A stretch of 64,000 nt of DNA, taken from the NCBI GenBank assembly GCA_963796685.1, contig CAWCMR010000025.1, positions 1,824,001-1,888,000 on the forward strand, given 5' to 3'. Shown here piece after piece: positions 1 to 64,000 of the stretch (position 1 is its first letter; the number at the start of each line of letters is the position of its first letter). This DNA comes from an uncultured delta proteobacterium (GTDB lineage Bacteria > Myxococcota_A > Polyangia > Fen-1088). Under the pieces are notes generated by a model that searched no databases, was not told where the DNA came from, and saw only the letters and a program-made list of their open reading frames with translations. Both the position numbers and the translations under genes were made by a program.

Positions 1-89
1 TGACGTTGGCCAAGCGCTAGTCGTCCCGGAGATCCCTCACGGAGTCCCGGCACGTCTTCTTTTGCGGACCGGCGCTCTGCGGCTGCCTC

Positions 90-1970
90 ATGGGCCTGGT
101 CGCCGCGCCGGCGCGCGCCAACCCGTCGTACACGAGCGAGCTCCAAGCGCAAGCGCGGGCGCGAGGGCTGGCGCGTAGCCGCACGTGGCAGGTCCTTCTC
201 CATTACCACCCTACGTGGTTCGGCGGCTGGCGCAGCAGCGCGGACGGCGCGGACTTCTTTCTCGCGGGCAAGAAGGGAGAATCGGACCCCGAAGCGGAAT
301 TGGCGGCGACGCTGGCCGCGTTCGCCGCGCCAGCGACCCACGAGGCCCAGGAGACCGAGGCTGGGCAGCATCCCCAATGCCGGTTCCCCGCCCGCTGGTC
401 CTGGCTGAAGCAGAAGCTCGCCATCGATACCCAGCGCCTGCCCGAGCAACCTTGTCCTCTCTTCGCGGCTTGGCGCCAAGGCATCGCGCCCGAGAAGGTC
501 GCGCTGATCTATTCCTCTGCCTATATCAACAGTCCGGCCTCGATGTACGGGCACACGTTCTTGCGTCTCTCGCGCAGGACCGGTTCGGGCAACAAGCTGA
601 TCGACTACATCGTGAACTTCGCCGCCGACACGAACACCAGCAATGGTTTCGTGTACGCCATCAAGGGTCTGTTCGGGGGCTTCCCCGGCCATTTCTACGT
701 GATGCCCTATTACATGAAGATCCAGGAGTACTCGAACATCGAAAGTCGCGACCTCTGGGAATATCAGCTTTCCCTGACCACGGCCGAGGCCGAGCGCCTG
801 GTCGCCCACACCTGGGAAACCCGCAGCACCTACTTCAACTACTACTTCGTCACGGAGAACTGCTCCTACTTTCTCCTCGAGCTTCTCGAAGCGGCTCGTC
901 CGAGCCTGCGCGTGAGCGAGCGCTTTCATGGCCCGGTCATTCCCGCCGAGACCCTGCGCGTGCTGCTGTCCGTGCCCGGCCTGGTTGGCGAACGCACGCC
1001 CCGCCCATCGCTGCGCATGCAAATCCTCACTCGCAAGTCCGCGCTGAACGGCAGCGAGATCCGGGCTGCGGAGGCACTGGCCAAGCGTGGCCGCGAAGCG
1101 AATGCGGCCATCGCCGGCTGGCCCAAGGAGCGCCAGGCGCGCACGCTCGATGCGGCCAGCGATCTTCTGCGCTTTCGCGAGGGACTCGCGAAGAACCCCT
1201 CGTCGGAATTCCAACGCAAGGAGCGCGAGCTGCTCATCCTGCGTGGCCGCACCGGCGTCGAGCCGCTCGCCATCGACGTGCATCCGGCGAGCGATGCACC
1301 CGAGACCGGCCATCGCCCCTTGCGTCTTGGCATGGCCGGTGGCCTGGTCGGCTCGCAAGGGGTTTCCTTCGAAGAGCTCTCCATTCGACTGGCTCTGCAC
1401 GATTTTCTGGACCCCGTGCGCGGCTACCTCGACGACGCCGAGCTCGAAATGATGCAGCTCAGGGTCCGCTTTTACAACGCCAGCCATCTGCTGTTCCCGG
1501 AGCGCCTCGAGCTACTCGATATTCTGTCGGTCTCGGGCTTCGACCGCTGGATCCCCAAGACCGCGTGGACGGTGCGTGCCGGCGGAGCGCAAGCCCACTA
1601 CCTCGGTTGTGCGGGTCTCGACTGCAGCTACGGCGATCTCAGCACCGGCGGCGGCCTGGCCCTGCGCGCCGGGTTCCCCTTCCTGTTCTATCTGTTGACC
1701 ACCGCCGACCTCGCCGCGGGTGCGCCTTTCGATGGTCACTACCGAATCGGCCTGGGGGCACTCGCAGGCGCGGTGCTGCGCCTCGGGCAATTGGCCGAGA
1801 CCAAGGCCGAAGGAGGCTATACCTACTATCTCCTTGGCGACCGGCGCCGGGCTCCCGTGGTCAGCCTTGGCCTAGGGATCAATTTTGGAAGCTGGGGACA
1901 ACTTCGCTTGGTCGGCGAGGCCATCGGTCGATACACCGAGGCGCGCGCCGAGGTGCTGGGTTACTTCTGA
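90..1970 (+). CDS. DUF4105 / Lnb-like protein with probable C-terminal beta-barrel
   Basis: Motifs QCRFPARW, SPASMYGHTFLRL and YYFVTENCSY; C-terminal alternating strands ending in F; start approximate. Confidence 0.75.
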   Translation: MGLVAAPARANPSYTSELQAQARARGLARSRTWQVLLHYHPTWFGGWRSSADGADFFLAGKKGESDPEAELAATLAAFAAPATHEAQETEAGQHPQCRFPARWSWLKQKLAIDTQRLPEQPCPLFAAWRQGIAPEKVALIYSSAYINSPASMYGHTFLRLSRRTGSGNKLIDYIVNFAADTNTSNGFVYAIKGLFGGFPGHFYVMPYYMKIQEYSNIESRDLWEYQLSLTTAEAERLVAHTWETRSTYFNYYFVTENCSYFLLELLEAARPSLRVSERFHGPVIPAETLRVLLSVPGLVGERTPRPSLRMQILTRKSALNGSEIRAAEALAKRGREANAAIAGWPKERQARTLDAASDLLRFREGLAKNPSSEFQRKERELLILRGRTGVEPLAIDVHPASDAPETGHRPLRLGMAGGLVGSQGVSFEELSIRLALHDFLDPVRGYLDDAELEMMQLRVRFYNASHLLFPERLELLDILSVSGFDRWIPKTAWTVRAGGAQAHYLGCAGLDCSYGDLSTGGGLALRAGFPFLFYLLTTADLAAGAPFDGHYRIGLGALAGAVLRLGQLAETKAEGGYTYYLLGDRRRAPVVSLGLGINFGSWGQLRLVGEAIGRYTEARAEVLGYF

Positions 1971-3265
1971 CCGCTTGCCACAGGGGTGGCTTCGCTTTCA
2001 CAGGATTCCAGCCAAACCTCGATGAGGTGTAGACAGGTGCCAATCGCCTCGGCCATCCACTGCAGCGAGATCCATTCCTCGACCGAGTGGATGCTTTGGC
2101 CGCCGGAGAACAAGTTGGGGGTCAGCAGACCCAAGGCCGAGAGCCGGGAGCCGTCGGTGCCGCCGCGAACCGCCCGGCGCACGGGCCGAAGTCCCTGTCG
2201 CCGCACGGCCTCGAGAGCGTAGTCGAGCACCTTGCGATCCTTGGCGATGCAGTCGCCCATGTTGCGATAGGACGGCTTGATCTCCGTCTTCACCTGGGCA
2301 CCGGGAAAACGCGCTTCGACGTCGTGGACGATGGCGCGCAAGATCTCCTCGCGTTCGAGCAATTCGCTTTCGGTGAAGGCGCGCACGAGCAGCCGAAGCT
2401 CTGCCAGCGCCACGTCCCCGGTCAGGGAATGGGGATGCAGATACGGCTCGCGTCCCTCGGTCGACTCGGGCAGGCGGTCGGCGGGCAGGGAGGCGACGAT
2501 GGCCGCGGCCACCCGCACGGCGTTGATCATCACGTTCTTGGCCTGGCCGGGGTGTACGTCGTGGCCGACGATGGTGATGGTGGCGGCGTCCGCGCTGAAG
2601 GTCTCGTCCTCGACCTCGCCCAGATCGGAGCCGTCCAAGGTGTACGCGTAGTGCGCCCCGAATCCCGCCACATCGAATCGATCGATGCCGCGGCCAATCT
2701 CTTCGTCGGGCGTGAACGCCACGCGCAACTTGCCGTGGGGAAAGTCGGGATGCGCGAAGAGCCAGTCCACCAAGGTCACGATCTCGGCGATGCCGGCCTT
2801 GTCGTCCGCACCGAGCAACGTGGTGCCGTCGGTGTGTACCAGGGTGTGCCCCACGCAACGGGCGAGATTGGGCTGACCGATGGCGGAAATTTTCGCACCT
2901 GTTGCGGGAAGAACGAGGTCGCCGCCGGCGTAGCGCTCGACGACCTGCGGGCGAACGTTTGCCCCCGATGTGCCGGGATAGGTGTCGAGGTGGGCCAGGA
3001 AACCCAGCACGGGGACCTTGCCGGCCGCGGGGTGTTCGGGCGACAGGTTCGAAGGCACGGTGGCGTAGACGTGTCCCGATTCCGCCATCCACGCGTCGGC
3101 GCAGCCAAGAGTCTTGAGCTCGTCCACCAGCAGACGGGCAAGGTTCTTTTGTTTGTCCGTGGATGGAGAGGCGGACGATCCCTCGTCGCTTTGCGTATCC
3201 ATCCGGACGTAACGCAAAAAGCGCGCGAGCAGCGCGCTTTGTTCGGTCGCATGCAAGCCGCTCAT
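1961..3265 (-). CDS. pepT: Peptidase T (tripeptide aminopeptidase, M20B)
   Basis: RFLRYVRMDTQS, FLAHLDT, LGADDKAG, FTPDEEIG and RGGTDG motifs; start may be 3316. Confidence 0.92.
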   Translation of the reverse strand: MSGLHATEQSALLARFLRYVRMDTQSDEGSSASPSTDKQKNLARLLVDELKTLGCADAWMAESGHVYATVPSNLSPEHPAAGKVPVLGFLAHLDTYPGTSGANVRPQVVERYAGGDLVLPATGAKISAIGQPNLARCVGHTLVHTDGTTLLGADDKAGIAEIVTLVDWLFAHPDFPHGKLRVAFTPDEEIGRGIDRFDVAGFGAHYAYTLDGSDLGEVEDETFSADAATITIVGHDVHPGQAKNVMINAVRVAAAIVASLPADRLPESTEGREPYLHPHSLTGDVALAELRLLVRAFTESELLEREEILRAIVHDVEARFPGAQVKTEIKPSYRNMGDCIAKDRKVLDYALEAVRRQGLRPVRRAVRGGTDGSRLSALGLLTPNLFSGGQSIHSVEEWISLQWMAEAIGTCLHLIEVWLESCESEATPVASGQK

Positions 3266-3393
3266 GACGAGCGCGAGCGTATCAGGTTCCTGATCATGAG
3301 GGAGCGGAAGCGGCATCGATTCTCGCCGATGGTAGGATGGCGGCCACACCCGTCGGGTCGTGCTCGGCGTCCAGTCACAGAGAAAGAACACCC

Positions 3394-4728
3394 ATGAAAA
3401 AGAGCGTGGCAAGGATCTTGGTTCTGGCGACCGCGATGTTCAGCCAGAAGGTCATGGCCCAGGCCGACATGATCGAAAAGACTCCGGCTCGAGCGGCGCC
3501 CCCCGCCGATGCGTCGCTCGCATCGCCTTCGGCCACCCCCACGGCGGAAGCCACCCCCGCGCCTGCGCCACCTGGCGGGGATCCTGCCTTGGCGGCGAGG
3601 GTGGCGGAGCTGGAGACCAAGCTGAAGAAGGTCGAAGCCGCCGCGGCCGCGAATGAGGCCAAGGTGGACGAGCTTTCGAAGCTCAAGCTGAGCGGGTACG
3701 TGCAAGCACGCTACGAGTGGCACCAAGATGCGAGCAATGGCTGGAATTTCCCAGCGGTCGGCTCGACGGGCGCGGGCTCGACCGGCAGCAAGGACTATTT
3801 CTACGTCAAGCGTGCACGTTTCATCACCGTCTACAATGCCAGCAACGCCGAGCTGGTGGCGCAGATCGATGCCGCGGGCGCGAGCCTCGCGGCCAAGGAT
3901 CTCGAAGCGGCCTTCATCGACACGTGGACGCCGCTGCACCTCCGCATATCGGTCGGGCAATTCAAGTACCCGTTCGGCTACGAATTGCAGCAGTCGGACG
4001 TCGTGCGCGAAATGCCCGAGCGCTCGCGCTTCATCCTCGGCTACTTTCCCGGCGAGCGCGACCGCGGTCTCAAGATCCAGGGTAAGTACGCCATCCTTCG
4101 TTTCCAGATCGCTCTCGTCAATGGCAATGGCACGCAGGATGCGGCCTTCGGAACCTTGGACTCCAACAACTACAAGGATGTCGTCGGACGCTTGGGCGTC
4201 GACAAGGGCTTCGTCGCGGGTGGCGTCTCGGGCTGGTACGGCACCGACGATCTCGACACCTCGAGCTCGGACAAGACCAAGTGGCTCAAGTTCTCCAGGG
4301 TTCGCGTGGGCGCCGACGTCCAGGGCTACATCGACGTGCCCAGCGTGGGCAACCTGGCGCTGCGCGGCGAGACGATGTACAGCCGCGACAAGAACCAGGA
4401 CTACAATGGAGTGGCTGGGTCGAGCTGCCAGGACCGCATCGGCTGGGGCTGGAGCCTCATCGCGGCCCAGAACATCGGCAAGGTTCTCGGGGCCGTCGTG
4501 CGCGTCGACGGTTACGATCCGCTCTTGCAGGGTTCCTACGACAGTGCGCGCTGCGCAGGCACCGTCGCGATCGCCGCAGCGGATCGCGTCATCACCTTCG
4601 GCGGCGGCCTGCTCGGCTACATCTCGCCCAACTTGAAGGCTTCGCTCATCTACGAGCACCCGTCCGAGCAGGGGAGCAACAAGGTGAACAACGACTTGTT
4701 CACGGCGCAGCTACAAGCCAGCTTCTAG
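3394..4728 (+). CDS. Outer-membrane porin, OprO/OprP-like
   Basis: Signal peptide, coiled coil, KLSGYVQARY, GQFKYPFGYE, ERDRGL and terminal QLQASF. Confidence 0.75.
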   Translation: MKKSVARILVLATAMFSQKVMAQADMIEKTPARAAPPADASLASPSATPTAEATPAPAPPGGDPALAARVAELETKLKKVEAAAAANEAKVDELSKLKLSGYVQARYEWHQDASNGWNFPAVGSTGAGSTGSKDYFYVKRARFITVYNASNAELVAQIDAAGASLAAKDLEAAFIDTWTPLHLRISVGQFKYPFGYELQQSDVVREMPERSRFILGYFPGERDRGLKIQGKYAILRFQIALVNGNGTQDAAFGTLDSNNYKDVVGRLGVDKGFVAGGVSGWYGTDDLDTSSSDKTKWLKFSRVRVGADVQGYIDVPSVGNLALRGETMYSRDKNQDYNGVAGSSCQDRIGWGWSLIAAQNIGKVLGAVVRVDGYDPLLQGSYDSARCAGTVAIAAADRVITFGGGLLGYISPNLKASLIYEHPSEQGSNKVNNDLFTAQLQASF

Positions 4729-4965
4729 CGCAGCGAACGAGTTGAATTCCTCCTGAATCCAAGGGATTGCCTGGCGCTGCCGAGGCCGCTGTGCAGAGCG
4801 CGCACAAGCCTCTTTTTCGACCATAGAGAACACAGAGGTCCGGAGAATGAAGGGTTCTCCGGATTCTCAATCCGACCCCTTCATTTCTCATCCGTCTCTG
4901 TGTTCTCTGTGCCCTCTGTGTTTAGAATCCGGAAATTGCTCGGGTTCGGGTTCAACGCTTCGCTG
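4729..4965. mobile_element. Degenerate MITE-like element with CACAGAG-type palindromic cargo
   Basis: Follows CTAG at 4725. Left CAGCGAACGAGTTGAA and right TTCAACGCTTCGCTG are inverted and resemble the TIR at 44246. Internal ACACAGAG...CTCTGTG arms. Confidence 0.55.
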
Positions 4966-5009
4966 GGGAATTTGGCCGCGATTGAGGTATGGTTTCGCCC
5001 GGAAACCAC

Positions 5010-6053
5010 ATGAAAATACTCGTCACCGGGGGTGCCGGCTTCATCGGCGCGAATTTCCTGAACCTGCTGGTTCCGCGCCATCCCGAGCACGTCTTCGTCA
5101 ACCTGGACGCGCTGACCTACGCCGCGAACCCGCGCAGCCTGGCCGGCCTGGAAGGGTGCGCGAACTATGTCTTCGTACGCGCCGATCTGGTCGATTTCGA
5201 GGCCGTGCGCGCGGCCTTCGCCAAACACCAGCCCGAGGTGGTGATTCACTTCGCCGCCGAGAGCCACGTGGACCGATCCATCGCCGGGCCGCGGCCGTTC
5301 CTGCGCACCAACATCGAAGGCACGTTCAATCTGCTCGAAGCTTGCCGCGAGGCCTGGAAGCCGGGCCAGGGCCTCTTCCACCACGTGTCCACCGACGAGG
5401 TCTACGGCTCCCTCGGCGACGAGGGTCTCTTCACCGAGGAAACCAAATACGATCCATCGAGTCCCTATTCGGCCTCCAAGGCCGCCAGCGACCACCTGGT
5501 GCGCGCCTGGGGCCGCACCTTCGGCATCCCCGTCAAGCTCACCAACTGCTCGAACAACTACGGACCGCTGCAGTTCCCCGAAAAGCTCATCCCGCTCATG
5601 ATCCAGAACCTGCTCGAGCGCAAGCCCCTGCCCGTGTATGGCAAGGGCGAGAACGTACGCGACTGGCTCTACGTCGGCGATCATTGCGAGGCCATCTGGA
5701 CGGTCGTCTTGCACGGAGAGCCAGGCAAGACCTACAACATCGGCGGCCGCAGCGAGCAGCGCAACATCGACGTGGTCAAGCAGCTGTGCGCCATCGTCGC
5801 GCAGGAGACCTCGGCCAGCGAGGCCGAGCTGTTCGGCCTCGTCACCTACGTCAAGGATCGTCCGGGCCACGACCTGCGCTACGCCATCGACGCCGGCAAG
5901 ATCGAGCGCGAGCTGCACTGGAAGCCGCAAGAAACCTTCGCCTCCGGGCTGCGCAAGACCGTGCGCTGGTACTTGGGCAATCGCGACTGGGTGGCCAGCG
6001 TGCGCACCGGGGAATACCGGCAGTGGATCGAACAGAACTACGGAGATCGCTAG
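5010..6053 (+). CDS. rmlB: dTDP-glucose 4,6-dehydratase
   Basis: LVTGGAGFIG, HFAAESHVDRSI, HVSTDEVYG and YSASKA. Confidence 0.97.
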   Translation: MKILVTGGAGFIGANFLNLLVPRHPEHVFVNLDALTYAANPRSLAGLEGCANYVFVRADLVDFEAVRAAFAKHQPEVVIHFAAESHVDRSIAGPRPFLRTNIEGTFNLLEACREAWKPGQGLFHHVSTDEVYGSLGDEGLFTEETKYDPSSPYSASKAASDHLVRAWGRTFGIPVKLTNCSNNYGPLQFPEKLIPLMIQNLLERKPLPVYGKGENVRDWLYVGDHCEAIWTVVLHGEPGKTYNIGGRSEQRNIDVVKQLCAIVAQETSASEAELFGLVTYVKDRPGHDLRYAIDAGKIERELHWKPQETFASGLRKTVRWYLGNRDWVASVRTGEYRQWIEQNYGDR

Positions 6054-6935
6054 ATGGTGAACAAAGGCATGATCCTGGCCGGCGGCTCGGGCACGCGGCT
6101 GCACCCCATCACCCGCGCGCTCAGCAAGCAGCTGGTGCCGGTCTACGACAAGCCCATGATCTACTACCCGCTGTCGGTGCTCATGCTGGCCGGTATTCGC
6201 GACGTCCTGGTCATCACCACGCCGGACGACCAGGTGCCGTTTCGCAAGCTGCTCGGCGACGGTGCGCAGTGGGGCCTTGCCATCCGCTACGCCGTACAAC
6301 CCAGCCCCGACGGCCTGGCCCAGGCCTTCTTGATTGGCCGCGACTTCATCGCCGGCGATCCCTGCGCGTTGGTTCTGGGCGACAACATCTTCTACGGACA
6401 CGGCCTGCCGTCTCTGATCAAGAAGGCCGGGCAGCGGGCGACCGGCGCCACCGTGTTCGGCTACTTCGTGCAAAACCCCGAGGCTTACGGCGTGGCCGAG
6501 CTCGACGCCGACGGGCGCGTGCTCGGCCTCGAGGAGAAGCCGCAGCAGCCGAGGAGCAACTATGCGGTGACGGGCCTCTACTTCTACGACAGCCAGGTGG
6601 TGGGCCTGGCGGAATCGCTCAAGCCCAGCGCGCGCGGCGAGCTGGAAATCACCGACCTCAACCGCCTCTATCTGGAGCGCGGCCAGCTCTTTCTCGAAAA
6701 GATGGGCCGCGGAGTGGCCTGGCTCGACACCGGCACCCACGATTCGTTGCTGCAGGCCGCGCAGTTCATCCAGACCATTCAGGCGCGGCAGGGCCTGATG
6801 GTGTCCTGCCCGGAGGAAATCGCCTTCGCCAAGGGCTGGATCGACGTTGCCCGCTTGAACGAGTTGGCGCGGCCCTTGGCCAAGACCGGCTACGGGCAAT
6901 ACCTCTTGCAACTGGCGCAGCGAGGTCCGCGGTGA
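6054..6935 (+). CDS. rmlA: Glucose-1-phosphate thymidylyltransferase
   Basis: [26 protein letters not shown] and [10 protein letters not shown]. Confidence 0.97.
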
Positions 6936-7489
6936 AGATCACCAGCATGAGCTTGCCCGAGGTCTTGCTCGTCGAGCCCAAGCGTTTCGGCGACGCCCGC
7001 GGCTATTTTATCGAGACCTGGCACGAGCAGCGCTATGCGGCGGTCGGCATCGAGCTCGCTTTCGTGCAGGACAATCTGTCGCGCTCGGCGCGCGGGATCT
7101 TGCGCGGGCTCCACCTGCAACACCCGAACGCTCAGGGCAAGTTGGTCTACGTCCTCGAAGGCGAGGTATTCGATGTCGCCGTCGACGTGCGCGTCGGCTC
7201 CCCCAACTTCGGCAAGTGGACGGGTGCCTTGCTTTCCGGCGCGGATCACCGCCAGCTTTGGATCCCTCCCGGTTTCGCCCACGGCTTTTGCGTGACCAGC
7301 GAGAACGCCATGTTCGCCTACAAGTGTACGGCGCTCTATTCGGCCGCCGACGAGCTGGGCGTGGCGTGGAACGATCCCGCGCTCGCCATCCCGTGGCCGG
7401 TGGCCGCGCCCCAGCTCTCGGCCAAGGACGCGACCTTGCCTCGCTTGGCCGACATCGATCCCGCGCGTTTGCCGCGCTACCATGGTTAG
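6932..7489 (+). CDS. rmlC: dTDP-4-dehydrorhamnose 3,5-epimerase
   Basis: GTG overlaps the rmlA stop; DARGYF, LRGLHLQ and [10 protein letters not shown]. Confidence 0.95.
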
Positions 7490-7492
7490 CTC

Positions 7493-8341
7493 ATGAACGC
7501 ACCCATCCTAATCGTCGGCGATCGCGGAATGCTCGGCCGCGCCTTTCGCGAGTTGCTCCAGCGTTCGGCCCGCGCCTACCAGGGCCTCGATTTGCCCGAC
7601 TTCGACGCCAGCGAGCCGGCCCAGGTGGCGACCATCTTTCGCAAGCCGTGGAGCGCGCTCATCAATTGCGCGGCCTACACCAACGTCGACGGCGCCGAGG
7701 AGCACGAGCAGGACGCCATGCGCGCCAACGCGACCGCGCCGGGCGTGCTGGCCGAGGCGAGCAAGCGCGCGGGTGTTCCCCTGGTTCACTTCAGCACCGA
7801 CTACGTGTTCGCCGGTAACGCCGCCCGGCCGTACCCGGTCGACGCGCCCTTGCAGCCGCTTGGCGCCTACGGTCGCACCAAGGCGGCTGGGGAAGACGCG
7901 ACTCGCAAGAGCGGAGCCCGACACCTCATCGTGCGCACGAGCTGGCTTTACGCGCCCTGGGCCAACAACTTCGTGCGCACCATGGCCAAGCTCACACGCG
8001 ACAAACCCGCCCTGAAGGTCGTGCACGATCAGCGCGGACGGCCCACCAGCGCCGAGCACCTGGCCAAGACCACGCTGGCGCTCCTCGATCGCGGCGCCAC
8101 CGGCACCTACCACGTCACCGACGGCGGCGAGTGTACCTGGTACGAATTCACCCTGGCCATCGCCAAGAGCCTGGGGCGCACCTGTGCCATCGAGCCCTGC
8201 ACTACCGCCGAGTTTCCACGCCCGGCGGCAAGGCCCGCCTACAGCGTGCTCGATCTCGGCAAGACGGAAGCCCTGCTCGGCCCCATGCCCGACTGGCGCG
8301 AGAACTTGGCCTCGGTGCTGGCGCGGCTGGAGGCGCTCTAG
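7493..8341 (+). CDS. rmlD: dTDP-4-dehydrorhamnose reductase
   Basis: GMLG, NCAAYTNVD, STDYVF and YGRTK. Confidence 0.95.
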   Translation: MNAPILIVGDRGMLGRAFRELLQRSARAYQGLDLPDFDASEPAQVATIFRKPWSALINCAAYTNVDGAEEHEQDAMRANATAPGVLAEASKRAGVPLVHFSTDYVFAGNAARPYPVDAPLQPLGAYGRTKAAGEDATRKSGARHLIVRTSWLYAPWANNFVRTMAKLTRDKPALKVVHDQRGRPTSAEHLAKTTLALLDRGATGTYHVTDGGECTWYEFTLAIAKSLGRTCAIEPCTTAEFPRPAARPAYSVLDLGKTEALLGPMPDWRENLASVLARLEAL

Positions 8342-8532
8342 GCCAGGAAACCCCGCGGATCGCGACGGGCGTACTCTTGTCGGTCCATAGGCTCCAGCGA
8401 CACGTAGGGTTTGTGGGGAAAGGTCGCGCAACAGAGCGTGGTCTTGCCCGACTGGCGCGGCCCGGTCAGGGTCACCACCGGATACTGCCCAGCGGCCCGT
8501 CTCAAGACTGCATCGAGGTCCCGACGAATCAC
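8338..8532 (-). pseudogene. N-terminal fragment of an AAA_14/DUF4143-type ATPase
   Basis: VVTLTGPRQSGKTT Walker A motif, truncated at 64 aa against the rmlD stop. Confidence 0.75.
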
Positions 8533-8547
8533 GGCATGGATTGTAAA

Positions 8548-9012
8548 TCAGAAAGGCAATCCATGCATCGCAACGAGGACACGCAAGATCCATCCGGCGC
8601 GAGTCCCGGATGCGGCAGGGGCTGGTCCAGGGCTGGCCGACGTGCACGTCGTGAATGAGGAATCCCCTGTCGGGAAGGAGCTGCCATGCTCCCGGTCGAG
8701 CGATGCCATCGAAGCTGTGTGGACTGTAGTTGGGCACCCATGAGGCTTGCACGTTCGGGCATGCGACAGTCCAGTGTCGCAGCCACGTGTCGTCGGGGTG
8801 GCTCCGGTATTGCGAACCGCAAAGCGAATCGCCTTGTAGGTTCGAGCATCCTCGATGCGAACTCCATACAGCGGAACCTGGTAGAGCACGAGTTGGCCAG
8901 GCCTTCCGGGCATGGGCCTGCGTACTTGGAGCCCTTGCTCGGGGTTGTATGGGGCAACGATTCCCGTTCCCAATACTTCGCTTGTGACCGTGACCGTAAC
9001 TGGATTGGCCAT
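8548..9012 (-). pseudogene. Hypothetical gene, probably frameshifted near 8740
   Basis: GGAG RBS before ATG 9012; protein-like sequence continues in another frame (SWVPNYSPHS...GAWQLLPDRGFLIHD). Confidence 0.4.
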
Positions 9013-9028
9013 ACACTCTTCTCCAAAG

Positions 9029-9544
9029 CTAATGGGTACAGTTAGACTTCCATTTTCCGACCTGAGCAATTTGGATGTGTTTCTTTCCCTCAAGTAACTC
9101 CGCCTCCATGCGGAAATCGCGAGGGGTCTCGACGACGATCGCACCCTTCATGCGAGCCACTCCCACCCGCCGAACCATGCAGGCAGTCTCGATTCGGTAG
9201 TGGGTCGTGGTGGTTTGCCACGAGTTGAACTGGCATCCCCCGCGCTCCACGGTTCCTGGCCCAAAGTACGTTGCGAACAGCCAGCTTGGATCCGTGCATG
9301 CTTCCGACTTCAGCGTCGAGGTCTTGGCCTTCTGCTTGTCAGTGGTCACAGTATTGGTCAACTGCCAGACTCCCGAGGCGAGGTGAGGCCACTCTTGGCC
9401 ATCTATTTTCTCCGCCTTCACTTCATCAGCTCTGCCCGCGGCAGGGGACGATCCGCCGCCAGTACTAGGTCCGCTCACGCCGACCTCGCTTGCGCCAAGT
9501 CCGACCAATCCCAAACAGCCGATGAATGCTAGGTAACGAATCAC
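9029..9544 (-). CDS. Secreted hypothetical protein, DUF3617-like
   Basis: Signal peptide, G.WQ.T motif, spaced Cys and terminal GKW..C. Confidence 0.5.
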   Translation of the reverse strand: MIRYLAFIGCLGLVGLGASEVGVSGPSTGGGSSPAAGRADEVKAEKIDGQEWPHLASGVWQLTNTVTTDKQKAKTSTLKSEACTDPSWLFATYFGPGTVERGGCQFNSWQTTTTHYRIETACMVRRVGVARMKGAIVVETPRDFRMEAELLEGKKHIQIAQVGKWKSNCTH

Positions 9545-9623
9545 GGTTCCCTCATTTTGTCAGAGCGTCGAGCAAAGAGACAAGGCAGAGACCCAGAAGC
9601 ACATCAGCGACTGCCTCACGTCC

Positions 9624-10124
9624 TTGGCGGCACAGTCCGGTCAACTGGCGCCGGCAGCAACCGCAGCGCAAGTCGCCCCGCCTGTCGTGCAGCCGACTAC
9701 TGCGCAAATACCCGCGCCGCCCGCGCCACCGATCGCTCCTGTGCAGGTCATCGGCGAGCAGGCTGCGCCGAGCAGTTCGCCAGCAGCGGTTTCCCAGGGG
9801 GCAGGTTTGCGAACCGCGGGAGTCATTACAGCCGCGGTCGGCGGGGCAGCCCTGGTGGCTGGTGTGATACTGAACCTGAAGGTGAATAGCATGGCCAGCG
9901 ATTTTCAAAACCTGAATGGTTACACGGATAGCAAGGAATCGGACCGAAAGACTTTCGAGACGCTCGGTTGGGTGAGCTACGGGGTGGGCGCCGCATGTGT
10001 TGCGACCGGATCGGTGCTCTACATTCTGGGTCTTCGGGGCGGCAGGCAAGACTCGACACCGATGGCGTTCGTGCCCGTGTTCGGGCCAGGCGGGGCGGCG
10101 GCAATGTTGAAGGGAGCATTTTGA
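9624..10124 (+). pseudogene. C-terminal remnant of a myxobacterial membrane protein (TPR/PEGA-type tail)
   Basis: Pro-rich linker, two TM segments and ..MLKGAF end; no recognisable N-terminus. Confidence 0.45.
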
Positions 10125-10396
10125 TGAGCTCCACGTCGCTTTCTCGCCTGAAGCGCATCCCGGCGGTCTTCTTGTTGGCAGTGGTTGCCATCGCGGTCGG
10201 TCCTGCCTGCTTTCGCGGGGCCGATATTTCCAAGATCGTCTGCAACGACACGAAGTACTGCCCCGGCGGCTACGTCTGCGTCGTTCCGCTGGGCAAGACG
10301 CAGGGAAGCTGCGAAAGACCTTGGGACGGCGGCGGGTCGGAGGCAATGGTTTCCGATGCTCCCCTCGGGTCAACCAAGGTGGAACGTGCTCAGTAA
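10124..10396 (+). CDS. Short, probably truncated Cys-rich lipoprotein
   Basis: Start overlaps the upstream stop; lipobox-like GPAC and C...CP.GY.C motif. Confidence 0.4.
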   Translation: MSSTSLSRLKRIPAVFLLAVVAIAVGPACFRGADISKIVCNDTKYCPGGYVCVVPLGKTQGSCERPWDGGGSEAMVSDAPLGSTKVERAQ

Positions 10397-10494
10397 GTGG
10401 CAATGGCATCGTTGGTGGGACCCAAGCGTGCAACTAGCCAGTTCGGGGACATCCAAGCGTCGACAAACGCACGAGGCGTCAACCCACCAAACGA

Positions 10495-10519
10495 AAACGG
10501 GGCGCCGAAGCGCCCCGTT
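10495..10519. terminator. Hairpin, probable terminator
   Basis: AACGGGGCG-CCGAAG-CGCCCCGTT between convergent genes; T-run follows on the minus strand. Confidence 0.6.
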
Positions 10520-10542
10520 GAGATTGCAGCAAGGAGGAACGA

Positions 10543-11556
10543 CTACTTCGCGAACGTAATACCCGTAATACACATGCTGGTGACCGTGACCGCCGTGGTG
10601 TCCGAGATTGCCTCCAAGCTGACTTGATCGATGTTTGGGACGTCCGCGGCCGTGAGAAAGCCTGTGGGGGCTGAGGCGTAACAATCGGTGGCGAATTTGG
10701 TGAGGGTCATGGCGCCCGTCGCGTAGGTTTGGCAATAGGATGTCGCGGCCGTGTCAGTCTTCCTGTGAACTTGGGCGCGTACCGTGGACGAAGGCAGGCC
10801 GCTTGCCGCGATGGTGATGGTCGAGAACGATTGGCCGAGACCTCCTCCTGCAGGGTCGGTCGAGTTCACGCCAACCACGACGCCGTAGTTGGCGGTGTAG
10901 TCCGGGGGAGTTCCCAAAGCGGGAGCTGAGCCCGTTATGCAGAGCTTGTCAGTGGCTGACCACTGCGTATCGGCGGCGCAGGGGGCGGCGCTAGTAATGG
11001 GCGTCTTGGTAGCGCCACAGGTCGGATCGGTGATGGTGTCCGCCGAACCCAAGGCAACCCAGCCGTAGCCGAGCATCGCGCCTTGCGCTTTGCCGGCGCC
11101 GAAGACCACGGTGCTTCCCGTGGGCGTGCTTCCGCTGCTGGTTGTCCCACCGGCACCTGTGGTGCCACCGTTGCTCGTGGTGGTGCCGCCGCTGCTCGTG
11201 GTGGTCCCGCCGCTGCTCGTGGTGGTCCCGCCGTTACCCGTGGTGCCGCCCTTGCCGCTAGTGCCACCCTTGCCGCTGGTGCCGCCATTGCCCGTGGTGC
11301 CGCCGTCCCCGGTGGTGCCACCTTCGCCGGTGGTACCGCCCTTGCCGGTGGTGCCGCCGTTGCTGGTCGTGGTGCCGCCGTTGCCGCTGGTGGTGCCGCC
11401 GTTCCCGTTGTTGCCGCCGTCGCCATTCCCGGTGCTACCGCCGTCGCCAGGGGCGTACGTACCGCCACTCGGCGAGCAGTTGGGTGACAGGAACGCAAAC
11501 ATCACGAGTGCAGCTCCGGTCATCAGAGTCGAGAGACCACGGAATGACATTTTCAT
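10543..11556 (-). CDS. Lipoprotein with GGTT-repeat linker and C-terminal beta domain (carbohydrate-binding-like)
   Basis: Signal peptide plus Cys, more than 10 GGTT repeats, Cys/aromatic C-terminal domain. Confidence 0.7.
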   Translation of the reverse strand: MKMSFRGLSTLMTGAALVMFAFLSPNCSPSGGTYAPGDGGSTGNGDGGNNGNGGTTSGNGGTTTSNGGTTGKGGTTGEGGTTGDGGTTGNGGTSGKGGTSGKGGTTGNGGTTTSSGGTTTSSGGTTTSNGGTTGAGGTTSSGSTPTGSTVVFGAGKAQGAMLGYGWVALGSADTITDPTCGATKTPITSAAPCAADTQWSATDKLCITGSAPALGTPPDYTANYGVVVGVNSTDPAGGGLGQSFSTITIAASGLPSSTVRAQVHRKTDTAATSYCQTYATGAMTLTKFATDCYASAPTGFLTAADVPNIDQVSLEAISDTTAVTVTSMCITGITFAK

Positions 11557-11996
11557 GAGAACCTCGTCAGTTGGGGGGCCAGCCAAATCGGGGGCATGCT
11601 ACCAAAAGTGCACGAAAACACCAGATATAGAAGGTAGCAGCCTGCGCCGGGCAATTCTCCGGCATTCGGTTCCCGAGGGCGTCAGAAGGGAAGATCGGGT
11701 GCTCGCAGTCACACCGCGGCAGATCGCGCATGTCGGGCCGCCATCTGGTCGCGTAAGGCGCGTCGAGCAAGGTCGTCACCAGGTCGCAGGTCGTCGCCAA
11801 GCCTGCCCGCGATCCGCGCAACCGTAATTCCGCGACAAGAAGAGCGACAGCGCGGAAGGTACGCCAGCGCGGAAGGGTGGCCGATGACAATTACAACCGG
11901 TCACGACCACGACTCTCTGCGGCTATCACGGGATTACGGCGCAAACAGGGGACTTGTTGAAGCTACGCAACCGCGTATCATCGCCGCCTTCAAGCC

Positions 11997-13313
11997 ATGA
12001 ACGCAGACGTCAAGCCGAGCTACAAGAACCCCATCCTCTGGGTACCCACCAGCTACTTCGCCATGGGGACCGTCTACACCATGGTCACCACGGCCGCGAA
12101 CATCATGTTCGCGAACCTGGGGCTCTCCAACGAGCAGTCGGCCCTGTACTCCAGCTTGACCGGGTTTGCCTTCACCTTCAAGCCGCTCTGGGCGCCGCTG
12201 CTCGAGCTGGGCAAGACCAAGAAGTTCTTCGTGGTGCTCATGCAGCTCGTCCTGGCCGGGGTGTTCTTGGCGCTGGCCGCCGCGCTGAAGATGCAGGCGT
12301 TCATCGTGCCCGCGGTGGTGCTGCTGATGGTGGCCGCGTTGGCCGGCGCCACGCAAGATCTGGTGACCGACGGCGTGTACGTGACGACCCTGAGCAACAA
12401 GCACATGGCCGCTTTTTCGGGCGTGCAGAGCATGAGCTGGAGCATCGGCCCCATCGTCGCGGGCAGCGCCCTCGTGTTGCTGGTCGGCAGGCTGGCCGGC
12501 GAAACCGGCGGTGCAGTCAAGCCGCCGGTTTCGGCCTACACCTCGGCCTGGCTCGTCACCTTCATCGTGCTCGGGGTGTTGATGGTGGGCATGGCCCTGT
12601 GGCACGCTGCATTTTTGCCGCCTGGATCCAAGGCGGCGGACGCCCCCAAGACCCTGCGCGACGGCGTGGTTCTGTTCGGTCGCGTGTTCGCGACGTTCTT
12701 CCAGAAGAAGGACGTGTGGAAGCTGATCGGCTTCGCCTTCTTCTACCGCTTCGGGCTCGGCCTACTCGACAAGGTCTCGACGCTGTTCCTGCTCGATACG
12801 CGAGCCCACGGCGGGCTCGGGCTCGACAACAGCAAGCTCGGCATCCTGAACGGCATCGCCACCGCGGCCTTTATCGTCGGCTCGCTGATCGGCGGTTGGT
12901 TCGTGGCCAAGCGCGGCCTTCGGCGTTCGCTTCTCGTCCTGTGCCTGTTCCTGAACGTGCCCAACGTGACTTTTCTGTACCTGGGCTGGTTCCAGCCCGA
13001 AAGCGTCTACATCATCGGCTTCATCTTCTGCATCGAGAAGCTGGGCTGGGGCATCGGCGCCGTGGGGCACATGGTGTACATGATGCAGCAGATCGCGCCA
13101 GGGCCGTACCGCATGGCGCACTACGCGTTCGCAACCGGCTTCGGCCTCAGCTTGTGCATGACGGTGACGGGCGCGGTCAGCGGCTACATTCAACAAGCCG
13201 TCGGCTACCAGGTCTATTTCATCATCGTGCTGCTCGCGGCGTCGCCCTCGATTCTGTTCACGGTCCTGGCGCCCTTCCACCACGGCGACGCGTTGACAGA
13301 GGCGGCAGCCTAG
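11997..13313 (+). CDS. MFS transporter, AmpG-like
   Basis: About 12 TM segments; W.P..YFA, KPLWAP and ATQD..DG.Y. Confidence 0.85.
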   Translation: MNADVKPSYKNPILWVPTSYFAMGTVYTMVTTAANIMFANLGLSNEQSALYSSLTGFAFTFKPLWAPLLELGKTKKFFVVLMQLVLAGVFLALAAALKMQAFIVPAVVLLMVAALAGATQDLVTDGVYVTTLSNKHMAAFSGVQSMSWSIGPIVAGSALVLLVGRLAGETGGAVKPPVSAYTSAWLVTFIVLGVLMVGMALWHAAFLPPGSKAADAPKTLRDGVVLFGRVFATFFQKKDVWKLIGFAFFYRFGLGLLDKVSTLFLLDTRAHGGLGLDNSKLGILNGIATAAFIVGSLIGGWFVAKRGLRRSLLVLCLFLNVPNVTFLYLGWFQPESVYIIGFIFCIEKLGWGIGAVGHMVYMMQQIAPGPYRMAHYAFATGFGLSLCMTVTGAVSGYIQQAVGYQVYFIIVLLAASPSILFTVLAPFHHGDALTEAAA

Positions 13314-13340
13314 TGGGGCGGGTTTGAAACCCGCCCCTAC
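13314..13340 (-). repeat. GTAG-family REP palindrome
   Basis: Minus strand reads GTAGGGGCGGGTTTCAAACCCGCCCC. Confidence 0.75.
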
Positions 13341-13372
13341 CCCGACATTGAAGTGCGCTATATAGGAGGGCA

Positions 13373-14197
13373 ATGACCCTCGCTGAAAAGCATGCACGTT
13401 TACGCGGACTGATCGCGGACTGCGGTTCGGCCCTGGTCTGCTACTCGGGCGGCGTCGATTCGACCCTGCTGCTCAAGGTCGCGCACGAGGTGCTCGGCCC
13501 GCGTTGCGTCGCCATGGTGGCGCTTTCCCCGACCATGGCCGCCAGCGAGCGCAAGGCGGCGCTGGAGCTGGCCGCGCAGATCGGCGCTCGCACCGAGGTG
13601 ACCGAATCGCACGAGCTGTCGCGTGACGAATTCCGCATGAATCCCAAGGATCGCTGCTACTACTGCAAAGACGAGCTGCTCGACCTCGCCAAGCCGCTGG
13701 CCGATCGTCTGGGAATGAACGAGATCTTGCTCGGCACCAACACCGACGATCTCGGCGACTACCGGCCCGGCCTGCAGGCCGCCAAGGATCATGGTGCGCG
13801 CCAGCCCCTGGTGGACGCCTTGATGTCCAAGGCCGAGGTGCGCGAGCTATCGAAGGAGCTGGGGCTCTCGACCTGGGACAAGCCGCAGCTGGCCTGCCTG
13901 TCGTCGCGTTTTCCCTACGGCACCGAGATCACCCCCGAGCGGTTGCGGCAGGTCGATCAACTGGAAGATGGGATGCGCAGCCTGGGTTTTCGCCAGGTGC
14001 GCGCGCGCTGGCATGGCGAGATCGCGCGTCTCGAGCTGGAACAGGGCGCACTGGCCCGTGCCGTCGAGCCGGAGATTCGCGGCGCCATCTTGAAGCTGGG
14101 GCGTGAGCTCGGCTTCACCTTCGTCGCGTTGGACCTGGCCGGCTTCTCGTCGGGCTCGCTCAACCAGCTGCTCGGCATCCGAAGAAAGCCGCAGTAG
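13373..14197 (+). CDS. larE: ATP-dependent sacrificial sulfur transferase
   Basis: SGGVDS PP-loop, RCYYCK, DDLGDYRPG and ACLSSRFPYG. Confidence 0.92.
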   Translation: MTLAEKHARLRGLIADCGSALVCYSGGVDSTLLLKVAHEVLGPRCVAMVALSPTMAASERKAALELAAQIGARTEVTESHELSRDEFRMNPKDRCYYCKDELLDLAKPLADRLGMNEILLGTNTDDLGDYRPGLQAAKDHGARQPLVDALMSKAEVRELSKELGLSTWDKPQLACLSSRFPYGTEITPERLRQVDQLEDGMRSLGFRQVRARWHGEIARLELEQGALARAVEPEIRGAILKLGRELGFTFVALDLAGFSSGSLNQLLGIRRKPQ

Positions 14198-14218
14198 TCG
14201 CGCCAGGTCGGGTGATCG

Positions 14219-15142
14219 TCAGGGCTGCGCCAGGAAGATCCGATCGACTTCGATGGTCGCGCCGAAGGTGCCAAGGGCGGCGGTGCCCTCGGCCAGCGGG
14301 TCGCTGTCGACCACCGAGTAGATCAACTTTCCGTCGAGAAACGCATTCGCCGTGTTGCCCAGGACCTCCAGTCTGACCACATGCCAGACGCCCGGCAGGA
14401 TGCCCGCGTCGATACCGGAGGCCCAGGATGCATTCTTGCCTTGCACCCGCTTGCGGATGATGACGGATCCGTCCCCGCGCAACGCCACGAAGTAGCCGCT
14501 GTCGCTGTTCGGGTCGTAGCGGGCGAACAGGGCAGCCATGTAGGACGGCGTGGTGTCGTAGAACGCGACGACGCGCATCTTGGCCTCGACGATTTGATCC
14601 GCGACCGCGTCCGAGGCGGCGTGGGTGAGGTGCCACTCGTCGTTGTCCAGGCTGACCTCGGAATAGACCGCTCCGATGTCGCCGATGAACACCGACCAAT
14701 CCGAGTCGGGTGCTCCCGCATCGTTGCGATCCGCGGTCAGCCAATCACCGGCTACGCCCTGCTCGAAATCGTCGGAAAACAGATATCCGCCGTCGGGCAC
14801 GGGAGTCGGCCCCGCCGCCTCGCTCGCCGGTGCGTCGAGCGCCTCGTCCGCCGATCCGTCGACGGACACCTCGCCTTGGCCGATGGACGCATCCTCGTCC
14901 ATGTCCGCAGAGCCATCCTCCCCTGCCGCACCTTCGGACTCGGCGTCGGGCGAGGTCGCCTCCTGCCCGGCCGGCGCATCGGCAACGGCCATGGGATCGT
15001 TCGGCCGATCCGACTTGCCGGCATCGCAAAACGTGCAAGGGGAATGGCCGGAGCTCGAACACCCGGCACCGATCACGAGCGGAGCCAGCATGGCGAGCCT
15101 GGCGATTGCGCGGGAGATGAGCATGGAACGCCTGGACGGCAA
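14219..15142 (-). CDS. Lipoprotein with acidic linker and DUF1080/ConA-like domain
   Basis: IGAGC lipobox, LFSDDFE, WH.VRLEV.G and FLDGK. Confidence 0.65.
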   Translation of the reverse strand: MPSRRSMLISRAIARLAMLAPLVIGAGCSSSGHSPCTFCDAGKSDRPNDPMAVADAPAGQEATSPDAESEGAAGEDGSADMDEDASIGQGEVSVDGSADEALDAPASEAAGPTPVPDGGYLFSDDFEQGVAGDWLTADRNDAGAPDSDWSVFIGDIGAVYSEVSLDNDEWHLTHAASDAVADQIVEAKMRVVAFYDTTPSYMAALFARYDPNSDSGYFVALRGDGSVIIRKRVQGKNASWASGIDAGILPGVWHVVRLEVLGNTANAFLDGKLIYSVVDSDPLAEGTAALGTFGATIEVDRIFLAQP

Positions 15143-15217
15143 CTATAATCCATCCGCTCCGAAAAGCGCCGTCAAGTGAAGCATTGCTTCGGCAGGGCCT
15201 TGGGCTAAGGTCTTTGC

Positions 15218-15682
15218 GTGAGCGAGCCATTGGTTCCGGTCAAGAAGTCCGCCTTGCTGCGCGGGATCGCGCCGGCCGCGGTCTACGCCGTGGTCGTGGA
15301 TTTCGCCGCCTATCCGCGCCTGTTTCCCGAGATCAAGGCCGCGCGCGTGCTCTCCACCGAGGGCAAACGCGTGCGCGCGGAGTTCCGCGGCAACATCGTG
15401 CTGCCCTTTCGCTACGTGCTCGATCTCGACTGCGACGCCGACGCCCTGACGGTGGAGTGGCGCTACGTCGAGGGCGAGGTGGTCAAGAATTCCGAGGGCG
15501 GGTGGCGCTTCGCGCCCGAAGGCGAGGGCACGCAGGTGGAGTATCGCGTCGCCATGGAGATCTCGGCCCCGCTGCCGGGGTTTCTCCTGCGCAAGATCAC
15601 CGACGGCCTGGTGGCCTTGTCGCTGCCGGCCATGTTCGCGTCCGTCGAGCGCGAGGCCAAGGCTCGCGCCACGGGCCAATAG
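15218..15682 (+). CDS. SRPBCC / Coq10-RatA-like protein
   Basis: YAVVVDFAAYPRLFPE and EGGWRF. Confidence 0.8.
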   Translation: MSEPLVPVKKSALLRGIAPAAVYAVVVDFAAYPRLFPEIKAARVLSTEGKRVRAEFRGNIVLPFRYVLDLDCDADALTVEWRYVEGEVVKNSEGGWRFAPEGEGTQVEYRVAMEISAPLPGFLLRKITDGLVALSLPAMFASVEREAKARATGQ

Positions 15683-15683
15683 C

Positions 15684-17321
15684 CTACGGGTGAAATACCA
15701 GCGTGCTCACGCTGCGGGCGGGCATGGTGTAGCTGAAGGCGTTGGTGTCGACGGCGGCAAGGGCCGCTCCCTGGACGGGCGACGTCGCGGCGGCGGTCAA
15801 CGTGTAGACATCCGCCGCGGTCAACTGCGTGGTGTGGGTGAGCTTGATGCCCGCGACTTGCTCTTTCGTGAGCTTGTTGATGGCCACCACGACGATGTTG
15901 GTCGGATCCTGCGAGGACACACTGGCGAAGACCGAGCTTGCGTCCGCGTCCGAGGTCGCCGCGGAGATGGACGTATCGCCGAAGGTCGCGCCGTTCCCGT
16001 CGTAGTTGCGGTACATGGCGAAGCCTGCGTAGATGAACGTATTGCTCGAGCTCATGGGCCACATGGAAGCGGCGAACAACCCCTCGCGTCCGTAGACGCC
16101 GAGCACGTCGGCCTGCGCGATCCCGCCCGAGATGTCGCCGCCGGCGCCGTAGTTGTACTCGCTGATCGACAGCTTGGTGCCGGGGTAGTGCTGGTCGATC
16201 TTGGCTTGCAGGCGCGGGATCAGGTAGATGGGGCCGTTCGTGCTCCATTGCGTGATCCAACTGGTCTCGGTATACGTCGTGTCCCACAGCGAACGCGGTG
16301 CCTGCAAACGGGCCTCGACCTCGCCAGTGGTGACGCCGTTGTCGACGATGCGCGTGCCGTCGCCTTGGGCCTCGGGGTACCAGTGTACGTCGAGCACATC
16401 GAGCAGGCGCTTACCCGCACTTGCCTCGGCGGCCTTCATGGAATCCAGATAGAATTCGAGAAAATCGCGGCCGCCAGCGTCGGGCGCGCTCTGCAGGTCG
16501 ACCATGCCCTGCCAGCCGTAGTTGACGGGGCCGAAGACCAGCGCCTTGGGCGCGGCACCCTTGATGCCCGTGGCGAAGTCCACGCTCGACTTCACGATCT
16601 CGGCGTAGGTGACCGGGGAGGGATGCATCTCGCTGTGTGTGCTCGACCATAGGTCGGGTTCGTTATCGAGCATGTAGAAGATGCGGCGGGCGGGATCGGT
16701 CTGCGCGCCGGGAAACTGCGATTCCATGTAGGCCACGAATTCGTCCGCGTAGACCTTTCCATCGCCGAGGTCGGGCGGATAGGAGAAGGCGCCGCCTTTC
16801 GTGGGCAGAATGGGGAAGAAACGCTCGGCGATCTGGGCGGCGGTGGGGGCCGACGGGCAGGAGCCCTTTTCGTCGGCGGACACCCAGCCCGCCATGGGCA
16901 CGGTCATGATGATGCTGGCTCCGGCGCTGCTGGCGGTTTGCGCGGCCTGCTTCATGGGCAGGCCGGGGGTGCTGCTCGAGCTCATGTAGTTGTCGCTGGA
17001 GTACTGCCAGTCCGAGCCCGCATTGGACGCGTTGGTCTCCCAGTTGTAGGCGGACAAGCGGTTGCCGCCCACGCGGGTCAGGGTCAGTCCTTTGGCTCCC
17101 GCGGGCAAGTTGCTGTCGTTCGTGCCGTAGATGTAGGGCGAGATGGGGTGTGCACCGGTGGTGCTGTCGATGGTGAGCACCACATCTGGGGTGCCCGGGT
17201 TGCCGGGCGGAACGACGGGACCTGAGCCACCGCTGTCGCTGCCCGTGTCGGCACGGTCCGAGGCGCAGCCCAGCATGGCGATTGCAATCGATGGAAGAAG
17301 GAGACGGCGTCGGTCGAGCAT
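15684..17321 (-). CDS. Glycoside hydrolase family 44 (endoglucanase/xyloglucanase) lipoprotein
   Basis: RVGGNR.SAYNWE.NASNAGSDW, LDNEPDLW, DVHWYPEA and ISEYNYG. Confidence 0.9.
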   Translation of the reverse strand: MLDRRRLLLPSIAIAMLGCASDRADTGSDSGGSGPVVPPGNPGTPDVVLTIDSTTGAHPISPYIYGTNDSNLPAGAKGLTLTRVGGNRLSAYNWETNASNAGSDWQYSSDNYMSSSSTPGLPMKQAAQTASSAGASIIMTVPMAGWVSADEKGSCPSAPTAAQIAERFFPILPTKGGAFSYPPDLGDGKVYADEFVAYMESQFPGAQTDPARRIFYMLDNEPDLWSSTHSEMHPSPVTYAEIVKSSVDFATGIKGAAPKALVFGPVNYGWQGMVDLQSAPDAGGRDFLEFYLDSMKAAEASAGKRLLDVLDVHWYPEAQGDGTRIVDNGVTTGEVEARLQAPRSLWDTTYTETSWITQWSTNGPIYLIPRLQAKIDQHYPGTKLSISEYNYGAGGDISGGIAQADVLGVYGREGLFAASMWPMSSSNTFIYAGFAMYRNYDGNGATFGDTSISAATSDADASSVFASVSSQDPTNIVVVAINKLTKEQVAGIKLTHTTQLTAADVYTLTAAATSPVQGAALAAVDTNAFSYTMPARSVSTLVFHP

Positions 17322-17404
17322 GGGGTGCTCCAAAGGGTGGAAGATGAACCACCATCGTAACACGCCCTGGCGCGTGTTCGGGAATCGGGCACTCGAGAAT
17401 AGGT

Positions 17405-19036
17405 TTGGCCGCGGGCTCGGCCCAGTCCTTGCAGCACGTGGGCGATGTGGCCGACGTAAAGAAGACCCTACTTCGGAGGTTCGGACAGATTCGCGCGGTT
17501 ATTGGCAGGCCCGATCCTGTGCTGTTGGCAGCCATGGGCATCGGGCTGCTCCTGCGCGCGTGGCAGTTCGGGGCGCTCCCGCCGGGCTTGAACCAGGACG
17601 AAGCCTCGACGGCCTACGATGCGTTCTCGCTCATTCACTACGGCGTCGACCGCCATGGGTTTCACTTCCCCGTGGTGTTGGTGTCGTGGGGCTCGGGGAT
17701 GTACGCGCTTGCGTCGTATGTCGAGGCGCCGTTCATCTGGCTGCTCGGGCTCAAAGTCTGGGCGGTGCGGGTCCCGTTCCTGCTCGCTGGGGTGAGCGCG
17801 ATTCCACTCTTTTATGGGCTCTTGCGAGACACCACCGATCGCCAGACGGCCAGGATTGGCGGGGTTCTCTTGGCGCTCAGCCCGTGGCACGTGATGGTTT
17901 CGCGTTGGGGGTTGGATTGCAACCTGTTTCCATTCGTCTTTCTGGTGGCCACGCTCCTGCTCGTGCGCTCGATCGTGCGTCCCGGATGGCTCTTGGGCGC
18001 CGCCATCCTGTATGCATCGGCCCTCTACGCCTATGGCACCGCCTACGTGGTGGTGCCCATCTTCATCGCGATCGTGCTGGTGCACGGCCTGCGCCACCGT
18101 CTGTGGCCCATGCGGAGCGTTCTTGCGGCAGGCGCGGTGTTCGCGGTGCTGGCCGTTCCCATCGGGCTCTATGTGGCGGTGAACAGCCTGGGTTGGAAGT
18201 CGATAGAAACGTCCTTGTTCAGCGTCCCACACCTGACCGGGGTGCCCAGGTTCCGGACCATGGGCAATCTCGACGTCTGGTCGGCCGAATTCTTCCGCCG
18301 TGCAGCCGACAATTGGAGCCATGCCGCCGAGCTGTTTCAACGGCAGGACGACGGCTTGATCTGGAATACCCTGCCGGACTACGGGATCGCGTATTGGTTT
18401 TCACCTTTCCTGGCCGTGGCTGGTTTGGCGTTGCTGATGGGCATGAACGTTCGTCGCCCCCGTCACGCCTCCTTCCCGCTGCTGGCCTGGTGCGCGGCCG
18501 CCGTGGTGTTGATGGCCTTCGTGGAGGTGAACGCGAACCGCGCCAACATTGCCATGTTTCCTTTCGTCTACTGTGTAGCCATCGCGGGCTCGCTCTTGTG
18601 GAACCATCGCCCGCTCAGGATTCTTGGCTGCATCCTGGTCTTGATCTCGTCGATAGGCTTCGCGTCTACCTATTTCGGATCCTATCGCAAGAAGGCGGCT
18701 GAGCCTTTCTTCGCCTCTTTTGGCGAGGCCATCGGCTACGCCACTGCGCAAACCAAGGGCGAAGTGTGCATTACCGACACCGTCAACATGCCTTACATCT
18801 TCGTGCTCTTCTATACCCGGGAAGATCCTCGCGTCTTTGCCCAGACCGTTCGCTACGAGAACCCGGGGGCAGAGTTCGAAGGGGTGTCGTCCTTCGGTCG
18901 ATTCAAGTTCGGGTTGCGGACCTGCGCCGAATCGGCGCCGGTCATCATCGCCGCGCACGCGGAAGTCGAAAAGCTGGATGCGAACAAGTTCACCCTGAAG
19001 AAGTTCGAGCGCTACACGGTCCTGTCAAGGCTCTAG
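17405..19036 (+). CDS. GT-C glycosyltransferase (GT39/ArnT-like)
   Basis: PPGLNQDEA..YDA motif, SPWHV..SR and many TM segments; start uncertain. Confidence 0.8.
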   Translation: MAAGSAQSLQHVGDVADVKKTLLRRFGQIRAVIGRPDPVLLAAMGIGLLLRAWQFGALPPGLNQDEASTAYDAFSLIHYGVDRHGFHFPVVLVSWGSGMYALASYVEAPFIWLLGLKVWAVRVPFLLAGVSAIPLFYGLLRDTTDRQTARIGGVLLALSPWHVMVSRWGLDCNLFPFVFLVATLLLVRSIVRPGWLLGAAILYASALYAYGTAYVVVPIFIAIVLVHGLRHRLWPMRSVLAAGAVFAVLAVPIGLYVAVNSLGWKSIETSLFSVPHLTGVPRFRTMGNLDVWSAEFFRRAADNWSHAAELFQRQDDGLIWNTLPDYGIAYWFSPFLAVAGLALLMGMNVRRPRHASFPLLAWCAAAVVLMAFVEVNANRANIAMFPFVYCVAIAGSLLWNHRPLRILGCILVLISSIGFASTYFGSYRKKAAEPFFASFGEAIGYATAQTKGEVCITDTVNMPYIFVLFYTREDPRVFAQTVRYENPGAEFEGVSSFGRFKFGLRTCAESAPVIIAAHAEVEKLDANKFTLKKFERYTVLSRL

Positions 19037-19239
19037 CAGCCCCCACTCGCCGTTCCGATTGGGTGCGAGCCTCCATCGCGGAAAGGTGTCTCTTCCTGCC
19101 GCCTTCCGCGAGAGCGCGCCGGAACCATGACATGAATGGCACGGTTGTCGACGCGATGTCGCGATGGCGCCTGCAACCGCATCCTGGTTCGTGAAGGGAG
19201 GCTTGGCCCGGGTTGTGCAAGGTCCAAGGACGAGACCAG

Positions 19240-20550
19240 ATGCGCAACCTCACCATACCCAGGGACGGCAGGGGCACGAACGGAGCTCTTGTCGCGTATC
19301 TCCATCGCCAAGCGCGCAAGCACGGCCGGGCGATCTTTCTGGTCGCCGTGGGCGTGGCGCTCACCATCGCCATTCGCGTGCAGCTCTTCGGTTTTCACAG
19401 CGGCGATTTGGACAACTTCGGCCTGGTCTGGTGCAAGAACCTCAAGCAGCTCGGATTGGGCCAGGCGCTGAAGGGCGGAAACGTCGACTACAATCCCACG
19501 TACATCTACCTGCTTTGGCTGATCACCAAGCTTCCCTTCAGCGATATCGTCCTCATCAAGCTCAGCTCCGTGGTGTGTGACTATGTTTGTGCGGCGACCG
19601 TTGCCTTCATCGTCTATCACGTCCACGGCAGCAAGCTCAGGGCCAGCGTTGCCGGGTTTGCGCTTCTGTGCACGCCAACCGTGGTCTTCAACAGCGCGCT
19701 CTGGGGCCAATGCGACATGGTCTTTGCGCTGCCATTGGTCGTGGCTTTGGCAGCGGCCATCCGTAAGCATTACTACCTGACGACAGCGCTCTTTGGTTTG
19801 GCACTTGCAATCAAATTGCAGGCCGTCTTTCTGTTCCCATTGCTCGGGGTTTGGGTCTTGCGCAAAGAGATGCCTTGGCGCCCCTTGCTCCTCATCCCTG
19901 TGATCTTTTTCGCGTCTCTGGTGCCGGCGTGGCTCGTTGGGTGCTCGCTGGCCGATCTCCTGATGATCTATCCGAAACAGACCGAGAACTACACGTCCCT
20001 GACCATGAATGCGCCGTCCATTTTCAACTTGCTGCCCGACAGCGGCCGTTGGTTCGGCCCGTTCGGATTGTGGTTCGCATTTTCCGCGACCTTCATGGCG
20101 GCGGTTGCTTGTCTTTATGCCAAGACGCGCACGACGGCGATCCTGACCATCGAAAAGGCGATGATGTTCGCCTGCCTGGTTCCCTTCTTGCTGCCCCGCA
20201 TGCACGAGCGCTACATGTTTCTTGGCGACGTGCTTGGAGTTCTGTATGCCTTCCTGCGGCCCAAGCATTTTTGGGTCGCACTCCTGGTCGTTGGTGCCTC
20301 GTTTGCCAGCTACTTTTCCTTCCTCTTCAGCTCCGTGCCGGTTCCACACAGTATTGCGTCGCTCATGTTGGGCCTGGCCAGCGTCTTTCTCGTGTTTGAC
20401 TTGTTACGTTCTTTCTACCCAATGGCATTCGCCGAAAGGAAGGAGCAATCGGGTAAGGTCGACGCTCAGGAAGCTCCGATCGAAGCTCCGATCGATGCGC
20501 GGAATGCCGCGCGGCCAAGGCTTCTGGTCCAACCTAGGCGGCCGAGGTAG
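19240..20550 (+). CDS. GT-C mannosyltransferase-like membrane protein (GT87-like)
   Basis: DYNP.Y, NSALWGQCD, IKLQA and P.MHERY. Confidence 0.75.
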   Translation: MRNLTIPRDGRGTNGALVAYLHRQARKHGRAIFLVAVGVALTIAIRVQLFGFHSGDLDNFGLVWCKNLKQLGLGQALKGGNVDYNPTYIYLLWLITKLPFSDIVLIKLSSVVCDYVCAATVAFIVYHVHGSKLRASVAGFALLCTPTVVFNSALWGQCDMVFALPLVVALAAAIRKHYYLTTALFGLALAIKLQAVFLFPLLGVWVLRKEMPWRPLLLIPVIFFASLVPAWLVGCSLADLLMIYPKQTENYTSLTMNAPSIFNLLPDSGRWFGPFGLWFAFSATFMAAVACLYAKTRTTAILTIEKAMMFACLVPFLLPRMHERYMFLGDVLGVLYAFLRPKHFWVALLVVGASFASYFSFLFSSVPVPHSIASLMLGLASVFLVFDLLRSFYPMAFAERKEQSGKVDAQEAPIEAPIDARNAARPRLLVQPRRPR

Positions 20551-20566
20551 AGTATCCGTGCCGACG

Positions 20567-21382
20567 TCAGCCCTTGCTCTCGGCAGGCCACGCGCGCAGC
20601 CGCACCTTGCCTTCTTCCACGGCGATCTCCAGGCGCACGCGCTGGCAGCGCTGCTCTTCGAGGATCTTGGGAAGCTGCTTGCCCAGACGCCGGCGCAGCT
20701 TTTCCTTCGAAACCGCTTGTGCCTCGATACCGAGCTTGCGGTGCGCCTCCATGTAACTCTGGTACGCGCCCTCGAAATCGCCTTCGGCCAGACCGGTCAA
20801 CCCCGGGACGGCCACGGCAGCGCCATCCGGATTCGGCGCGCGCCGGGCGAAGGCTGGAATGGGCGGGGGCAGAGGGCGAGGGCTTGCCACCGGGGCGGCC
20901 GTCGGTGCGTCCGGACTCGGCACCGCCTGATGCTCGCCCGAGGGTTTCTTGCCGACGCGCTGCTGACGCGCCACGAAGGCCTTGACCCGATTCTTGGGAA
21001 TCCCTAGCGCGACGGCTTCCTCCTCGGTGATCATGCCACCGCGCTCGGCCAGATGGCGTTGCGCCCTGGCCACGTCCCGGCGAAAGGTACCGGCCTCGAT
21101 TTCGCGCATGGTGCGGTTCCAGTAGGTGATCTGCAGCACCCACTTCTGACTCAGGGACTGGAATCGGAAGCGCAGCGATGAATTGCTGATCAGCACTTGC
21201 TGCATCTCCAGCATCATGCGGTTCATGTCCCGGCGGGGCGTGTTGGGTGGCGTGCGCTCCATGCCCATGAAGTAGGATTCGTACAGCGAACGAAGACGAT
21301 CCATCTTCTGCTCCATCTCGCCCAGGCGGGCTTCGATGCCCTCGCGGGTGATCTGGAAGGTGAAGGCTCCGGCCTTTTTCAC
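20567..21382 (-). CDS. MXAN_5187 C-terminal domain protein
   Basis: LYE.YF.G.ER.PP, YWNR..REIE.G and V.EGKVRLRA. Confidence 0.75.
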   Translation of the reverse strand: MKKAGAFTFQITREGIEARLGEMEQKMDRLRSLYESYFMGMERTPPNTPRRDMNRMMLEMQQVLISNSSLRFRFQSLSQKWVLQITYWNRTMREIEAGTFRRDVARAQRHLAERGGMITEEEAVALGIPKNRVKAFVARQQRVGKKPSGEHQAVPSPDAPTAAPVASPRPLPPPIPAFARRAPNPDGAAVAVPGLTGLAEGDFEGAYQSYMEAHRKLGIEAQAVSKEKLRRRLGKQLPKILEEQRCQRVRLEIAVEEGKVRLRAWPAESKG

Positions 21383-21538
21383 CCCGAGATCTTACTGCCG
21401 GTGTACGCAGTGGTCCACAAACGACGCGCGGGAGCGCTGACGGAGGCGGTCGCCGAAAAGCACAATTAGAGGATGTTGCCTGTCTCGAACAGCGTGTATT
21501 TTCGCTTGCAGTGGCTCGCGTAGAGCAAGGGAGCGGTC

Positions 21539-22924
21539 ATGACCAGACATCTTGGAGTCGTCGCAGCATTGGCAGTATTCTCCTGTACGGGGCTTGCCTG
21601 TTCGCAAGCCGGTAGCACGGGGGGGCATTCAGGCGGGGCGGGCGGTGGTGCGCAAAGTGGTGGCACCACGGGAAGTGGGGGTGGTGGCGGTAGTGGGGCT
21701 GGTGGAACGACCGGCGCGGGGCTCGGCGGGAGCGGGGGGGCATCCACTCTCACGGGTCAGGGGGGCAGCTCCGTCGGCGGGCAAGGTGGCGCATCGACTG
21801 GCGGCTCGGGAGGCTCCACGAGCCTGGGCAGCGGCGGCGCGGATGCCAGCGGCGGCGCGACTTCAGGCGGCGGCGGGGCCGGCGGAAAGAGCGCTACGGG
21901 CGCGGGCGGCGCGGGCTCCGGCGGGGCCACTGGTCCTGGCGGCAGCGGAACGGGTGGAAAGGGAGCTGGCGGCGTCGGAACCGGCGGCGCAGCGACGGGT
22001 GGCAGCGCGACGGGGGGCAGCGCGACGGGTGGCGCGGGCTCCGGCGGAGCCAGCGGAACCGGAGGCACGACCTCGACCGCGGTGCTTCCCACGACGGTCT
22101 CGAGCACCGGCAGGGATCGCCTCGCGTTCGGCGACGTGGTCTTCGAGGTAGATCCCAAGGTGGGCGCCAGAGTGGCGACTCTGTCCCTGAGCGGGACCAA
22201 CATGATCGCGACGATCTCCGGCACGGACAACACCACCTGGGGTGCCGTGTTCTGGACGAGCCCGCAAAGCGCCTGGGACTCCAACTGGCCCCCGCCCGCG
22301 GCGCTCGACAGCGATCCCTACACCGGCGGCATCTCCGGCAACCATGTGGTGCTCGACAGCGGGTCCTACGCCGCGCTGGGGGTCGGCGTGAGCAAGGACT
22401 TCTCTGCCGACTCCGGCTCGGGCTGGATCACCATCGTCTACACCATCAAGGCGACCAAGGCACTCCAGGCCGCCCCGTGGGAGAACTGCCGAGTCCCGCG
22501 CGGGGGTCTGGCCTTCTTCCCGGCTGGTTCGTCGCTGACCAAGGGCCCACTCACCATGACCGAGACCGCGGGCATGGATTGGTTCGACGACGCATCCAAG
22601 TCGGCGACGAGCGCGAGCGGCGAAAAGGCCATCGCGGACGGATCCGGCGGTTGGTTCGCCTACGCCCTCGGCGGAAATCTCTTTCTGCGAAAGTTCACCA
22701 ACACGCCGGCCAGCGCGCAGGCACCGGGCGAAGGGCAAGACGAGATCTACCCGGGCGCGGGCTTCCTCGAGCTGGAGGTGCAAGGCCCCTACACCTCGAT
22801 TCCGGCCGGCGGTAGCCTGTCGTGGACCGTGGCCTGGCGGATCGCCAAGATCCCAACCTCGGTGACGGTGTCGGCGGGCAGCACCACCTTGGCCGACTTT
22901 GCCAAACAACAAGCCGCTCTCTAG
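21539..22924 (+). CDS. Gly-rich linker lipoprotein with DUF4380-like domain
   Basis: Lipobox, about 150 aa Gly linker, GARV, FWTSPQS.W and ELEVQGPY. Confidence 0.7.
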   Translation: MTRHLGVVAALAVFSCTGLACSQAGSTGGHSGGAGGGAQSGGTTGSGGGGGSGAGGTTGAGLGGSGGASTLTGQGGSSVGGQGGASTGGSGGSTSLGSGGADASGGATSGGGGAGGKSATGAGGAGSGGATGPGGSGTGGKGAGGVGTGGAATGGSATGGSATGGAGSGGASGTGGTTSTAVLPTTVSSTGRDRLAFGDVVFEVDPKVGARVATLSLSGTNMIATISGTDNTTWGAVFWTSPQSAWDSNWPPPAALDSDPYTGGISGNHVVLDSGSYAALGVGVSKDFSADSGSGWITIVYTIKATKALQAAPWENCRVPRGGLAFFPAGSSLTKGPLTMTETAGMDWFDDASKSATSASGEKAIADGSGGWFAYALGGNLFLRKFTNTPASAQAPGEGQDEIYPGAGFLELEVQGPYTSIPAGGSLSWTVAWRIAKIPTSVTVSAGSTTLADFAKQQAAL

Positions 22925-23007
22925 GGCATCAAGCACCCTCCACGCGTTGGTTTGACTTGCGCGTGGTGTGACGAGAGTATGCTATCGTTGGTGCCTTCGG
23001 AATTGCC

Positions 23008-24372
23008 GTGTTTTTGAAGTCCATTCGAGTCGCGATTGTTGCCGCCCTTCTTGCTGGTCTTTCCCTCGCGGGATGCGGAACCTCGGGATCGGGCGGTTCC
23101 GGCGGCACGGGGGGTGGGGCAAGCGTGGGCGGAACGACGGGAACCGGCGGAGCATCGGGCGGTTCCGGCGGAGCTGGAGGATCGCCTGCGTCGAGCGCCG
23201 TCGTACAAACGGGTGGTGTGATGGGTACGGGCGGCAGCAGCACTGGAGGCGCCACGAGCGCGGGTGGGACCACGAGCACGGGCGGCACCACGAGCACGGG
23301 CGGAACCACGAGCACGGGTGGAACCGCGAGCACGGGCGGAACCATGGCCCAGGACGGATCGAAGGCAACGGGCGGCGCGACCTCCAGTGGTGGCGCGACG
23401 CCAACGGGCGGCTCGAACGTCGGCGGAGCAGGCGGCGTGGCTGGCAGCGGCGGTCAGGGCGGCGGCGGGGCAGGGGGAGGGCCGTGCCAGGCCGGAATCC
23501 AGTATCCAGCGCCGGATCTGACTGGCGCTCCGAAGATCGTCTACCAGCCAGCCACAGGCAGCGGCAGCGGAAACTACGAGGGGCCGGTCTGGCTCGCAGA
23601 TCGAGGCGTCTTGCTGATGTCGGACATGACCCTCAACAGCAGCGCCGCGATCGTGCCGGCCCAGATTCTGAAGCTCACCCCTCCGAGCACGGTTCAACCC
23701 TTGGTGACGGATTCCGGGACGAACGGGATGGCGGTCGATCTCGCGGGGAACGTGTTTGCGTGCTCGCACAAGGTGCAGGGAATCGTGAAAGTCGACGTTA
23801 CGGCCGCCACGCTCAGCGTGGTCGTCGACAACTACAACGGCAAGAAGTTCAATTCTCCCAACGACCTCACCGTGCGCTCGGATGGCAGCATCTACTTCAG
23901 CGATCCGGACTATCAGCTCGGCACGGGCCGCACGTCCGAAACCGGCGTGAAGGGGGTGTATCGCGTTTCTCCGTCCGCGCAGGTGTCCCTGGTGGACGAC
24001 ACCTTCAACGAGCCGAACGGGGTGGCGCTCTCACCCGATGAGAGCGTCCTCTACGTGGCCGACACCGTGAAGAACGCGATCCGCACCTTCAGCGTGGCCT
24101 CCGACGGTAGCACGAGCAATCGCAAGGACTTCGTCACGGTCACCTCCCCCGACGGCATGGCCGTGGATTGCGCCGGGAACCTCTACGTGGCCTCCAACAG
24201 CCCCGGAATCGTCCAGGTGTATGCTCCAAACGGGACGAAGCTCGGCAGCATCACCGTCGTGACCAGCCTGACGAATCTCGCCTTCGGCGGCGCGGATCAC
24301 AAGACTCTCTACATCACGGCCGGCAAGGCTCTGTACAGCCTGCCCATGAACTTGCCCGGCTATCCCTACTGA
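23008..24372 (+). CDS. SMP-30/gluconolactonase family lipoprotein
   Basis: LAGC lipobox, Gly linker, EGPVW, NSPND, PNG.ALSPD and PDGM. Confidence 0.88.
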   Translation: MFLKSIRVAIVAALLAGLSLAGCGTSGSGGSGGTGGGASVGGTTGTGGASGGSGGAGGSPASSAVVQTGGVMGTGGSSTGGATSAGGTTSTGGTTSTGGTTSTGGTASTGGTMAQDGSKATGGATSSGGATPTGGSNVGGAGGVAGSGGQGGGGAGGGPCQAGIQYPAPDLTGAPKIVYQPATGSGSGNYEGPVWLADRGVLLMSDMTLNSSAAIVPAQILKLTPPSTVQPLVTDSGTNGMAVDLAGNVFACSHKVQGIVKVDVTAATLSVVVDNYNGKKFNSPNDLTVRSDGSIYFSDPDYQLGTGRTSETGVKGVYRVSPSAQVSLVDDTFNEPNGVALSPDESVLYVADTVKNAIRTFSVASDGSTSNRKDFVTVTSPDGMAVDCAGNLYVASNSPGIVQVYAPNGTKLGSITVVTSLTNLAFGGADHKTLYITAGKALYSLPMNLPGYPY

Positions 24373-24655
24373 TTGAGGCGAGCAGGCCCCCTGGTGGCCG
24401 CAGCTCCATTGCAGGCGACCCCACAATCCCGCAATAGCCGCAGAAGGTCGTGGCCGTGGCCGAGCAACTCTTCCGCTGTGATGGCCCAGGTTTTTGCCGC
24501 ATGGGTTTGCGACCGGCGCCTTCCGTGACAAAAATGGTAAATCAGGGTTGGTTCCATTCTTTGGTCCGCGAGCGAGCTTCGGCCTGGGGTAAATTCGTCG
24601 TCATGAATCGGAGGCGTACGGCCCAAGGTCCCGCACCCCTGGACGGCAATCGACG

Positions 24656-25543
24656 GTGACCGTTCTCCTCCTCATCTTGCGCGCCTCCGCAAGCATGACA
24701 GGTCGTCTGGCTCCGTATGTGGTGCTGGGTGTGCTGCTCAGCGAAGCGTTGCGCTACACACCCGCTGCCTCGCTCTTGGGCAGAATCTGCCGGCAGCGAC
24801 CGGCCGTGGCCGTGCCACTGTCGGCGCTCTTGGGAATGGCGTCTCCCCTGTGTACCTACGGCACGGTGCCGCTGGTGCTGCACCTGCTGCGCTCTGGCGT
24901 GCCGCTGGCCCCGTTGGCCACGTTTCTTTCCGCCTCGTCGCTCATGAATCCACAGCTTTTTCTCATCACCTGGGGAGGGTTGGGGCCGAAGATGGCCATC
25001 GCGCGGGTGGTGGCGGTGCTCGGCTTCGGGCTCTTGCTCGGAGGGGTGTTGCACATCTTGCCGCCGCGCCTGAGCGTTCAGCCGCTGTTGCGCCAGGACC
25101 ACGAGAAGCACGGGAAACACGGCAGGCACGGCCACCCCTTCAATCTGAAGAAGTTCGCAAGGGACAGTTTCAGGACGCTCGAGTTCGTCGGTTTCTACGT
25201 GCTGCTCGGAGTGCTGATTGGAGCGGCCGTTGAAGTGCTGGTTCCGGCACGATGGATCCTCCTCATCTCCGGCACCGGGGGGTGGGTGCAGATCCTCGTG
25301 GCTGCCCTGTTCGGCCTACCGCTTTACGCGTGTGGCGGCGGCACCATACCCGTCGTGGAGGCGCTGCTGGGGCAGGGCATGGCCCAAGGCGCGGCGCTGG
25401 CTTTCCTGATTGCAGGTCCAGCCACGCGCATCCCGCCCCTGATGGCCTTGGCCACGATCGTTCGGCCGGTGTTGATCGTCGCGTATGTGGTCGTGCTGCT
25501 GGCGTATTCCGTCGCTGCCGGATTGCTCTATGGTGTGATCTAA
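24656..25543 (+). CDS. Permease (DUF318/ArsP_1 family)
   Basis: SPLCTYG.VP, P.YACGG..IP and AFLIAGP. Confidence 0.8.
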   Translation: MTVLLLILRASASMTGRLAPYVVLGVLLSEALRYTPAASLLGRICRQRPAVAVPLSALLGMASPLCTYGTVPLVLHLLRSGVPLAPLATFLSASSLMNPQLFLITWGGLGPKMAIARVVAVLGFGLLLGGVLHILPPRLSVQPLLRQDHEKHGKHGRHGHPFNLKKFARDSFRTLEFVGFYVLLGVLIGAAVEVLVPARWILLISGTGGWVQILVAALFGLPLYACGGGTIPVVEALLGQGMAQGAALAFLIAGPATRIPPLMALATIVRPVLIVAYVVVLLAYSVAAGLLYGVI

Positions 25544-25705
25544 CCCGGTTGGCCGCGTGCGTTCGACCGGCCGCATTCGCCGCGCGAGGACATTCGCAGG
25601 GCACGTTGCCTGCCTCCTCGCCGACGACCGTGCTAAGAGTCTCCTCCTCATCATCATGGCAGTCACGAAGCGCAACGCACATCGCTCGCCACGCGAGGTT
25701 CGGCC

Positions 25706-27367
25706 ATGACCTTGACCCTGTGGGCGGCTGCCGTGGTTGCGCTGCTGGGCGTGCTGATCTTGGCCCACGAGCTCGGTCACTTCCTGGTGGCCAAGCTCTT
25801 CGGGGTCAAGGTTCTGCGCTTCTCGTTCGGCTTCGGGCCACGATTGTTCGGCTTCACCGCCGGCTCGACGGAGTATCGCCTGTCGCTCTTTCCTCTCGGC
25901 GGTTATCTGCGCCTGCTCGGCGAGGATCCCAGCGAAGCGGTTCCCGAGCACGACTACGAACGGGCGCTGTTCGCCCGGCCGCTGTGGCAGCGCTATGCCA
26001 TCGTGGTGGCGGGTCCGATCTTCAACCTCCTCTTGCCGGTGGGGATCTACTTCGTCCACTACGTTGGCCAAAAGACGCTGCTCTCGCCGACCATCGGCAC
26101 GGTGATTGCCGGTCTGCCCGCGGACAAGGCGGGGCTTCTGCCCGGCGATCGCGTCGAAACGGTGGGCGGCACCTACGTCCGCTACTGGGAAGAGCTGGAA
26201 GAGATCATCGCCGATTCGCCGGGCAAGACCATGCGCTTCGGCATCCGGCGCGGCAACACCTCCGAAGAGCGCGACGTCACCATCGCGACCGACGTGCGCA
26301 AAGGGCCGCTCAATCTCAACGAAACCGTCGGGTGGATTGGTGTCTCGCCGCGCTTCCAGTTGCCCGAGGTCGGCATCATCGATCTGACCTCGCCGGCGGC
26401 GCAGGCCGGTCTGCGAACCTTCGACTACATCGTCTCGGTCAACGGCTCGCCGGTGGCCCATTGGGCCGAATTCGAGCGCGCGGTGGCCCGCGCCGGTGCA
26501 TCCCCGTTGCGTATCACCTATCTGCGCGGCAGCCATTCCGCTGTGCCCTTCGTCCACGTGGAGATTCAAGAGCCGGGCGCCGCGGTGGTCATTCCGCAGG
26601 CCGTGCTGGCACCGACCGGCACGCGACGCTACGAAACCGGCATCCAATCGTCCGAGCTCTTCGTCTATTCGGTCGAGCCCGGCAGCCCCGCGGATCGCAT
26701 CGGGCTGCGCCGCGGGGATCAGCTTCTCGAGCTCGACGGCCAGCCCATCTTGCACTGGAACCTTCTGCGCCAGCGTCTGGCCGCCGAGCCCGAGCGCACC
26801 TTCCGAATCTCGTGGGCCTCGCCGGGTGGGGTTCGTCGCGAAGCCTCATTCAAGCAAGAGCTGCGCTCCGAGCTTGATGCCTACCGCCAGGAAGAGCAAC
26901 GCCTGGTCTTCGGCGCTACGAACCGCTTCGCCTGGAAGACGGCGGATCAGGTACCGGTGCACAATCGCTTCTTCTATGCGCTCGGGCATGCCCTGACGCG
27001 CACCGGGGAAATCGTGACCTTCACGGCGCAGGGATTCTTCCAGATCATTCGCGGCGAGATGTCGCCGCAATCGTTGGGCGGGCCTCTCACCATCGGTTAC
27101 GCCGCGGGCATTGCCGCCGAGCAGGGCCTGGCGCAATACCTGTGGCTCATGGCCTTGCTCAGCATCAACATCGGTCTGCTCAACTTCCTTCCTATCCCCA
27201 TTCTCGACGGTGGCTTGCTCCTCTTCTTCACCATCGAGCTGTTCAAGCGCCGGCCGCCTTCGGCGCGGGCGCGCTCCATCACGACGTACATCGGCGTCGT
27301 GGTCGTGGTCCTGCTGGTGGCCTTCGCACTCAAGAACGATGTCGTCCGATTCTTCCTGCCGCGATGA
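25706..27367 (+). CDS. rseP: RIP metalloprotease RseP with several PDZ domains
   Basis: HELGH, PLGGY, AGP..N and NFLPIPILDGG. Confidence 0.9.
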   Translation: MTLTLWAAAVVALLGVLILAHELGHFLVAKLFGVKVLRFSFGFGPRLFGFTAGSTEYRLSLFPLGGYLRLLGEDPSEAVPEHDYERALFARPLWQRYAIVVAGPIFNLLLPVGIYFVHYVGQKTLLSPTIGTVIAGLPADKAGLLPGDRVETVGGTYVRYWEELEEIIADSPGKTMRFGIRRGNTSEERDVTIATDVRKGPLNLNETVGWIGVSPRFQLPEVGIIDLTSPAAQAGLRTFDYIVSVNGSPVAHWAEFERAVARAGASPLRITYLRGSHSAVPFVHVEIQEPGAAVVIPQAVLAPTGTRRYETGIQSSELFVYSVEPGSPADRIGLRRGDQLLELDGQPILHWNLLRQRLAAEPERTFRISWASPGGVRREASFKQELRSELDAYRQEEQRLVFGATNRFAWKTADQVPVHNRFFYALGHALTRTGEIVTFTAQGFFQIIRGEMSPQSLGGPLTIGYAAGIAAEQGLAQYLWLMALLSINIGLLNFLPIPILDGGLLLFFTIELFKRRPPSARARSITTYIGVVVVVLLVAFALKNDVVRFFLPR

Positions 27368-28101
27368 TGGACTCCGCCTCACGTCCCCTGCTCGCCTTCG
27401 ACACCGCGACGCCCACGGCACGCGTCGCGCTCATCTCGCCCTCCGGCGAGGGCCTCGCATTGCGCGAGAAGATGGCCGCGCGCCACTCCGCCAACCTGCT
27501 CGCCCTGTGCGACGAGATCCTGCGCGAGGCCGCGCTCGGCGTCGGCGATCTTGCCGCCATCGCATGCGGCGCCGGGCCGGGCAGCTTCACCGGATTGCGC
27601 GTGGGGCTGGCCGTCGCCAAAGGCCTGGCCCTTCCCTCGGCGCTGCCGCTTGTCTTGCTGTCGTCTCTCGACGCGCTGGCGTGCGATCTCGGCGCTGCCT
27701 CGCCGAGCGCGCACCTTCTGCTCCCCTGCATCGACGCTGGTAAGGGTCAGGTCTATGCCCGCATGTATGACGTGACGGACGACACCGTCCCGCGTGCCCA
27801 GGGAGAGGTCGATTGGGTGCTCGCACCGGAGGCGCTCTGCGCCCTGGTGGCCGAGCACGCCGCCGGGGGCTCACTCGTCGCCGGGGGAACCGGCGTGGAT
27901 CGCTACGTCGAGGTGTTCCGAGCCTCGCTGGGCGAACGCGCCCTGGCCGCTGCCGTGCCTGGTCCAAGCGCGGCAGCCATCGGGCGCCTGGCCCTGGCGC
28001 GCATCGGCCGCGGCGATTTCGACGATTTGGAGACGGCGGTGCCGCGCTACGGGCGTCCGCCTGACATCACCCGGCCGAAAAAGCCCCTGCTTGTGCCTTA
28101 G
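27364..28101 (+). CDS. tsaB: tRNA threonylcarbamoyladenosine biosynthesis protein
   Basis: LAFDTAT and GPGSFTGLRVG. Confidence 0.92.
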   Translation: MMDSASRPLLAFDTATPTARVALISPSGEGLALREKMAARHSANLLALCDEILREAALGVGDLAAIACGAGPGSFTGLRVGLAVAKGLALPSALPLVLLSSLDALACDLGAASPSAHLLLPCIDAGKGQVYARMYDVTDDTVPRAQGEVDWVLAPEALCALVAEHAAGGSLVAGGTGVDRYVEVFRASLGERALAAAVPGPSAAAIGRLALARIGRGDFDDLETAVPRYGRPPDITRPKKPLLVP

Positions 28102-28296
28102 GTCCTGAACAAGGCCGTGGCCACGGTGACGTGTACGGCCACGACCACCTTTCGTCGCCCTGCCAGACGAGAGGCTTAGCCTTGGAATGGGGCCTTTAGC
28201 CCGGCGCCTCGCGACGTCGCTGAGCTTGTTGCGGGATTACGGATCGCGCGGCCGGGTTGACTCCTCCGCACGGGACGCATACGATCCATCGTCTCG

Positions 28297-28470
28297 ATGA
28301 CCGAAATCGATGCGTTGAAGCAGCGTCATAGGGAGCTGGAGGAAGCGCTTGCTCTGATCGATGCGCACCTTTCGCTGACCACCAAGGAACAGGCCGAACG
28401 TGTCAAGCTCAAGAAAGAAAAGCTTGCCATCAAGGATCGACTTCAGATTCTGCAAGCGAAGTCCTCTTGA
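28297..28470 (+). CDS. YdcH/DUF465 family small protein (57 aa, absent from the ORF track)
   Basis: MTEIDALKQRHRELEE...LKKEKLAIKDRL. Confidence 0.8.
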   Translation: MTEIDALKQRHRELEEALALIDAHLSLTTKEQAERVKLKKEKLAIKDRLQILQAKSS

Positions 28471-28580
28471 TGTGGGTCCACGTCGGTTTCTCCATGCGCC
28501 AGCGACGCAGCTCACAATGTCTTGCACGTCTGGCGCGCCGAGTTCCCACCAACCGGTCAGGGAGTGTTACTAACTCTGTC

Positions 28581-30712
<2,132 letters not shown>

Positions 30713-30714
30713 CC

Positions 30715-30720
30715 TTGACT
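30715..30720 (+). promoter_or_regulatory. -35 box of the circle-junction promoter
   Basis: TTGACT; circularisation places it 17 bp from TATCTT (29485-90). Confidence 0.75.
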
Positions 30721-30943
30721 AGGAACACAGATGCTCACCCGCCTCGCTGCGCTCGGCGACCTCTCCCCGCTACGCGGGGCGAGGTGTTTTCAGGTCAGGG
30801 TTTCCATGTCAACCGTCTGAAAAGATCGAGATCTCGGTTGAATTGGCACGTGTGCAGGACTACTCTGCCCTCGTCCGTGCCGTCGCATTCGTGAAAGAAA
30901 GAACAGCCGGATTCACGCGGAGATCTCCCCAGGAGTTGGCACC

Positions 30944-31951
30944 ATGAGCACGTTCATCGAGCAGATCCACGAGAAGGCGAAACAGAGCCCCAAGAAAGTG
31001 GTTCTCCAAGAGGGCGAAGACGTTCGCGTGATCGAGGCGGCGGGCAAGGCCACCAAGCTTGGCATCGCCGAAATGACCATCCTTGGCGACCCGGCGAAGA
31101 TCAAGGCGACCGCGGCGGGGGCCTCGGTTTCGCTCGACAAGGTGAACGTGGTCGACATGACCCAGGCACCGAACCTCGACGACTACGCTGCAACATACTT
31201 CGAGTTGCGCAAGGCCAAGGGCATGACCGAGCCCGAGGCGATGAAGACCATGAAAGACCCCTTGTTCTACGGCGCCATGATGGTGCGCAAGGGAGTCGTC
31301 GACAGCTTCGTCGGCGGTGCGACCTACACCACGGCCGACGTCTGCCGGGCGAGTATTCAGATTGTCGGCATGCAGCCCGGGCTCAAGACCCTGTCCAGCT
31401 TCTTCGCCATGATCCTTCCCGACAAGTCGTTCGGCAAAGACGGCGTTCTCTTCTACGGCGACGGCGGCGTGGTCATCGATCCCACGGTCGATCAGTTGGC
31501 GGACATCGCCATCGCGACGGCCGACAGCTTCGCCAGCTTGGTGGGTGAAGCCCCCCGCGTGGCCATGCTCTCGTGCTCGACCAAGGGCAGCGCCAAGCAC
31601 CCGCGCGTGGACAAGGTCCTCGCCGCCATGGCCCAGGCGCAAAAGCGCCGCCCCGATCTCGTCATCGACGGCGAGCTCCAGGGCGATGCTGCCCTGATTC
31701 CCTCGGTGGGCGAGCGCAAGGCCAAGGGCTCGCCGGTTGCTGGCAAGGCCAACGTGCTCATCTTCCCGGACCTGGACTCCGGCAACATCGGCTACAAGCT
31801 GACCGAACGGCTGGCCAAGGCCCAGGCCCTGGGTCCGGTTCTGCAAGGCATGGCCAAGCCGTCGTCGGATCTGTCGCGCGGCTGCAACGCAACCGACATC
31901 CTCAACGTCATCGCCATCAACGTGGTTCGCCTGCAATTCGCGCAGAAGTAG
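30944..31951 (+). CDS. pta: Phosphate acetyltransferase
   Basis: AMLS.STKGS, IDGELQ.DAAL and FPDLDSGNIGYKL. Confidence 0.96.
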   Translation: MSTFIEQIHEKAKQSPKKVVLQEGEDVRVIEAAGKATKLGIAEMTILGDPAKIKATAAGASVSLDKVNVVDMTQAPNLDDYAATYFELRKAKGMTEPEAMKTMKDPLFYGAMMVRKGVVDSFVGGATYTTADVCRASIQIVGMQPGLKTLSSFFAMILPDKSFGKDGVLFYGDGGVVIDPTVDQLADIAIATADSFASLVGEAPRVAMLSCSTKGSAKHPRVDKVLAAMAQAQKRRPDLVIDGELQGDAALIPSVGERKAKGSPVAGKANVLIFPDLDSGNIGYKLTERLAKAQALGPVLQGMAKPSSDLSRGCNATDILNVIAINVVRLQFAQK

Positions 31952-31967
31952 TCCGGAGGCGCGAACC

Positions 31968-33191
31968 ATGCGGATCCTGGTTGTCAATTGCGGTAGCTCG
32001 TCGCTCAAGTTCAAGCTCTACAACCTGACTTCGGCAGACGCCGGTCACTTGCTCGCCGAAGGCGTGGTCGAGGAGATCGGGCGCGAGAAATCCAAGTTCA
32101 CGTACAAGACCCACAAGTCGCCCAGTAAGGTCGTTCTGGAGGTGGTGGCCAAGGATCACACGCAGGCCGTGGCGGCGATGAAGGATGCGCTGCTGCACCC
32201 GGAATATGGTCTGTTCAAGGACAAGATCCAGGTCGACGCCGTCGGCCACCGCGTGGTCCACGGCGGCGAGAAATTCTCGGCCTCGGCCCTGGTCACGCCC
32301 GGCGTGCGCGCCGCCATCGAAGAGTGCATCGCCATCGCGCCCTTGCACAACCCCCCGAACCTGGCCGGCATCTCGGCCTGCGAAACCATTTTTCCCGGCT
32401 TGCCGCAGGTCGCGGTGTTCGACACGGCTTTTCATCAGTCCATGCCGCCACACGTATTTCTCTACGGCTTGCCCTACGAGCAATACGACAAGTTTCACAT
32501 CCGCAAGTACGGCTTCCACGGCACCTCGCACGAGTACGTCGCGCGTCGCTGCGCCGACCTGATGAAGAAGGACTTCGACAAGCTCCGCCTCATCACGTGC
32601 CACATGGGCAACGGCTCCAGCATCACCGCGGTCAAGTACGGCAAGTCGTTCGACACCTCGATGGGGCTGACGCCGCTCGAAGGCGTGGTCATGGGCACGC
32701 GCACAGGCGACATGGATCCCGCGGTGGTGCTCCACATCATGGAGAAGCAGAAGCTGTCGCCGCTGGAGATGAACGCGCTGCTCAACAGCAAGAGCGGAGT
32801 GAAGGGCATCTCCGGCATCAGCAACGACATGCGGCAAATCATGGAGAAGGCCGACGAGGGCAACTACCGCGCGCAGCTCGCCCTCGATATTTTTGCCTAT
32901 CGCATCGTGAAGTACATCGGCTCGTACGTGGCGGCCATGGGCGGCGCTGACGCCATCATCTTCACCGGCGGTATCGGCGAGAACTCCGTGGCCGTGCGCG
33001 CGAAGATCTTGGAACCGCTGGCCTTTCTCGGCGCAGAGCTCGATCCCGTGCGCAACGGATCGGACGCCAAGGAAAAGCTCATCACCAAGGACGGCTCGCG
33101 CATCGCGACCTGGGTCGTGCCCACCAACGAAGAGCTCATGATCGCCCAGAAGACGAAAACCATCGTCGAAGAGCAAGTCGGCGCTGGATAA
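31968..33191 (+). CDS. ackA: Acetate kinase
   Basis: NCGSSSLK, GHRVVHGG, YGFHGTSH and PTNEEL. Confidence 0.97.
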   Translation: MRILVVNCGSSSLKFKLYNLTSADAGHLLAEGVVEEIGREKSKFTYKTHKSPSKVVLEVVAKDHTQAVAAMKDALLHPEYGLFKDKIQVDAVGHRVVHGGEKFSASALVTPGVRAAIEECIAIAPLHNPPNLAGISACETIFPGLPQVAVFDTAFHQSMPPHVFLYGLPYEQYDKFHIRKYGFHGTSHEYVARRCADLMKKDFDKLRLITCHMGNGSSITAVKYGKSFDTSMGLTPLEGVVMGTRTGDMDPAVVLHIMEKQKLSPLEMNALLNSKSGVKGISGISNDMRQIMEKADEGNYRAQLALDIFAYRIVKYIGSYVAAMGGADAIIFTGGIGENSVAVRAKILEPLAFLGAELDPVRNGSDAKEKLITKDGSRIATWVVPTNEELMIAQKTKTIVEEQVGAG

Positions 33192-33256
33192 TCCGCGGTC
33201 CCCGGCGTAAATCTAGGCCCCGCCGGCAGCGATGGCGGCCTGAAAGGATTGCAGCC

Positions 33257-33997
33257 GTGGAACAGAAAGACATCGAGCAGACCCTGGTACTCATCAAGCC
33301 CGACGCCCTCAAGAACTCCTTGACCGGGTACGTGCTGTCGCAGCTTTCCGAGTTCCACACCGGCCTGCGTTTCGCGGCCACCAAGATCGTCCACGTCAGC
33401 GCCATGCTGGCGGGCGAGCACTACGCCGAGCATCGCGGAAAGTTCTTCTTCCCCTCCTTGCTCGACTACATCCAAGGCCGCCTGCACTATGCCAAGGAGC
33501 CGTGGAGGCGTCGGGTGATCGCCATCGTGTACCAGGGGCCCAAGGCGGTGACCCGTGTGCGCGAGCTGTGCGGTCCGACCAATCCACACAAGGCGCGGGA
33601 CGAGCGGCCGGGCTGCATTCGCTCTCTCGGCACGGTCGAGATTCTCAAGGACGCCGAGGGCAAGGTCCTGGGCGAGCGCATGGACAACCTCATCCACGCC
33701 TCGGCCAACCCTGCGGACGCCGAGCGCGAGATCAAGCTGTGGTTCAAGCCGGGCGACATCCCACCCGCCATGCACCCCTACCCGACCGAGTCGAGCAAGG
33801 CGCACTACTACTTCAAGGACGGCAAGCTCTTCGACACCTACGACACCGGCCGCGTGTGCGTGCTGGCGACCGGCGATCTGGGCTGGAAGTCGGACCTCGA
33901 GGCGCTCGGCCATCTCTTGCGCGGCGAGCCCTCGGCGGTTCCGGTGGAATCGGTGGTGGCCAAGTACCTCATCAACGAGCACCAGGAAGCCGAGTAG
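33257..33997 (+). CDS. ndk: Nucleoside-diphosphate kinase with C-terminal extension
   Basis: TLVLIKPDA, EHYAEH, GPTNP and NLIHAS. Confidence 0.85.
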   Translation: MEQKDIEQTLVLIKPDALKNSLTGYVLSQLSEFHTGLRFAATKIVHVSAMLAGEHYAEHRGKFFFPSLLDYIQGRLHYAKEPWRRRVIAIVYQGPKAVTRVRELCGPTNPHKARDERPGCIRSLGTVEILKDAEGKVLGERMDNLIHASANPADAEREIKLWFKPGDIPPAMHPYPTESSKAHYYFKDGKLFDTYDTGRVCVLATGDLGWKSDLEALGHLLRGEPSAVPVESVVAKYLINEHQEAE

Positions 33998-34023
33998 GGC
34001 GGCCCACCGGGATGCCCGGATTC

Positions 34024-34148
34024 TTCACCACAGAGAGCACAGAGAGCACAGAGAGCGCAGAGGGTGCGGAGGCAGAAAGGGTTCGGAGCCCAGATCCGGA
34101 AACCATTTCTGCTCCGGCCTCTGTGTCCTCTGCGCTCTCTGTGGTGAA
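34024..34148. repeat. CACAGAG-type palindromic repeat
   Basis: TTCACCACAGAGAGCACAGAG... with inverted arm ...CTCTGCGCTCTCTGTGGTGAA. Confidence 0.75.
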
Positions 34149-35331
34149 GGATCCGAATCCGCCGCGAGAGCCGCGCCCGGTTTGCCAGCGGTGCTTCCGA
34201 CCGTGCTCGGTCTGCTTTTGCGCCGATCTCAAGCCCATCGCCACCAAGACCCGGGTGGTGATCTTGCAACATCCTCGGGAGCGCGACGTCGGCATCGGTA
34301 CCGTGCGCCTGGCCCGCCTCGGGCTGGCCGGGGCCGAGCTTCGCCGCGACGTCGATTTCAGCGACGATCCGGTGGTGCGCCAAGTCCTGGCGTCCGGGAA
34401 TGCCTACCTGTTGTTTCCAGGGCCCCAGGCCATCGACGTCGAGACGGCGAGCTTTTCCACGCCCATCACCCTGGTGGTCCTCGACGGAACGTGGACGCAG
34501 GCGCAGAAACTGCTCAAGTCCAATCCCGGCCTGGCTGCGCTTCCGCGCCTGCGCCTTTCGCCGACGGCGCCCAGCCTGTACGGCCAGATCCGCCGCGAGC
34601 CCGCCGCCCACTGCGTGGCCACCATCGAGGCCATCGCCCACGTGCTCGGCCACTTGGAAAGCGACCCGGCACGCTTCGCCGAATTCCTACGCCCCATGGC
34701 GGCCATGGTCGAGCGCCAGCTCTACTTCGTCACCGAGGTCGCGAGCAACCGCCACCGGCGTTCCATCATCAAGCGCAAACCGCGCGACCCCATCCCGTCG
34801 GAGCTGCGTAACCGTCAGGCGGATGTCGTCTGCGTACAAGGCGAAGCCAATGCCTGGCCGCGCGCGCATCCCGACCGCAACCCACCCGAAACCGTGCACT
34901 GGCTGGCCAAGCGCCTTTCGACCGGCGAAGCGTTCGAGGCCGTGATCGCTCCGCGCCGTCGCTTGGCCCCTTCGACCTGTCATCATATCCGGCTCTCGCC
35001 CGAGATCCTGGCCGCGGGCGAATCCTGGGACGTCTTCCACGCGCGCTTCCGCGCCTTTCTTCGTCCGACCGACGTGCTCGCATGCTGGGGCCACTTCTCG
35101 CTCGCGACCCTGAGCGCCGACGGCTTCGGCCCCGACAACCCCCACATCGACGTGCGCCCCATCGCCAGCAAGGTGCTGGGCCATCGCACGGGCAAGGTCG
35201 AGGAGTGCTTGGCCAAGATGGAGCTTTCTTCGCCGTTGCCCTGGGCGGACGGCAGGGGCGGGGCGTGCCTGGCCGGCCTGTGCGCCGTGGTCGAAAGACT
35301 TTGTACGTGGCCGGCCAAACCTCCGGGATAA
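34141..35331 (+). CDS. DTW-domain (tRNA aminocarboxypropyltransferase-like) protein with extra C-terminal domain
   Basis: C..C....C.C, LQHPRE, LDGTW.QA and T.EA; alternative start 34012. Confidence 0.85.
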   Translation: MVKDPNPPREPRPVCQRCFRPCSVCFCADLKPIATKTRVVILQHPRERDVGIGTVRLARLGLAGAELRRDVDFSDDPVVRQVLASGNAYLLFPGPQAIDVETASFSTPITLVVLDGTWTQAQKLLKSNPGLAALPRLRLSPTAPSLYGQIRREPAAHCVATIEAIAHVLGHLESDPARFAEFLRPMAAMVERQLYFVTEVASNRHRRSIIKRKPRDPIPSELRNRQADVVCVQGEANAWPRAHPDRNPPETVHWLAKRLSTGEAFEAVIAPRRRLAPSTCHHIRLSPEILAAGESWDVFHARFRAFLRPTDVLACWGHFSLATLSADGFGPDNPHIDVRPIASKVLGHRTGKVEECLAKMELSSPLPWADGRGGACLAGLCAVVERLCTWPAKPPG

Positions 35332-35386
35332 GCCGCTCATGGCGGTACACCGCTCAAATTCGGCTATCATGAGGCCGAGGACTTCA

Positions 35387-36496
35387 ATGCGAGCGCGTGC
35401 CTCTCTCGAACCATACCTTCGTGGAATCGGACTGCGCCATGTGCTTGGGTTCGTGGTTCTCGCGGGCTGCTCGAATCCGCTTCGCACCGGAGAGTCTCGT
35501 ACCGGAGGCGCAATGGGGAGCGGTGGCGTGGCCAGCGCCGGCGGTGTGATGGGCTCCGGCACTATTGCCGGGGGAGGCGGCGTGATCGGCACGGGTGGCG
35601 GAGGCGGAGTGACAATCACGCTGACGACAAGCACCACCGTTCGCACGTTCTTCTGCGGTGACGGCGCTCTCAATCCAAACGAGCAGTGCGATGATGGAAA
35701 CACGGTGAGCGGCGACGGTTGCTCTCGGCTGTGTCAGATCGAAGCCTGCCACGCCTGTCCAGCCCCTGGGCAACCCTGTGTCCGCACCTGCCACTGCGGC
35801 GACGGAGTCCTGACCTCCGATGAGACCTGCGACGATGGGAATACCGTTGGCGGCGACGGTTGCTCCGATGACTGCCAGAGCATCGAGCCCGGCTGGTCTT
35901 GTCGCGTGCCGGGCAAGGCGTGCGCCCCCATCTGCGGCGACGGAACGATCGTGGGCAACGAAGAGTGCGACGACGGCAATACGGCGAATCGGGATGGTTG
36001 CTCCGTGGCGTGCCAGATCGAGCCCGGTTATCTCTGTCCGCAAGCCGGCCGCCCCTGCGCGCTGGTACCATGTTCGAGCCAGCAGGTCGACGCTGGCGTG
36101 TCCTGCGATGCCAGCAGACAGCTCCACTCCATCTGTGGCGACGGCATCGTCACGCCTGACGAGGCATGCGATTGCGGCGATGGTACCGTGGCCGTCCCTG
36201 CCACCTGCTTGGGGCCCAACGACGATTCTACCTACAACGGGTGCACGACGGCCTGCACGCTCGGTCCCTACTGTGGCGACGGCATCGTCAACGGCACCGA
36301 GACGTGCGACGTTGGCCCGGCCAACGGCAGCATCTGCGGCACGCCAGACAGTTGCAGCACCCATTGCACCAAGGCCCACTACTGCGGCGACGGTATCGTC
36401 GACACGGAATGCGACGAAACGTGCGACATGGGCACCCTCAATGGAAGTGTCGGCTCGCTGTGTGACGCGTTTTGCAGATACATCATCCTTCCTTGA
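35387..36496 (+). CDS. Myxobacterial Cys-rich repeat (DUF4215) lipoprotein
   Basis: Repeated CGDG....E.CDDGN...GDGCS. Confidence 0.88.
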   Translation: MRARASLEPYLRGIGLRHVLGFVVLAGCSNPLRTGESRTGGAMGSGGVASAGGVMGSGTIAGGGGVIGTGGGGGVTITLTTSTTVRTFFCGDGALNPNEQCDDGNTVSGDGCSRLCQIEACHACPAPGQPCVRTCHCGDGVLTSDETCDDGNTVGGDGCSDDCQSIEPGWSCRVPGKACAPICGDGTIVGNEECDDGNTANRDGCSVACQIEPGYLCPQAGRPCALVPCSSQQVDAGVSCDASRQLHSICGDGIVTPDEACDCGDGTVAVPATCLGPNDDSTYNGCTTACTLGPYCGDGIVNGTETCDVGPANGSICGTPDSCSTHCTKAHYCGDGIVDTECDETCDMGTLNGSVGSLCDAFCRYIILP

Positions 36497-36506
36497 CCAC
36501 GTCCCG

Positions 36507-36661
36507 GGGGGCCAGCGCACTCTCTCGCATGGCCGACCCCTCACCCGACGCGCTTCGCGCGTCGACCTCTCCCCGCTGCGCGGGGCGAGGTGTTGCGAGG
36601 TGAATCTTCAGAGCGCTCGCAAGCTCTCGATTCTGCGCAGCATTCAACCCGTTTGGCCGCC
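36507..36661. repeat. Partial copy of the 44246 MITE/REP composite
   Basis: Nearly identical to 44346-44489; ends at CTAG 36662. Confidence 0.8.
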
Positions 36662-37699
36662 CTAGTCGCACGTGCCGGGATCGGCGATGCTGGTCTCCAC
36701 CGAAAAATCGGAGTCGATCACGTGTCGCTCGGCGAAGAACAAATGAAGGTCGTAGGTGTTGCCGGGAACGATGCCGAATTCCGCCTGGTGGTCGTCCAGG
36801 TACACTTCGCCCATCTTGGATTGGTGGCAGCCGCCCAAATCGATGGCCAAGTGCCGATTGACGAATACCCACAGGTCGTCGTCGCCCGTGAAACGAAACA
36901 CCTCGCCGCCCTGGTAGTGGAAGGTGAGCTTCGTCGCGAGCGTGAAGTCGAAGTCGTGATCGAAACCCTCGTCCCCGAATCCGCGCGGGTCGCCGTCGAG
37001 CGGGAAGAAGCCGATGCCGGTGAACGCGAAGAATCCCGGGTTGCTGGTCGACGCCTGCAAGGGTACATCGTAGGGAATCGTCACGTTCACGCCGGGCACG
37101 TCGTGGTACCACTGGGCGAACGTCTCGGGGTCGGTCACGGTCCGGGTACCTCCCGTGTGGGCATAGGTCGGCGTATCGTCGTCCCCGAGCAGCGGGAGGA
37201 CGATCCCAAGCTCGCTGGCATCGCCCGAAACGTCGCTGCGCTCGAAGTCCGGATGGGTGCGATGAAAATCGCGAAGCGTGGTGCGCAAGCGGGGCGATTT
37301 GGGGACAGGGGCATCGCACTCGGCCCATGCGCCGTCTTGGCAGACTCTCTTTCCCGGGCCGCAGACGCTGGCACAAGCCTCGCTTACGACCGGCACCACG
37401 CACGGCTGCCACAGGCCGGCGCTGCAGAGTTGACTGCCCTCACCGCACGTGTCGCTGCAGGCGCGCATGCTGCCCGATTGCGTGCACGCGTCTTTCGTCG
37501 GCAACAGGTGCGTGCGACCACCGCCACATGCGACCAGGCAGGTCAGCAACCAAACTACGCCAGCGACGAGCCAGCCCTGCCAAGCGGTCCGGCGTGGCCC
37601 AAGCAAGGGGATCACCCGACAGAGGATACTGCAATTCGCCTGCACCAGAGCAACTAGACCTGGCACGGAAGGCACGCTTGACACGCCAGGGCGACCCAT
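36662..37699 (-). CDS. Fibro-slime (PA14-like) domain lipoprotein
   Basis: RDF...HPDFE, F.GDDDLWVFVN and LFFAERH; start uncertain. Confidence 0.88.
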   Translation of the reverse strand: MGRPGVSSVPSVPGLVALVQANCSILCRVIPLLGPRRTAWQGWLVAGVVWLLTCLVACGGGRTHLLPTKDACTQSGSMRACSDTCGEGSQLCSAGLWQPCVVPVVSEACASVCGPGKRVCQDGAWAECDAPVPKSPRLRTTLRDFHRTHPDFERSDVSGDASELGIVLPLLGDDDTPTYAHTGGTRTVTDPETFAQWYHDVPGVNVTIPYDVPLQASTSNPGFFAFTGIGFFPLDGDPRGFGDEGFDHDFDFTLATKLTFHYQGGEVFRFTGDDDLWVFVNRHLAIDLGGCHQSKMGEVYLDDHQAEFGIVPGNTYDLHLFFAERHVIDSDFSVETSIADPGTCD

Positions 37700-37726
37700 G
37701 GTTGATCTTAGCCAGGAGACGTGGCG

Positions 37727-38227
37727 ATGGCATTCATGGAGTCTGGCGTTCTTCGGGAACGAATTCGGCAGTGGGTTCTGGGCTCCTTTCCCAACGAGGG
37801 GCTCGAGAAGAAGACCGCGACCATCGACCGCGCTCTGCAGTTGGGGGACACCGGAAAATATCGTCTAGTCGAGCCAACCTGGGTCACGCAGATGCTCGCC
37901 AGCGATCCGCGCTCCGATCCGGGTCTCTATTCCGAGAACCAATACGACTGCGAGGATCTCGCGTTCGCCGCGCGGGTTGCAGTGGCCCATCGGCTTATCA
38001 CCCAACCGCCACCTGATGGCTACGGCCTCCCACCCGCCTTCGGGCTCTTCCTCACCGACCTTCATGTCTTGAATGTTGGCGCGGGCCCCGATGAGCGTCC
38101 CTACCTCTACGACGTTCGCACCAAGAAGATTCTCGTCGGAGCCCCGCTGGACGGGGCGTTTCTGGACGGCACGATCAGCAGCGGATGGCTCGATTCCGTG
38201 GAAAGGATTCGTTATGTGTTCATTTGA
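37727..38227 (+). CDS. Hypothetical protein with YDCEDLA...HVLN motif (papain/transglutaminase-like)
   Basis: GGAG RBS; spacing of Cys, His and Asp suggests a catalytic triad. Confidence 0.5.
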   Translation: MAFMESGVLRERIRQWVLGSFPNEGLEKKTATIDRALQLGDTGKYRLVEPTWVTQMLASDPRSDPGLYSENQYDCEDLAFAARVAVAHRLITQPPPDGYGLPPAFGLFLTDLHVLNVGAGPDERPYLYDVRTKKILVGAPLDGAFLDGTISSGWLDSVERIRYVFI

Positions 38228-38231
38228 GGGG

Positions 38232-39527
38232 ATGCGTACGTCATTGGTCCTGGTCGTGTTGGCGGGGATTGCGTCTGCGGCGTGCTCGCACACGACCGTG
38301 CGAGTCCGGCCCTACGAGGCCGGGGACACCGCGTGGACCAACCCTGGTGCCGTGTACTATTTGCCCAAGGCACTGCTGCAGACCGATTTCACCGTCAAGC
38401 TGACCCTTCGTCCGCCCTCGAGCTGCTCCGACGGCCCGGCCAACTGCACGAGGTTGGTATTGGCCGCCGCGGACGCCACCATCGAGCAGGCGAAGATCGA
38501 ACCCGTATCCATTCCCGACCCGGCTGCAGCATTCGTGGTTCGCTCGCCTGGCAGCTTCATGGTGAAGACCGCCTTCGCCGCGCAATTCAACGAAAAGGGC
38601 GAGCTGACCTCCGCGAAAGCCACTTCGTCCAATCAGGCCATCGAGCTCGCAACTTGGGGCCTCGAGACGATCGGCACTGTCGCAAAGGCCGTCGCGGCCG
38701 CGGGCCCGACCCCGGAGGCGGATCGGCGCAGCCTGCTGGCCAAGCGCCGTCTCGCCCTGGAGCAGGCGCTGACAAGCCTGGATGAGGGATTCATCAAGCT
38801 CGCCGAGGAAGGCGCCTCCACGGCAAGCACAAGCGCAGGGATGGACAAGATCGTGGCTTTGAGGAAGAAGATTCAAACCGAAATTGCCGCCATCGACGGC
38901 GAGCTCGTGAAGACGTTGAGCGTGCCCGTGACCTGCGTGCTGGATCCGTCGGCGAAGGACGCTTTCAGCATCTCCGAGTCCGGCGGCGACTGCCCGGCCT
39001 ACGCCGCTGTCCGAGAAGCCCTCACGGCGGCCGACGTGGAAGTGAAGTCACCCTTGCCCGGACTGACGGTCACACTCGATGGACTTGGCGGAAAGCACGC
39101 GGCGACCGGCGCGATGCAGGAGGTTCACGGGTTCGTGTATCGCGTTCCCGCGTGGTTCCGCGTGCAGGTGACGAGCGAGCACAAGTCGCAGGTGCAAAAG
39201 ATCCTCGCCATTCCCCAGCGTGGGCAACTGGCGGTGTTCGGGCTCGACGACGACGACCTGCGAGCCGGGAAGACTGTCGAGGTGAGCCTGCATCCGTCGC
39301 TCGGCATGCTGAGCGAGGTCAAGCTCAACGGCGAGCCGGTCGACCTGGACAGCGCGCGCAAGTTGGTCGGGTCTGCGACGAGCATGGCCACCCTCGGTGG
39401 CGACCTCGAGCTCGCTCGCCTGCAGCAGCAGACGGCTCTGGCCGAGGCCCAGGCGAAGTATCTTCAAGACATGGCCGACCTGGAAAAGGCGAGGAAGGCC
39501 CTGGCGAAGGCGCGCGCGCCCGAGTAG
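38232..39527 (+). CDS. Lipoprotein with YYLP motif and coiled coils (DUF4831-like)
   Basis: ASAAC lipobox, YYLPK, G.L.S and FVYRVP. Confidence 0.55.
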   Translation: MRTSLVLVVLAGIASAACSHTTVRVRPYEAGDTAWTNPGAVYYLPKALLQTDFTVKLTLRPPSSCSDGPANCTRLVLAAADATIEQAKIEPVSIPDPAAAFVVRSPGSFMVKTAFAAQFNEKGELTSAKATSSNQAIELATWGLETIGTVAKAVAAAGPTPEADRRSLLAKRRLALEQALTSLDEGFIKLAEEGASTASTSAGMDKIVALRKKIQTEIAAIDGELVKTLSVPVTCVLDPSAKDAFSISESGGDCPAYAAVREALTAADVEVKSPLPGLTVTLDGLGGKHAATGAMQEVHGFVYRVPAWFRVQVTSEHKSQVQKILAIPQRGQLAVFGLDDDDLRAGKTVEVSLHPSLGMLSEVKLNGEPVDLDSARKLVGSATSMATLGGDLELARLQQQTALAEAQAKYLQDMADLEKARKALAKARAPE

Positions 39528-39571
39528 CGCGCTGTCGCTCGTGCCTCTTTCGGTTCTGACCCCGGCCCGTT

Positions 39572-40360
39572 TCACAGATGTCGTTCCTCGCCGACGGGAC
39601 GAGCGTTGGCGATTTGCCTCGTCAGCCAGGTCTTGGCCGTCGATACGGCGCCTTCGAGAGGCTGGCCGCGCGCCAGTCCGACGGCGATGGCAGTGGCCAG
39701 GGCGCAGCCGGTTCCACGCGGGCTCGGCCCCGCGATGCGCGGGCTCGAGAACAGGCTTTCCCCGGCTGGCGAGAGCAACACGTCGGTGGCGTCGCCTTCG
39801 AGGTGGCCGCCTTTGACCAGAATCGCGGCCACGCCGAGGGCACGCAGGTCGCGGGCCGCCGCCCGCGCCTCGGATTCACTGTGCACGGGCCGATCGAGCA
39901 GCCAAGACGCCTCGTCCAGGTTGGGCGTGAGCAGGGTCGCTCGGCGTGCCAAGGCCAGAATGCCTGATCGTTCCCCGTCGTAGAGGGAATAACCACCCGA
40001 TGTCCTCAGCACCGGATCGTAGACGACGGGCCCGGGATAGGACGAAAGCGCGGCCTCGATGGCTTGCGTCGTCGCCGCGCTGGCGACCATGCCGATTTTC
40101 ACCGCGCTGCCGGATGCGCCGGCCCTCGCCAGCGCACTGGCCAAGGCGGCGCCCACGCGCTCGGGGACCCGCGGTTCGATGGTGCAGGCTGCATGCGGCC
40201 CCTGCTCGGTCCAGGCGGTGCCGACCACCACGCCCAGGGCGGACAGGGCGGTTGCCGTGAGTAGATCTCGGGCCACGCCAGCGCCGGTTCCGGGATCGAG
40301 GCCGCCTACGAGGACGATTCTGGCGGGCAAATTGCTGTGGGTAGGGTATTGTAAGTCCAA
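39572..40360 (-). CDS. thiD: HMP/HMP-P kinase
   Basis: GLDP..GAG..RD, KIGM, TPNL.EA, KGGH and GTGC. Confidence 0.85.
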   Translation of the reverse strand: MDLQYPTHSNLPARIVLVGGLDPGTGAGVARDLLTATALSALGVVVGTAWTEQGPHAACTIEPRVPERVGAALASALARAGASGSAVKIGMVASAATTQAIEAALSSYPGPVVYDPVLRTSGGYSLYDGERSGILALARRATLLTPNLDEASWLLDRPVHSESEARAAARDLRALGVAAILVKGGHLEGDATDVLLSPAGESLFSSPRIAGPSPRGTGCALATAIAVGLARGQPLEGAVSTAKTWLTRQIANARPVGEERHL

Positions 40361-40527
40361 GTGCCACCTCGGTGTGTCGAATGCCTACGGGAACACTTGC
40401 ACAGGTAATGGACTCACGGGTAGTTTCACACCCGCAGCAAGCAAGGAAATCGAGGTGTTCCCAAGCATATCGACGCTATGGAAGGAGCGAAGCTGGGACA
40501 TTTCAGGATACAATCAATTGTGACGCC

Positions 40528-42312
40528 GTGGGAGTAGCGCTTCCGCAGCCGATACCATTCGGCAAGTACACGCTGTTTGAACGCATCGGGCGGGGAGGTA
40601 TGGCCGATGTGTTCAAGGCGCGCATCCAAGGCCCGGCGGGCTTCGAGCGAACCTTCGTCGTCAAGCGCATCTTGCCCCATCTGTCGGACGATCCGTCGTT
40701 CACCAAGATGTTCATCGACGAGGCCAAGATCGCGGCCAAGCTGTCGCACCCGAACATCGTCCAGGTGTTCGAGCTCGGCTCCGTCGACGACGAGTACTTC
40801 ATGTCCATGGAATACGTGCGTGGACACGATCTGGCCGAAACCATGCGCACGCTGTGGGCGCGCGTGGGGCCGCCGCGGCCCGAGCTGGTGGCGTACGTCG
40901 GCCGCGAAATGTGCAGGGCGCTGGCCTATGCGCACGAGTTCACCTCCGAGGACGGGCAAGTGCTCGGGATGATCCACCGCGACATCTCTCCGTCGAACGT
41001 GATGCTGTCCTACGACGGCGCGGTGAAGATCCTCGACTTCGGCATCGCCAAGGCGCTGGGCGGCGAGGCCGTCGAGGAAACCAAGAGTGGCACGCTCAAG
41101 GGCAAGTTCGCGTACATGGCGCCCGAGCAGACCGTCTCGAACGAGATCGATCGGCGCATCGACATCTTCGCCACCGGCATCGTCCTGCACGAGATCCTGA
41201 CTGGCCGTCGCTTGTTCAAGGGCGAGAACGACATGCAGACCATCGAGCGCGTGCGCACCTGCCAGGTGGCCCCGCCCTCGCTGTTCAATCCCCTGTGCCC
41301 GCCGGAGCTCGATCAGATCGTGCTGCAGGCGTTGGCCAGAAACCGCGACGAGCGCTACCAGTCGGCCTCGGAGATGGCCGATGCGCTCGACGACGTGGTC
41401 TACGCGTCTCGTTTTCAGGCCACCCATCTTTCGCAAACCATGCGCGGTCTGTTCCCGGCCGATGCGGGGGGCGACGGCCGCGCGCCCGGCTCGGCGCGGG
41501 CACCGCACATGATGACTGGCTCGGTGAGCCCGTCGCGATCCAACACCGGCGTCCCGCGCAGCGGATCGCAGGTGTCGCGACCCAACCCGACGGGGACCCG
41601 CTCGCCCACCGTGCCGCCCGTGGTGCCGCCGCCGCAGCCGATCACGTCGTCCTCGTACCGTGTGCCGCCCAGTCGCTCCAACATCGTCCCGCCGCCCACG
41701 ACGGCCGTGGGGTTTCTGATGCGGCCCTTGATCGGCTCGGTGCCCGGCTGGGTTGCCGTGGCCGTGCTCTTGCTGCTCGGGTTCGCGTTCGTGGGGGGGG
41801 CCATTTGGACGCTGCGGGGGCCGGCCGGCGGCGGCATGGCGGCGCAGAATTCGATCCCCAAGATTGTCCTGCTCGATCTCGCGTTCCAGTCGAGTCCCAT
41901 CGGCGCCGACGTCTACATCGTGGGCAGCAACGAATACCTCGGCCGCACGCCCTTCCGTCGCAAGGTCGAATACCGGGACGATCGCTCGACGTTCGTCGTC
42001 TTCCGCTTGGCGGGGTACATGGAGATGACCAGGGAGATAAGGCCGGACTTCTCGGGCGCGGTGACCTTGCAGGCCGCGGCACCTCCGCCAGCGCCAGCGC
42101 CCGCACCCGTGGCGCCCATCGTGGAGCCGACGGCAACCCGCGAGCACCAGCCTGCGGCCGTCAAACCCGATTCGTTCGACAAGCCCAAGACCACCAAGTC
42201 GCACGGCAGAAGCCACGTCAAGGCCAAGGGAAACACCAAGGATCAGCGCGATCCTTTCGATAGCCCTTCGGAGAGGACGCCCCCGGGGTTCAAGGCCTCC
42301 CCCTTTCACTAG
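40528..42312 (+). CDS. Membrane Ser/Thr protein kinase with PEGA-like domain
   Basis: GRGGMA, HRDISPSN, DFG and YMAPE; TM segment; LGRTP. Confidence 0.93.
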   Translation: MGVALPQPIPFGKYTLFERIGRGGMADVFKARIQGPAGFERTFVVKRILPHLSDDPSFTKMFIDEAKIAAKLSHPNIVQVFELGSVDDEYFMSMEYVRGHDLAETMRTLWARVGPPRPELVAYVGREMCRALAYAHEFTSEDGQVLGMIHRDISPSNVMLSYDGAVKILDFGIAKALGGEAVEETKSGTLKGKFAYMAPEQTVSNEIDRRIDIFATGIVLHEILTGRRLFKGENDMQTIERVRTCQVAPPSLFNPLCPPELDQIVLQALARNRDERYQSASEMADALDDVVYASRFQATHLSQTMRGLFPADAGGDGRAPGSARAPHMMTGSVSPSRSNTGVPRSGSQVSRPNPTGTRSPTVPPVVPPPQPITSSSYRVPPSRSNIVPPPTTAVGFLMRPLIGSVPGWVAVAVLLLLGFAFVGGAIWTLRGPAGGGMAAQNSIPKIVLLDLAFQSSPIGADVYIVGSNEYLGRTPFRRKVEYRDDRSTFVVFRLAGYMEMTREIRPDFSGAVTLQAAAPPPAPAPAPVAPIVEPTATREHQPAAVKPDSFDKPKTTKSHGRSHVKAKGNTKDQRDPFDSPSERTPPGFKASPFH

Positions 42313-42335
42313 CGAACAGGGCGGCGCTCGCGAAG

Positions 42336-43139
42336 ATGTTCAAAGGTCGTCGGGTCGCGGTGGTGGTTCCGGCCTTCAACGAGGCAGCCAAGATTGCGCG
42401 CACGCTGCGTTCGATTCCCGGTTTCGTCGACCACGTCATCGTCGTCGACGACGCCAGCACCGACGGCACCGGTCGCATCGCCCAGCGCAGCCAGCGCCGC
42501 GGGCTCGTCGTGATTCGGCACGAACGCAACCGGGGTGTGGGCGCGGCCATCGCCACCGGATACGCCGCCGCCTTCGAGGCGGGCGCGGAGATGGTGGGCG
42601 TGATGGCGGGCGACTCGCAGATGGATCCCGCCGATCTCATGGTGCTGATCGAGGCCGTTGTTTCGAGACGGGCGGACTACGCCAAGGGCAATCGTTTTGC
42701 ATGGCCAGGCGTGTATCGGGTGATGCCGACCTCGCGCATGATCGGCAACGTCGTGCTCTCGCACCTGACCCGATTGGCGTCGGGCTACCCGCGCATGTTC
42801 GATTCGCAGTGCGGATACACCGTGGCCAATCGCCGCGCGCTCTCCATCATCTTGTCGGGCGAGGTCTTTCCCCGCTACGGCTACCCCAACCACCTCCTGT
42901 GCCGACTGGGCAGCCACGGCGCACGGGTGGTCGATGTGCCGGTGCGCCCGGTGTACGGGGCCGATTGGCATTCGGGCATCCGCATTCCGCGCGTGGTGGT
43001 GCCGCTTCTTCGCCTGGTGTTGCGCGGCATCGGTGCGCGGTTCATGCGCGGGCTCCAGCGCATGGTGCTGGGTCAGCCGCGTGGAGAGCAGGCGGGCTAC
43101 GCTCGCTCCGTGGCCATGCCCGAACCGCCACCGACGTGA
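42336..43139 (+). CDS. Glycosyltransferase family 2
   Basis: VVVPAFNE, VVDDASTD and DSQCGY. Confidence 0.9.
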   Translation: MFKGRRVAVVVPAFNEAAKIARTLRSIPGFVDHVIVVDDASTDGTGRIAQRSQRRGLVVIRHERNRGVGAAIATGYAAAFEAGAEMVGVMAGDSQMDPADLMVLIEAVVSRRADYAKGNRFAWPGVYRVMPTSRMIGNVVLSHLTRLASGYPRMFDSQCGYTVANRRALSIILSGEVFPRYGYPNHLLCRLGSHGARVVDVPVRPVYGADWHSGIRIPRVVVPLLRLVLRGIGARFMRGLQRMVLGQPRGEQAGYARSVAMPEPPPT

Positions 43140-44245
43140 TTGGCGTTCTGACAACGTCGTACCCACGCTCGGCCGACGACGGCGCGGGGGGATTCGTGCG
43201 CCAGCGCGTGCGCGCCCTGCTCGCGCAGGGATATTCGGTCGAAGTCCTCGCGGCCGGCGCGCGTGATGGCGTCGCCGAAGATGACGGCCCGGTCACACGC
43301 ATCGCGGCCGGAGGTTTGTTCTACGAAGGCGGCGCACCCGAGGCGCTGGAAGCGCCGGCTCTTCTCTCCAAGCTGCTCGCGCTGGGGCAGGGCGCTCGCT
43401 TCTCGCTGGCGATGCTGCGCCACCTGGCCGAGCGAGGGCGTCGCTGGGAAGCGGTGGAAAGTCACTGGCTCGTGCCGTGCGGCCTGCTCGCGGCCGCGGC
43501 CTTGCCGAGGCTGCCCCATCGCGCGCACGTTCACGGCGGCGATCTCTTCTTGCTGGCGCGGCTGCCCTGGGGCGACAGCGCGGGGCGGGTCCTGTGTCGG
43601 CATCGACCCACGCTGGTGTTCGCCAGTGCCTCCCTGTGCGACGGGTTCTCGGCGCTTCTCGGCTGCGCCCCCGAGGCCCTGGGCGCGCGGTGCCTGGTCG
43701 AGCCGGCGCCCTTCGATGCCTCGCTCTTCCGGCAGCGGTCGCGGGAAGAGCGGCAACGCTTGCGCGCCGGCCTCGGGTTTCATCCACCCACGGTGCTTGC
43801 CGCCGGCCGGCTCGTGCCCATCAAGGGCTTCGACGTTCTCGTGGCGGCCATGGGGCGGATTCCGCTGGCGACGCGTCCCGCGCTCGTGATTGCCGGCGAG
43901 GGTCCGGAGAAGTCGCGCCTCGCGAAGCTGGCGCGCGAGGCCGGCGTGCACCTGCGGCTCACCGGGCTTCTCGGACAGCGGGCGCTCGCCGAGCACATGG
44001 CCGCCGCCGCTCTCTTCGTGCATCCCTGCCGGACCCTCGACAGCGGGCGCAGCGAGGGCATGCCGCTCGTGGTGCGCGAAGCACTGGCTTGCGGCCTGCC
44101 CGCAATCGCCTCGGCCAGCGGCGGGCTCGGCGAGCTGTGCGGCGCTCCAGGACTGACCCTGGTCGAGGCCGACGATGCGGGAAGCCTGGCGCGGGCCATC
44201 GAGCGCGTCCTACGAACCGGCCAGCACGAGGCAGGCGGGGACTAG
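43136..44245 (+). CDS. Glycosyltransferase family 4
   Basis: LTTSYPR, GRLVPIKG and EG.PLV..EALA. Confidence 0.88.
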   Translation: MIGVLTTSYPRSADDGAGGFVRQRVRALLAQGYSVEVLAAGARDGVAEDDGPVTRIAAGGLFYEGGAPEALEAPALLSKLLALGQGARFSLAMLRHLAERGRRWEAVESHWLVPCGLLAAAALPRLPHRAHVHGGDLFLLARLPWGDSAGRVLCRHRPTLVFASASLCDGFSALLGCAPEALGARCLVEPAPFDASLFRQRSREERQRLRAGLGFHPPTVLAAGRLVPIKGFDVLVAAMGRIPLATRPALVIAGEGPEKSRLAKLAREAGVHLRLTGLLGQRALAEHMAAAALFVHPCRTLDSGRSEGMPLVVREALACGLPAIASASGGLGELCGAPGLTLVEADDAGSLARAIERVLRTGQHEAGGD

Positions 44246-44489
44246 AGCACCGAACGGGTTGAAAGTGCAGAGAATTCAAGAAGTTGCTACGCACGTGCCC
44301 CCTCCGATCCCCTCGCCCCGCGCAGCGGGGAGAGGGTTAGGGTGAGGGGCCAGCGCACCCTCTCGCATGGCCGAACCCCTCACCCGACGCGCTTCGCGCG
44401 TCGACCTCTCCCCGCTTCGCGGGGCGAGGTGAATTTTCCGAGCACTCGCAAGCTCTCGATTCTGCACAGCATTCAACCCGTTCGGTGCT
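44246..44489. mobile_element. MITE with 18-bp perfect TIR, flanked by CTAG, carrying REP-like palindromes
   Basis: CTAG-AGCACCGAACGGGTTGAA ... TTCAACCCGTTCGGTGCT-CTAG. Confidence 0.85.
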
Positions 44490-44543
44490 CTAGGCTCCCT
44501 GGCAGCGATCCCGGGCCGTTCACGCAGAGGAGATCATCGAAGA

Positions 44544-44903
44544 CTACCCGGAGTCATCGTCGTTGTTTTCCTTGGAGTACCAGTTCGCAAATTCGATTCC
44601 TCCACGAAGGATCTCCAGCATTTCGGGGCCCGCCTCGTCCTCGCTTATTACTCCGTTGGCAATCGCGGCAGCCACGGCCAATTCCACCGCACCACCCGTG
44701 TAGGTCGTGAAGAGTCGCCGATTCGGTCCTTGGTGAAACTGGTGAATCTTCTCGTCCAGGTCATGGGCGCCAATCGCGCCGCTTCGCCACCGCGCGAATT
44801 CCCCTTCGAGAGCCGTCAATTCCCGGGAAAGTTCCCGGTCATAGGCAATCCCCGCGAGCTCGCGGATACGTCGTCGCTGTGACTTCGTGAGGTCTCGTTT
44901 CAT
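44544..44903 (-). CDS. Hypothetical cassette protein
   Basis: GAGG RBS and ATG just after cassette core GTTCGGC (44925). Confidence 0.75.
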   Translation of the reverse strand: MKRDLTKSQRRRIRELAGIAYDRELSRELTALEGEFARWRSGAIGAHDLDEKIHQFHQGPNRRLFTTYTGGAVELAVAAAIANGVISEDEAGPEMLEILRGGIEFANWYSKENNDDDSG

Positions 44904-44918
44904 GCAATGTCCTCGTCC

Positions 44919-44966
44919 GCCGAACACCTTGCCGTTCAGCAGCAAGCCCGCCGCCGAGTCGGCGCG
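44919..44966 (-). repeat. Half attC (R' arm)
   Basis: GCCGAACACCTTGCCGTTCAGC; partner arm absent locally. Confidence 0.7.
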
Positions 44967-45001
44967 AGGATTCTACACCATCTCTCGGCGGCGACCTTGC
45001 C

Positions 45002-45185
45002 TGCTGCCTCCTTCTTCAACAAATGCCGAGCAAGAGGGCTCCAGGGCTCCAACACTGACTACCTCATCTGCGCCGCGGCCGTGCAACGAGGATTCGCCAT
45101 CCTGACGAAGGATACAGACTTTGCGCGCTTCGCTCGGGTACTCCCGATCGAGCTGCACACCCCGCGCTCGTCGGTGACTGGCTAA
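45002..45185 (+). pseudogene. C-terminal fragment of a PIN/VapC toxin
   Basis: TDYLICAAA...ILTKDTDF. Confidence 0.75.
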
Positions 45186-45256
45186 CGCGTTGCCCTTACC
45201 CTTAAGCGGTGGGTGGCCGTCCGCGGCCGTGCATCCGCTTCAACGCCTTGTTCGGC
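45180..45256 (-). repeat. attC site
   Basis: GGCTAAC...TTCAACGCCTTGTTCGGC imperfect palindrome. Confidence 0.75.
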
Positions 45257-45300
45257 GCCGGCCTGGCTGGGGCGCCACGGTGGGAGAGTCCGAAAAGTAC

Positions 45301-45349
45301 GCCGCCAAGCCGGCGCTGCGGGATTGCCTGCTGCAACGGCTTGTTAGCC
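45301..45349 (-). repeat. Half attC (R'' arm)
   Basis: CTGCAACGGCTTGTTAGCC. Confidence 0.65.
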
Positions 45350-45360
45350 GGCTACCAGGC

Positions 45361-45379
45361 TGCTAGCATAATGCTAGCA
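45361..45379. promoter_or_regulatory. Palindromic operator of the FitAB-like TA
   Basis: TGCTAGCA-TAA-TGCTAGCA overlapping -10-like CATAAT. Confidence 0.7.
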
Positions 45380-45387
45380 GGCGAACC

Positions 45388-45615
45388 ATGGCAACTCTCA
45401 CGATTAGAAATGTCCCCGAGAAGGTCACAAAGTCTCTAAAGACTCTAGCCCGAAAGAACCATCGTTCGATGGAGCAGGAGGTGCGCGAGCTCATCAACGA
45501 ACACGTCGGTGAACGACTCTCTGTCCTAGACCAAATCGAAGCCGGATGGGTCAAGCAGACACGTCGTCCGACCGCTGCTGAGGTCGAAGGATGGATCGCC
45601 ACGGGGCGAGAATGA
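45388..45615 (+). CDS. FitA-like RHH antitoxin
   Basis: MATLTIRNV...LK.LA..NHRSMEQEVR. Confidence 0.88.
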   Translation: MATLTIRNVPEKVTKSLKTLARKNHRSMEQEVRELINEHVGERLSVLDQIEAGWVKQTRRPTAAEVEGWIATGRE

Positions 45616-46022
45616 AAGCGGTCGTCGATACGAACGTCCTCGCGTATTTCCTTTTGGGCACGCGATCATTCGTAGAGGAAGCCGGCCGCTTCTGGCACGC
45701 TCTCGATGGTGCCCTGGCGCCGGCGGTGTGGGAAGCGGAGTTGGCGAATGTCATTTGGATGGCCGTACGCTCCGAGGTCATTCCGGGCGAGGAGGGCAGG
45801 AAACGTCTCAGCCTCGCAGGGAAGATGGGAATCCAGTCCGTCCCGAGCAAGACTTTGTGGCACGGTGCTCTTGAGCGGGCGGTTCGCTCGGGGGTGGCGG
45901 TGTACGATACCCTGTTCGTCGAACTTGCCTGTCGCGAGAACCTCCCACTTGCAACCTTTGATGCGAAAGTGCTCGCGGCATTTCCCGAGATTGCCCTCCG
46001 CCCGAAGGTTCTCGCCCCGTAA
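45612..46022 (+). CDS. PIN-domain (VapC/FitB) toxin
   Basis: VVDTNV, YD.LF and LATFD; ATGA overlap with the antitoxin. Confidence 0.9.
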   Translation: MKAVVDTNVLAYFLLGTRSFVEEAGRFWHALDGALAPAVWEAELANVIWMAVRSEVIPGEEGRKRLSLAGKMGIQSVPSKTLWHGALERAVRSGVAVYDTLFVELACRENLPLATFDAKVLAAFPEIALRPKVLAP

Positions 46023-46036
46023 CAACTGAACCCCAG

Positions 46037-46147
46037 ACGGAGGTCGGTACTTTCAAGCGCTTCAGTCGGCCTAGCGAGCTGATGGGCTTCACCGGACTCG
46101 TGCCAAGCGAGCACTCCACCGGCCGACGCGAGGCCAAGGGAGGCACC
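46037..46147 (+). pseudogene. Internal fragment of an IS110 transposase
   Basis: EVGTFKRFSRPSELMGFTGLVPSEHSTG. Confidence 0.75.
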
Positions 46148-46184
46148 GGCAGGTCGGGGATCTGCCGGGACGATCGGAACACGG

Positions 46185-46370
46185 TCACCTCACAAACCGC
46201 TTCTTAACATCCTCATGCGACAGGCCCAGTCCCGCCTCTGACTGTTCCAGGCCGCGCTCGATCTTGGCCAAGAAGTACAGGCGCTCCATCGCGTCCTCCA
46301 CCGTCGCATCATCCGGTAGATGCTCGACGATCTCCATGATCTTCTGCTTCACGCTGGGGGAGGAACCCAT
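46185..46370 (-). CDS. Small antitoxin-like protein; partner toxin missing
   Basis: LPDDATVEDAMERLYFLAKIERGL...SHEDVKKRF, a type usually found upstream of RelE/ParE. Confidence 0.7.
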   Translation of the reverse strand: MGSSPSVKQKIMEIVEHLPDDATVEDAMERLYFLAKIERGLEQSEAGLGLSHEDVKKRFVR

Positions 46371-46421
46371 GTCTGAAAGATAGCATACGGCCGGAACTCG
46401 TGCCGCGATGGCTGCTCGTCC

Positions 46422-46545
46422 GCCCAACGCCCAGCTCAGTCTGGACCTGGGATAGCTGCGGGCCCGCCGCACTCGCCGTCCCCTCGATGATACTACGATG
46501 TCCCTGGCGGCGGGACCGTCAGTCAGCTTCATCGGCTTGTTCGAC
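46422..46545 (-). repeat. attC site
   Basis: GCCCAAC...CTTCATCGGCTTGTTCGAC. Confidence 0.8.
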
Positions 46546-46824
46546 GGCGGACGCTCGCAACAATTCTTGCTACCAGGAGTCCAGCAGCGAGCGCCGCGAG
46601 AAGGAGGCTGGCTACGAAGCAAACACCCCAGCGTCGGCGTGCCAAGTTGCGCGCATCGCGGCCACGCAATCCGGATCGGCTTTTCGGCTTCTGCAAACGT
46701 GCGCCTGTAGGACAAGAGGAGCGATCCCAATGCCGAAGAGAAGGTAGCCGACTCCCAAAGCCACGACCGCCGCCGTAAAGAACAGGGGCCACAGTGTTGC
46801 GGTCTTTGTCATCGGTATCGCCAA
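46529..46824 (-). pseudogene. Small membrane cassette protein, probably frameshifted
   Basis: Two hydrophobic segments lie in different frames between two attC sites. Confidence 0.5.
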
Positions 46825-46839
46825 GATGGTTCCCCGTCT

Positions 46840-46904
46840 GTCGAACGCCTTGCCGTTAACGCGCGGGCGCGCAAGCGCCCGTCGCGTTCAACGCCTTGTT
46901 CGAC
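46840..46904 (-). repeat. attC site
   Basis: GTCGAACGCCTTGCCGTTAAC...GTTCAACGCCTTGTTCGAC. Confidence 0.9.
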
Positions 46905-47383
46905 GGTGCCTCGCCTCCTTGAATCAGACTTTGCCTTCCTATTGGACTCAAGCCGTCGTTGTAGATGTTGACGGCATCATATATGTGGCTCAGCCCCGTG
47001 GCACCCACGACGGCTCCGCCTGTGAGCGACGCGAAGCCCGTGATAGCAAGGGCGGCGGATATGTCTCTGTGCCCACCGTTACCACTTGGGTTCACGGCAA
47101 TCGCGGTCGCCAGAGACGCCAGTGCTACTGCGGTCAAGATTGCCCAGATCCTCGATCGCTGAACGAAGACCCGCGCATGATCCTCAGCAACTGGGTTGCC
47201 TGTAACGGCGCGGATCGGATCACTCGACAGCCCGCTCGCACCGTATCTTTGGCCGTCTTTGTAGAGGGAGATTCCAGGACCGTCCAAGACGAAGCTGACT
47301 CGTCCCGAATCTTGAGGACGATAGCTCGTGGCGCATCCCGCGAAGAGCAATCCGATGCTGACGACAACAGCTGCCAATTTCAT
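46856..47383 (-). CDS. Cassette lipoprotein with two TM segments
   Basis: FAGC lipobox; ORF ends inside the attC. Confidence 0.75.
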   Translation of the reverse strand: MKLAAVVVSIGLLFAGCATSYRPQDSGRVSFVLDGPGISLYKDGQRYGASGLSSDPIRAVTGNPVAEDHARVFVQRSRIWAILTAVALASLATAIAVNPSGNGGHRDISAALAITGFASLTGGAVVGATGLSHIYDAVNIYNDGLSPIGRQSLIQGGEAPSNKALNATGACAPAR

Positions 47384-47416
47384 GGAACCTTTGCACTCCC
47401 CTAAAGAATTGCATCC

Positions 47417-47487
47417 GTCGAACGCCTTGCCGTTCAGCTGCGAGCGGCCGTCCACGGCCGATCGACAGCTTCAACGGCATGTTAGGC
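47417..47487 (-). repeat. attC site
   Basis: GTCGAAC...CAGCTTCAACGGCATGTTAGGC. Confidence 0.9.
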
Positions 47488-47715
47488 CGCGTCCCGCATA
47501 GCTCGGGCTACCGGTCGCGGAAGCGCGAGCGGCACGAAAAACTTCTCCGGGTAGAGATAGTCTTCACCGGACTCGTCCACAACCCGCACCAGACCGCGCG
47601 CCGCTGCGGTACGATCCGCCACACGCTCGTAGAGTCGGCGCACCAGGAGCGAAGCAGGATAACCATCGTTCCTGACACAAAGTACGTAGCTCTTCGTTGA
47701 CCTTGTCTTCTTCAT
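47482..47715 (-). CDS. Conserved-looking hypothetical protein, second gene of a TA-like pair
   Basis: YPASL...RVVDESGEDYLYP; ATGA overlap with the upstream gene. Confidence 0.75.
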   Translation of the reverse strand: MKKTRSTKSYVLCVRNDGYPASLLVRRLYERVADRTAAARGLVRVVDESGEDYLYPEKFFVPLALPRPVARAMRDAA

Positions 47716-47954
47716 CGCAACACACCAAGCAGGCGCTTGATCTTGAACTCTTTCCGGCCGACGCCGTGACTTTCGTACCAGTGTACCTCAGCGGGCGATG
47801 TCGTTCCATCCGGCAGTCGAACGACGGCTATGCCCTTCATCTTTCGCCAACGCCCGCGACCGTAGACCTTCTGAAGTCTCGCGGTTTCGCGGATTTTCCC
47901 GCCGACGGCGATCACCTCCTCGCCGGCAATCTGGCCGACGATCTCGAAGGCCAT
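47712..47954 (-). CDS. Basic hypothetical protein, first gene of a TA-like pair
   Basis: GRWRKMKG...AEVHWYESHGVGRKEFKIK. Confidence 0.75.
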   Translation of the reverse strand: MAFEIVGQIAGEEVIAVGGKIRETARLQKVYGRGRWRKMKGIAVVRLPDGTTSPAEVHWYESHGVGRKEFKIKRLLGVLR

Positions 47955-48252
47955 GGGGCTCAACCTCAAAGAGAAGAGCAGCGGCACCATGCACGGCCAG
48001 ATCAAGATCACCAAACGTGGTCCGTCCCGGGTGCGCCAGCTCCTGTGGCTCGCCATTTTCCGTTGGATTCAGAAGGATCCCATCGCCAACGCCTGGTACC
48101 AACGTAAAAAGCAGCGCGACGGTGGCCGAGCCTCGCGGGCCGCGGTCGCGCTGATGCGCAAGCTGGCCAAGGGCCTCTTCCACGTCGCTCGTGGCGTCAT
48201 CTTCGACAGCAGCAAGCTCTTCGACACCCGTCGTTTGCAGGTGGCGACGTAG
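47953..48252 (+). pseudogene. C-terminal remnant of an IS110-family transposase
   Basis: GLNLKEKSSG...ITKRG...A.VALMRKL. Confidence 0.85.
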
Positions 48253-48278
48253 CCATGGTGGTCTTCGGCCGATCCATG

Positions 48279-48549
48279 TTGAACATTCTCGATTTCCGAG
48301 GAGTGACCTTCAGTTGCAGCGTATCTCTGCCTCGTGCAAGAGCGCCATCAGTCTCGAGGCACCCCGCGGACCTTTGACCTGACCTGCCCATATGGTCAGA
48401 CCCGATTACAGGAAAGGAGCAACCAACCCCAGTCAACGAATGCTTTGAACGTGTGAGATCTCCGACGGGTGACCTTCTGTTGAAGCTCATCTCTGCCTTG
48501 CGCAAGAGCGGCGTCCATTTCGAGGCACCCTGAGGATCTTCGACCTGAC
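48279..48549 (+). ncRNA. Predicted guide RNA with two tandem 105-nt loop modules
   Basis: Copies at 48279-48383 and 48445-48549 align without gaps, 82/105 identical by hand count, downstream of the IS110 remnant. Confidence 0.65.
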
Positions 48550-48768
48550 TCAATCTCCGTTGCCAGCTGACTCGGTGCCGTGACCTGCGGACATCCTACT
48601 GGAGCGTTTCGCTTACCCTGGCCGATTGCCTCCGGATCTCTCACCCGCTCAACCCGACCCGCGCAGGTGTTTCCTATTGCCGCTTTCTCTTCTCGCGGAA
48701 CGGATCTCGTGTGCCCTCAGCAGCCCGATCACTCCCTGTTCTTTTTGCTTGCACTCCGTACGAGCGAG

Positions 48769-48789
48769 CGCTGCAACGGCTTGTTCGGC
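48769..48789 (-). repeat. Half attC cut by the IS110 insertion
   Basis: CGCTGCAACGGCTTGTTCGGC directly abutting the IS end. Confidence 0.8.
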
Positions 48790-48800
48790 GGCTCTCACCT

Positions 48801-49232
48801 TCACGGAACCAATTCCAGGGCCTGGGACAGGCGAGGACCAATTCGGATAGCACCAAGGTCGCGCCTATCGGTCGTCAAAACTCGATAGACGCGCCGTCGT
48901 TCAGCCACTGCAGCTACGGTGCCATCAACCAAACCGAGGTTGAGTCCCGCAAATCTTGCATCCAGTTCCATGGATCTCGCGATGTCGGACGGAAGAGGTA
49001 TTTCATACTCGTATCGTGTTCCTGGATCGAAGATGTCCGCGACCAGCCTTCTCATGGCTGCGCGGTTGTCTCTGAGAAAGTAGTCAACCTCGGCGAGAAC
49101 GAGCCCCGGCACGATTACCGAACTTGCTGACGCTAGCGCCTCCTCGTACTCCGGAAAGCTTGGCGCGCCATCTCGGCCGCAAGCTAGCGCGCGAAGGAGT
49201 CCACCGGTGTCTGCGACAAGCGCTGATCTCAA
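48801..49232 (-). CDS. PIN-domain (VapC) toxin
   Basis: LVADTG, VLAEVDY, LGLVD and VLTTDRRD. Confidence 0.88.
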   Translation of the reverse strand: MRSALVADTGGLLRALACGRDGAPSFPEYEEALASASSVIVPGLVLAEVDYFLRDNRAAMRRLVADIFDPGTRYEYEIPLPSDIARSMELDARFAGLNLGLVDGTVAAVAERRRVYRVLTTDRRDLGAIRIGPRLSQALELVP

Positions 49233-49456
49233 TCCTTGAGATCCTTGAAAAGTAGGGACTCATCGCCAAGTTTGCTGTCGGTCGATTCGAACAGACTGGT
49301 CGTGGGGGGCCGGCGGCCCGAGTAGTACCGCGAGGCCACAACGCGCAACCCCTTTCGGATAAGCTCCGAAGCCGAATGCCCCGCAGCACGAGCCTTCTTC
49401 AAAGCTCGGATGTCATCCTCTTCCAGTCGGACCGTGGTTGAAGTGAGACGCGCCAT
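49229..49456 (-). CDS. RHH/CopG antitoxin (VapB-like)
   Basis: TTVRL...SASELIR; overlaps the toxin start. Confidence 0.8.
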   Translation of the reverse strand: MARLTSTTVRLEEDDIRALKKARAAGHSASELIRKGLRVVASRYYSGRRPPTTSLFESTDSKLGDESLLFKDLKD

Positions 49457-49517
49457 ACACTCACCATACATCGCAAAGACAGGCTGCGGCAACGGTTTCT
49501 CGTAGCCGCAACAGTCC

Positions 49518-49622
49518 GCCCAACGCTTTGCCGTTAAGCGGCGAGCCCGCCGCACGAGCGGTTCGCTGATGTTACTCCGATTTCCCTGCGGCGGGATCGT
49601 CCGCTGCAACGGCTTGTTCGGC
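49518..49622 (-). repeat. attC site
   Basis: GCCCAAC...CCGCTGCAACGGCTTGTTCGGC. Confidence 0.9.
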
Positions 49623-49698
49623 AGCAGCCACGACTCGAGAGAGAGGTTTGTGCCAGCATCAGACTGGACTCGGCCATTTCTCAGAGTATCGTGTTTCA

Positions 49699-50919
49699 GT
49701 GGTAACATCTCCCCGATTTGTCCTCGCAGAACCTGACTCCTTCCTTCACTGGCTGGCGTCCGGCGAATCCGATCTGTCCCTCGATGCCGTTGATGTCATG
49801 GAGGTATGGGCTTTGGTTGGGCTAGCCACCCTCGCCAGGAGAGGAAATGTCACCCCGATACAACTGGATACGAGTGGTGGAAAACCTGCCACCCGGTTTG
49901 CAAAGGCCCTCGGCATTGATAGCGTAATCGAGGGTAAGGTAGCTGCGGGGCCGGTGGAGGAAGGCCGTACGGTAAGGCTCACCAATATCCAAGGGTTTCC
50001 TGGTCGCTCCCCGTACGAGGTTGCAGGCGAGATCGCCAAACTCGCGATACCAGATGACACCGATGACACGCATCACACGATCTACTACGTGCTTGCCGAA
50101 CTCCTGCGGAATGTTGTGCAGCACAGCTACGATAAGCTCGGTGGTATCGTAGCAGCTCAACTCATGTCTGCAGGGCGCGGTGGTTACGACCGGGACACCG
50201 TACAGGTGGCTGTCGCAGACGCCGGGATCGGCATACCTGAGAGTCTGCGCCACTTCCATCCCAAGTACGATGACGCTGCTGCTGCGCTCGTTCGTGCACT
50301 TGACCCACACGTTTCCGGAAAATTCGAACCGGGCCTGTCTGGGACTGAGGAGAATGCTGGACTGGGGCTTTTCTTTATTGCGGAGATGGCAAAGCAGGCG
50401 GCCGGCCGCTTGTTGATCGCGACGCGAGGCGCACGTCTGTTACTTGAGGGGGCCAGATCAGGTCAGCCGCAGCGTCTCGACGTAAAACCAGTTGGGTTCT
50501 CCGGAACATTGGTGGCGTTTGAGCTTCCGGATCGCGGCGTTGGGAGCAACCACGATCTGCTTCAAAAGATCAACGAATTGGCTCGACAGCGCACTCCCAA
50601 ACGCGTCACCGAGCACTGGTTAAGGTACGAGGCGGTCCCCAAAGGCGTGCAGCGATTCCTTGTCTCCATTGCAGCAGAAGACACAACTGCCGCGCGATCA
50701 TACTCAGAAGGACAATTGGAACCGCGGCTAGTAGAACGGGAGTCAGTTGCCCTCGATTTTGCGAACCTGTCGATTTGCACGCAGAGTTTCCTTCACGCCT
50801 TGTTGTATGAAGCTCTCCGACTTGCCTGGGCGAAGCGAGTGCCGATTTACGTGATGAATGTGAGACCAGCAGTGCGGAGCAGCCTTGATCTTTTGGAAAG
50901 CTACGCTCTGGGCGGTTGA
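49699..50919 (+). CDS. GHKL/HATPase protein with C-terminal STAS-like (DUF4325-like) domain, inverted in its cassette
   Basis: ELLRNVVQHS, VADAGIGI, NAGLGL, GT.V and LDFANL..CTQSF; start approximate. Confidence 0.78.
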   Translation: MVTSPRFVLAEPDSFLHWLASGESDLSLDAVDVMEVWALVGLATLARRGNVTPIQLDTSGGKPATRFAKALGIDSVIEGKVAAGPVEEGRTVRLTNIQGFPGRSPYEVAGEIAKLAIPDDTDDTHHTIYYVLAELLRNVVQHSYDKLGGIVAAQLMSAGRGGYDRDTVQVAVADAGIGIPESLRHFHPKYDDAAAALVRALDPHVSGKFEPGLSGTEENAGLGLFFIAEMAKQAAGRLLIATRGARLLLEGARSGQPQRLDVKPVGFSGTLVAFELPDRGVGSNHDLLQKINELARQRTPKRVTEHWLRYEAVPKGVQRFLVSIAAEDTTAARSYSEGQLEPRLVERESVALDFANLSICTQSFLHALLYEALRLAWAKRVPIYVMNVRPAVRSSLDLLESYALGG

Positions 50920-50960
50920 ACTCAAACGGCCACCAGCGCACGACCGGAACAGTTGTGTCT

Positions 50961-51065
50961 GCCGAACGCCTTGCCGTTAAGCGGTCTGGGCGCCGCCAAG
51001 CCGACGCCGCGATTCTACGCCGATGCCGCTGCGGCGACCAGATCCACTGCAACGGCTTGTTCGGC
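50961..51065 (-). repeat. attC site
   Basis: GCCGAAC...CACTGCAACGGCTTGTTCGGC. Confidence 0.9.
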
Positions 51066-51237
51066 GGCGGCCGCTACTTTGGCAATCCTGGCAGGACGGA
51101 GCGCCAATCAACCTCCGCGAATCGACAGACATACGCGAAGCCCATCGATCCCATGGCTGGGAATCGCTGTGAGACTGTTGCAGAGGTCTTCTGAATACAG
51201 GAGGCGCCACGCCCGGCAAACGCCTTCGACTCCCGCG

Positions 51238-52305
51238 CTAGGGTGAGATCCGTCCGATCTTGTTGCCAGCGCATTCCGTGAACCAGAGATTTCCGTCCGG
51301 CCCGCCTACGATTGCAACCGGCTCGCTGCCCGGACTTGGCAACGGAAATTCGGTCACGGTGCCAGCGGGGGAGATTCGCCCTATCTTGTTGCCTTGGGAC
51401 TCCACAAACCAGACATTGCCGTCGGAGCCCGCCGTGATTCCGTTCGGGTAGCTGGACGTGGTCGGAATATCGAATTCGGTTATGGTCCCGCTGATCGTGA
51501 TGCGACCAATCTTGTTGGTCGAAGATTCGGTGAACCAAAGGTTGCCATCAGCACCGGTTGCGATGTGCGCGGGGCCAGAGAGAGGGGAGGGAACAGGAAA
51601 TTCATGGATATCCCCACCTGGAGTCATCTGTCCAATCCGGTTTGCGGCGTACTCAGCGAACCAGATATTGCTATCAGTATCGCAAGCAATTCCGCTCGGC
51701 CCGCCAGTAAGCCCGTCTGCCAGGCTGGGGATCCGAAATTCGTTGATCGTACCCGCAAGAGCGCCGGTCGGCGTAATCGAGGCTAGGTTCTTGGCCCAGC
51801 TCTCGGTGAACCAAAGACCTCCGCTTGGGCAACTAACGATTTCATCCGGTTGGCTCCTCGGAGTGGCGATTGGAAATTCGGTGACTGTCCCCGTGGGAGT
51901 AATACGACCTATCGCATCTCCGCCGAGGACACTATAGGGTGCCCACAAACTGCCTCGCTCGGTAAACCAGAGATTGCCGTCTCCCCCGGCTGCGATTGCA
52001 GTAGGCGCGCTACCGGGAGAGAGCGAGAACTCGCTCACACCTCCGACAAGCGTGATCCGTCCGATCTTGTCACTACTGAACTCGGTGAACCACAGAGCGC
52101 CATCCGGCCCGGCGGCGATTCCGGAGGGGCAAGTCGCCGCGGTGAGGACGGGAAACTCTGCAATCGATCCCGCGGCGCGCCAGCTGTCTCCGCCAGCGCT
52201 GTCGATAGCCGCTCCGTCTGCTGGCATCGGACCTGAGTCAGAACCGCAGGCCGCGAGGGTAGTCGAAAGGAGAATGAGCGCAAACGCACGAGGCTTGAGA
52301 AGCAC
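51238..52305 (-). CDS. Vgb (virginiamycin B lyase)-like beta-propeller lipoprotein
   Basis: LAAC lipobox and seven GI..GPDG.LWFTE...KIGRI repeats. Confidence 0.85.
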   Translation of the reverse strand: MLLKPRAFALILLSTTLAACGSDSGPMPADGAAIDSAGGDSWRAAGSIAEFPVLTAATCPSGIAAGPDGALWFTEFSSDKIGRITLVGGVSEFSLSPGSAPTAIAAGGDGNLWFTERGSLWAPYSVLGGDAIGRITPTGTVTEFPIATPRSQPDEIVSCPSGGLWFTESWAKNLASITPTGALAGTINEFRIPSLADGLTGGPSGIACDTDSNIWFAEYAANRIGQMTPGGDIHEFPVPSPLSGPAHIATGADGNLWFTESSTNKIGRITISGTITEFDIPTTSSYPNGITAGSDGNVWFVESQGNKIGRISPAGTVTEFPLPSPGSEPVAIVGGPDGNLWFTECAGNKIGRISP

Positions 52306-52458
52306 ATCAGGATCTTACTCGCTTGCCGGCAAAGGGGCAATAGCTCGCAGCGGAGATCGCAGCGGAGACCGGGGTGTGACAGCCACCACGCGCTGGCCGC
52401 AATACCACACCGTATTGCTCCCGCTGGTGAAGCGAGGTTTCCTGAGTGGATTTCGTCC

Positions 52459-52565
52459 GCCGAACGCCTTGCCCTTCAGACTGCAAGCCCGCCGCCGAGC
52501 CCGGCCGTTCGATGATACTGCGATTTCCCTGCGGCGGGATCGTCAGGTGCAACGGCTTGTTGGGC
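52459..52565 (-). repeat. attC site
   Basis: GCCGAAC...GGTGCAACGGCTTGTTGGGC. Confidence 0.9.
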
Positions 52566-52623
52566 AGCCCTTCAGCCGCACGACGTCTTGACGTCATAAC
52601 GTTTCTGCGCCATGATTCCACTC

Positions 52624-52854
52624 ATGGCCCTGGCAAAGCGCGCAACTGTCTACCTTGAACCCGACCTGCACCGCGCCCTTCGAATGAAGGCCGCGGAGAC
52701 AGACCACACGGTTTCCGACCTGGTGAACGACGCTGTCCGGCAGCAGATGTCGGAAGATGCGGACGACCTTGAGGCATTCCGAGCACGGGCGAAAGAGGCC
52801 ACGTTGCCCTTCGAGACGCTGGTTCGGGACCTGAAGCGTCGTGGCAAGCTATAG
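52624..52854 (+). CDS. CopG/RHH antitoxin
   Basis: KRATVYL..DLHRALR.KAAET..TVSDLVN; upstream TTGACG within GACGTC repeats. Confidence 0.85.
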   Translation: MALAKRATVYLEPDLHRALRMKAAETDHTVSDLVNDAVRQQMSEDADDLEAFRARAKEATLPFETLVRDLKRRGKL

Positions 52855-53098
52855 GATCGAGGTCAAGAGGTCCGCCTCCAAGGAGATCGCCGACCTCCCC
52901 AAGGCGGAATGCCAACGCGTGGTCGCGCGGATCCAAGCACTTGGGGACGAGCCGCGCGCGCATGGCTGCGAGAAACTGACCGGCGACGACAAGTATCGCG
53001 TTCGGCAGGGTAACTACCGGATCCTTTACGAAATCGACGACGAATCCAGGGTGATCACCATCGTGAAGGTCGGGAATCGCAAAGAGGTCTATCGCTGA
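52841..53098 (+). CDS. RelE/ParE family toxin
   Basis: YRVRQGNYRILYEI...VGNRKEVYR. Confidence 0.92.
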   Translation: MASYRIEVKRSASKEIADLPKAECQRVVARIQALGDEPRAHGCEKLTGDDKYRVRQGNYRILYEIDDESRVITIVKVGNRKEVYR

Positions 53099-53110
53099 CC
53101 GAGCGGGTCT

Positions 53111-53184
53111 GCCCAACGCTATGGCGTTCACCTGCGGGCGGGCGCCGCAGGCGACCGACCGTCAGGTGCAACGCCTTGTTGGCC
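53111..53184 (-). repeat. attC site of the first cassette
   Basis: GCCCAAC...GGTGCAACGCCTTGTTGGCC; R'' is complementary to the attI core. Confidence 0.92.
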
Positions 53185-53291
53185 GGCCAGCGCCGCGAAG
53201 AACCAGTTTCCGGAAATCCCTTCTGCTGGCGCCAGTAGTCCATTTCTGCGCGGTTTCGGGAGCGATGAGTCCATTGATGTGCAACCGTCGC

Positions 53292-53945
53292 TCATAGATG
53301 GGGTGCCACCAACTCCATCAAGAGAAGCACGACTGTGCCAAGTCCTGCGAGAAACACAATGTACAACTCCCAAACCAGGAATTCTCGAATGAGTGCTTTC
53401 CCCCTGCAAAGACGCCAGGCTACCGCAACCACGATGGCCAGTAAGGTCGTCCCGCCCCAGAATAGAAGAGCGATTGACTGCATGTTGGCGATCCCCTTGT
53501 GGCTCAGCGTTTGATAGAGATACGCACCATAAAGGAGTCCGACGGCGAGTGCCACCGCCAGGACCTTCGCCATGAGAGATGCGAGAATCTCCTCGATCGC
53601 ATGATGGCCCTCGCGAATGAGGTGTGAACCCGCTTCCTTGATAGAACGCTGTCCCTCGTGGATAAGGTGGTCACCGGCGTTCTTGGCCTCCACGACGCTG
53701 GTCGAGATCGCCTGCTCTGTCCGCTCAATGCTTCGACGCACGTGTTGCTCGAACTCTTCGCCAGTTTCCGAAGCTGCGCTCCTGAGCTTCTCAGTCATCC
53801 TGCCAACCGATTCCTCAGCGGGTTCCAATACTGCCTGGGTACTCCCGCGTAGAAACCTCGCAAAGAAACCCCTTGCGACTTTGGGCGTGTCTAACTTCCC
53901 AGCCACCGGGCCCGGGCCGCTCGGGGGCGTAGTATCTTTAGCCAA
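53292..53945 (-). CDS. Hypothetical protein with amphipathic helical repeats and 3 TM segments
   Basis: GGAG RBS and TTG overlapping the upstream stop. Confidence 0.7.
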   Translation of the reverse strand: MAKDTTPPSGPGPVAGKLDTPKVARGFFARFLRGSTQAVLEPAEESVGRMTEKLRSAASETGEEFEQHVRRSIERTEQAISTSVVEAKNAGDHLIHEGQRSIKEAGSHLIREGHHAIEEILASLMAKVLAVALAVGLLYGAYLYQTLSHKGIANMQSIALLFWGGTTLLAIVVAVAWRLCRGKALIREFLVWELYIVFLAGLGTVVLLLMELVAPHL

Positions 53946-54074
53946 AGTGATCTCCCATGGAGCCAGCGCTCGGGTCCAACGATGTCGCTCGGACCGGGCG
54001 CCACGGCGCCGGTACCAATGCGACCATTTGTCCGTATAGAATGCCAGGGAGATCTGGCGGCACCAAGCTTATGC

Positions 54075-55485
54075 GGCTCTCCTGACATCTTCGTAAGGGG
54101 AGATCTCGTAGGTGCGACGCACGTCGTCGACGGAGATGTGGGCGGCATGAGTTTCGGGTGAGGTGGAGACGAAGTGCGCACGGGCACCTGGGGTATCGTG
54201 TGGCTTGTCTAGAACCCACAAGCCCAGGAGCCCATGCGCGCAACCACCCTATTCCGAAACCTACTCCAATTTCCACATACCCGTGTCCTGGCGGTCGAAT
54301 TCGATCTGCTTGGCATATTGGTGCACGTGGCGCCAACGACGACCGTTCCCTACTGCTCAGGCTGCGGATGTCGGGTCCATGACGTGTTCGATGCTCGGGC
54401 TCGGAACTGGCGGCATCTGGACGCGTGCGGGATGGAGGTTCTTCTGCGCTACACCCTGCGCAGGGTTGACTGTCCTCGGTGCGGCGTGGTCATCGAGATG
54501 GTCCCTTGGGCCGAGCCGAAGGTCGGCTTCACGCGTGACTTCGAGGACCATGTGGCCTATCTGGCCCAACAAGCAAGCCAGACGATGGTGGCCGAAACCA
54601 TGCGCATCGCGTGGCGCACCGTCGGCGCCATCATCCAGCGGGTGGTGCCGCGGCACCGAGATCCTAGCCTTCTCCTCGAGGACCTCGAACACATCGGCGT
54701 CGACGAGTTGTCGTACCGGCGGCACCATGAGTACGTCACCGTCGTTGTCGACCACGTCTCGCAGCGGGTCGTCTGGGCACACGAGGGCAAGAACGCTGCG
54801 ACGCTCGGCTGCTTCTTCGACGCTCTCGGCCCGGAACGAACCAGCAAGCTCAAGACCGTCACCATCGACATGTCCGCGGCCTACATCGACGCGGTCACCT
54901 CGAGAGCGCCACAAGCGCAGATCGTCTTCGACCGCTTCCACGTTCAGAGACTCGTGCAGGAAGCACTCGACGAGCTCCGGCGTGCGGAGGTCCGACTCCT
55001 GGAGGACACCGACGAACGCGGGCAACTGAAGAAGACCAAGTACCTTCTGCTCAAGAATCCGTGGAACCTATCCAGGGCCGAGTCTGAGAGGCTTTCGACC
55101 CTCCCGAAGACCAATGCCCGACTCTATCGCGGCTACCTGCTCAAGATCGCCATCTGCGACATCCTCGGTCGTCGCCAGGTCAACGTCGTCAAACAGAAGC
55201 TCGAAGAATGGATCAGTTGGGCCAGGCGATCCAGACTACCTTCCTTCAAGAAGGTCGCCGCGACCATCAAGAAATACCTGGACGGCATCGTGGCCATTGT
55301 CGCCACAGGGCTCAATAACGGAAGAACCGAGGGCCTTAATGGCAAGATCAGGGTCATCACCCGCAGGGCCTATGGCTTCCACAACGCTCAAGCCCTCATT
55401 GGCTTCATCTTCCTCTGCTGCTCAGGCGTTGTCCTTCATCCCGTCTTCAAGGTGCCCGCGCTTCCATGAAGATGTCAGGAGAGCC
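54075..55485 (+). mobile_element. ISL3-family element, intact
   Basis: TIR GGCTCTCCTGACATCTTC; 8-bp TSD GCTTATGC at 54067-74 and 55486-93. Confidence 0.95.
54234..55469 (+). CDS. ISL3 transposase
   Basis: Zn finger, IGVDE, TIDM, VFDRFH and EGLNGKI...AYGF. Confidence 0.95.
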   Translation: MRATTLFRNLLQFPHTRVLAVEFDLLGILVHVAPTTTVPYCSGCGCRVHDVFDARARNWRHLDACGMEVLLRYTLRRVDCPRCGVVIEMVPWAEPKVGFTRDFEDHVAYLAQQASQTMVAETMRIAWRTVGAIIQRVVPRHRDPSLLLEDLEHIGVDELSYRRHHEYVTVVVDHVSQRVVWAHEGKNAATLGCFFDALGPERTSKLKTVTIDMSAAYIDAVTSRAPQAQIVFDRFHVQRLVQEALDELRRAEVRLLEDTDERGQLKKTKYLLLKNPWNLSRAESERLSTLPKTNARLYRGYLLKIAICDILGRRQVNVVKQKLEEWISWARRSRLPSFKKVAATIKKYLDGIVAIVATGLNNGRTEGLNGKIRVITRRAYGFHNAQALIGFIFLCCSGVVLHPVFKVPALP

Positions 55486-56497
55486 GCTTATGCCTCCCAC
55501 CTGTACCAAGATGTCGGTCTTCCGTCGATCCAACTGGGTCAAGAGCTCAGCAGACTGATGCCGGATCTTCTCAAGGACATTCTTCTCGGAAGTGTGTGCC
55601 ATGTCGAGTAGCAGATCTAGGACCGAGGGTGCCTCTCCTTTGGGTGGAGGGGCCTTCGGCCCCAGCACCTGAGCAAAGAATCCAGCCATATCATCAAGCG
55701 GACTGGCGCCAAAACGCGAGCTGACTATTTCGTCGATTCTGAGCTTGAGGACGTTCTCGAGCTGTTCCTTTGTCGAAGGCTCTTCATGCATAGGACAGGA
55801 CGGGGCCGAGAAGGCCGATGCGAGCCAGCCAAGAACGGTGCCACCGCCTGCTGTCAGACGCTCGTAGTCTGTGGGGTAACGGTTGCGGGCCACGTTACCC
55901 GTTGACTGAATGCAATCCTGCAAAGGTACTGGCACGCGTTCTTCGATCGACTTGCGCAGATTTCTTGTCTGAGATTCAACAAAGTGGTTTGCGTGCTCCA
56001 AGAGCTTTGGCCAGGCTTGTTGTTCGAGAAAGGTCTTGGCACAGCCGTCCATGTCAAAACTCCGGGCAAGAAAGCTCGACGCTGCGACCCAGGCATCGAT
56101 CTCTGCGGCCAGGCTGCTCCGGAAAGCCATCGCCTCATCCCTGACTTTCCTTTCGAGGACACCGATGAACGTGTCAACGATACTCGCTGCATCATCACCA
56201 TACTCCTTGGCCCGCGCTTCGATCCCTTTGGCAAGCACGGAAACGAACGCGCCTACATCTGCAACAACATGGCTCCGGCTAACCGCCGCGTCGCGCGGGC
56301 TTGGGGCGGCTAGGTTCGACTCAGCCTTGTCCAGCGCCTGCTGGCTCAGCCGAGAGGCCAAAAGTAGTGCCAGGACGCTAACGAGTCCGACGAGCACGAC
56401 TACAATCCAGCTCACGCCTTGTCCCTTCGCCTGCGTATCGCATTCTCCCCCGCAGGTTCGTCAGTATTCCAGCAGAAAGTGTTCATGAGAAAGGTCC

Positions 56498-56518
56498 GGC
56501 CAACTAGTATTATGCAAC
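56498..56518 (-). other. attI site
   Basis: Minus strand GTTGCAT-AATACTA-GTTGGCC, no hairpin; core matches the first cassette's R''. Confidence 0.78.
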
Positions 56519-56675
56519 TCTAGCCCCCGTGTCCTGGTCAGTCTATCGCCCTAAGACGAGCGCTCAAATGTCCTGAGAATCCCTGGGGTTGCTGGGGCTG
56601 GAGACCGGCAAGCGGGGAATAGACTGCAAGGGGAGCCACCTCCCTGCTTCTTTTCGCTGCCGGGTTCGGTCCTTC

Positions 56676-57271
56676 TCACGTGTGGACCAGATCGCCCAGC
56701 CACTCCAGCTCGCGCCCGAGGACTGGTACAGGAACAACAGCGCGGCGAGCGCCTGGTTTTGCGTGGATGCGTCATCGACGGGTGGTTCAAAAATCCCTGT
56801 GTCGCTTGTGGCCCGAAAATCCCGGGCAGGGGCCGCCCTGCGGCCCATACCTGCCCTCATCACGGGCAAGCCCTGCAAATCAAGGGGCGCCAGAGGCGCC
56901 GAGCGAAGCGAGCTTGCCCTTGATTAGCAGGGCGGCCGTGATTTCGGAGCCACCGACAAGGAATTTCCGAGCCACCGCCAGTGAAGGGATGCGCTGACCT
57001 TCCCGTCGACGGCGAGGCTGGACAGAAAGGCGCCGACTTCGACGCCCCCCATTTGGTCGGGATGGCGCTTGCCGTGAAACACGACGTAGCGCCTGACCCA
57101 ACCCACATAGGCCCGTACGGTGCGCGGGCTGTAGTGCCGGGCGCGCAACCCGGTGCGCACGCGGTCGAGCAAGCGCGGCGGACTGGCCGAAATCTGGCCG
57201 GCATGTCCGGATTCCGGCCGCGAAAGTGGAATGATCTTGGCACCTCGGCCGAAGTCTGGATCGTTGGGCAC
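56676..57271 (-). pseudogene. intI: Integron integrase, N-terminal remnant
   Basis: RLLDRVR..LR.RHYS.RT..AY..W.RR...FHGKRHP...VSAS / TQNQAL.ALLFLY / VLGRELEWLGDLV; catalytic domain absent; start approximate. Confidence 0.9.
56772..56986. mobile_element. 215-bp MITE-like insertion inside intI
   Basis: Flanked by direct repeat GGATGCG (56765-71 and 56987-93); imperfect reiterated inverted ends. Confidence 0.75.
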
Positions 57272-57354
57272 GGGCCATCGAGTGCGTCCTGCCCATCGGC
57301 CAGCACGGGGCGAGCGGCGGGGAGGCCGGCCCGCCCGTGCCGTTGGAGGTGGAG

Positions 57355-57753
57355 CTAGGCCGCCTTGGGGTCGGCGTTGCCGTACACGTATTCGGACGAA
57401 CCGAAGCCCAGGATCGGGAAGAAGATGATGCCCAGGAAGATCAGCCCAGCGGCGAATCCGCCGCTCTTGCCGAAGGACTTGGCGAGCTCGATGTAAAGAA
57501 GGATGAGGAAGATGAAGTTGACCACGGGAATGAGGAACATCACGATCCACCACAGCGGCTTGTGCGCGATCTGCAAGAGCACGACGAGGTTGTAGATGGG
57601 AATGATCGCGGCCCATCCCGGCTTGCCGGCCTTGGTGTAGACCTTCCAGAGGGAAGCTATCATCAGGATCCCGACCGCCAGCGCAAAGATCATGGTCCCA
57701 ACCGGTAGCCCACCAGCGTGCGACTGCATCTCCGATAGGTTTGCTCGTTCCAT
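57355..57753 (-). CDS. DUF5684-like membrane protein
   Basis: WKVYTKAGKPGWAAIIPIYN and LAKSFGK. Confidence 0.85.
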   Translation of the reverse strand: MERANLSEMQSHAGGLPVGTMIFALAVGILMIASLWKVYTKAGKPGWAAIIPIYNLVVLLQIAHKPLWWIVMFLIPVVNFIFLILLYIELAKSFGKSGGFAAGLIFLGIIFFPILGFGSSEYVYGNADPKAA

Positions 57754-57991
57754 TGTCGTGACCTCCTTGGAAGTAACCGAAGTACTGCTTGGACTGCCAC
57801 TTCAGGACGCGGCCCCATGCCGCGCCTGGTAGTCGAGTATCGGGCGAATCCGTCCGTACACAAGCCCAATCGGGTTGGCGTTCCCAGCTCAGAGTCGCCG
57901 CGGCCGGTGCGAAATGGCACGCCGGCAAGTTGAAATGTCGCGCAGAGGATGAGACACTGCGTCTAACACCGGTATCAAACGGAGGTTATTC

Positions 57992-58249
57992 ATGCGCAGC
58001 TTTCCTAGACCCGCTTGCCTTGGCTTGTTCGTAGCAACCCTCGTCGCTTTTCCAGCGGCCCGTGGATTGGCTCAGCAGCCCGAATACCCGCCGCCAGCCC
58101 AGCCGGCCTACGCTCCTGCGCCGGGATACTACGCGCCTCCGCCAGGGTACTATCCTCCACCCACGGTCGCGGCAGAGGCACGCAACCCAGATTTGCTCCA
58201 CGATGTCCGGCGGGTCCGAGATCTGCGACAGCAGCCCTTCCGGAAGTGA
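57992..58249 (+). CDS. Short secreted Pro/Tyr-rich protein, probably truncated
   Basis: GGAGG RBS, signal peptide and PPPGYY repeats. Confidence 0.45.
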   Translation: MRSFPRPACLGLFVATLVAFPAARGLAQQPEYPPPAQPAYAPAPGYYAPPPGYYPPPTVAAEARNPDLLHDVRRVRDLRQQPFRK

Positions 58250-58387
58250 CCTGAAGACTCTATCGATCGTTGGGACGTTGTTCTTCTAGAGAGATGCGTT
58301 GCTGGCGCACGAGCGGGGCGATGCGTGTCGAACCGCGGCGAGTCGATTCTCGCGTTTCGCGGCGCTTCTGCTAGGCTGGTGCTGCCG

Positions 58388-58954
58388 ATGGCTGGGAAGA
58401 ATCACGCGCCCGAGCTTTCCGTGATCGTGGCCGTGCGCGATGTCGAGGACTCGATCGGCCGCGACGTGCGCGGTCTGGCGGCGCACCTGCGCGAGCGCGG
58501 GTTTGCTTTCGAGATCCTGGCGGTCAGCGACGGTTCTTGCGACACCAGCCTGACCTTGCTGCGCCTTCTGTGCGCGGAGATTCCCGAATTGTCCGTGCTC
58601 GGCCTCGCGCGCAGCGGACGCGCCTTTCGCCGCGCTGTCGCGCATGCACGGGGTGACGCCGTGCTGCTCTGGGAAGCCGATCGCGACGTGGCCTTTCCGC
58701 ATGCGGTGCTCGGCTGGGCTCGCGCTCGACTGGCGAAGAAGGCCGGTGTCGTCGTGCGTGGTCGTTTCGTCTTGGCCAACCGCATGTCCGCGCTTCCCGT
58801 CCTGCTCGCGACCAGCGGGCGCTGGGATGACTACGAGGCGCGTTTCGAGCGCCAGGCCGCCGAGATGGGGCTGGATCTCGAAATCGTGGGTCAGCGGCCC
58901 CGGCGAAGAAGTCGTCGGCTTTGGGCGCCGGTTCTGCGCATCCTGTCGGTGTGA
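58388..58954 (+). CDS. Divergent GT2-like protein
   Basis: LSVIV, FEILAVSDGSCD and ARGD. Confidence 0.65.
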   Translation: MAGKNHAPELSVIVAVRDVEDSIGRDVRGLAAHLRERGFAFEILAVSDGSCDTSLTLLRLLCAEIPELSVLGLARSGRAFRRAVAHARGDAVLLWEADRDVAFPHAVLGWARARLAKKAGVVVRGRFVLANRMSALPVLLATSGRWDDYEARFERQAAEMGLDLEIVGQRPRRRSRRLWAPVLRILSV

Positions 58955-58987
58955 TAGCGGACAAACCCTGCTAGATTTGGTTCCACA

Positions 58988-60025
58988 ATGTCCATCGCTA
59001 TCGCCATCTTGGGTCTTGCCCTTCTCATCGTGCTGCACGAGTCGGGGCACTTTCTTGCCGCGCGCCTGTGTGGCATGCGCGTCGAACGCTTCTCCATCGG
59101 CTTCGGCAATGCCTTGGTCTCCTTCAAGCGTGGCGACACGATCTACCAGATCGCGCCCATTCCCTTGGGCGGCTTCGTGCAGGTCACGGGCATGAACCCG
59201 CAAGAGGACTTCGACCACGACGATCCGTACGTCTACCCCAACCGGCCGCGTTGGATGCGCTTTCTCGTGCTGGTTGCCGGGCCCGCGGCCAATTACCTGA
59301 CCGCCATCGTGATCGGCTTCGTCGTGCTTTTGGCGTACGGACAATACACGGGCACCACCACGGTGGACGAGATCGTGCCGGGCAGCGCCGCGCAGGCGGT
59401 GGGCCTTCAGCCGGGTGACGTGGTGGCCGGCGTGGGCGGCAAGGATGTGACCAATCCCGCCGACGTGACCCATGTGGTGCGCTCGTCGGACGGTGCCGCC
59501 ATCGAGCTGAAGATCGTGCGCAAGGGCTCGCCGGTCATCATGCAGATCACGCCGCGCAAGGATTCGGCGAGCGGGGTCTACATGATTGGCGTGCGCTTCG
59601 GCCAAACGCGCGCGCGTGGCCCCTTCCTCGATGCCGTCAAGGAAGCGGTGGTCATGCCCATCGCGCTTTCGGGGGTGCTGCTCAAGAACATCTGGGATCT
59701 CATCACGCGCAAGATCCAAGGCGGACTGACCGGGCCGCTCGGCATCGCGAAGGAGATGGCTGGCGCGGCCAGGCAAGGCCTGCTCAAGTTCTTGGAGATC
59801 CTCATCCTGATCTCGGTCGCGCTCGGGGTGTTCAATCTGCTGCCGCTGCCCGGGCTCGACGGCGGCCGCATCTTCTTCGTGGGCATCAACGCCATCCGTC
59901 GCCGGGACATGAATCCGAACATCGAGACCAAGATTCACATGGTCGGGATCATGGTCCTGCTCATGCTGCTGGTCGTGGTAACCTTCAACGACATCAAGGG
60001 CATCTTCTTCAAGAAGATGGGGTAG
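58988..60025 (+). CDS. Site-2 (M50) protease, second RseP paralogue with one PDZ domain
   Basis: HESGH, PLGGF and NLLPLPGLDGG. Confidence 0.9.
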   Translation: MSIAIAILGLALLIVLHESGHFLAARLCGMRVERFSIGFGNALVSFKRGDTIYQIAPIPLGGFVQVTGMNPQEDFDHDDPYVYPNRPRWMRFLVLVAGPAANYLTAIVIGFVVLLAYGQYTGTTTVDEIVPGSAAQAVGLQPGDVVAGVGGKDVTNPADVTHVVRSSDGAAIELKIVRKGSPVIMQITPRKDSASGVYMIGVRFGQTRARGPFLDAVKEAVVMPIALSGVLLKNIWDLITRKIQGGLTGPLGIAKEMAGAARQGLLKFLEILILISVALGVFNLLPLPGLDGGRIFFVGINAIRRRDMNPNIETKIHMVGIMVLLMLLVVVTFNDIKGIFFKKMG

Positions 60026-60029
60026 CGTC

Positions 60030-60950
60030 TTGCCGAAGGCACCCAGCCGGATCCACCGGGGACTGGTTGGCGAGCGCGCCTTGGTCGGCGAGCCGTATCT
60101 GGCCGACGCGGGGCTGCGGCGCGAGTACGCCAGCGAGATTGCGCCTCGCACGGTTGCGGCGCTGGAATCGATCCTTTCCGGGGTGGTCCTGCCCGTGCCG
60201 CGCCGGGTGCTCGATTTCGGGGCCGGCACCGGCGCCACCAGCGAGGTCGTTCGCGCACGCTGGCCCGACGCCGAGATCGTGGCCGTGGACAAGGTCGCCG
60301 GTCCCGGCATCGTGCGCGCCGATGTCACCCGAGCGTTGCGGCCACCCACGGTGCAGGGCCGCTTCGATCTCATCGTGGCCGCGCACCTGCTCAACGAGCT
60401 GGCGCTCGACCCGGACGGTCGCGCACGTCTGGTGCTGGGCTGGTGCCGCGAGCTCCTGGAAGAGAGCGGTACCTGCGTCCTCGTCGAACCCGCGCTGCGC
60501 GAAACCTCTCGCGCGCTGCTGGCCGTGCGCGACCGTTTGCTCGCGGCCGGACTCTTCGTGGCGGCGCCATGCCTGTTTCAGGGTCCGTGTCCCGCGCTGA
60601 CTCGCGAACGGGATTTCTGTCACGCCAGCGCCGGTGTCATCGCGCAGGGGCGCTCGCGCGTGGACTTCAGCTACCTCGTGCTGCACAGGCAAGGCACCCC
60701 GTGCGCGGATCTTTCGCGCTTCCGCATCGTGAGCGATCCCATGAAGGACAAGGGGCGCTTGCGTTTCCACGCCTGCGGTCCGTCCGGGCGTTTGCTCGTC
60801 ACGCGCCTCGACCGTGATCGCTCGCCCACGAACCAGCGGTTCGACCGGATCGAGCGCGGCCACGTCGTCGAGATTCGCGGCGCGAGGAGCCAGGCCGACG
60901 GGCTTCGTTGCGGGCGTGACAGCGAGATCGCTTGCGTGTGGCCAGCTTAG
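60030..60950 (+). CDS. Rsm22-like SAM methyltransferase
   Basis: VLDFGAGTG, VEP, APC....CP, DFCH and FSYLVL. Confidence 0.78.
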   Translation: MPKAPSRIHRGLVGERALVGEPYLADAGLRREYASEIAPRTVAALESILSGVVLPVPRRVLDFGAGTGATSEVVRARWPDAEIVAVDKVAGPGIVRADVTRALRPPTVQGRFDLIVAAHLLNELALDPDGRARLVLGWCRELLEESGTCVLVEPALRETSRALLAVRDRLLAAGLFVAAPCLFQGPCPALTRERDFCHASAGVIAQGRSRVDFSYLVLHRQGTPCADLSRFRIVSDPMKDKGRLRFHACGPSGRLLVTRLDRDRSPTNQRFDRIERGHVVEIRGARSQADGLRCGRDSEIACVWPA

Positions 60951-60984
60951 TCGCGTTGGCGAAGGAGGGCTATGCCCGCCGGAG

Positions 60985-61155
60985 CCAGAGCGCGGGAAGG
61001 CATGGAAACCCTCTCAGTACCGCCGCCGGGGCGAAGGCCCGGATCCTTCGGTCATGAAACGTGGCAGCCCCTCACCCGCCTCGCTGCGCTCGGCGACCTC
61101 TCCCCGCTTCGCTCCGCTACGCGGGGCGAGGTGTTTCAGGTCAGGGGTTCCATAT
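60985..61155. repeat. Empty copy of the REP-like composite targeted by the IS110
   Basis: Collinear with 29395-29482 joined to 30736-30810. Confidence 0.85.
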
Positions 61156-61260
61156 CAGCGTCGGGGCCGGCATTGCCTGCGCACGTTCGTCCTGGCGGCC
61201 GCGAAGATGTATTGACGGTCCTTTCGACGCGTGAGCCCTTACTGTCTCTAGGGGGACATC

Positions 61261-62442
61261 ATGAGGACACGTCCATCGTTCTGTTCACTCGCGTCACTGC
61301 TGCTCTTCGCCCTACCGGCCGCATGCAGTAACTCGAAAGGGACCGGCCAGGGGACTGGTGGTGCTCCGGGAAACGGCGGCATCAACGACGGCAAGGGTGG
61401 GACCACGTCGAGCGGCGGCGCGGTCGGCAGCGGCGGCACGACGGCGAGTACCGGCGGTGGCTCTCCTGGGTCGGGCGGCGTGCTTGAAAGCGGTGGAACA
61501 ACGTCGAGCGGCGGCGTGGCGGGCGGCGGCTCGACGGCCTCCGGCGGCGCGACGGGCAGGGGTGGCGCGACGGGGGCCGGCGGCGCGATCACCGACGCAG
61601 GGCCGGCCGTGAGCAGCACGGGCTGTGGCGCGGCCTTGCCGGCAGCCTGCAACAACACGACGACGGGACCCTGCACCCTCGACGTCAACGGCAAAACCCG
61701 GCAGTACTTCGTGGTTCTGCCCACCGGCTATGACAACAGCAAGCCGGCGCCGGTCGTGTTCACCTACCACGGCCGGGGTGGCACGGCATCCTCGCTGCTG
61801 CCGACCGGATCGCCGTATGGCGGCGGCTACGCGCTTTATGGCGTTCAGCCCGGACTACCGAACGCGATCTACGTCGTCCCCCAGGGGCTCGATTCCGGAT
61901 CGGACTCCGGCACGGACTACGGTTGGCCCAACACCGGCGGCCAGGACATCAACTTCGTCAAGGCCATGATCGCCTGGTTGGAAACCAGTCTGTGTGTCGA
62001 CAAGGCCCGCTACTTCTCCGACGGCATGAGCTACGGCGGCATGATGTCCGAGACCATCGCGTGCCAGATGCCCGACGTCTTCCGCGCCATCGGCTCGATG
62101 TCCGGCAGCCTGTTCGGCAGCACCCGCTCGTGCGTCGCCAAGCCCATCGCGGCATGGATTACCCACGGGGATGCGGACACCACGGTCCCGATCTCGGGGG
62201 ACCAGACCGCACGCGACCTGATCGTCGCCGATAACGGCTGCGATGCGACGAACACGGGGACGATGGATCTCGTCGACACGGCCCGCATCGGCGATGCTTC
62301 AGCGACCAACGTGACCTGCACCGTGTACAACCAGTGTACGGCGGGCAACTACCCGGTAATCTGGTGTCCGGTCGCTGGTGAGGGTCACGCCATTCCCAGC
62401 TTCGCCGGCTCCGAGATCGCCAAGTTTTTCGCGCAGTTCTAG
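61261..62442 (+). CDS. Gly-linker lipoprotein esterase (feruloyl esterase/PHB depolymerase-like)
   Basis: PVVF.YHG, GMSYGG, HG..D and GH. Confidence 0.8.
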   Translation: MRTRPSFCSLASLLLFALPAACSNSKGTGQGTGGAPGNGGINDGKGGTTSSGGAVGSGGTTASTGGGSPGSGGVLESGGTTSSGGVAGGGSTASGGATGRGGATGAGGAITDAGPAVSSTGCGAALPAACNNTTTGPCTLDVNGKTRQYFVVLPTGYDNSKPAPVVFTYHGRGGTASSLLPTGSPYGGGYALYGVQPGLPNAIYVVPQGLDSGSDSGTDYGWPNTGGQDINFVKAMIAWLETSLCVDKARYFSDGMSYGGMMSETIACQMPDVFRAIGSMSGSLFGSTRSCVAKPIAAWITHGDADTTVPISGDQTARDLIVADNGCDATNTGTMDLVDTARIGDASATNVTCTVYNQCTAGNYPVIWCPVAGEGHAIPSFAGSEIAKFFAQF

Positions 62443-62600
62443 GAGGCTGGTGTTACATGGCGGACCGAGCTCTGGCGGAGCGAGGAGCCCCGACCGCGAG
62501 GCGCGAGGAGGGCGAATACTGGACGTATTCAACCGACGAGCAACGAAGCGGGCGGGGCCCGCAGCCCGCCAAGCGACGGGAGCCGTTTGACACCAGCCTC
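62443..62600. mobile_element. MITE flanked by CTAG
   Basis: CTAG-GAGGCTGGTGT ... ACACCAGCCTC-CTAG; internal GAATAC..GTATTC palindrome. Confidence 0.8.
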
Positions 62601-62683
62601 CTAGTCTCGCACCGATTACCCGAGCGACATGTCGGTCTCGTCCGGCCTCGGTGGACCGGGCATGGTACGATGGCGAGCCCGCA

Positions 62684-62950
62684 ATGGAGCTCTTCGAATT
62701 GGTCGGCTACTTCGCCGCGACCGCGACGACGGTCTCGTTCATCCCTCAGGCAATCAAGGTCATGAGAACGCGTGACACCCAGAGCATCTCGCTTTGGATG
62801 TATGTCCTCTTCTCGTTCGGGGTGACCATGTGGCTGGTGTACGGGATCTTGCTCAACGCGCGCCCGATCATCCTCGCCAACTCCATCACCCTCCTCTTTG
62901 CCGTCGTCATTCTGCTCTACAAATTGGCGGAGAAGAAACCCGCTGAGTGA
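62684..62950 (+). CDS. SemiSWEET sugar transporter
   Basis: TT.SFIPQ, ISL.MY, W..YG and PII.AN. Confidence 0.9.
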   Translation: MELFELVGYFAATATTVSFIPQAIKVMRTRDTQSISLWMYVLFSFGVTMWLVYGILLNARPIILANSITLLFAVVILLYKLAEKKPAE

Positions 62951-62996
62951 CGCCAGCCGCGTCTTGGAACGCGGACCTGCGGCTCTTCGATGGCCG

Positions 62997-64000
<1,004 letters not shown>

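Follow-up and report, generated by a model that had tools for sequence, protein, structure and literature searches.

Tandem target-type loops and a separate donor loop in the predicted guide RNA of an IS110-family element inserted in attC sites of Myxococcota

The bridge and seek RNAs of IS110-family elements have been described with one target loop and one donor loop, or with a target loop alone, per element. Within the IS1111 group, ISEc11, ISPa11, ISKpn4 and ISPst6 use a seekRNA, and the group has near-perfect subterminal inverted repeats of 11-13 bp with terminal extensions of ~7 bp and 3 bp (Siddiquee et al. 2024, PMC11187229). In the bridge RNA of IS621 and other IS110-group elements, target and donor are bound by separate internal loops. 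Each loop recognises both strands of its DNA around a junction dinucleotide common to the two, and an additional pair of bases, handshake-like, matches the DNA of the partner (Durrant et al. 2024, PMC11208160; Hiraizumi et al. 2026, PMC13626964); these traits recur at the locus analysed here. In CazIS110-1 a target-loop-only RNA exists alongside the full bridge RNA and the two are reported to serve different steps, an earlier case of one element with several target-loop RNA species (Sun et al. 2025 preprint, 10.1101/2025.10.25.684509). However, as that preprint presents it, the second species is a truncated product of a single loop, whereas the present locus encodes a second loop, which has a guide of its own. 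No description of natural IS110/IS1111 elements with several target-binding loops, in tandem or otherwise, was found in the main texts of the literature searched, though supplementary folds and tables may depict one.

The locus occupies positions 47944-48764 of a 64,000-nucleotide stretch of DNA from an uncultured delta proteobacterium (the whole of which is called the window below). It is a 5'-truncated IS110-family element of IS1111-type layout whose host site is an attC of a Myxococcota cassette array, and its 3' non-coding region holds two paralogous 78-105-nt modules, each with a stem, an internal loop and a hairpin (Table 1). As in the seekRNA elements, the guide region lies 3' of the transposase gene, the stem-loop unit spans ~80-100 nt, the strand matching the top strand of the target lies 5' of the one matching the bottom strand, and close relatives have been naturally retargeted by changes in the loop; as for ISKpn4 and ISPst6, the target is attC, the flanks here being attC arms in cassette arrays (PMC11187229). 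Unlike the seekRNA elements, for which the main text of that report describes one unit, there are two tandem target-type units here and one to three in relatives, and the subterminal inverted repeats are imperfect. The insertion point also differs. ISKpn4 inserts between TTGAA and CGAATTGTTAG (PMC13604230), whereas this element inserts ~9 nt farther from the GTT core, between ...GTC and NGCTGCAAC GGCTTGTT, which sets it apart from the IS1111-attC group (ISKpn4, ISPst6, ISPa25) by ~9 nt relative to the point listed for ISKpn4 and ISPst6. Compared with IS621 as described in PMC11208160 and PMC13626964, the RNA is encoded at the element's 3' end and has three loops instead of two, the junction dinucleotide is AG instead of CT, and variation with the target falls on the bases after the right end, the left junction being constant. 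Across 72,556 plasmid records no plasmid-borne IS110-family transposase was at least 30% identical to that of the element, and blastn of the region against plasmids gave no match.

Table 1. Features of the element and its attC junction, in window coordinates
Feature	Position	Strand	Basis
Transposase 3' end, last ~100 codons	47944..48252	+	PF02371, BLAST, tblastn
IS 3' non-coding region, guide RNA predicted, up to canonical right end ...CCGTACGAG	48253..48764	+	alignment
Module 1, target-binding loop; 5' guide GTTGCAGCG 48313-48321, 3' guide CCATCAGTC 48345-48353	48294..48371	+	fold, covariation, flank match
Spacer between modules	48372..48459	+	near-neutral evolution
Module 2, second target-type loop beside the donor loop; 5' strand GTTGAAGCT 48479-48487, 3' strand GCGTCCATT 48511-48519	48460..48537	+	repeat, fold, position
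Donor-binding loop; 5' strand AGCTGACTCG 48565-48574, hairpin 48574-48595, 3' strand CTACTGGAGCG 48596-48606	48565..48606	+	joined-end complementarity
Conserved long hairpin in the non-coding tail	48660..48716	+	RNAalifold consensus, 10 copies
Right end: imperfect subterminal inverted repeat (48734-48754) and terminal extension TCCGTACGAG	48734..48764	+	left-end comparison
CGAG, 4-nt duplicate of the last IS bases at the junction	48765..48768	+	alignment
Right half of the interrupted attC (CGCTGCAACGGCTTGTTCGGCGGC...)	48769..48795	+	arm comparison, genome attC census

The open reading frame at 47953-48252(+) matches Pfam Transposase_20 (PF02371; E 2.2e-7) over profile positions 38-87 of 87 and therefore represents only the C-terminus of a transposase. 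In tblastn the remnant covers residues 322-422 at 93%, and BLAST homology to an intact copy (L002, on contig C10 of the same genome) begins at reference position 1140, which corresponds to window ~47946. The gene has lost its 5' three quarters, the IS left end and the other attC half are deleted as well, and the window copy, being truncated, is dead and unable to transpose alone. The intact copy, the only one in the genome, is 95% identical to the window element (96% over 514 nt of the non-coding region, which is 79-91% identical to copies from sister genomes). Its 422-aa transposase matches PF01548 (E 2.9e-9) and PF02371 (E 4.7e-15), the N-terminal DEDD/RuvC-like and C-terminal Tnp domains expected of the family, and scores 122.1 bits against the NCBIfam model NF033542, below the cut-off of 140, which marks it as a divergent member of the IS110 family. 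At most 88 nt lie upstream of the gene and 517 nt downstream, so the intact copy has the long 3' non-coding region characteristic of the IS1111 group. Its subterminal repeat agrees with the left end at 18 of 23 positions and is set back from the tips by 14 nt on the left and 9 nt on the right. Shuffled sequences reached this score in 2 of 500 cases, and the corresponding counts for three other copies were 3 (L017), 146 (L006) and 159 (L008) of 500; L008 shows one paired change between the IS ends.

All 47 scored insertions lie at the identical point of an attC arm and in the identical orientation, with ...C(G/A)TC to the left and NGCT(G/T)CAAC to the right of the insertion point, in Myxococcota cassette arrays. 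There is no regular target duplication, only irregular short ones in the window copy, L125, L060 and L008. That of the window copy, CGAG, occurs neither in other copies nor in contigs from four runs, and those of L125 and L060 resemble it. The crossover may be placed in either of two ways, with the AG shared by target and IS or belonging to the IS alone. At 48769 the arm of the right attC half is identical to those of intact attCs (e.g. 49600-49625). The first-pass annotation, made from the sequence alone, had seen here an IS110-family remnant in a bisected attC, as the Pfam match, the alignment and the flanks bear out. The right boundary also agrees with that annotation: the element abuts CGCTGCAAC at 48769-48777, its last four bases, CGAG, being duplicated at 48765-48768.

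A repeat search of the non-coding region recovered a single 105-nt direct repeat family, at 48279-48383 and 48445-48549, ungapped, 78% identical and spaced by 166 nt, with the same coordinates and identity as had been found by hand. The outer stem, internal loop and inner hairpin proposed for each copy all appear in the minimum free energy folds of both 78-nt cores, and the loop-strand coordinates given earlier (48313-48321 and 48479-48487) agree with the sequence. Since single-sequence fold z-scores are weak (-1.79 and -0.89 for the two cores) while pair changes across modules are strong, the support for the fold is comparative. Over 99 distinct modules the 21 proposed pairs are paired in 86.0% of cases, against at most 52.3% with the partners slid, 13 of the 21 change on both sides, and none of 500 shuffles attains the observed values. 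Modules were folded and counted separately because a whole-region RNAalifold consensus of 10 copies found module 1 and the tail hairpin but paired module 2 wrongly with remote sequence.

Pair counts of this kind fit RNA and single-stranded DNA alike, and the element is known here from its sequence, which leaves room for the repeats to act as DNA, either as a folded single strand or as transposase binding sites. We regard such a role as very unlikely, given that relatives of the same protein family have been shown to use an RNA encoded there (Siddiquee et al. 2024, PMC11187229), that G-U-type pairs are retained, with UG in 95 of the 99 modules at columns 17/66, and that contigs from three RNA libraries (85-95% alike) span the modules and donor loop of relatives. 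These contigs, in which DNA carry-over is possible, give a weak hint that the guide region is transcribed, and a guide RNA is presumably made and processed from it. Nothing relevant came out of an Rfam scan over 47000-49800 with E values up to 10; scans of 47700-48900 found no promoter-like site and a single terminator-like site, on the minus strand and at chance level.

The role of module 1 is given by its relation to the insertion site. The 5' strand of a target-type loop complements the right flank in its top strand, and the 3' strand follows the sense of the left flank, which is the strand order of the IS1111 group (top-strand match 5' of bottom-strand match). In the window copy all nine positions of the module 1 5' guide complement the flanking attC arm (9/9), in keeping with the attC match proposed for this module in the first-pass annotation. 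Across 47 elements the first or only module fits its own right flank at 7.98/9 on average, against 7.24 in shuffles, a value attained by none of 5000, and guide position 5 agrees with the flank in 43 of the 47. These statistics cover 47 of 64 unique elements, leaving out L008 (12-bp junction duplication), L007 (1-nt flank deletion), L009 (a remnant) and elements whose contig has no right flank or whose guide is not 9 nt long. The window copy and the intact copy differ in their guides exactly where their flanks differ (GTTGCAGCG with CGCTGCAAC, GTTGAATCG with CGCTTCAAC). In a relative with three modules (L042), the first, ATTGCAGCG, fits an unusual flank, CGCTGCAAT, at 9/9. Covariation of loop strands with target flanks, as known from bridge and seek RNAs, is thus present in the first or only module, which guided the insertion in the window and most insertions in the family. 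Together with the covariation of pairs it supports the earlier view of the repeats as guide-loop modules of the seek/bridge-RNA type. Mechanistically, the 5' strand would pair with top-strand bases lying right of the insertion point, and the 3' strand would run on, handshake-like, into the junction AG and the two bases with which the IS begins.

Downstream of module 2 lies a third loop whose 5' strand is the reverse complement of CG-AG-TCAGCT, i.e. of the right end joined to the left end (10 nt), while its 3' strand fits the right end only with 2 nt bulged out (CCTAC..GAGCG). Its strands are conserved at 0.94 and 0.99, and in relatives whose transposases are 40% identical (L049, L050) the homologous loop reads TATGACAGG and matches the right end of its own element exactly. 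Because its strands match the element's own ends, this third loop is the donor loop. A donor loop had been suspected earlier within a third stem (ACCTGCG 48583 / CGCAGGT 48662); that stem is unconserved in relatives, and what stands of the suggestion is the presence of a donor-type loop nearby. Two similar loops in a row are also the textbook layout of an ordinary two-loop bridge RNA (Durrant et al. 2024, PMC11208160), with module 1 as target loop and module 2 as donor loop, an arrangement which the first-pass annotation had set against its own reading. However, the strands of module 2 mismatch the joined ends, with no match of at least 7 nt in the right geometry, the separate loop that does match them is conserved down to 40% transposase identity, and one-module relatives have this downstream loop plus a single flank-matching module. 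Module 2 is accordingly not the donor loop; unless the element ends have been mis-assigned the two-loop arrangement is refuted, and we consider it barely credible.

The second module is shared by many relatives. The two-module layout recurs beyond chance, in 42 of 52 unique insertions of relatives (nine have one module and one has three), contrary to the case of homologues with a single module only, against which the proposal had been staked. In a quick tree, the only phylogeny built, the outgroups are one-module elements and a clade of 26, whose transposases differ by up to ~20%, comprises 22 two-module, one three-module and three one-module members. The 5' guides of modules 1 and 2 differ in 26 of 27 distinct two-module guide sets, and the three modules of L042 each have a different attC-like guide and an intact 3' strand. 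Module 2 occupies the place of the sole module of one-module relatives, where the donor-adjacent module serves as the only target loop, which indicates that its scaffold is competent. Over 24 distinct elements the mean pairwise identity of module 2 is 0.87-0.92 in the scaffold, 0.85 in the 5' guide and 0.78 in the 3' guide, and that of the linker between module 2 and the donor loop is 0.905; the neutral yardsticks in the same 24 elements, the spacer and transposase third codon positions, stand at 0.67 and 0.70.

Module 2 might, on one account, be the decaying and functionless leftover of a tandem duplication, and some copies do look damaged: that of genome G001 has lost 14 nt of the 5' outer stem and gained one guide base, and the 3' strand of module 2 in the window copy is the most deviant among the copies. 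Yet two modules have been kept in 22 of the 26 clade members despite ~20% transposase divergence, module 2 is conserved as well as module 1 and far above the neutral yardsticks, and its stems contain pair-preserving changes. Module 2 has thus been retained under constraint, and its decay is a disfavoured and improbable account.

What the constraint serves is less clear-cut. The left strand of module 2 in the window copy is the reverse complement of AGCTTCAAC, an attC variant that does exist: four free attC arms in the genome of the window have it (one at window 47467-47475), so the earlier observation that this strand matches a different attC variant holds. Free arms fitting the module 2 guide at 9/9 number four in G000 and two in G004. 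In two sister genomes the fit is poorer, the best being 7/9 among 56 free arms in G002 (target AGCCACAAC) and 8/9 among 74 in G010. Against the flanks of their own insertions the last modules of multi-module elements score 7.14/9, compared with 7.23 in shuffles (4682 of 5000 shuffles at or above the observed value), so that the claimed covariation of guide strands with insertion flanks stands for the first or only module but not for the last. Among 37 multi-module elements the best flank fit is given by module 1 in 26 and by module 2 in three, with eight ties. The three insertions favouring module 2 are L063 (8 against 5), L127 (8 against 6) and L058 (9 against 7), although nearly all module 2 guides have A at position 5, and a 'rescue' of T-type flanks by module 2 is therefore expected by chance. 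The right strand of module 2 in the window copy, GCGTC-CA-TT, is without the junction dinucleotide and the two IS-end bases present in module 1: in this sublineage the 3' strand ends in TT, whereas the IS begins with TC, and in the window copy the junction positions read CA. Two further roles were considered for module 2 and set aside. Pairing with the subterminal repeat (GTTGAAG, left end) shows no covariation across lineages, and the strands of module 2 match neither the left nor the right junction of the resident copy, as a guide specialised for excision would have to.

These observations would also suit a module 2 that is scaffold only, forming with the adjacent donor loop a full bridge RNA for the ends, the circle or second strand transfer, while module 1 alone picks the target, perhaps as a separate short RNA, and the attC-like loop is kept for loose seating on attC flanks. 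The missing flank covariation of the last module points this way, as do the poor fit of the G002 and G010 guides to any attC arm of their hosts, the change of the handshake-like bases to TT in many copies, and the scaffold and donor-loop linker, both of which outscore the 3' guide in conservation. Precedents exist in the preprint on another IS110 element, which assigns different jobs to a loop-only RNA and a full bridge RNA, and in a published paper which reports that IS1111-type transposases carry a short and a long RNA. On the other hand, the 5' guide of module 2 is still attC-like and, at its identity, well above neutral; the three insertions named above favour module 2 over module 1; the modules of L042 keep their 3' strands intact with different attC-like guides; and the donor-adjacent module is the sole target loop of one-module relatives. 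A purely structural module 2 is therefore possible, though we lean towards doubting it.

The explanation we put forward, to which as a whole we give about an even chance, combines the guide of module 1, module 2 as a second working loop and the separate donor loop. From 5' to 3' the RNA would consist of the target-binding loop (module 1), the paralogous target-type loop (module 2) and the donor-binding loop. Module 2 would be the ancestral loop, maintained by selection, and rather than a relic it would be a working loop for another class of attC (AG-CTTCAAC) that is used far less. Module 2 may direct insertions. For the multi-target repertoire first proposed, this means that the tandem loops are real and retained, and that guiding by the second loop is plausible but unsupported by flank covariation. 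The remnant itself could still be a source of guides, in trans, for the one intact copy of the genome; it carries the CGCTGCAAC guide and the intact copy a CG(A)TTCAAC guide.

CRISPR and TIGR guide arrays consist of a conserved scaffold alternating in tandem with variable guide segments. The same pattern of tandem conserved scaffold with variable guides is found here; unlike those arrays, the present ones have only one to three units of ~80-105 nt, with a spacer of ~60-90 nt and no acquisition machinery, and appear to grow by duplication or unequal recombination. A broader and more tentative proposal, which we think possible rather than probable, is that the clade carries natural guide arrays in which one to three independently evolving target loops share one donor loop and one recombinase. 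New loops would arise on the side nearer the transposase, through duplication or through unequal recombination between copies, each opening another class of attC, and truncated remnants, with all their loops but no transposase, would go on supplying guides in trans. If this were true, the target range of the recombinase would be set by the entire population of live and dead copies.

If two or three target-type loops have long been kept, these recombinases would be multiplexable, and their specificity would evolve by duplication of a loop followed by its retargeting; multiplexing, if true, would bear directly on the engineering of multi-site bridge editors. Should module 2 instead be scaffold only, the donor-adjacent loop would have a role beyond the choice of target, which would be relevant to the 'long' RNA of IS1111-type elements. 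In the large chromosomal cassette arrays of Myxococcota from soil and wetland, the element appears to form a second lineage of IS that targets attC, unrelated to the first and inserting at a point of its own. Insertions of this kind split attC sites and can freeze or reshuffle cassettes.

The transposase remnant matches only the end of its Pfam profile (see table), bearing out the IS110 C-terminal fragment of the first-pass annotation, and nothing of the element survives to the left of ~47944; its left end and three quarters of the gene have been lost, as has the other attC half. The 7.3-Mb assembly (26 contigs), whose relatives in the public record carry Myxococcales/Polyangia MAG labels, contains a single intact copy, on contig C10, and an additional 111-nt scrap on contig C9. 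The intact copy shares 95% identity with the window copy across 814 nt and encodes a 422-aa product with PF01548 and PF02371, with at most 88 nt 5' of the gene and 517 nt 3' of it. Further truncated pieces of this IS family (L003, at C9:49493-49684 of this genome, L016 and L009) occur in this and the sister genomes, and decay of these copies within cassette arrays is common. The first three codons of cassette ORF 47712-47954 (-), start codon included (ATGGCCTTC), lie inside IS-homologous DNA, and the same deletion probably shortened both the IS and this ORF, for which a Pfam search gave no match.

No integron integrase adjoins the window's attC array (~45200-53150), one of several separate arrays in the genome. 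Three integrases in the genome exceed the TIGR02249 cut-off, on contigs C9, C22 and C6, and the match to this profile at 56981-57172 of the window spans profile positions 1-64 only. A weak match to the Rfam 'drum' RNA at 49325-49407 (-), within the antitoxin gene, is probably due to chance, its 25.8 bits (E 0.047) lying below the gathering score of 43.

Features of the cassette array and extra-AG attC arms (window positions unless a contig is named)
Feature	Position	Strand	Match
Toxin-antitoxin cassette, FitA-like RHH + PIN	45388-46022	+	
IS110-family transposase C-terminus, last ~100 codons	47953-48252	+	Pfam PF02371, E 2.2e-7, profile positions 38-87 of 87
Toxin-antitoxin cassette, RHH + PIN	48801-49459	-	
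Cassette protein, 423 aa, histidine-kinase-like ATPase domain, no other recognised domain	49648-50919	+	PF02518, E 1.1e-6
Virginiamycin B lyase family cassette protein, 355 aa, signal-peptide-like start	51238-52305	-	PF24684, E 1.5e-107
Toxin-antitoxin cassette, RHH antitoxin + ParE toxin	52612-53098	+	
Free extra-AG attC arms, own genome (outside window)	C25:1552328, C8:671433, C8:672341		
Further free extra-AG attC arms	L029 and L031 of genome G002		

Downstream of the remnant, a repeat finder returned a single direct repeat (48279-48383 / 48445-48549, 105 nt, 78% identity, 166-nt spacing), the same coordinates and identity as the pair first picked out by hand. The fold proposed for each copy, in which an outer stem, an internal loop of 9 nt per side and an inner hairpin follow one another, is upheld by base-pair covariation over 99 distinct modules, a set that takes in relatives on Methylococcales-type contigs with a transposase identity of only 40%: the 21 base pairs of the fold are 86.0% paired compared with at most 52.3% when partners are slid, 13 of them change on both sides, and none of 500 shuffles reached the observed values. 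Folds of the individual sequences point the same way, though weakly (z -1.79 and -0.89), and an Rfam search matched no family to the element region. The 5' loop strand can pair with the right flank's top strand, and the 3' strand reads in the same sense as the left flank before continuing via AG to the first two bases of the IS (CCGTC-AG-TC). This is the strand order given for IS1111-type seekRNA in PMC11187229, and the run of the 3' strand into IS bases agrees with the handshake idea in print for IS621. The modules are loops of the target-binding type.

The element ends were defined by alignment of 13 full-length copies from five genomes of one genus. At the left junction, an attC sequence that varies but terminates in C(G/A)(T/A)C is followed by invariant AG-TCAGCTAAAGGTAG, and at the right junction ...CACT(C/G)C(G/C)TACGAG is followed by NGCT(G/T)CAAC GGCTTGTT, the attC long arm, so that AG is present at both. 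In the window the IS ends at 48764, CGAG is repeated at 48765-48768 and CGCTGCAAC begins at 48769. Three unoccupied attC arms in the same genome have an additional AG at precisely the insertion point (...TC-AG-CGCT(G/T)CAAC), and this AG has no pairing partner on the opposite arm; such arms could be favoured as targets or could mark past excisions. Alternatively, the IS may insert into ordinary arms, in which case the left AG would be part of the IS. One copy, L088, has CG both in its guide and at the left junction. Short junction duplications are irregular, with no fixed target duplication: CGAG in the window copy and L125, CGTACGAG in L060, and a 12-bp attC stretch (CGTCCGACCGTC) on both sides of the IS in L008.

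The 5' strand of module 1, GTTGCAGCG, agrees with the flank of the window copy at 9/9 positions, and the intact copy pairs guide GTTGAATCG with flank CGCTTCAAC. From relatives, public genomes and metagenome contigs 81 module-bearing elements (64 unique) were gathered, 47 of them scorable. The first or only module scored 7.98/9 against its own flank compared with 7.24 in shuffles (0/5000 as high), and guide position 5 agreed with the flank in 43/47, figures that overstate the number of independent events because related elements are non-independent. The suggested covariation of loop strands with flanks is seen for this module but not for the last one, which scored 7.14 compared with 7.23 in shuffles. 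Many elements (for example L002, L010 and L086) show a systematic mismatch at the single position 7, a T in the 5' guide opposite flank C or G, as in GTTGAATCG against CGCTTCAAC.

The donor loop is a separate third element, made up of AGCTGACTCG (48565-48574, just 3' of module 2), a hairpin and then CTACTGGAGCG. The former is the reverse complement of CG-AG-TCAGCT, the right end joined to the left end; the latter resembles the right end and first flank bases (CCTAC..GAGCG) only with a 2-nt bulge. Since the joined ends are matched by this downstream loop, module 2 is ruled out as the donor loop. The two strands are the most conserved in the region (0.94 and 0.99). The stem at 48583/48662, first suggested as a possible place for the donor loop, is not conserved among relatives. 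Relatives at 40% identity share the scaffold and carry TATGACAGG in its 3' strand, in L049 and L050 the exact right end of the element itself. These Methylococcales-type relatives (L049, L050, L113, L128, L130, L132; ~40% transposase identity) have one target loop and a donor loop, and adjoin ..YAACGTTRGGGTA-AG|TCAGCT, a sequence that likewise resembles an integron recombination site.

Among 52 unique insertions with the donor loop seen downstream, 42 have two modules, as the first-pass reading of the window copy would have it, nine have one and one (L042) has three; these represent 27, seven and one distinct guide sets, respectively. In one-module elements the single, flank-matching module lies directly 5' of the donor loop, which is the position of module 2; it follows that module 2 is the ancestral loop and that module 1 was added. 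In a quick transposase tree the outgroups are one-module, and a clade of 26 comprises 22 two-module elements, L042 and three one-module elements. The first module of L042 (ATTGCAGCG) matches its odd flank (CGCTGCAAT) at 9/9, and its remaining two resemble the module pair of L085. A promoter scan of 47700-48900 gave no promoter-like site. In three wetland RNA libraries, contigs that are 85-95% alike span relatives' transposase 3' end, both modules, donor loop and right end, one of them continuous from module 1 into module 2; as DNA carry-over is possible, these are only a hint that the region is transcribed in relatives.

By its two domains the intact copy belongs to the IS110 family, and it has the layout and strand order of the IS1111 group, with subterminal repeats that are imperfect. 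The element probably works like the seekRNA and bridge RNA systems. Described attC-targeting IS1111 elements differ in their insertion point within attC (PMC13604230), no plasmid-borne transposase exceeds 30% identity, and the element is not close to those described. No account of tandem target loops was found in the literature searched, with supplements outside that search.

On whether the insertion site can be chosen through module 2, the evidence points both ways. Across 24 distinct two-module elements its identity is 0.87-0.92 in the scaffold, 0.85 in the 5' guide and 0.78 in the 3' guide, compared with 0.67 in the spacer and 0.70 at third codon positions (15 of the 24 elements), and the 5' guides of the two modules are unlike in 26/27 guide sets, most commonly CTGCAAC-type with CTTCAAC-type. 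Module 2 is the better fit in three insertions (L063, 8 against 5 for module 1; L127, 8 against 6; L058, 9 against 7), and free arms matching its guide at 9/9 occur in the window genome (four, one at 47467-47475) and in G004 (two). The lack of covariation of the last module with flanks could mean that module 2 is mainly a structural partner of the donor loop, a possible but rather doubtful reading. Module 1 is the best fit in 26/37 elements, with ties in 8/37, and nearly all module 2 guides have A at position 5, so that chance alone would be expected to produce 'rescue' of T-type flanks. The best matches of the module 2 guide on free arms reach 7/9 in G002 (56 arms) and 8/9 in G010 (74 arms), module 2 is damaged in G001, and in the sublineage of the window copy its 3' strand ends TT instead of TC (GCGTC-CA-TT in the window copy). 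Taken together, conservation, guide divergence and mixed flank evidence point to module 2 as a second loop of target type that is conserved and probably functional. Of the multi-target guide repertoire originally proposed, the retained and conserved tandem loops hold up but flank covariation of the last-module guide does not, and the chances that module 2 serves as an alternative guide appear evenly balanced.
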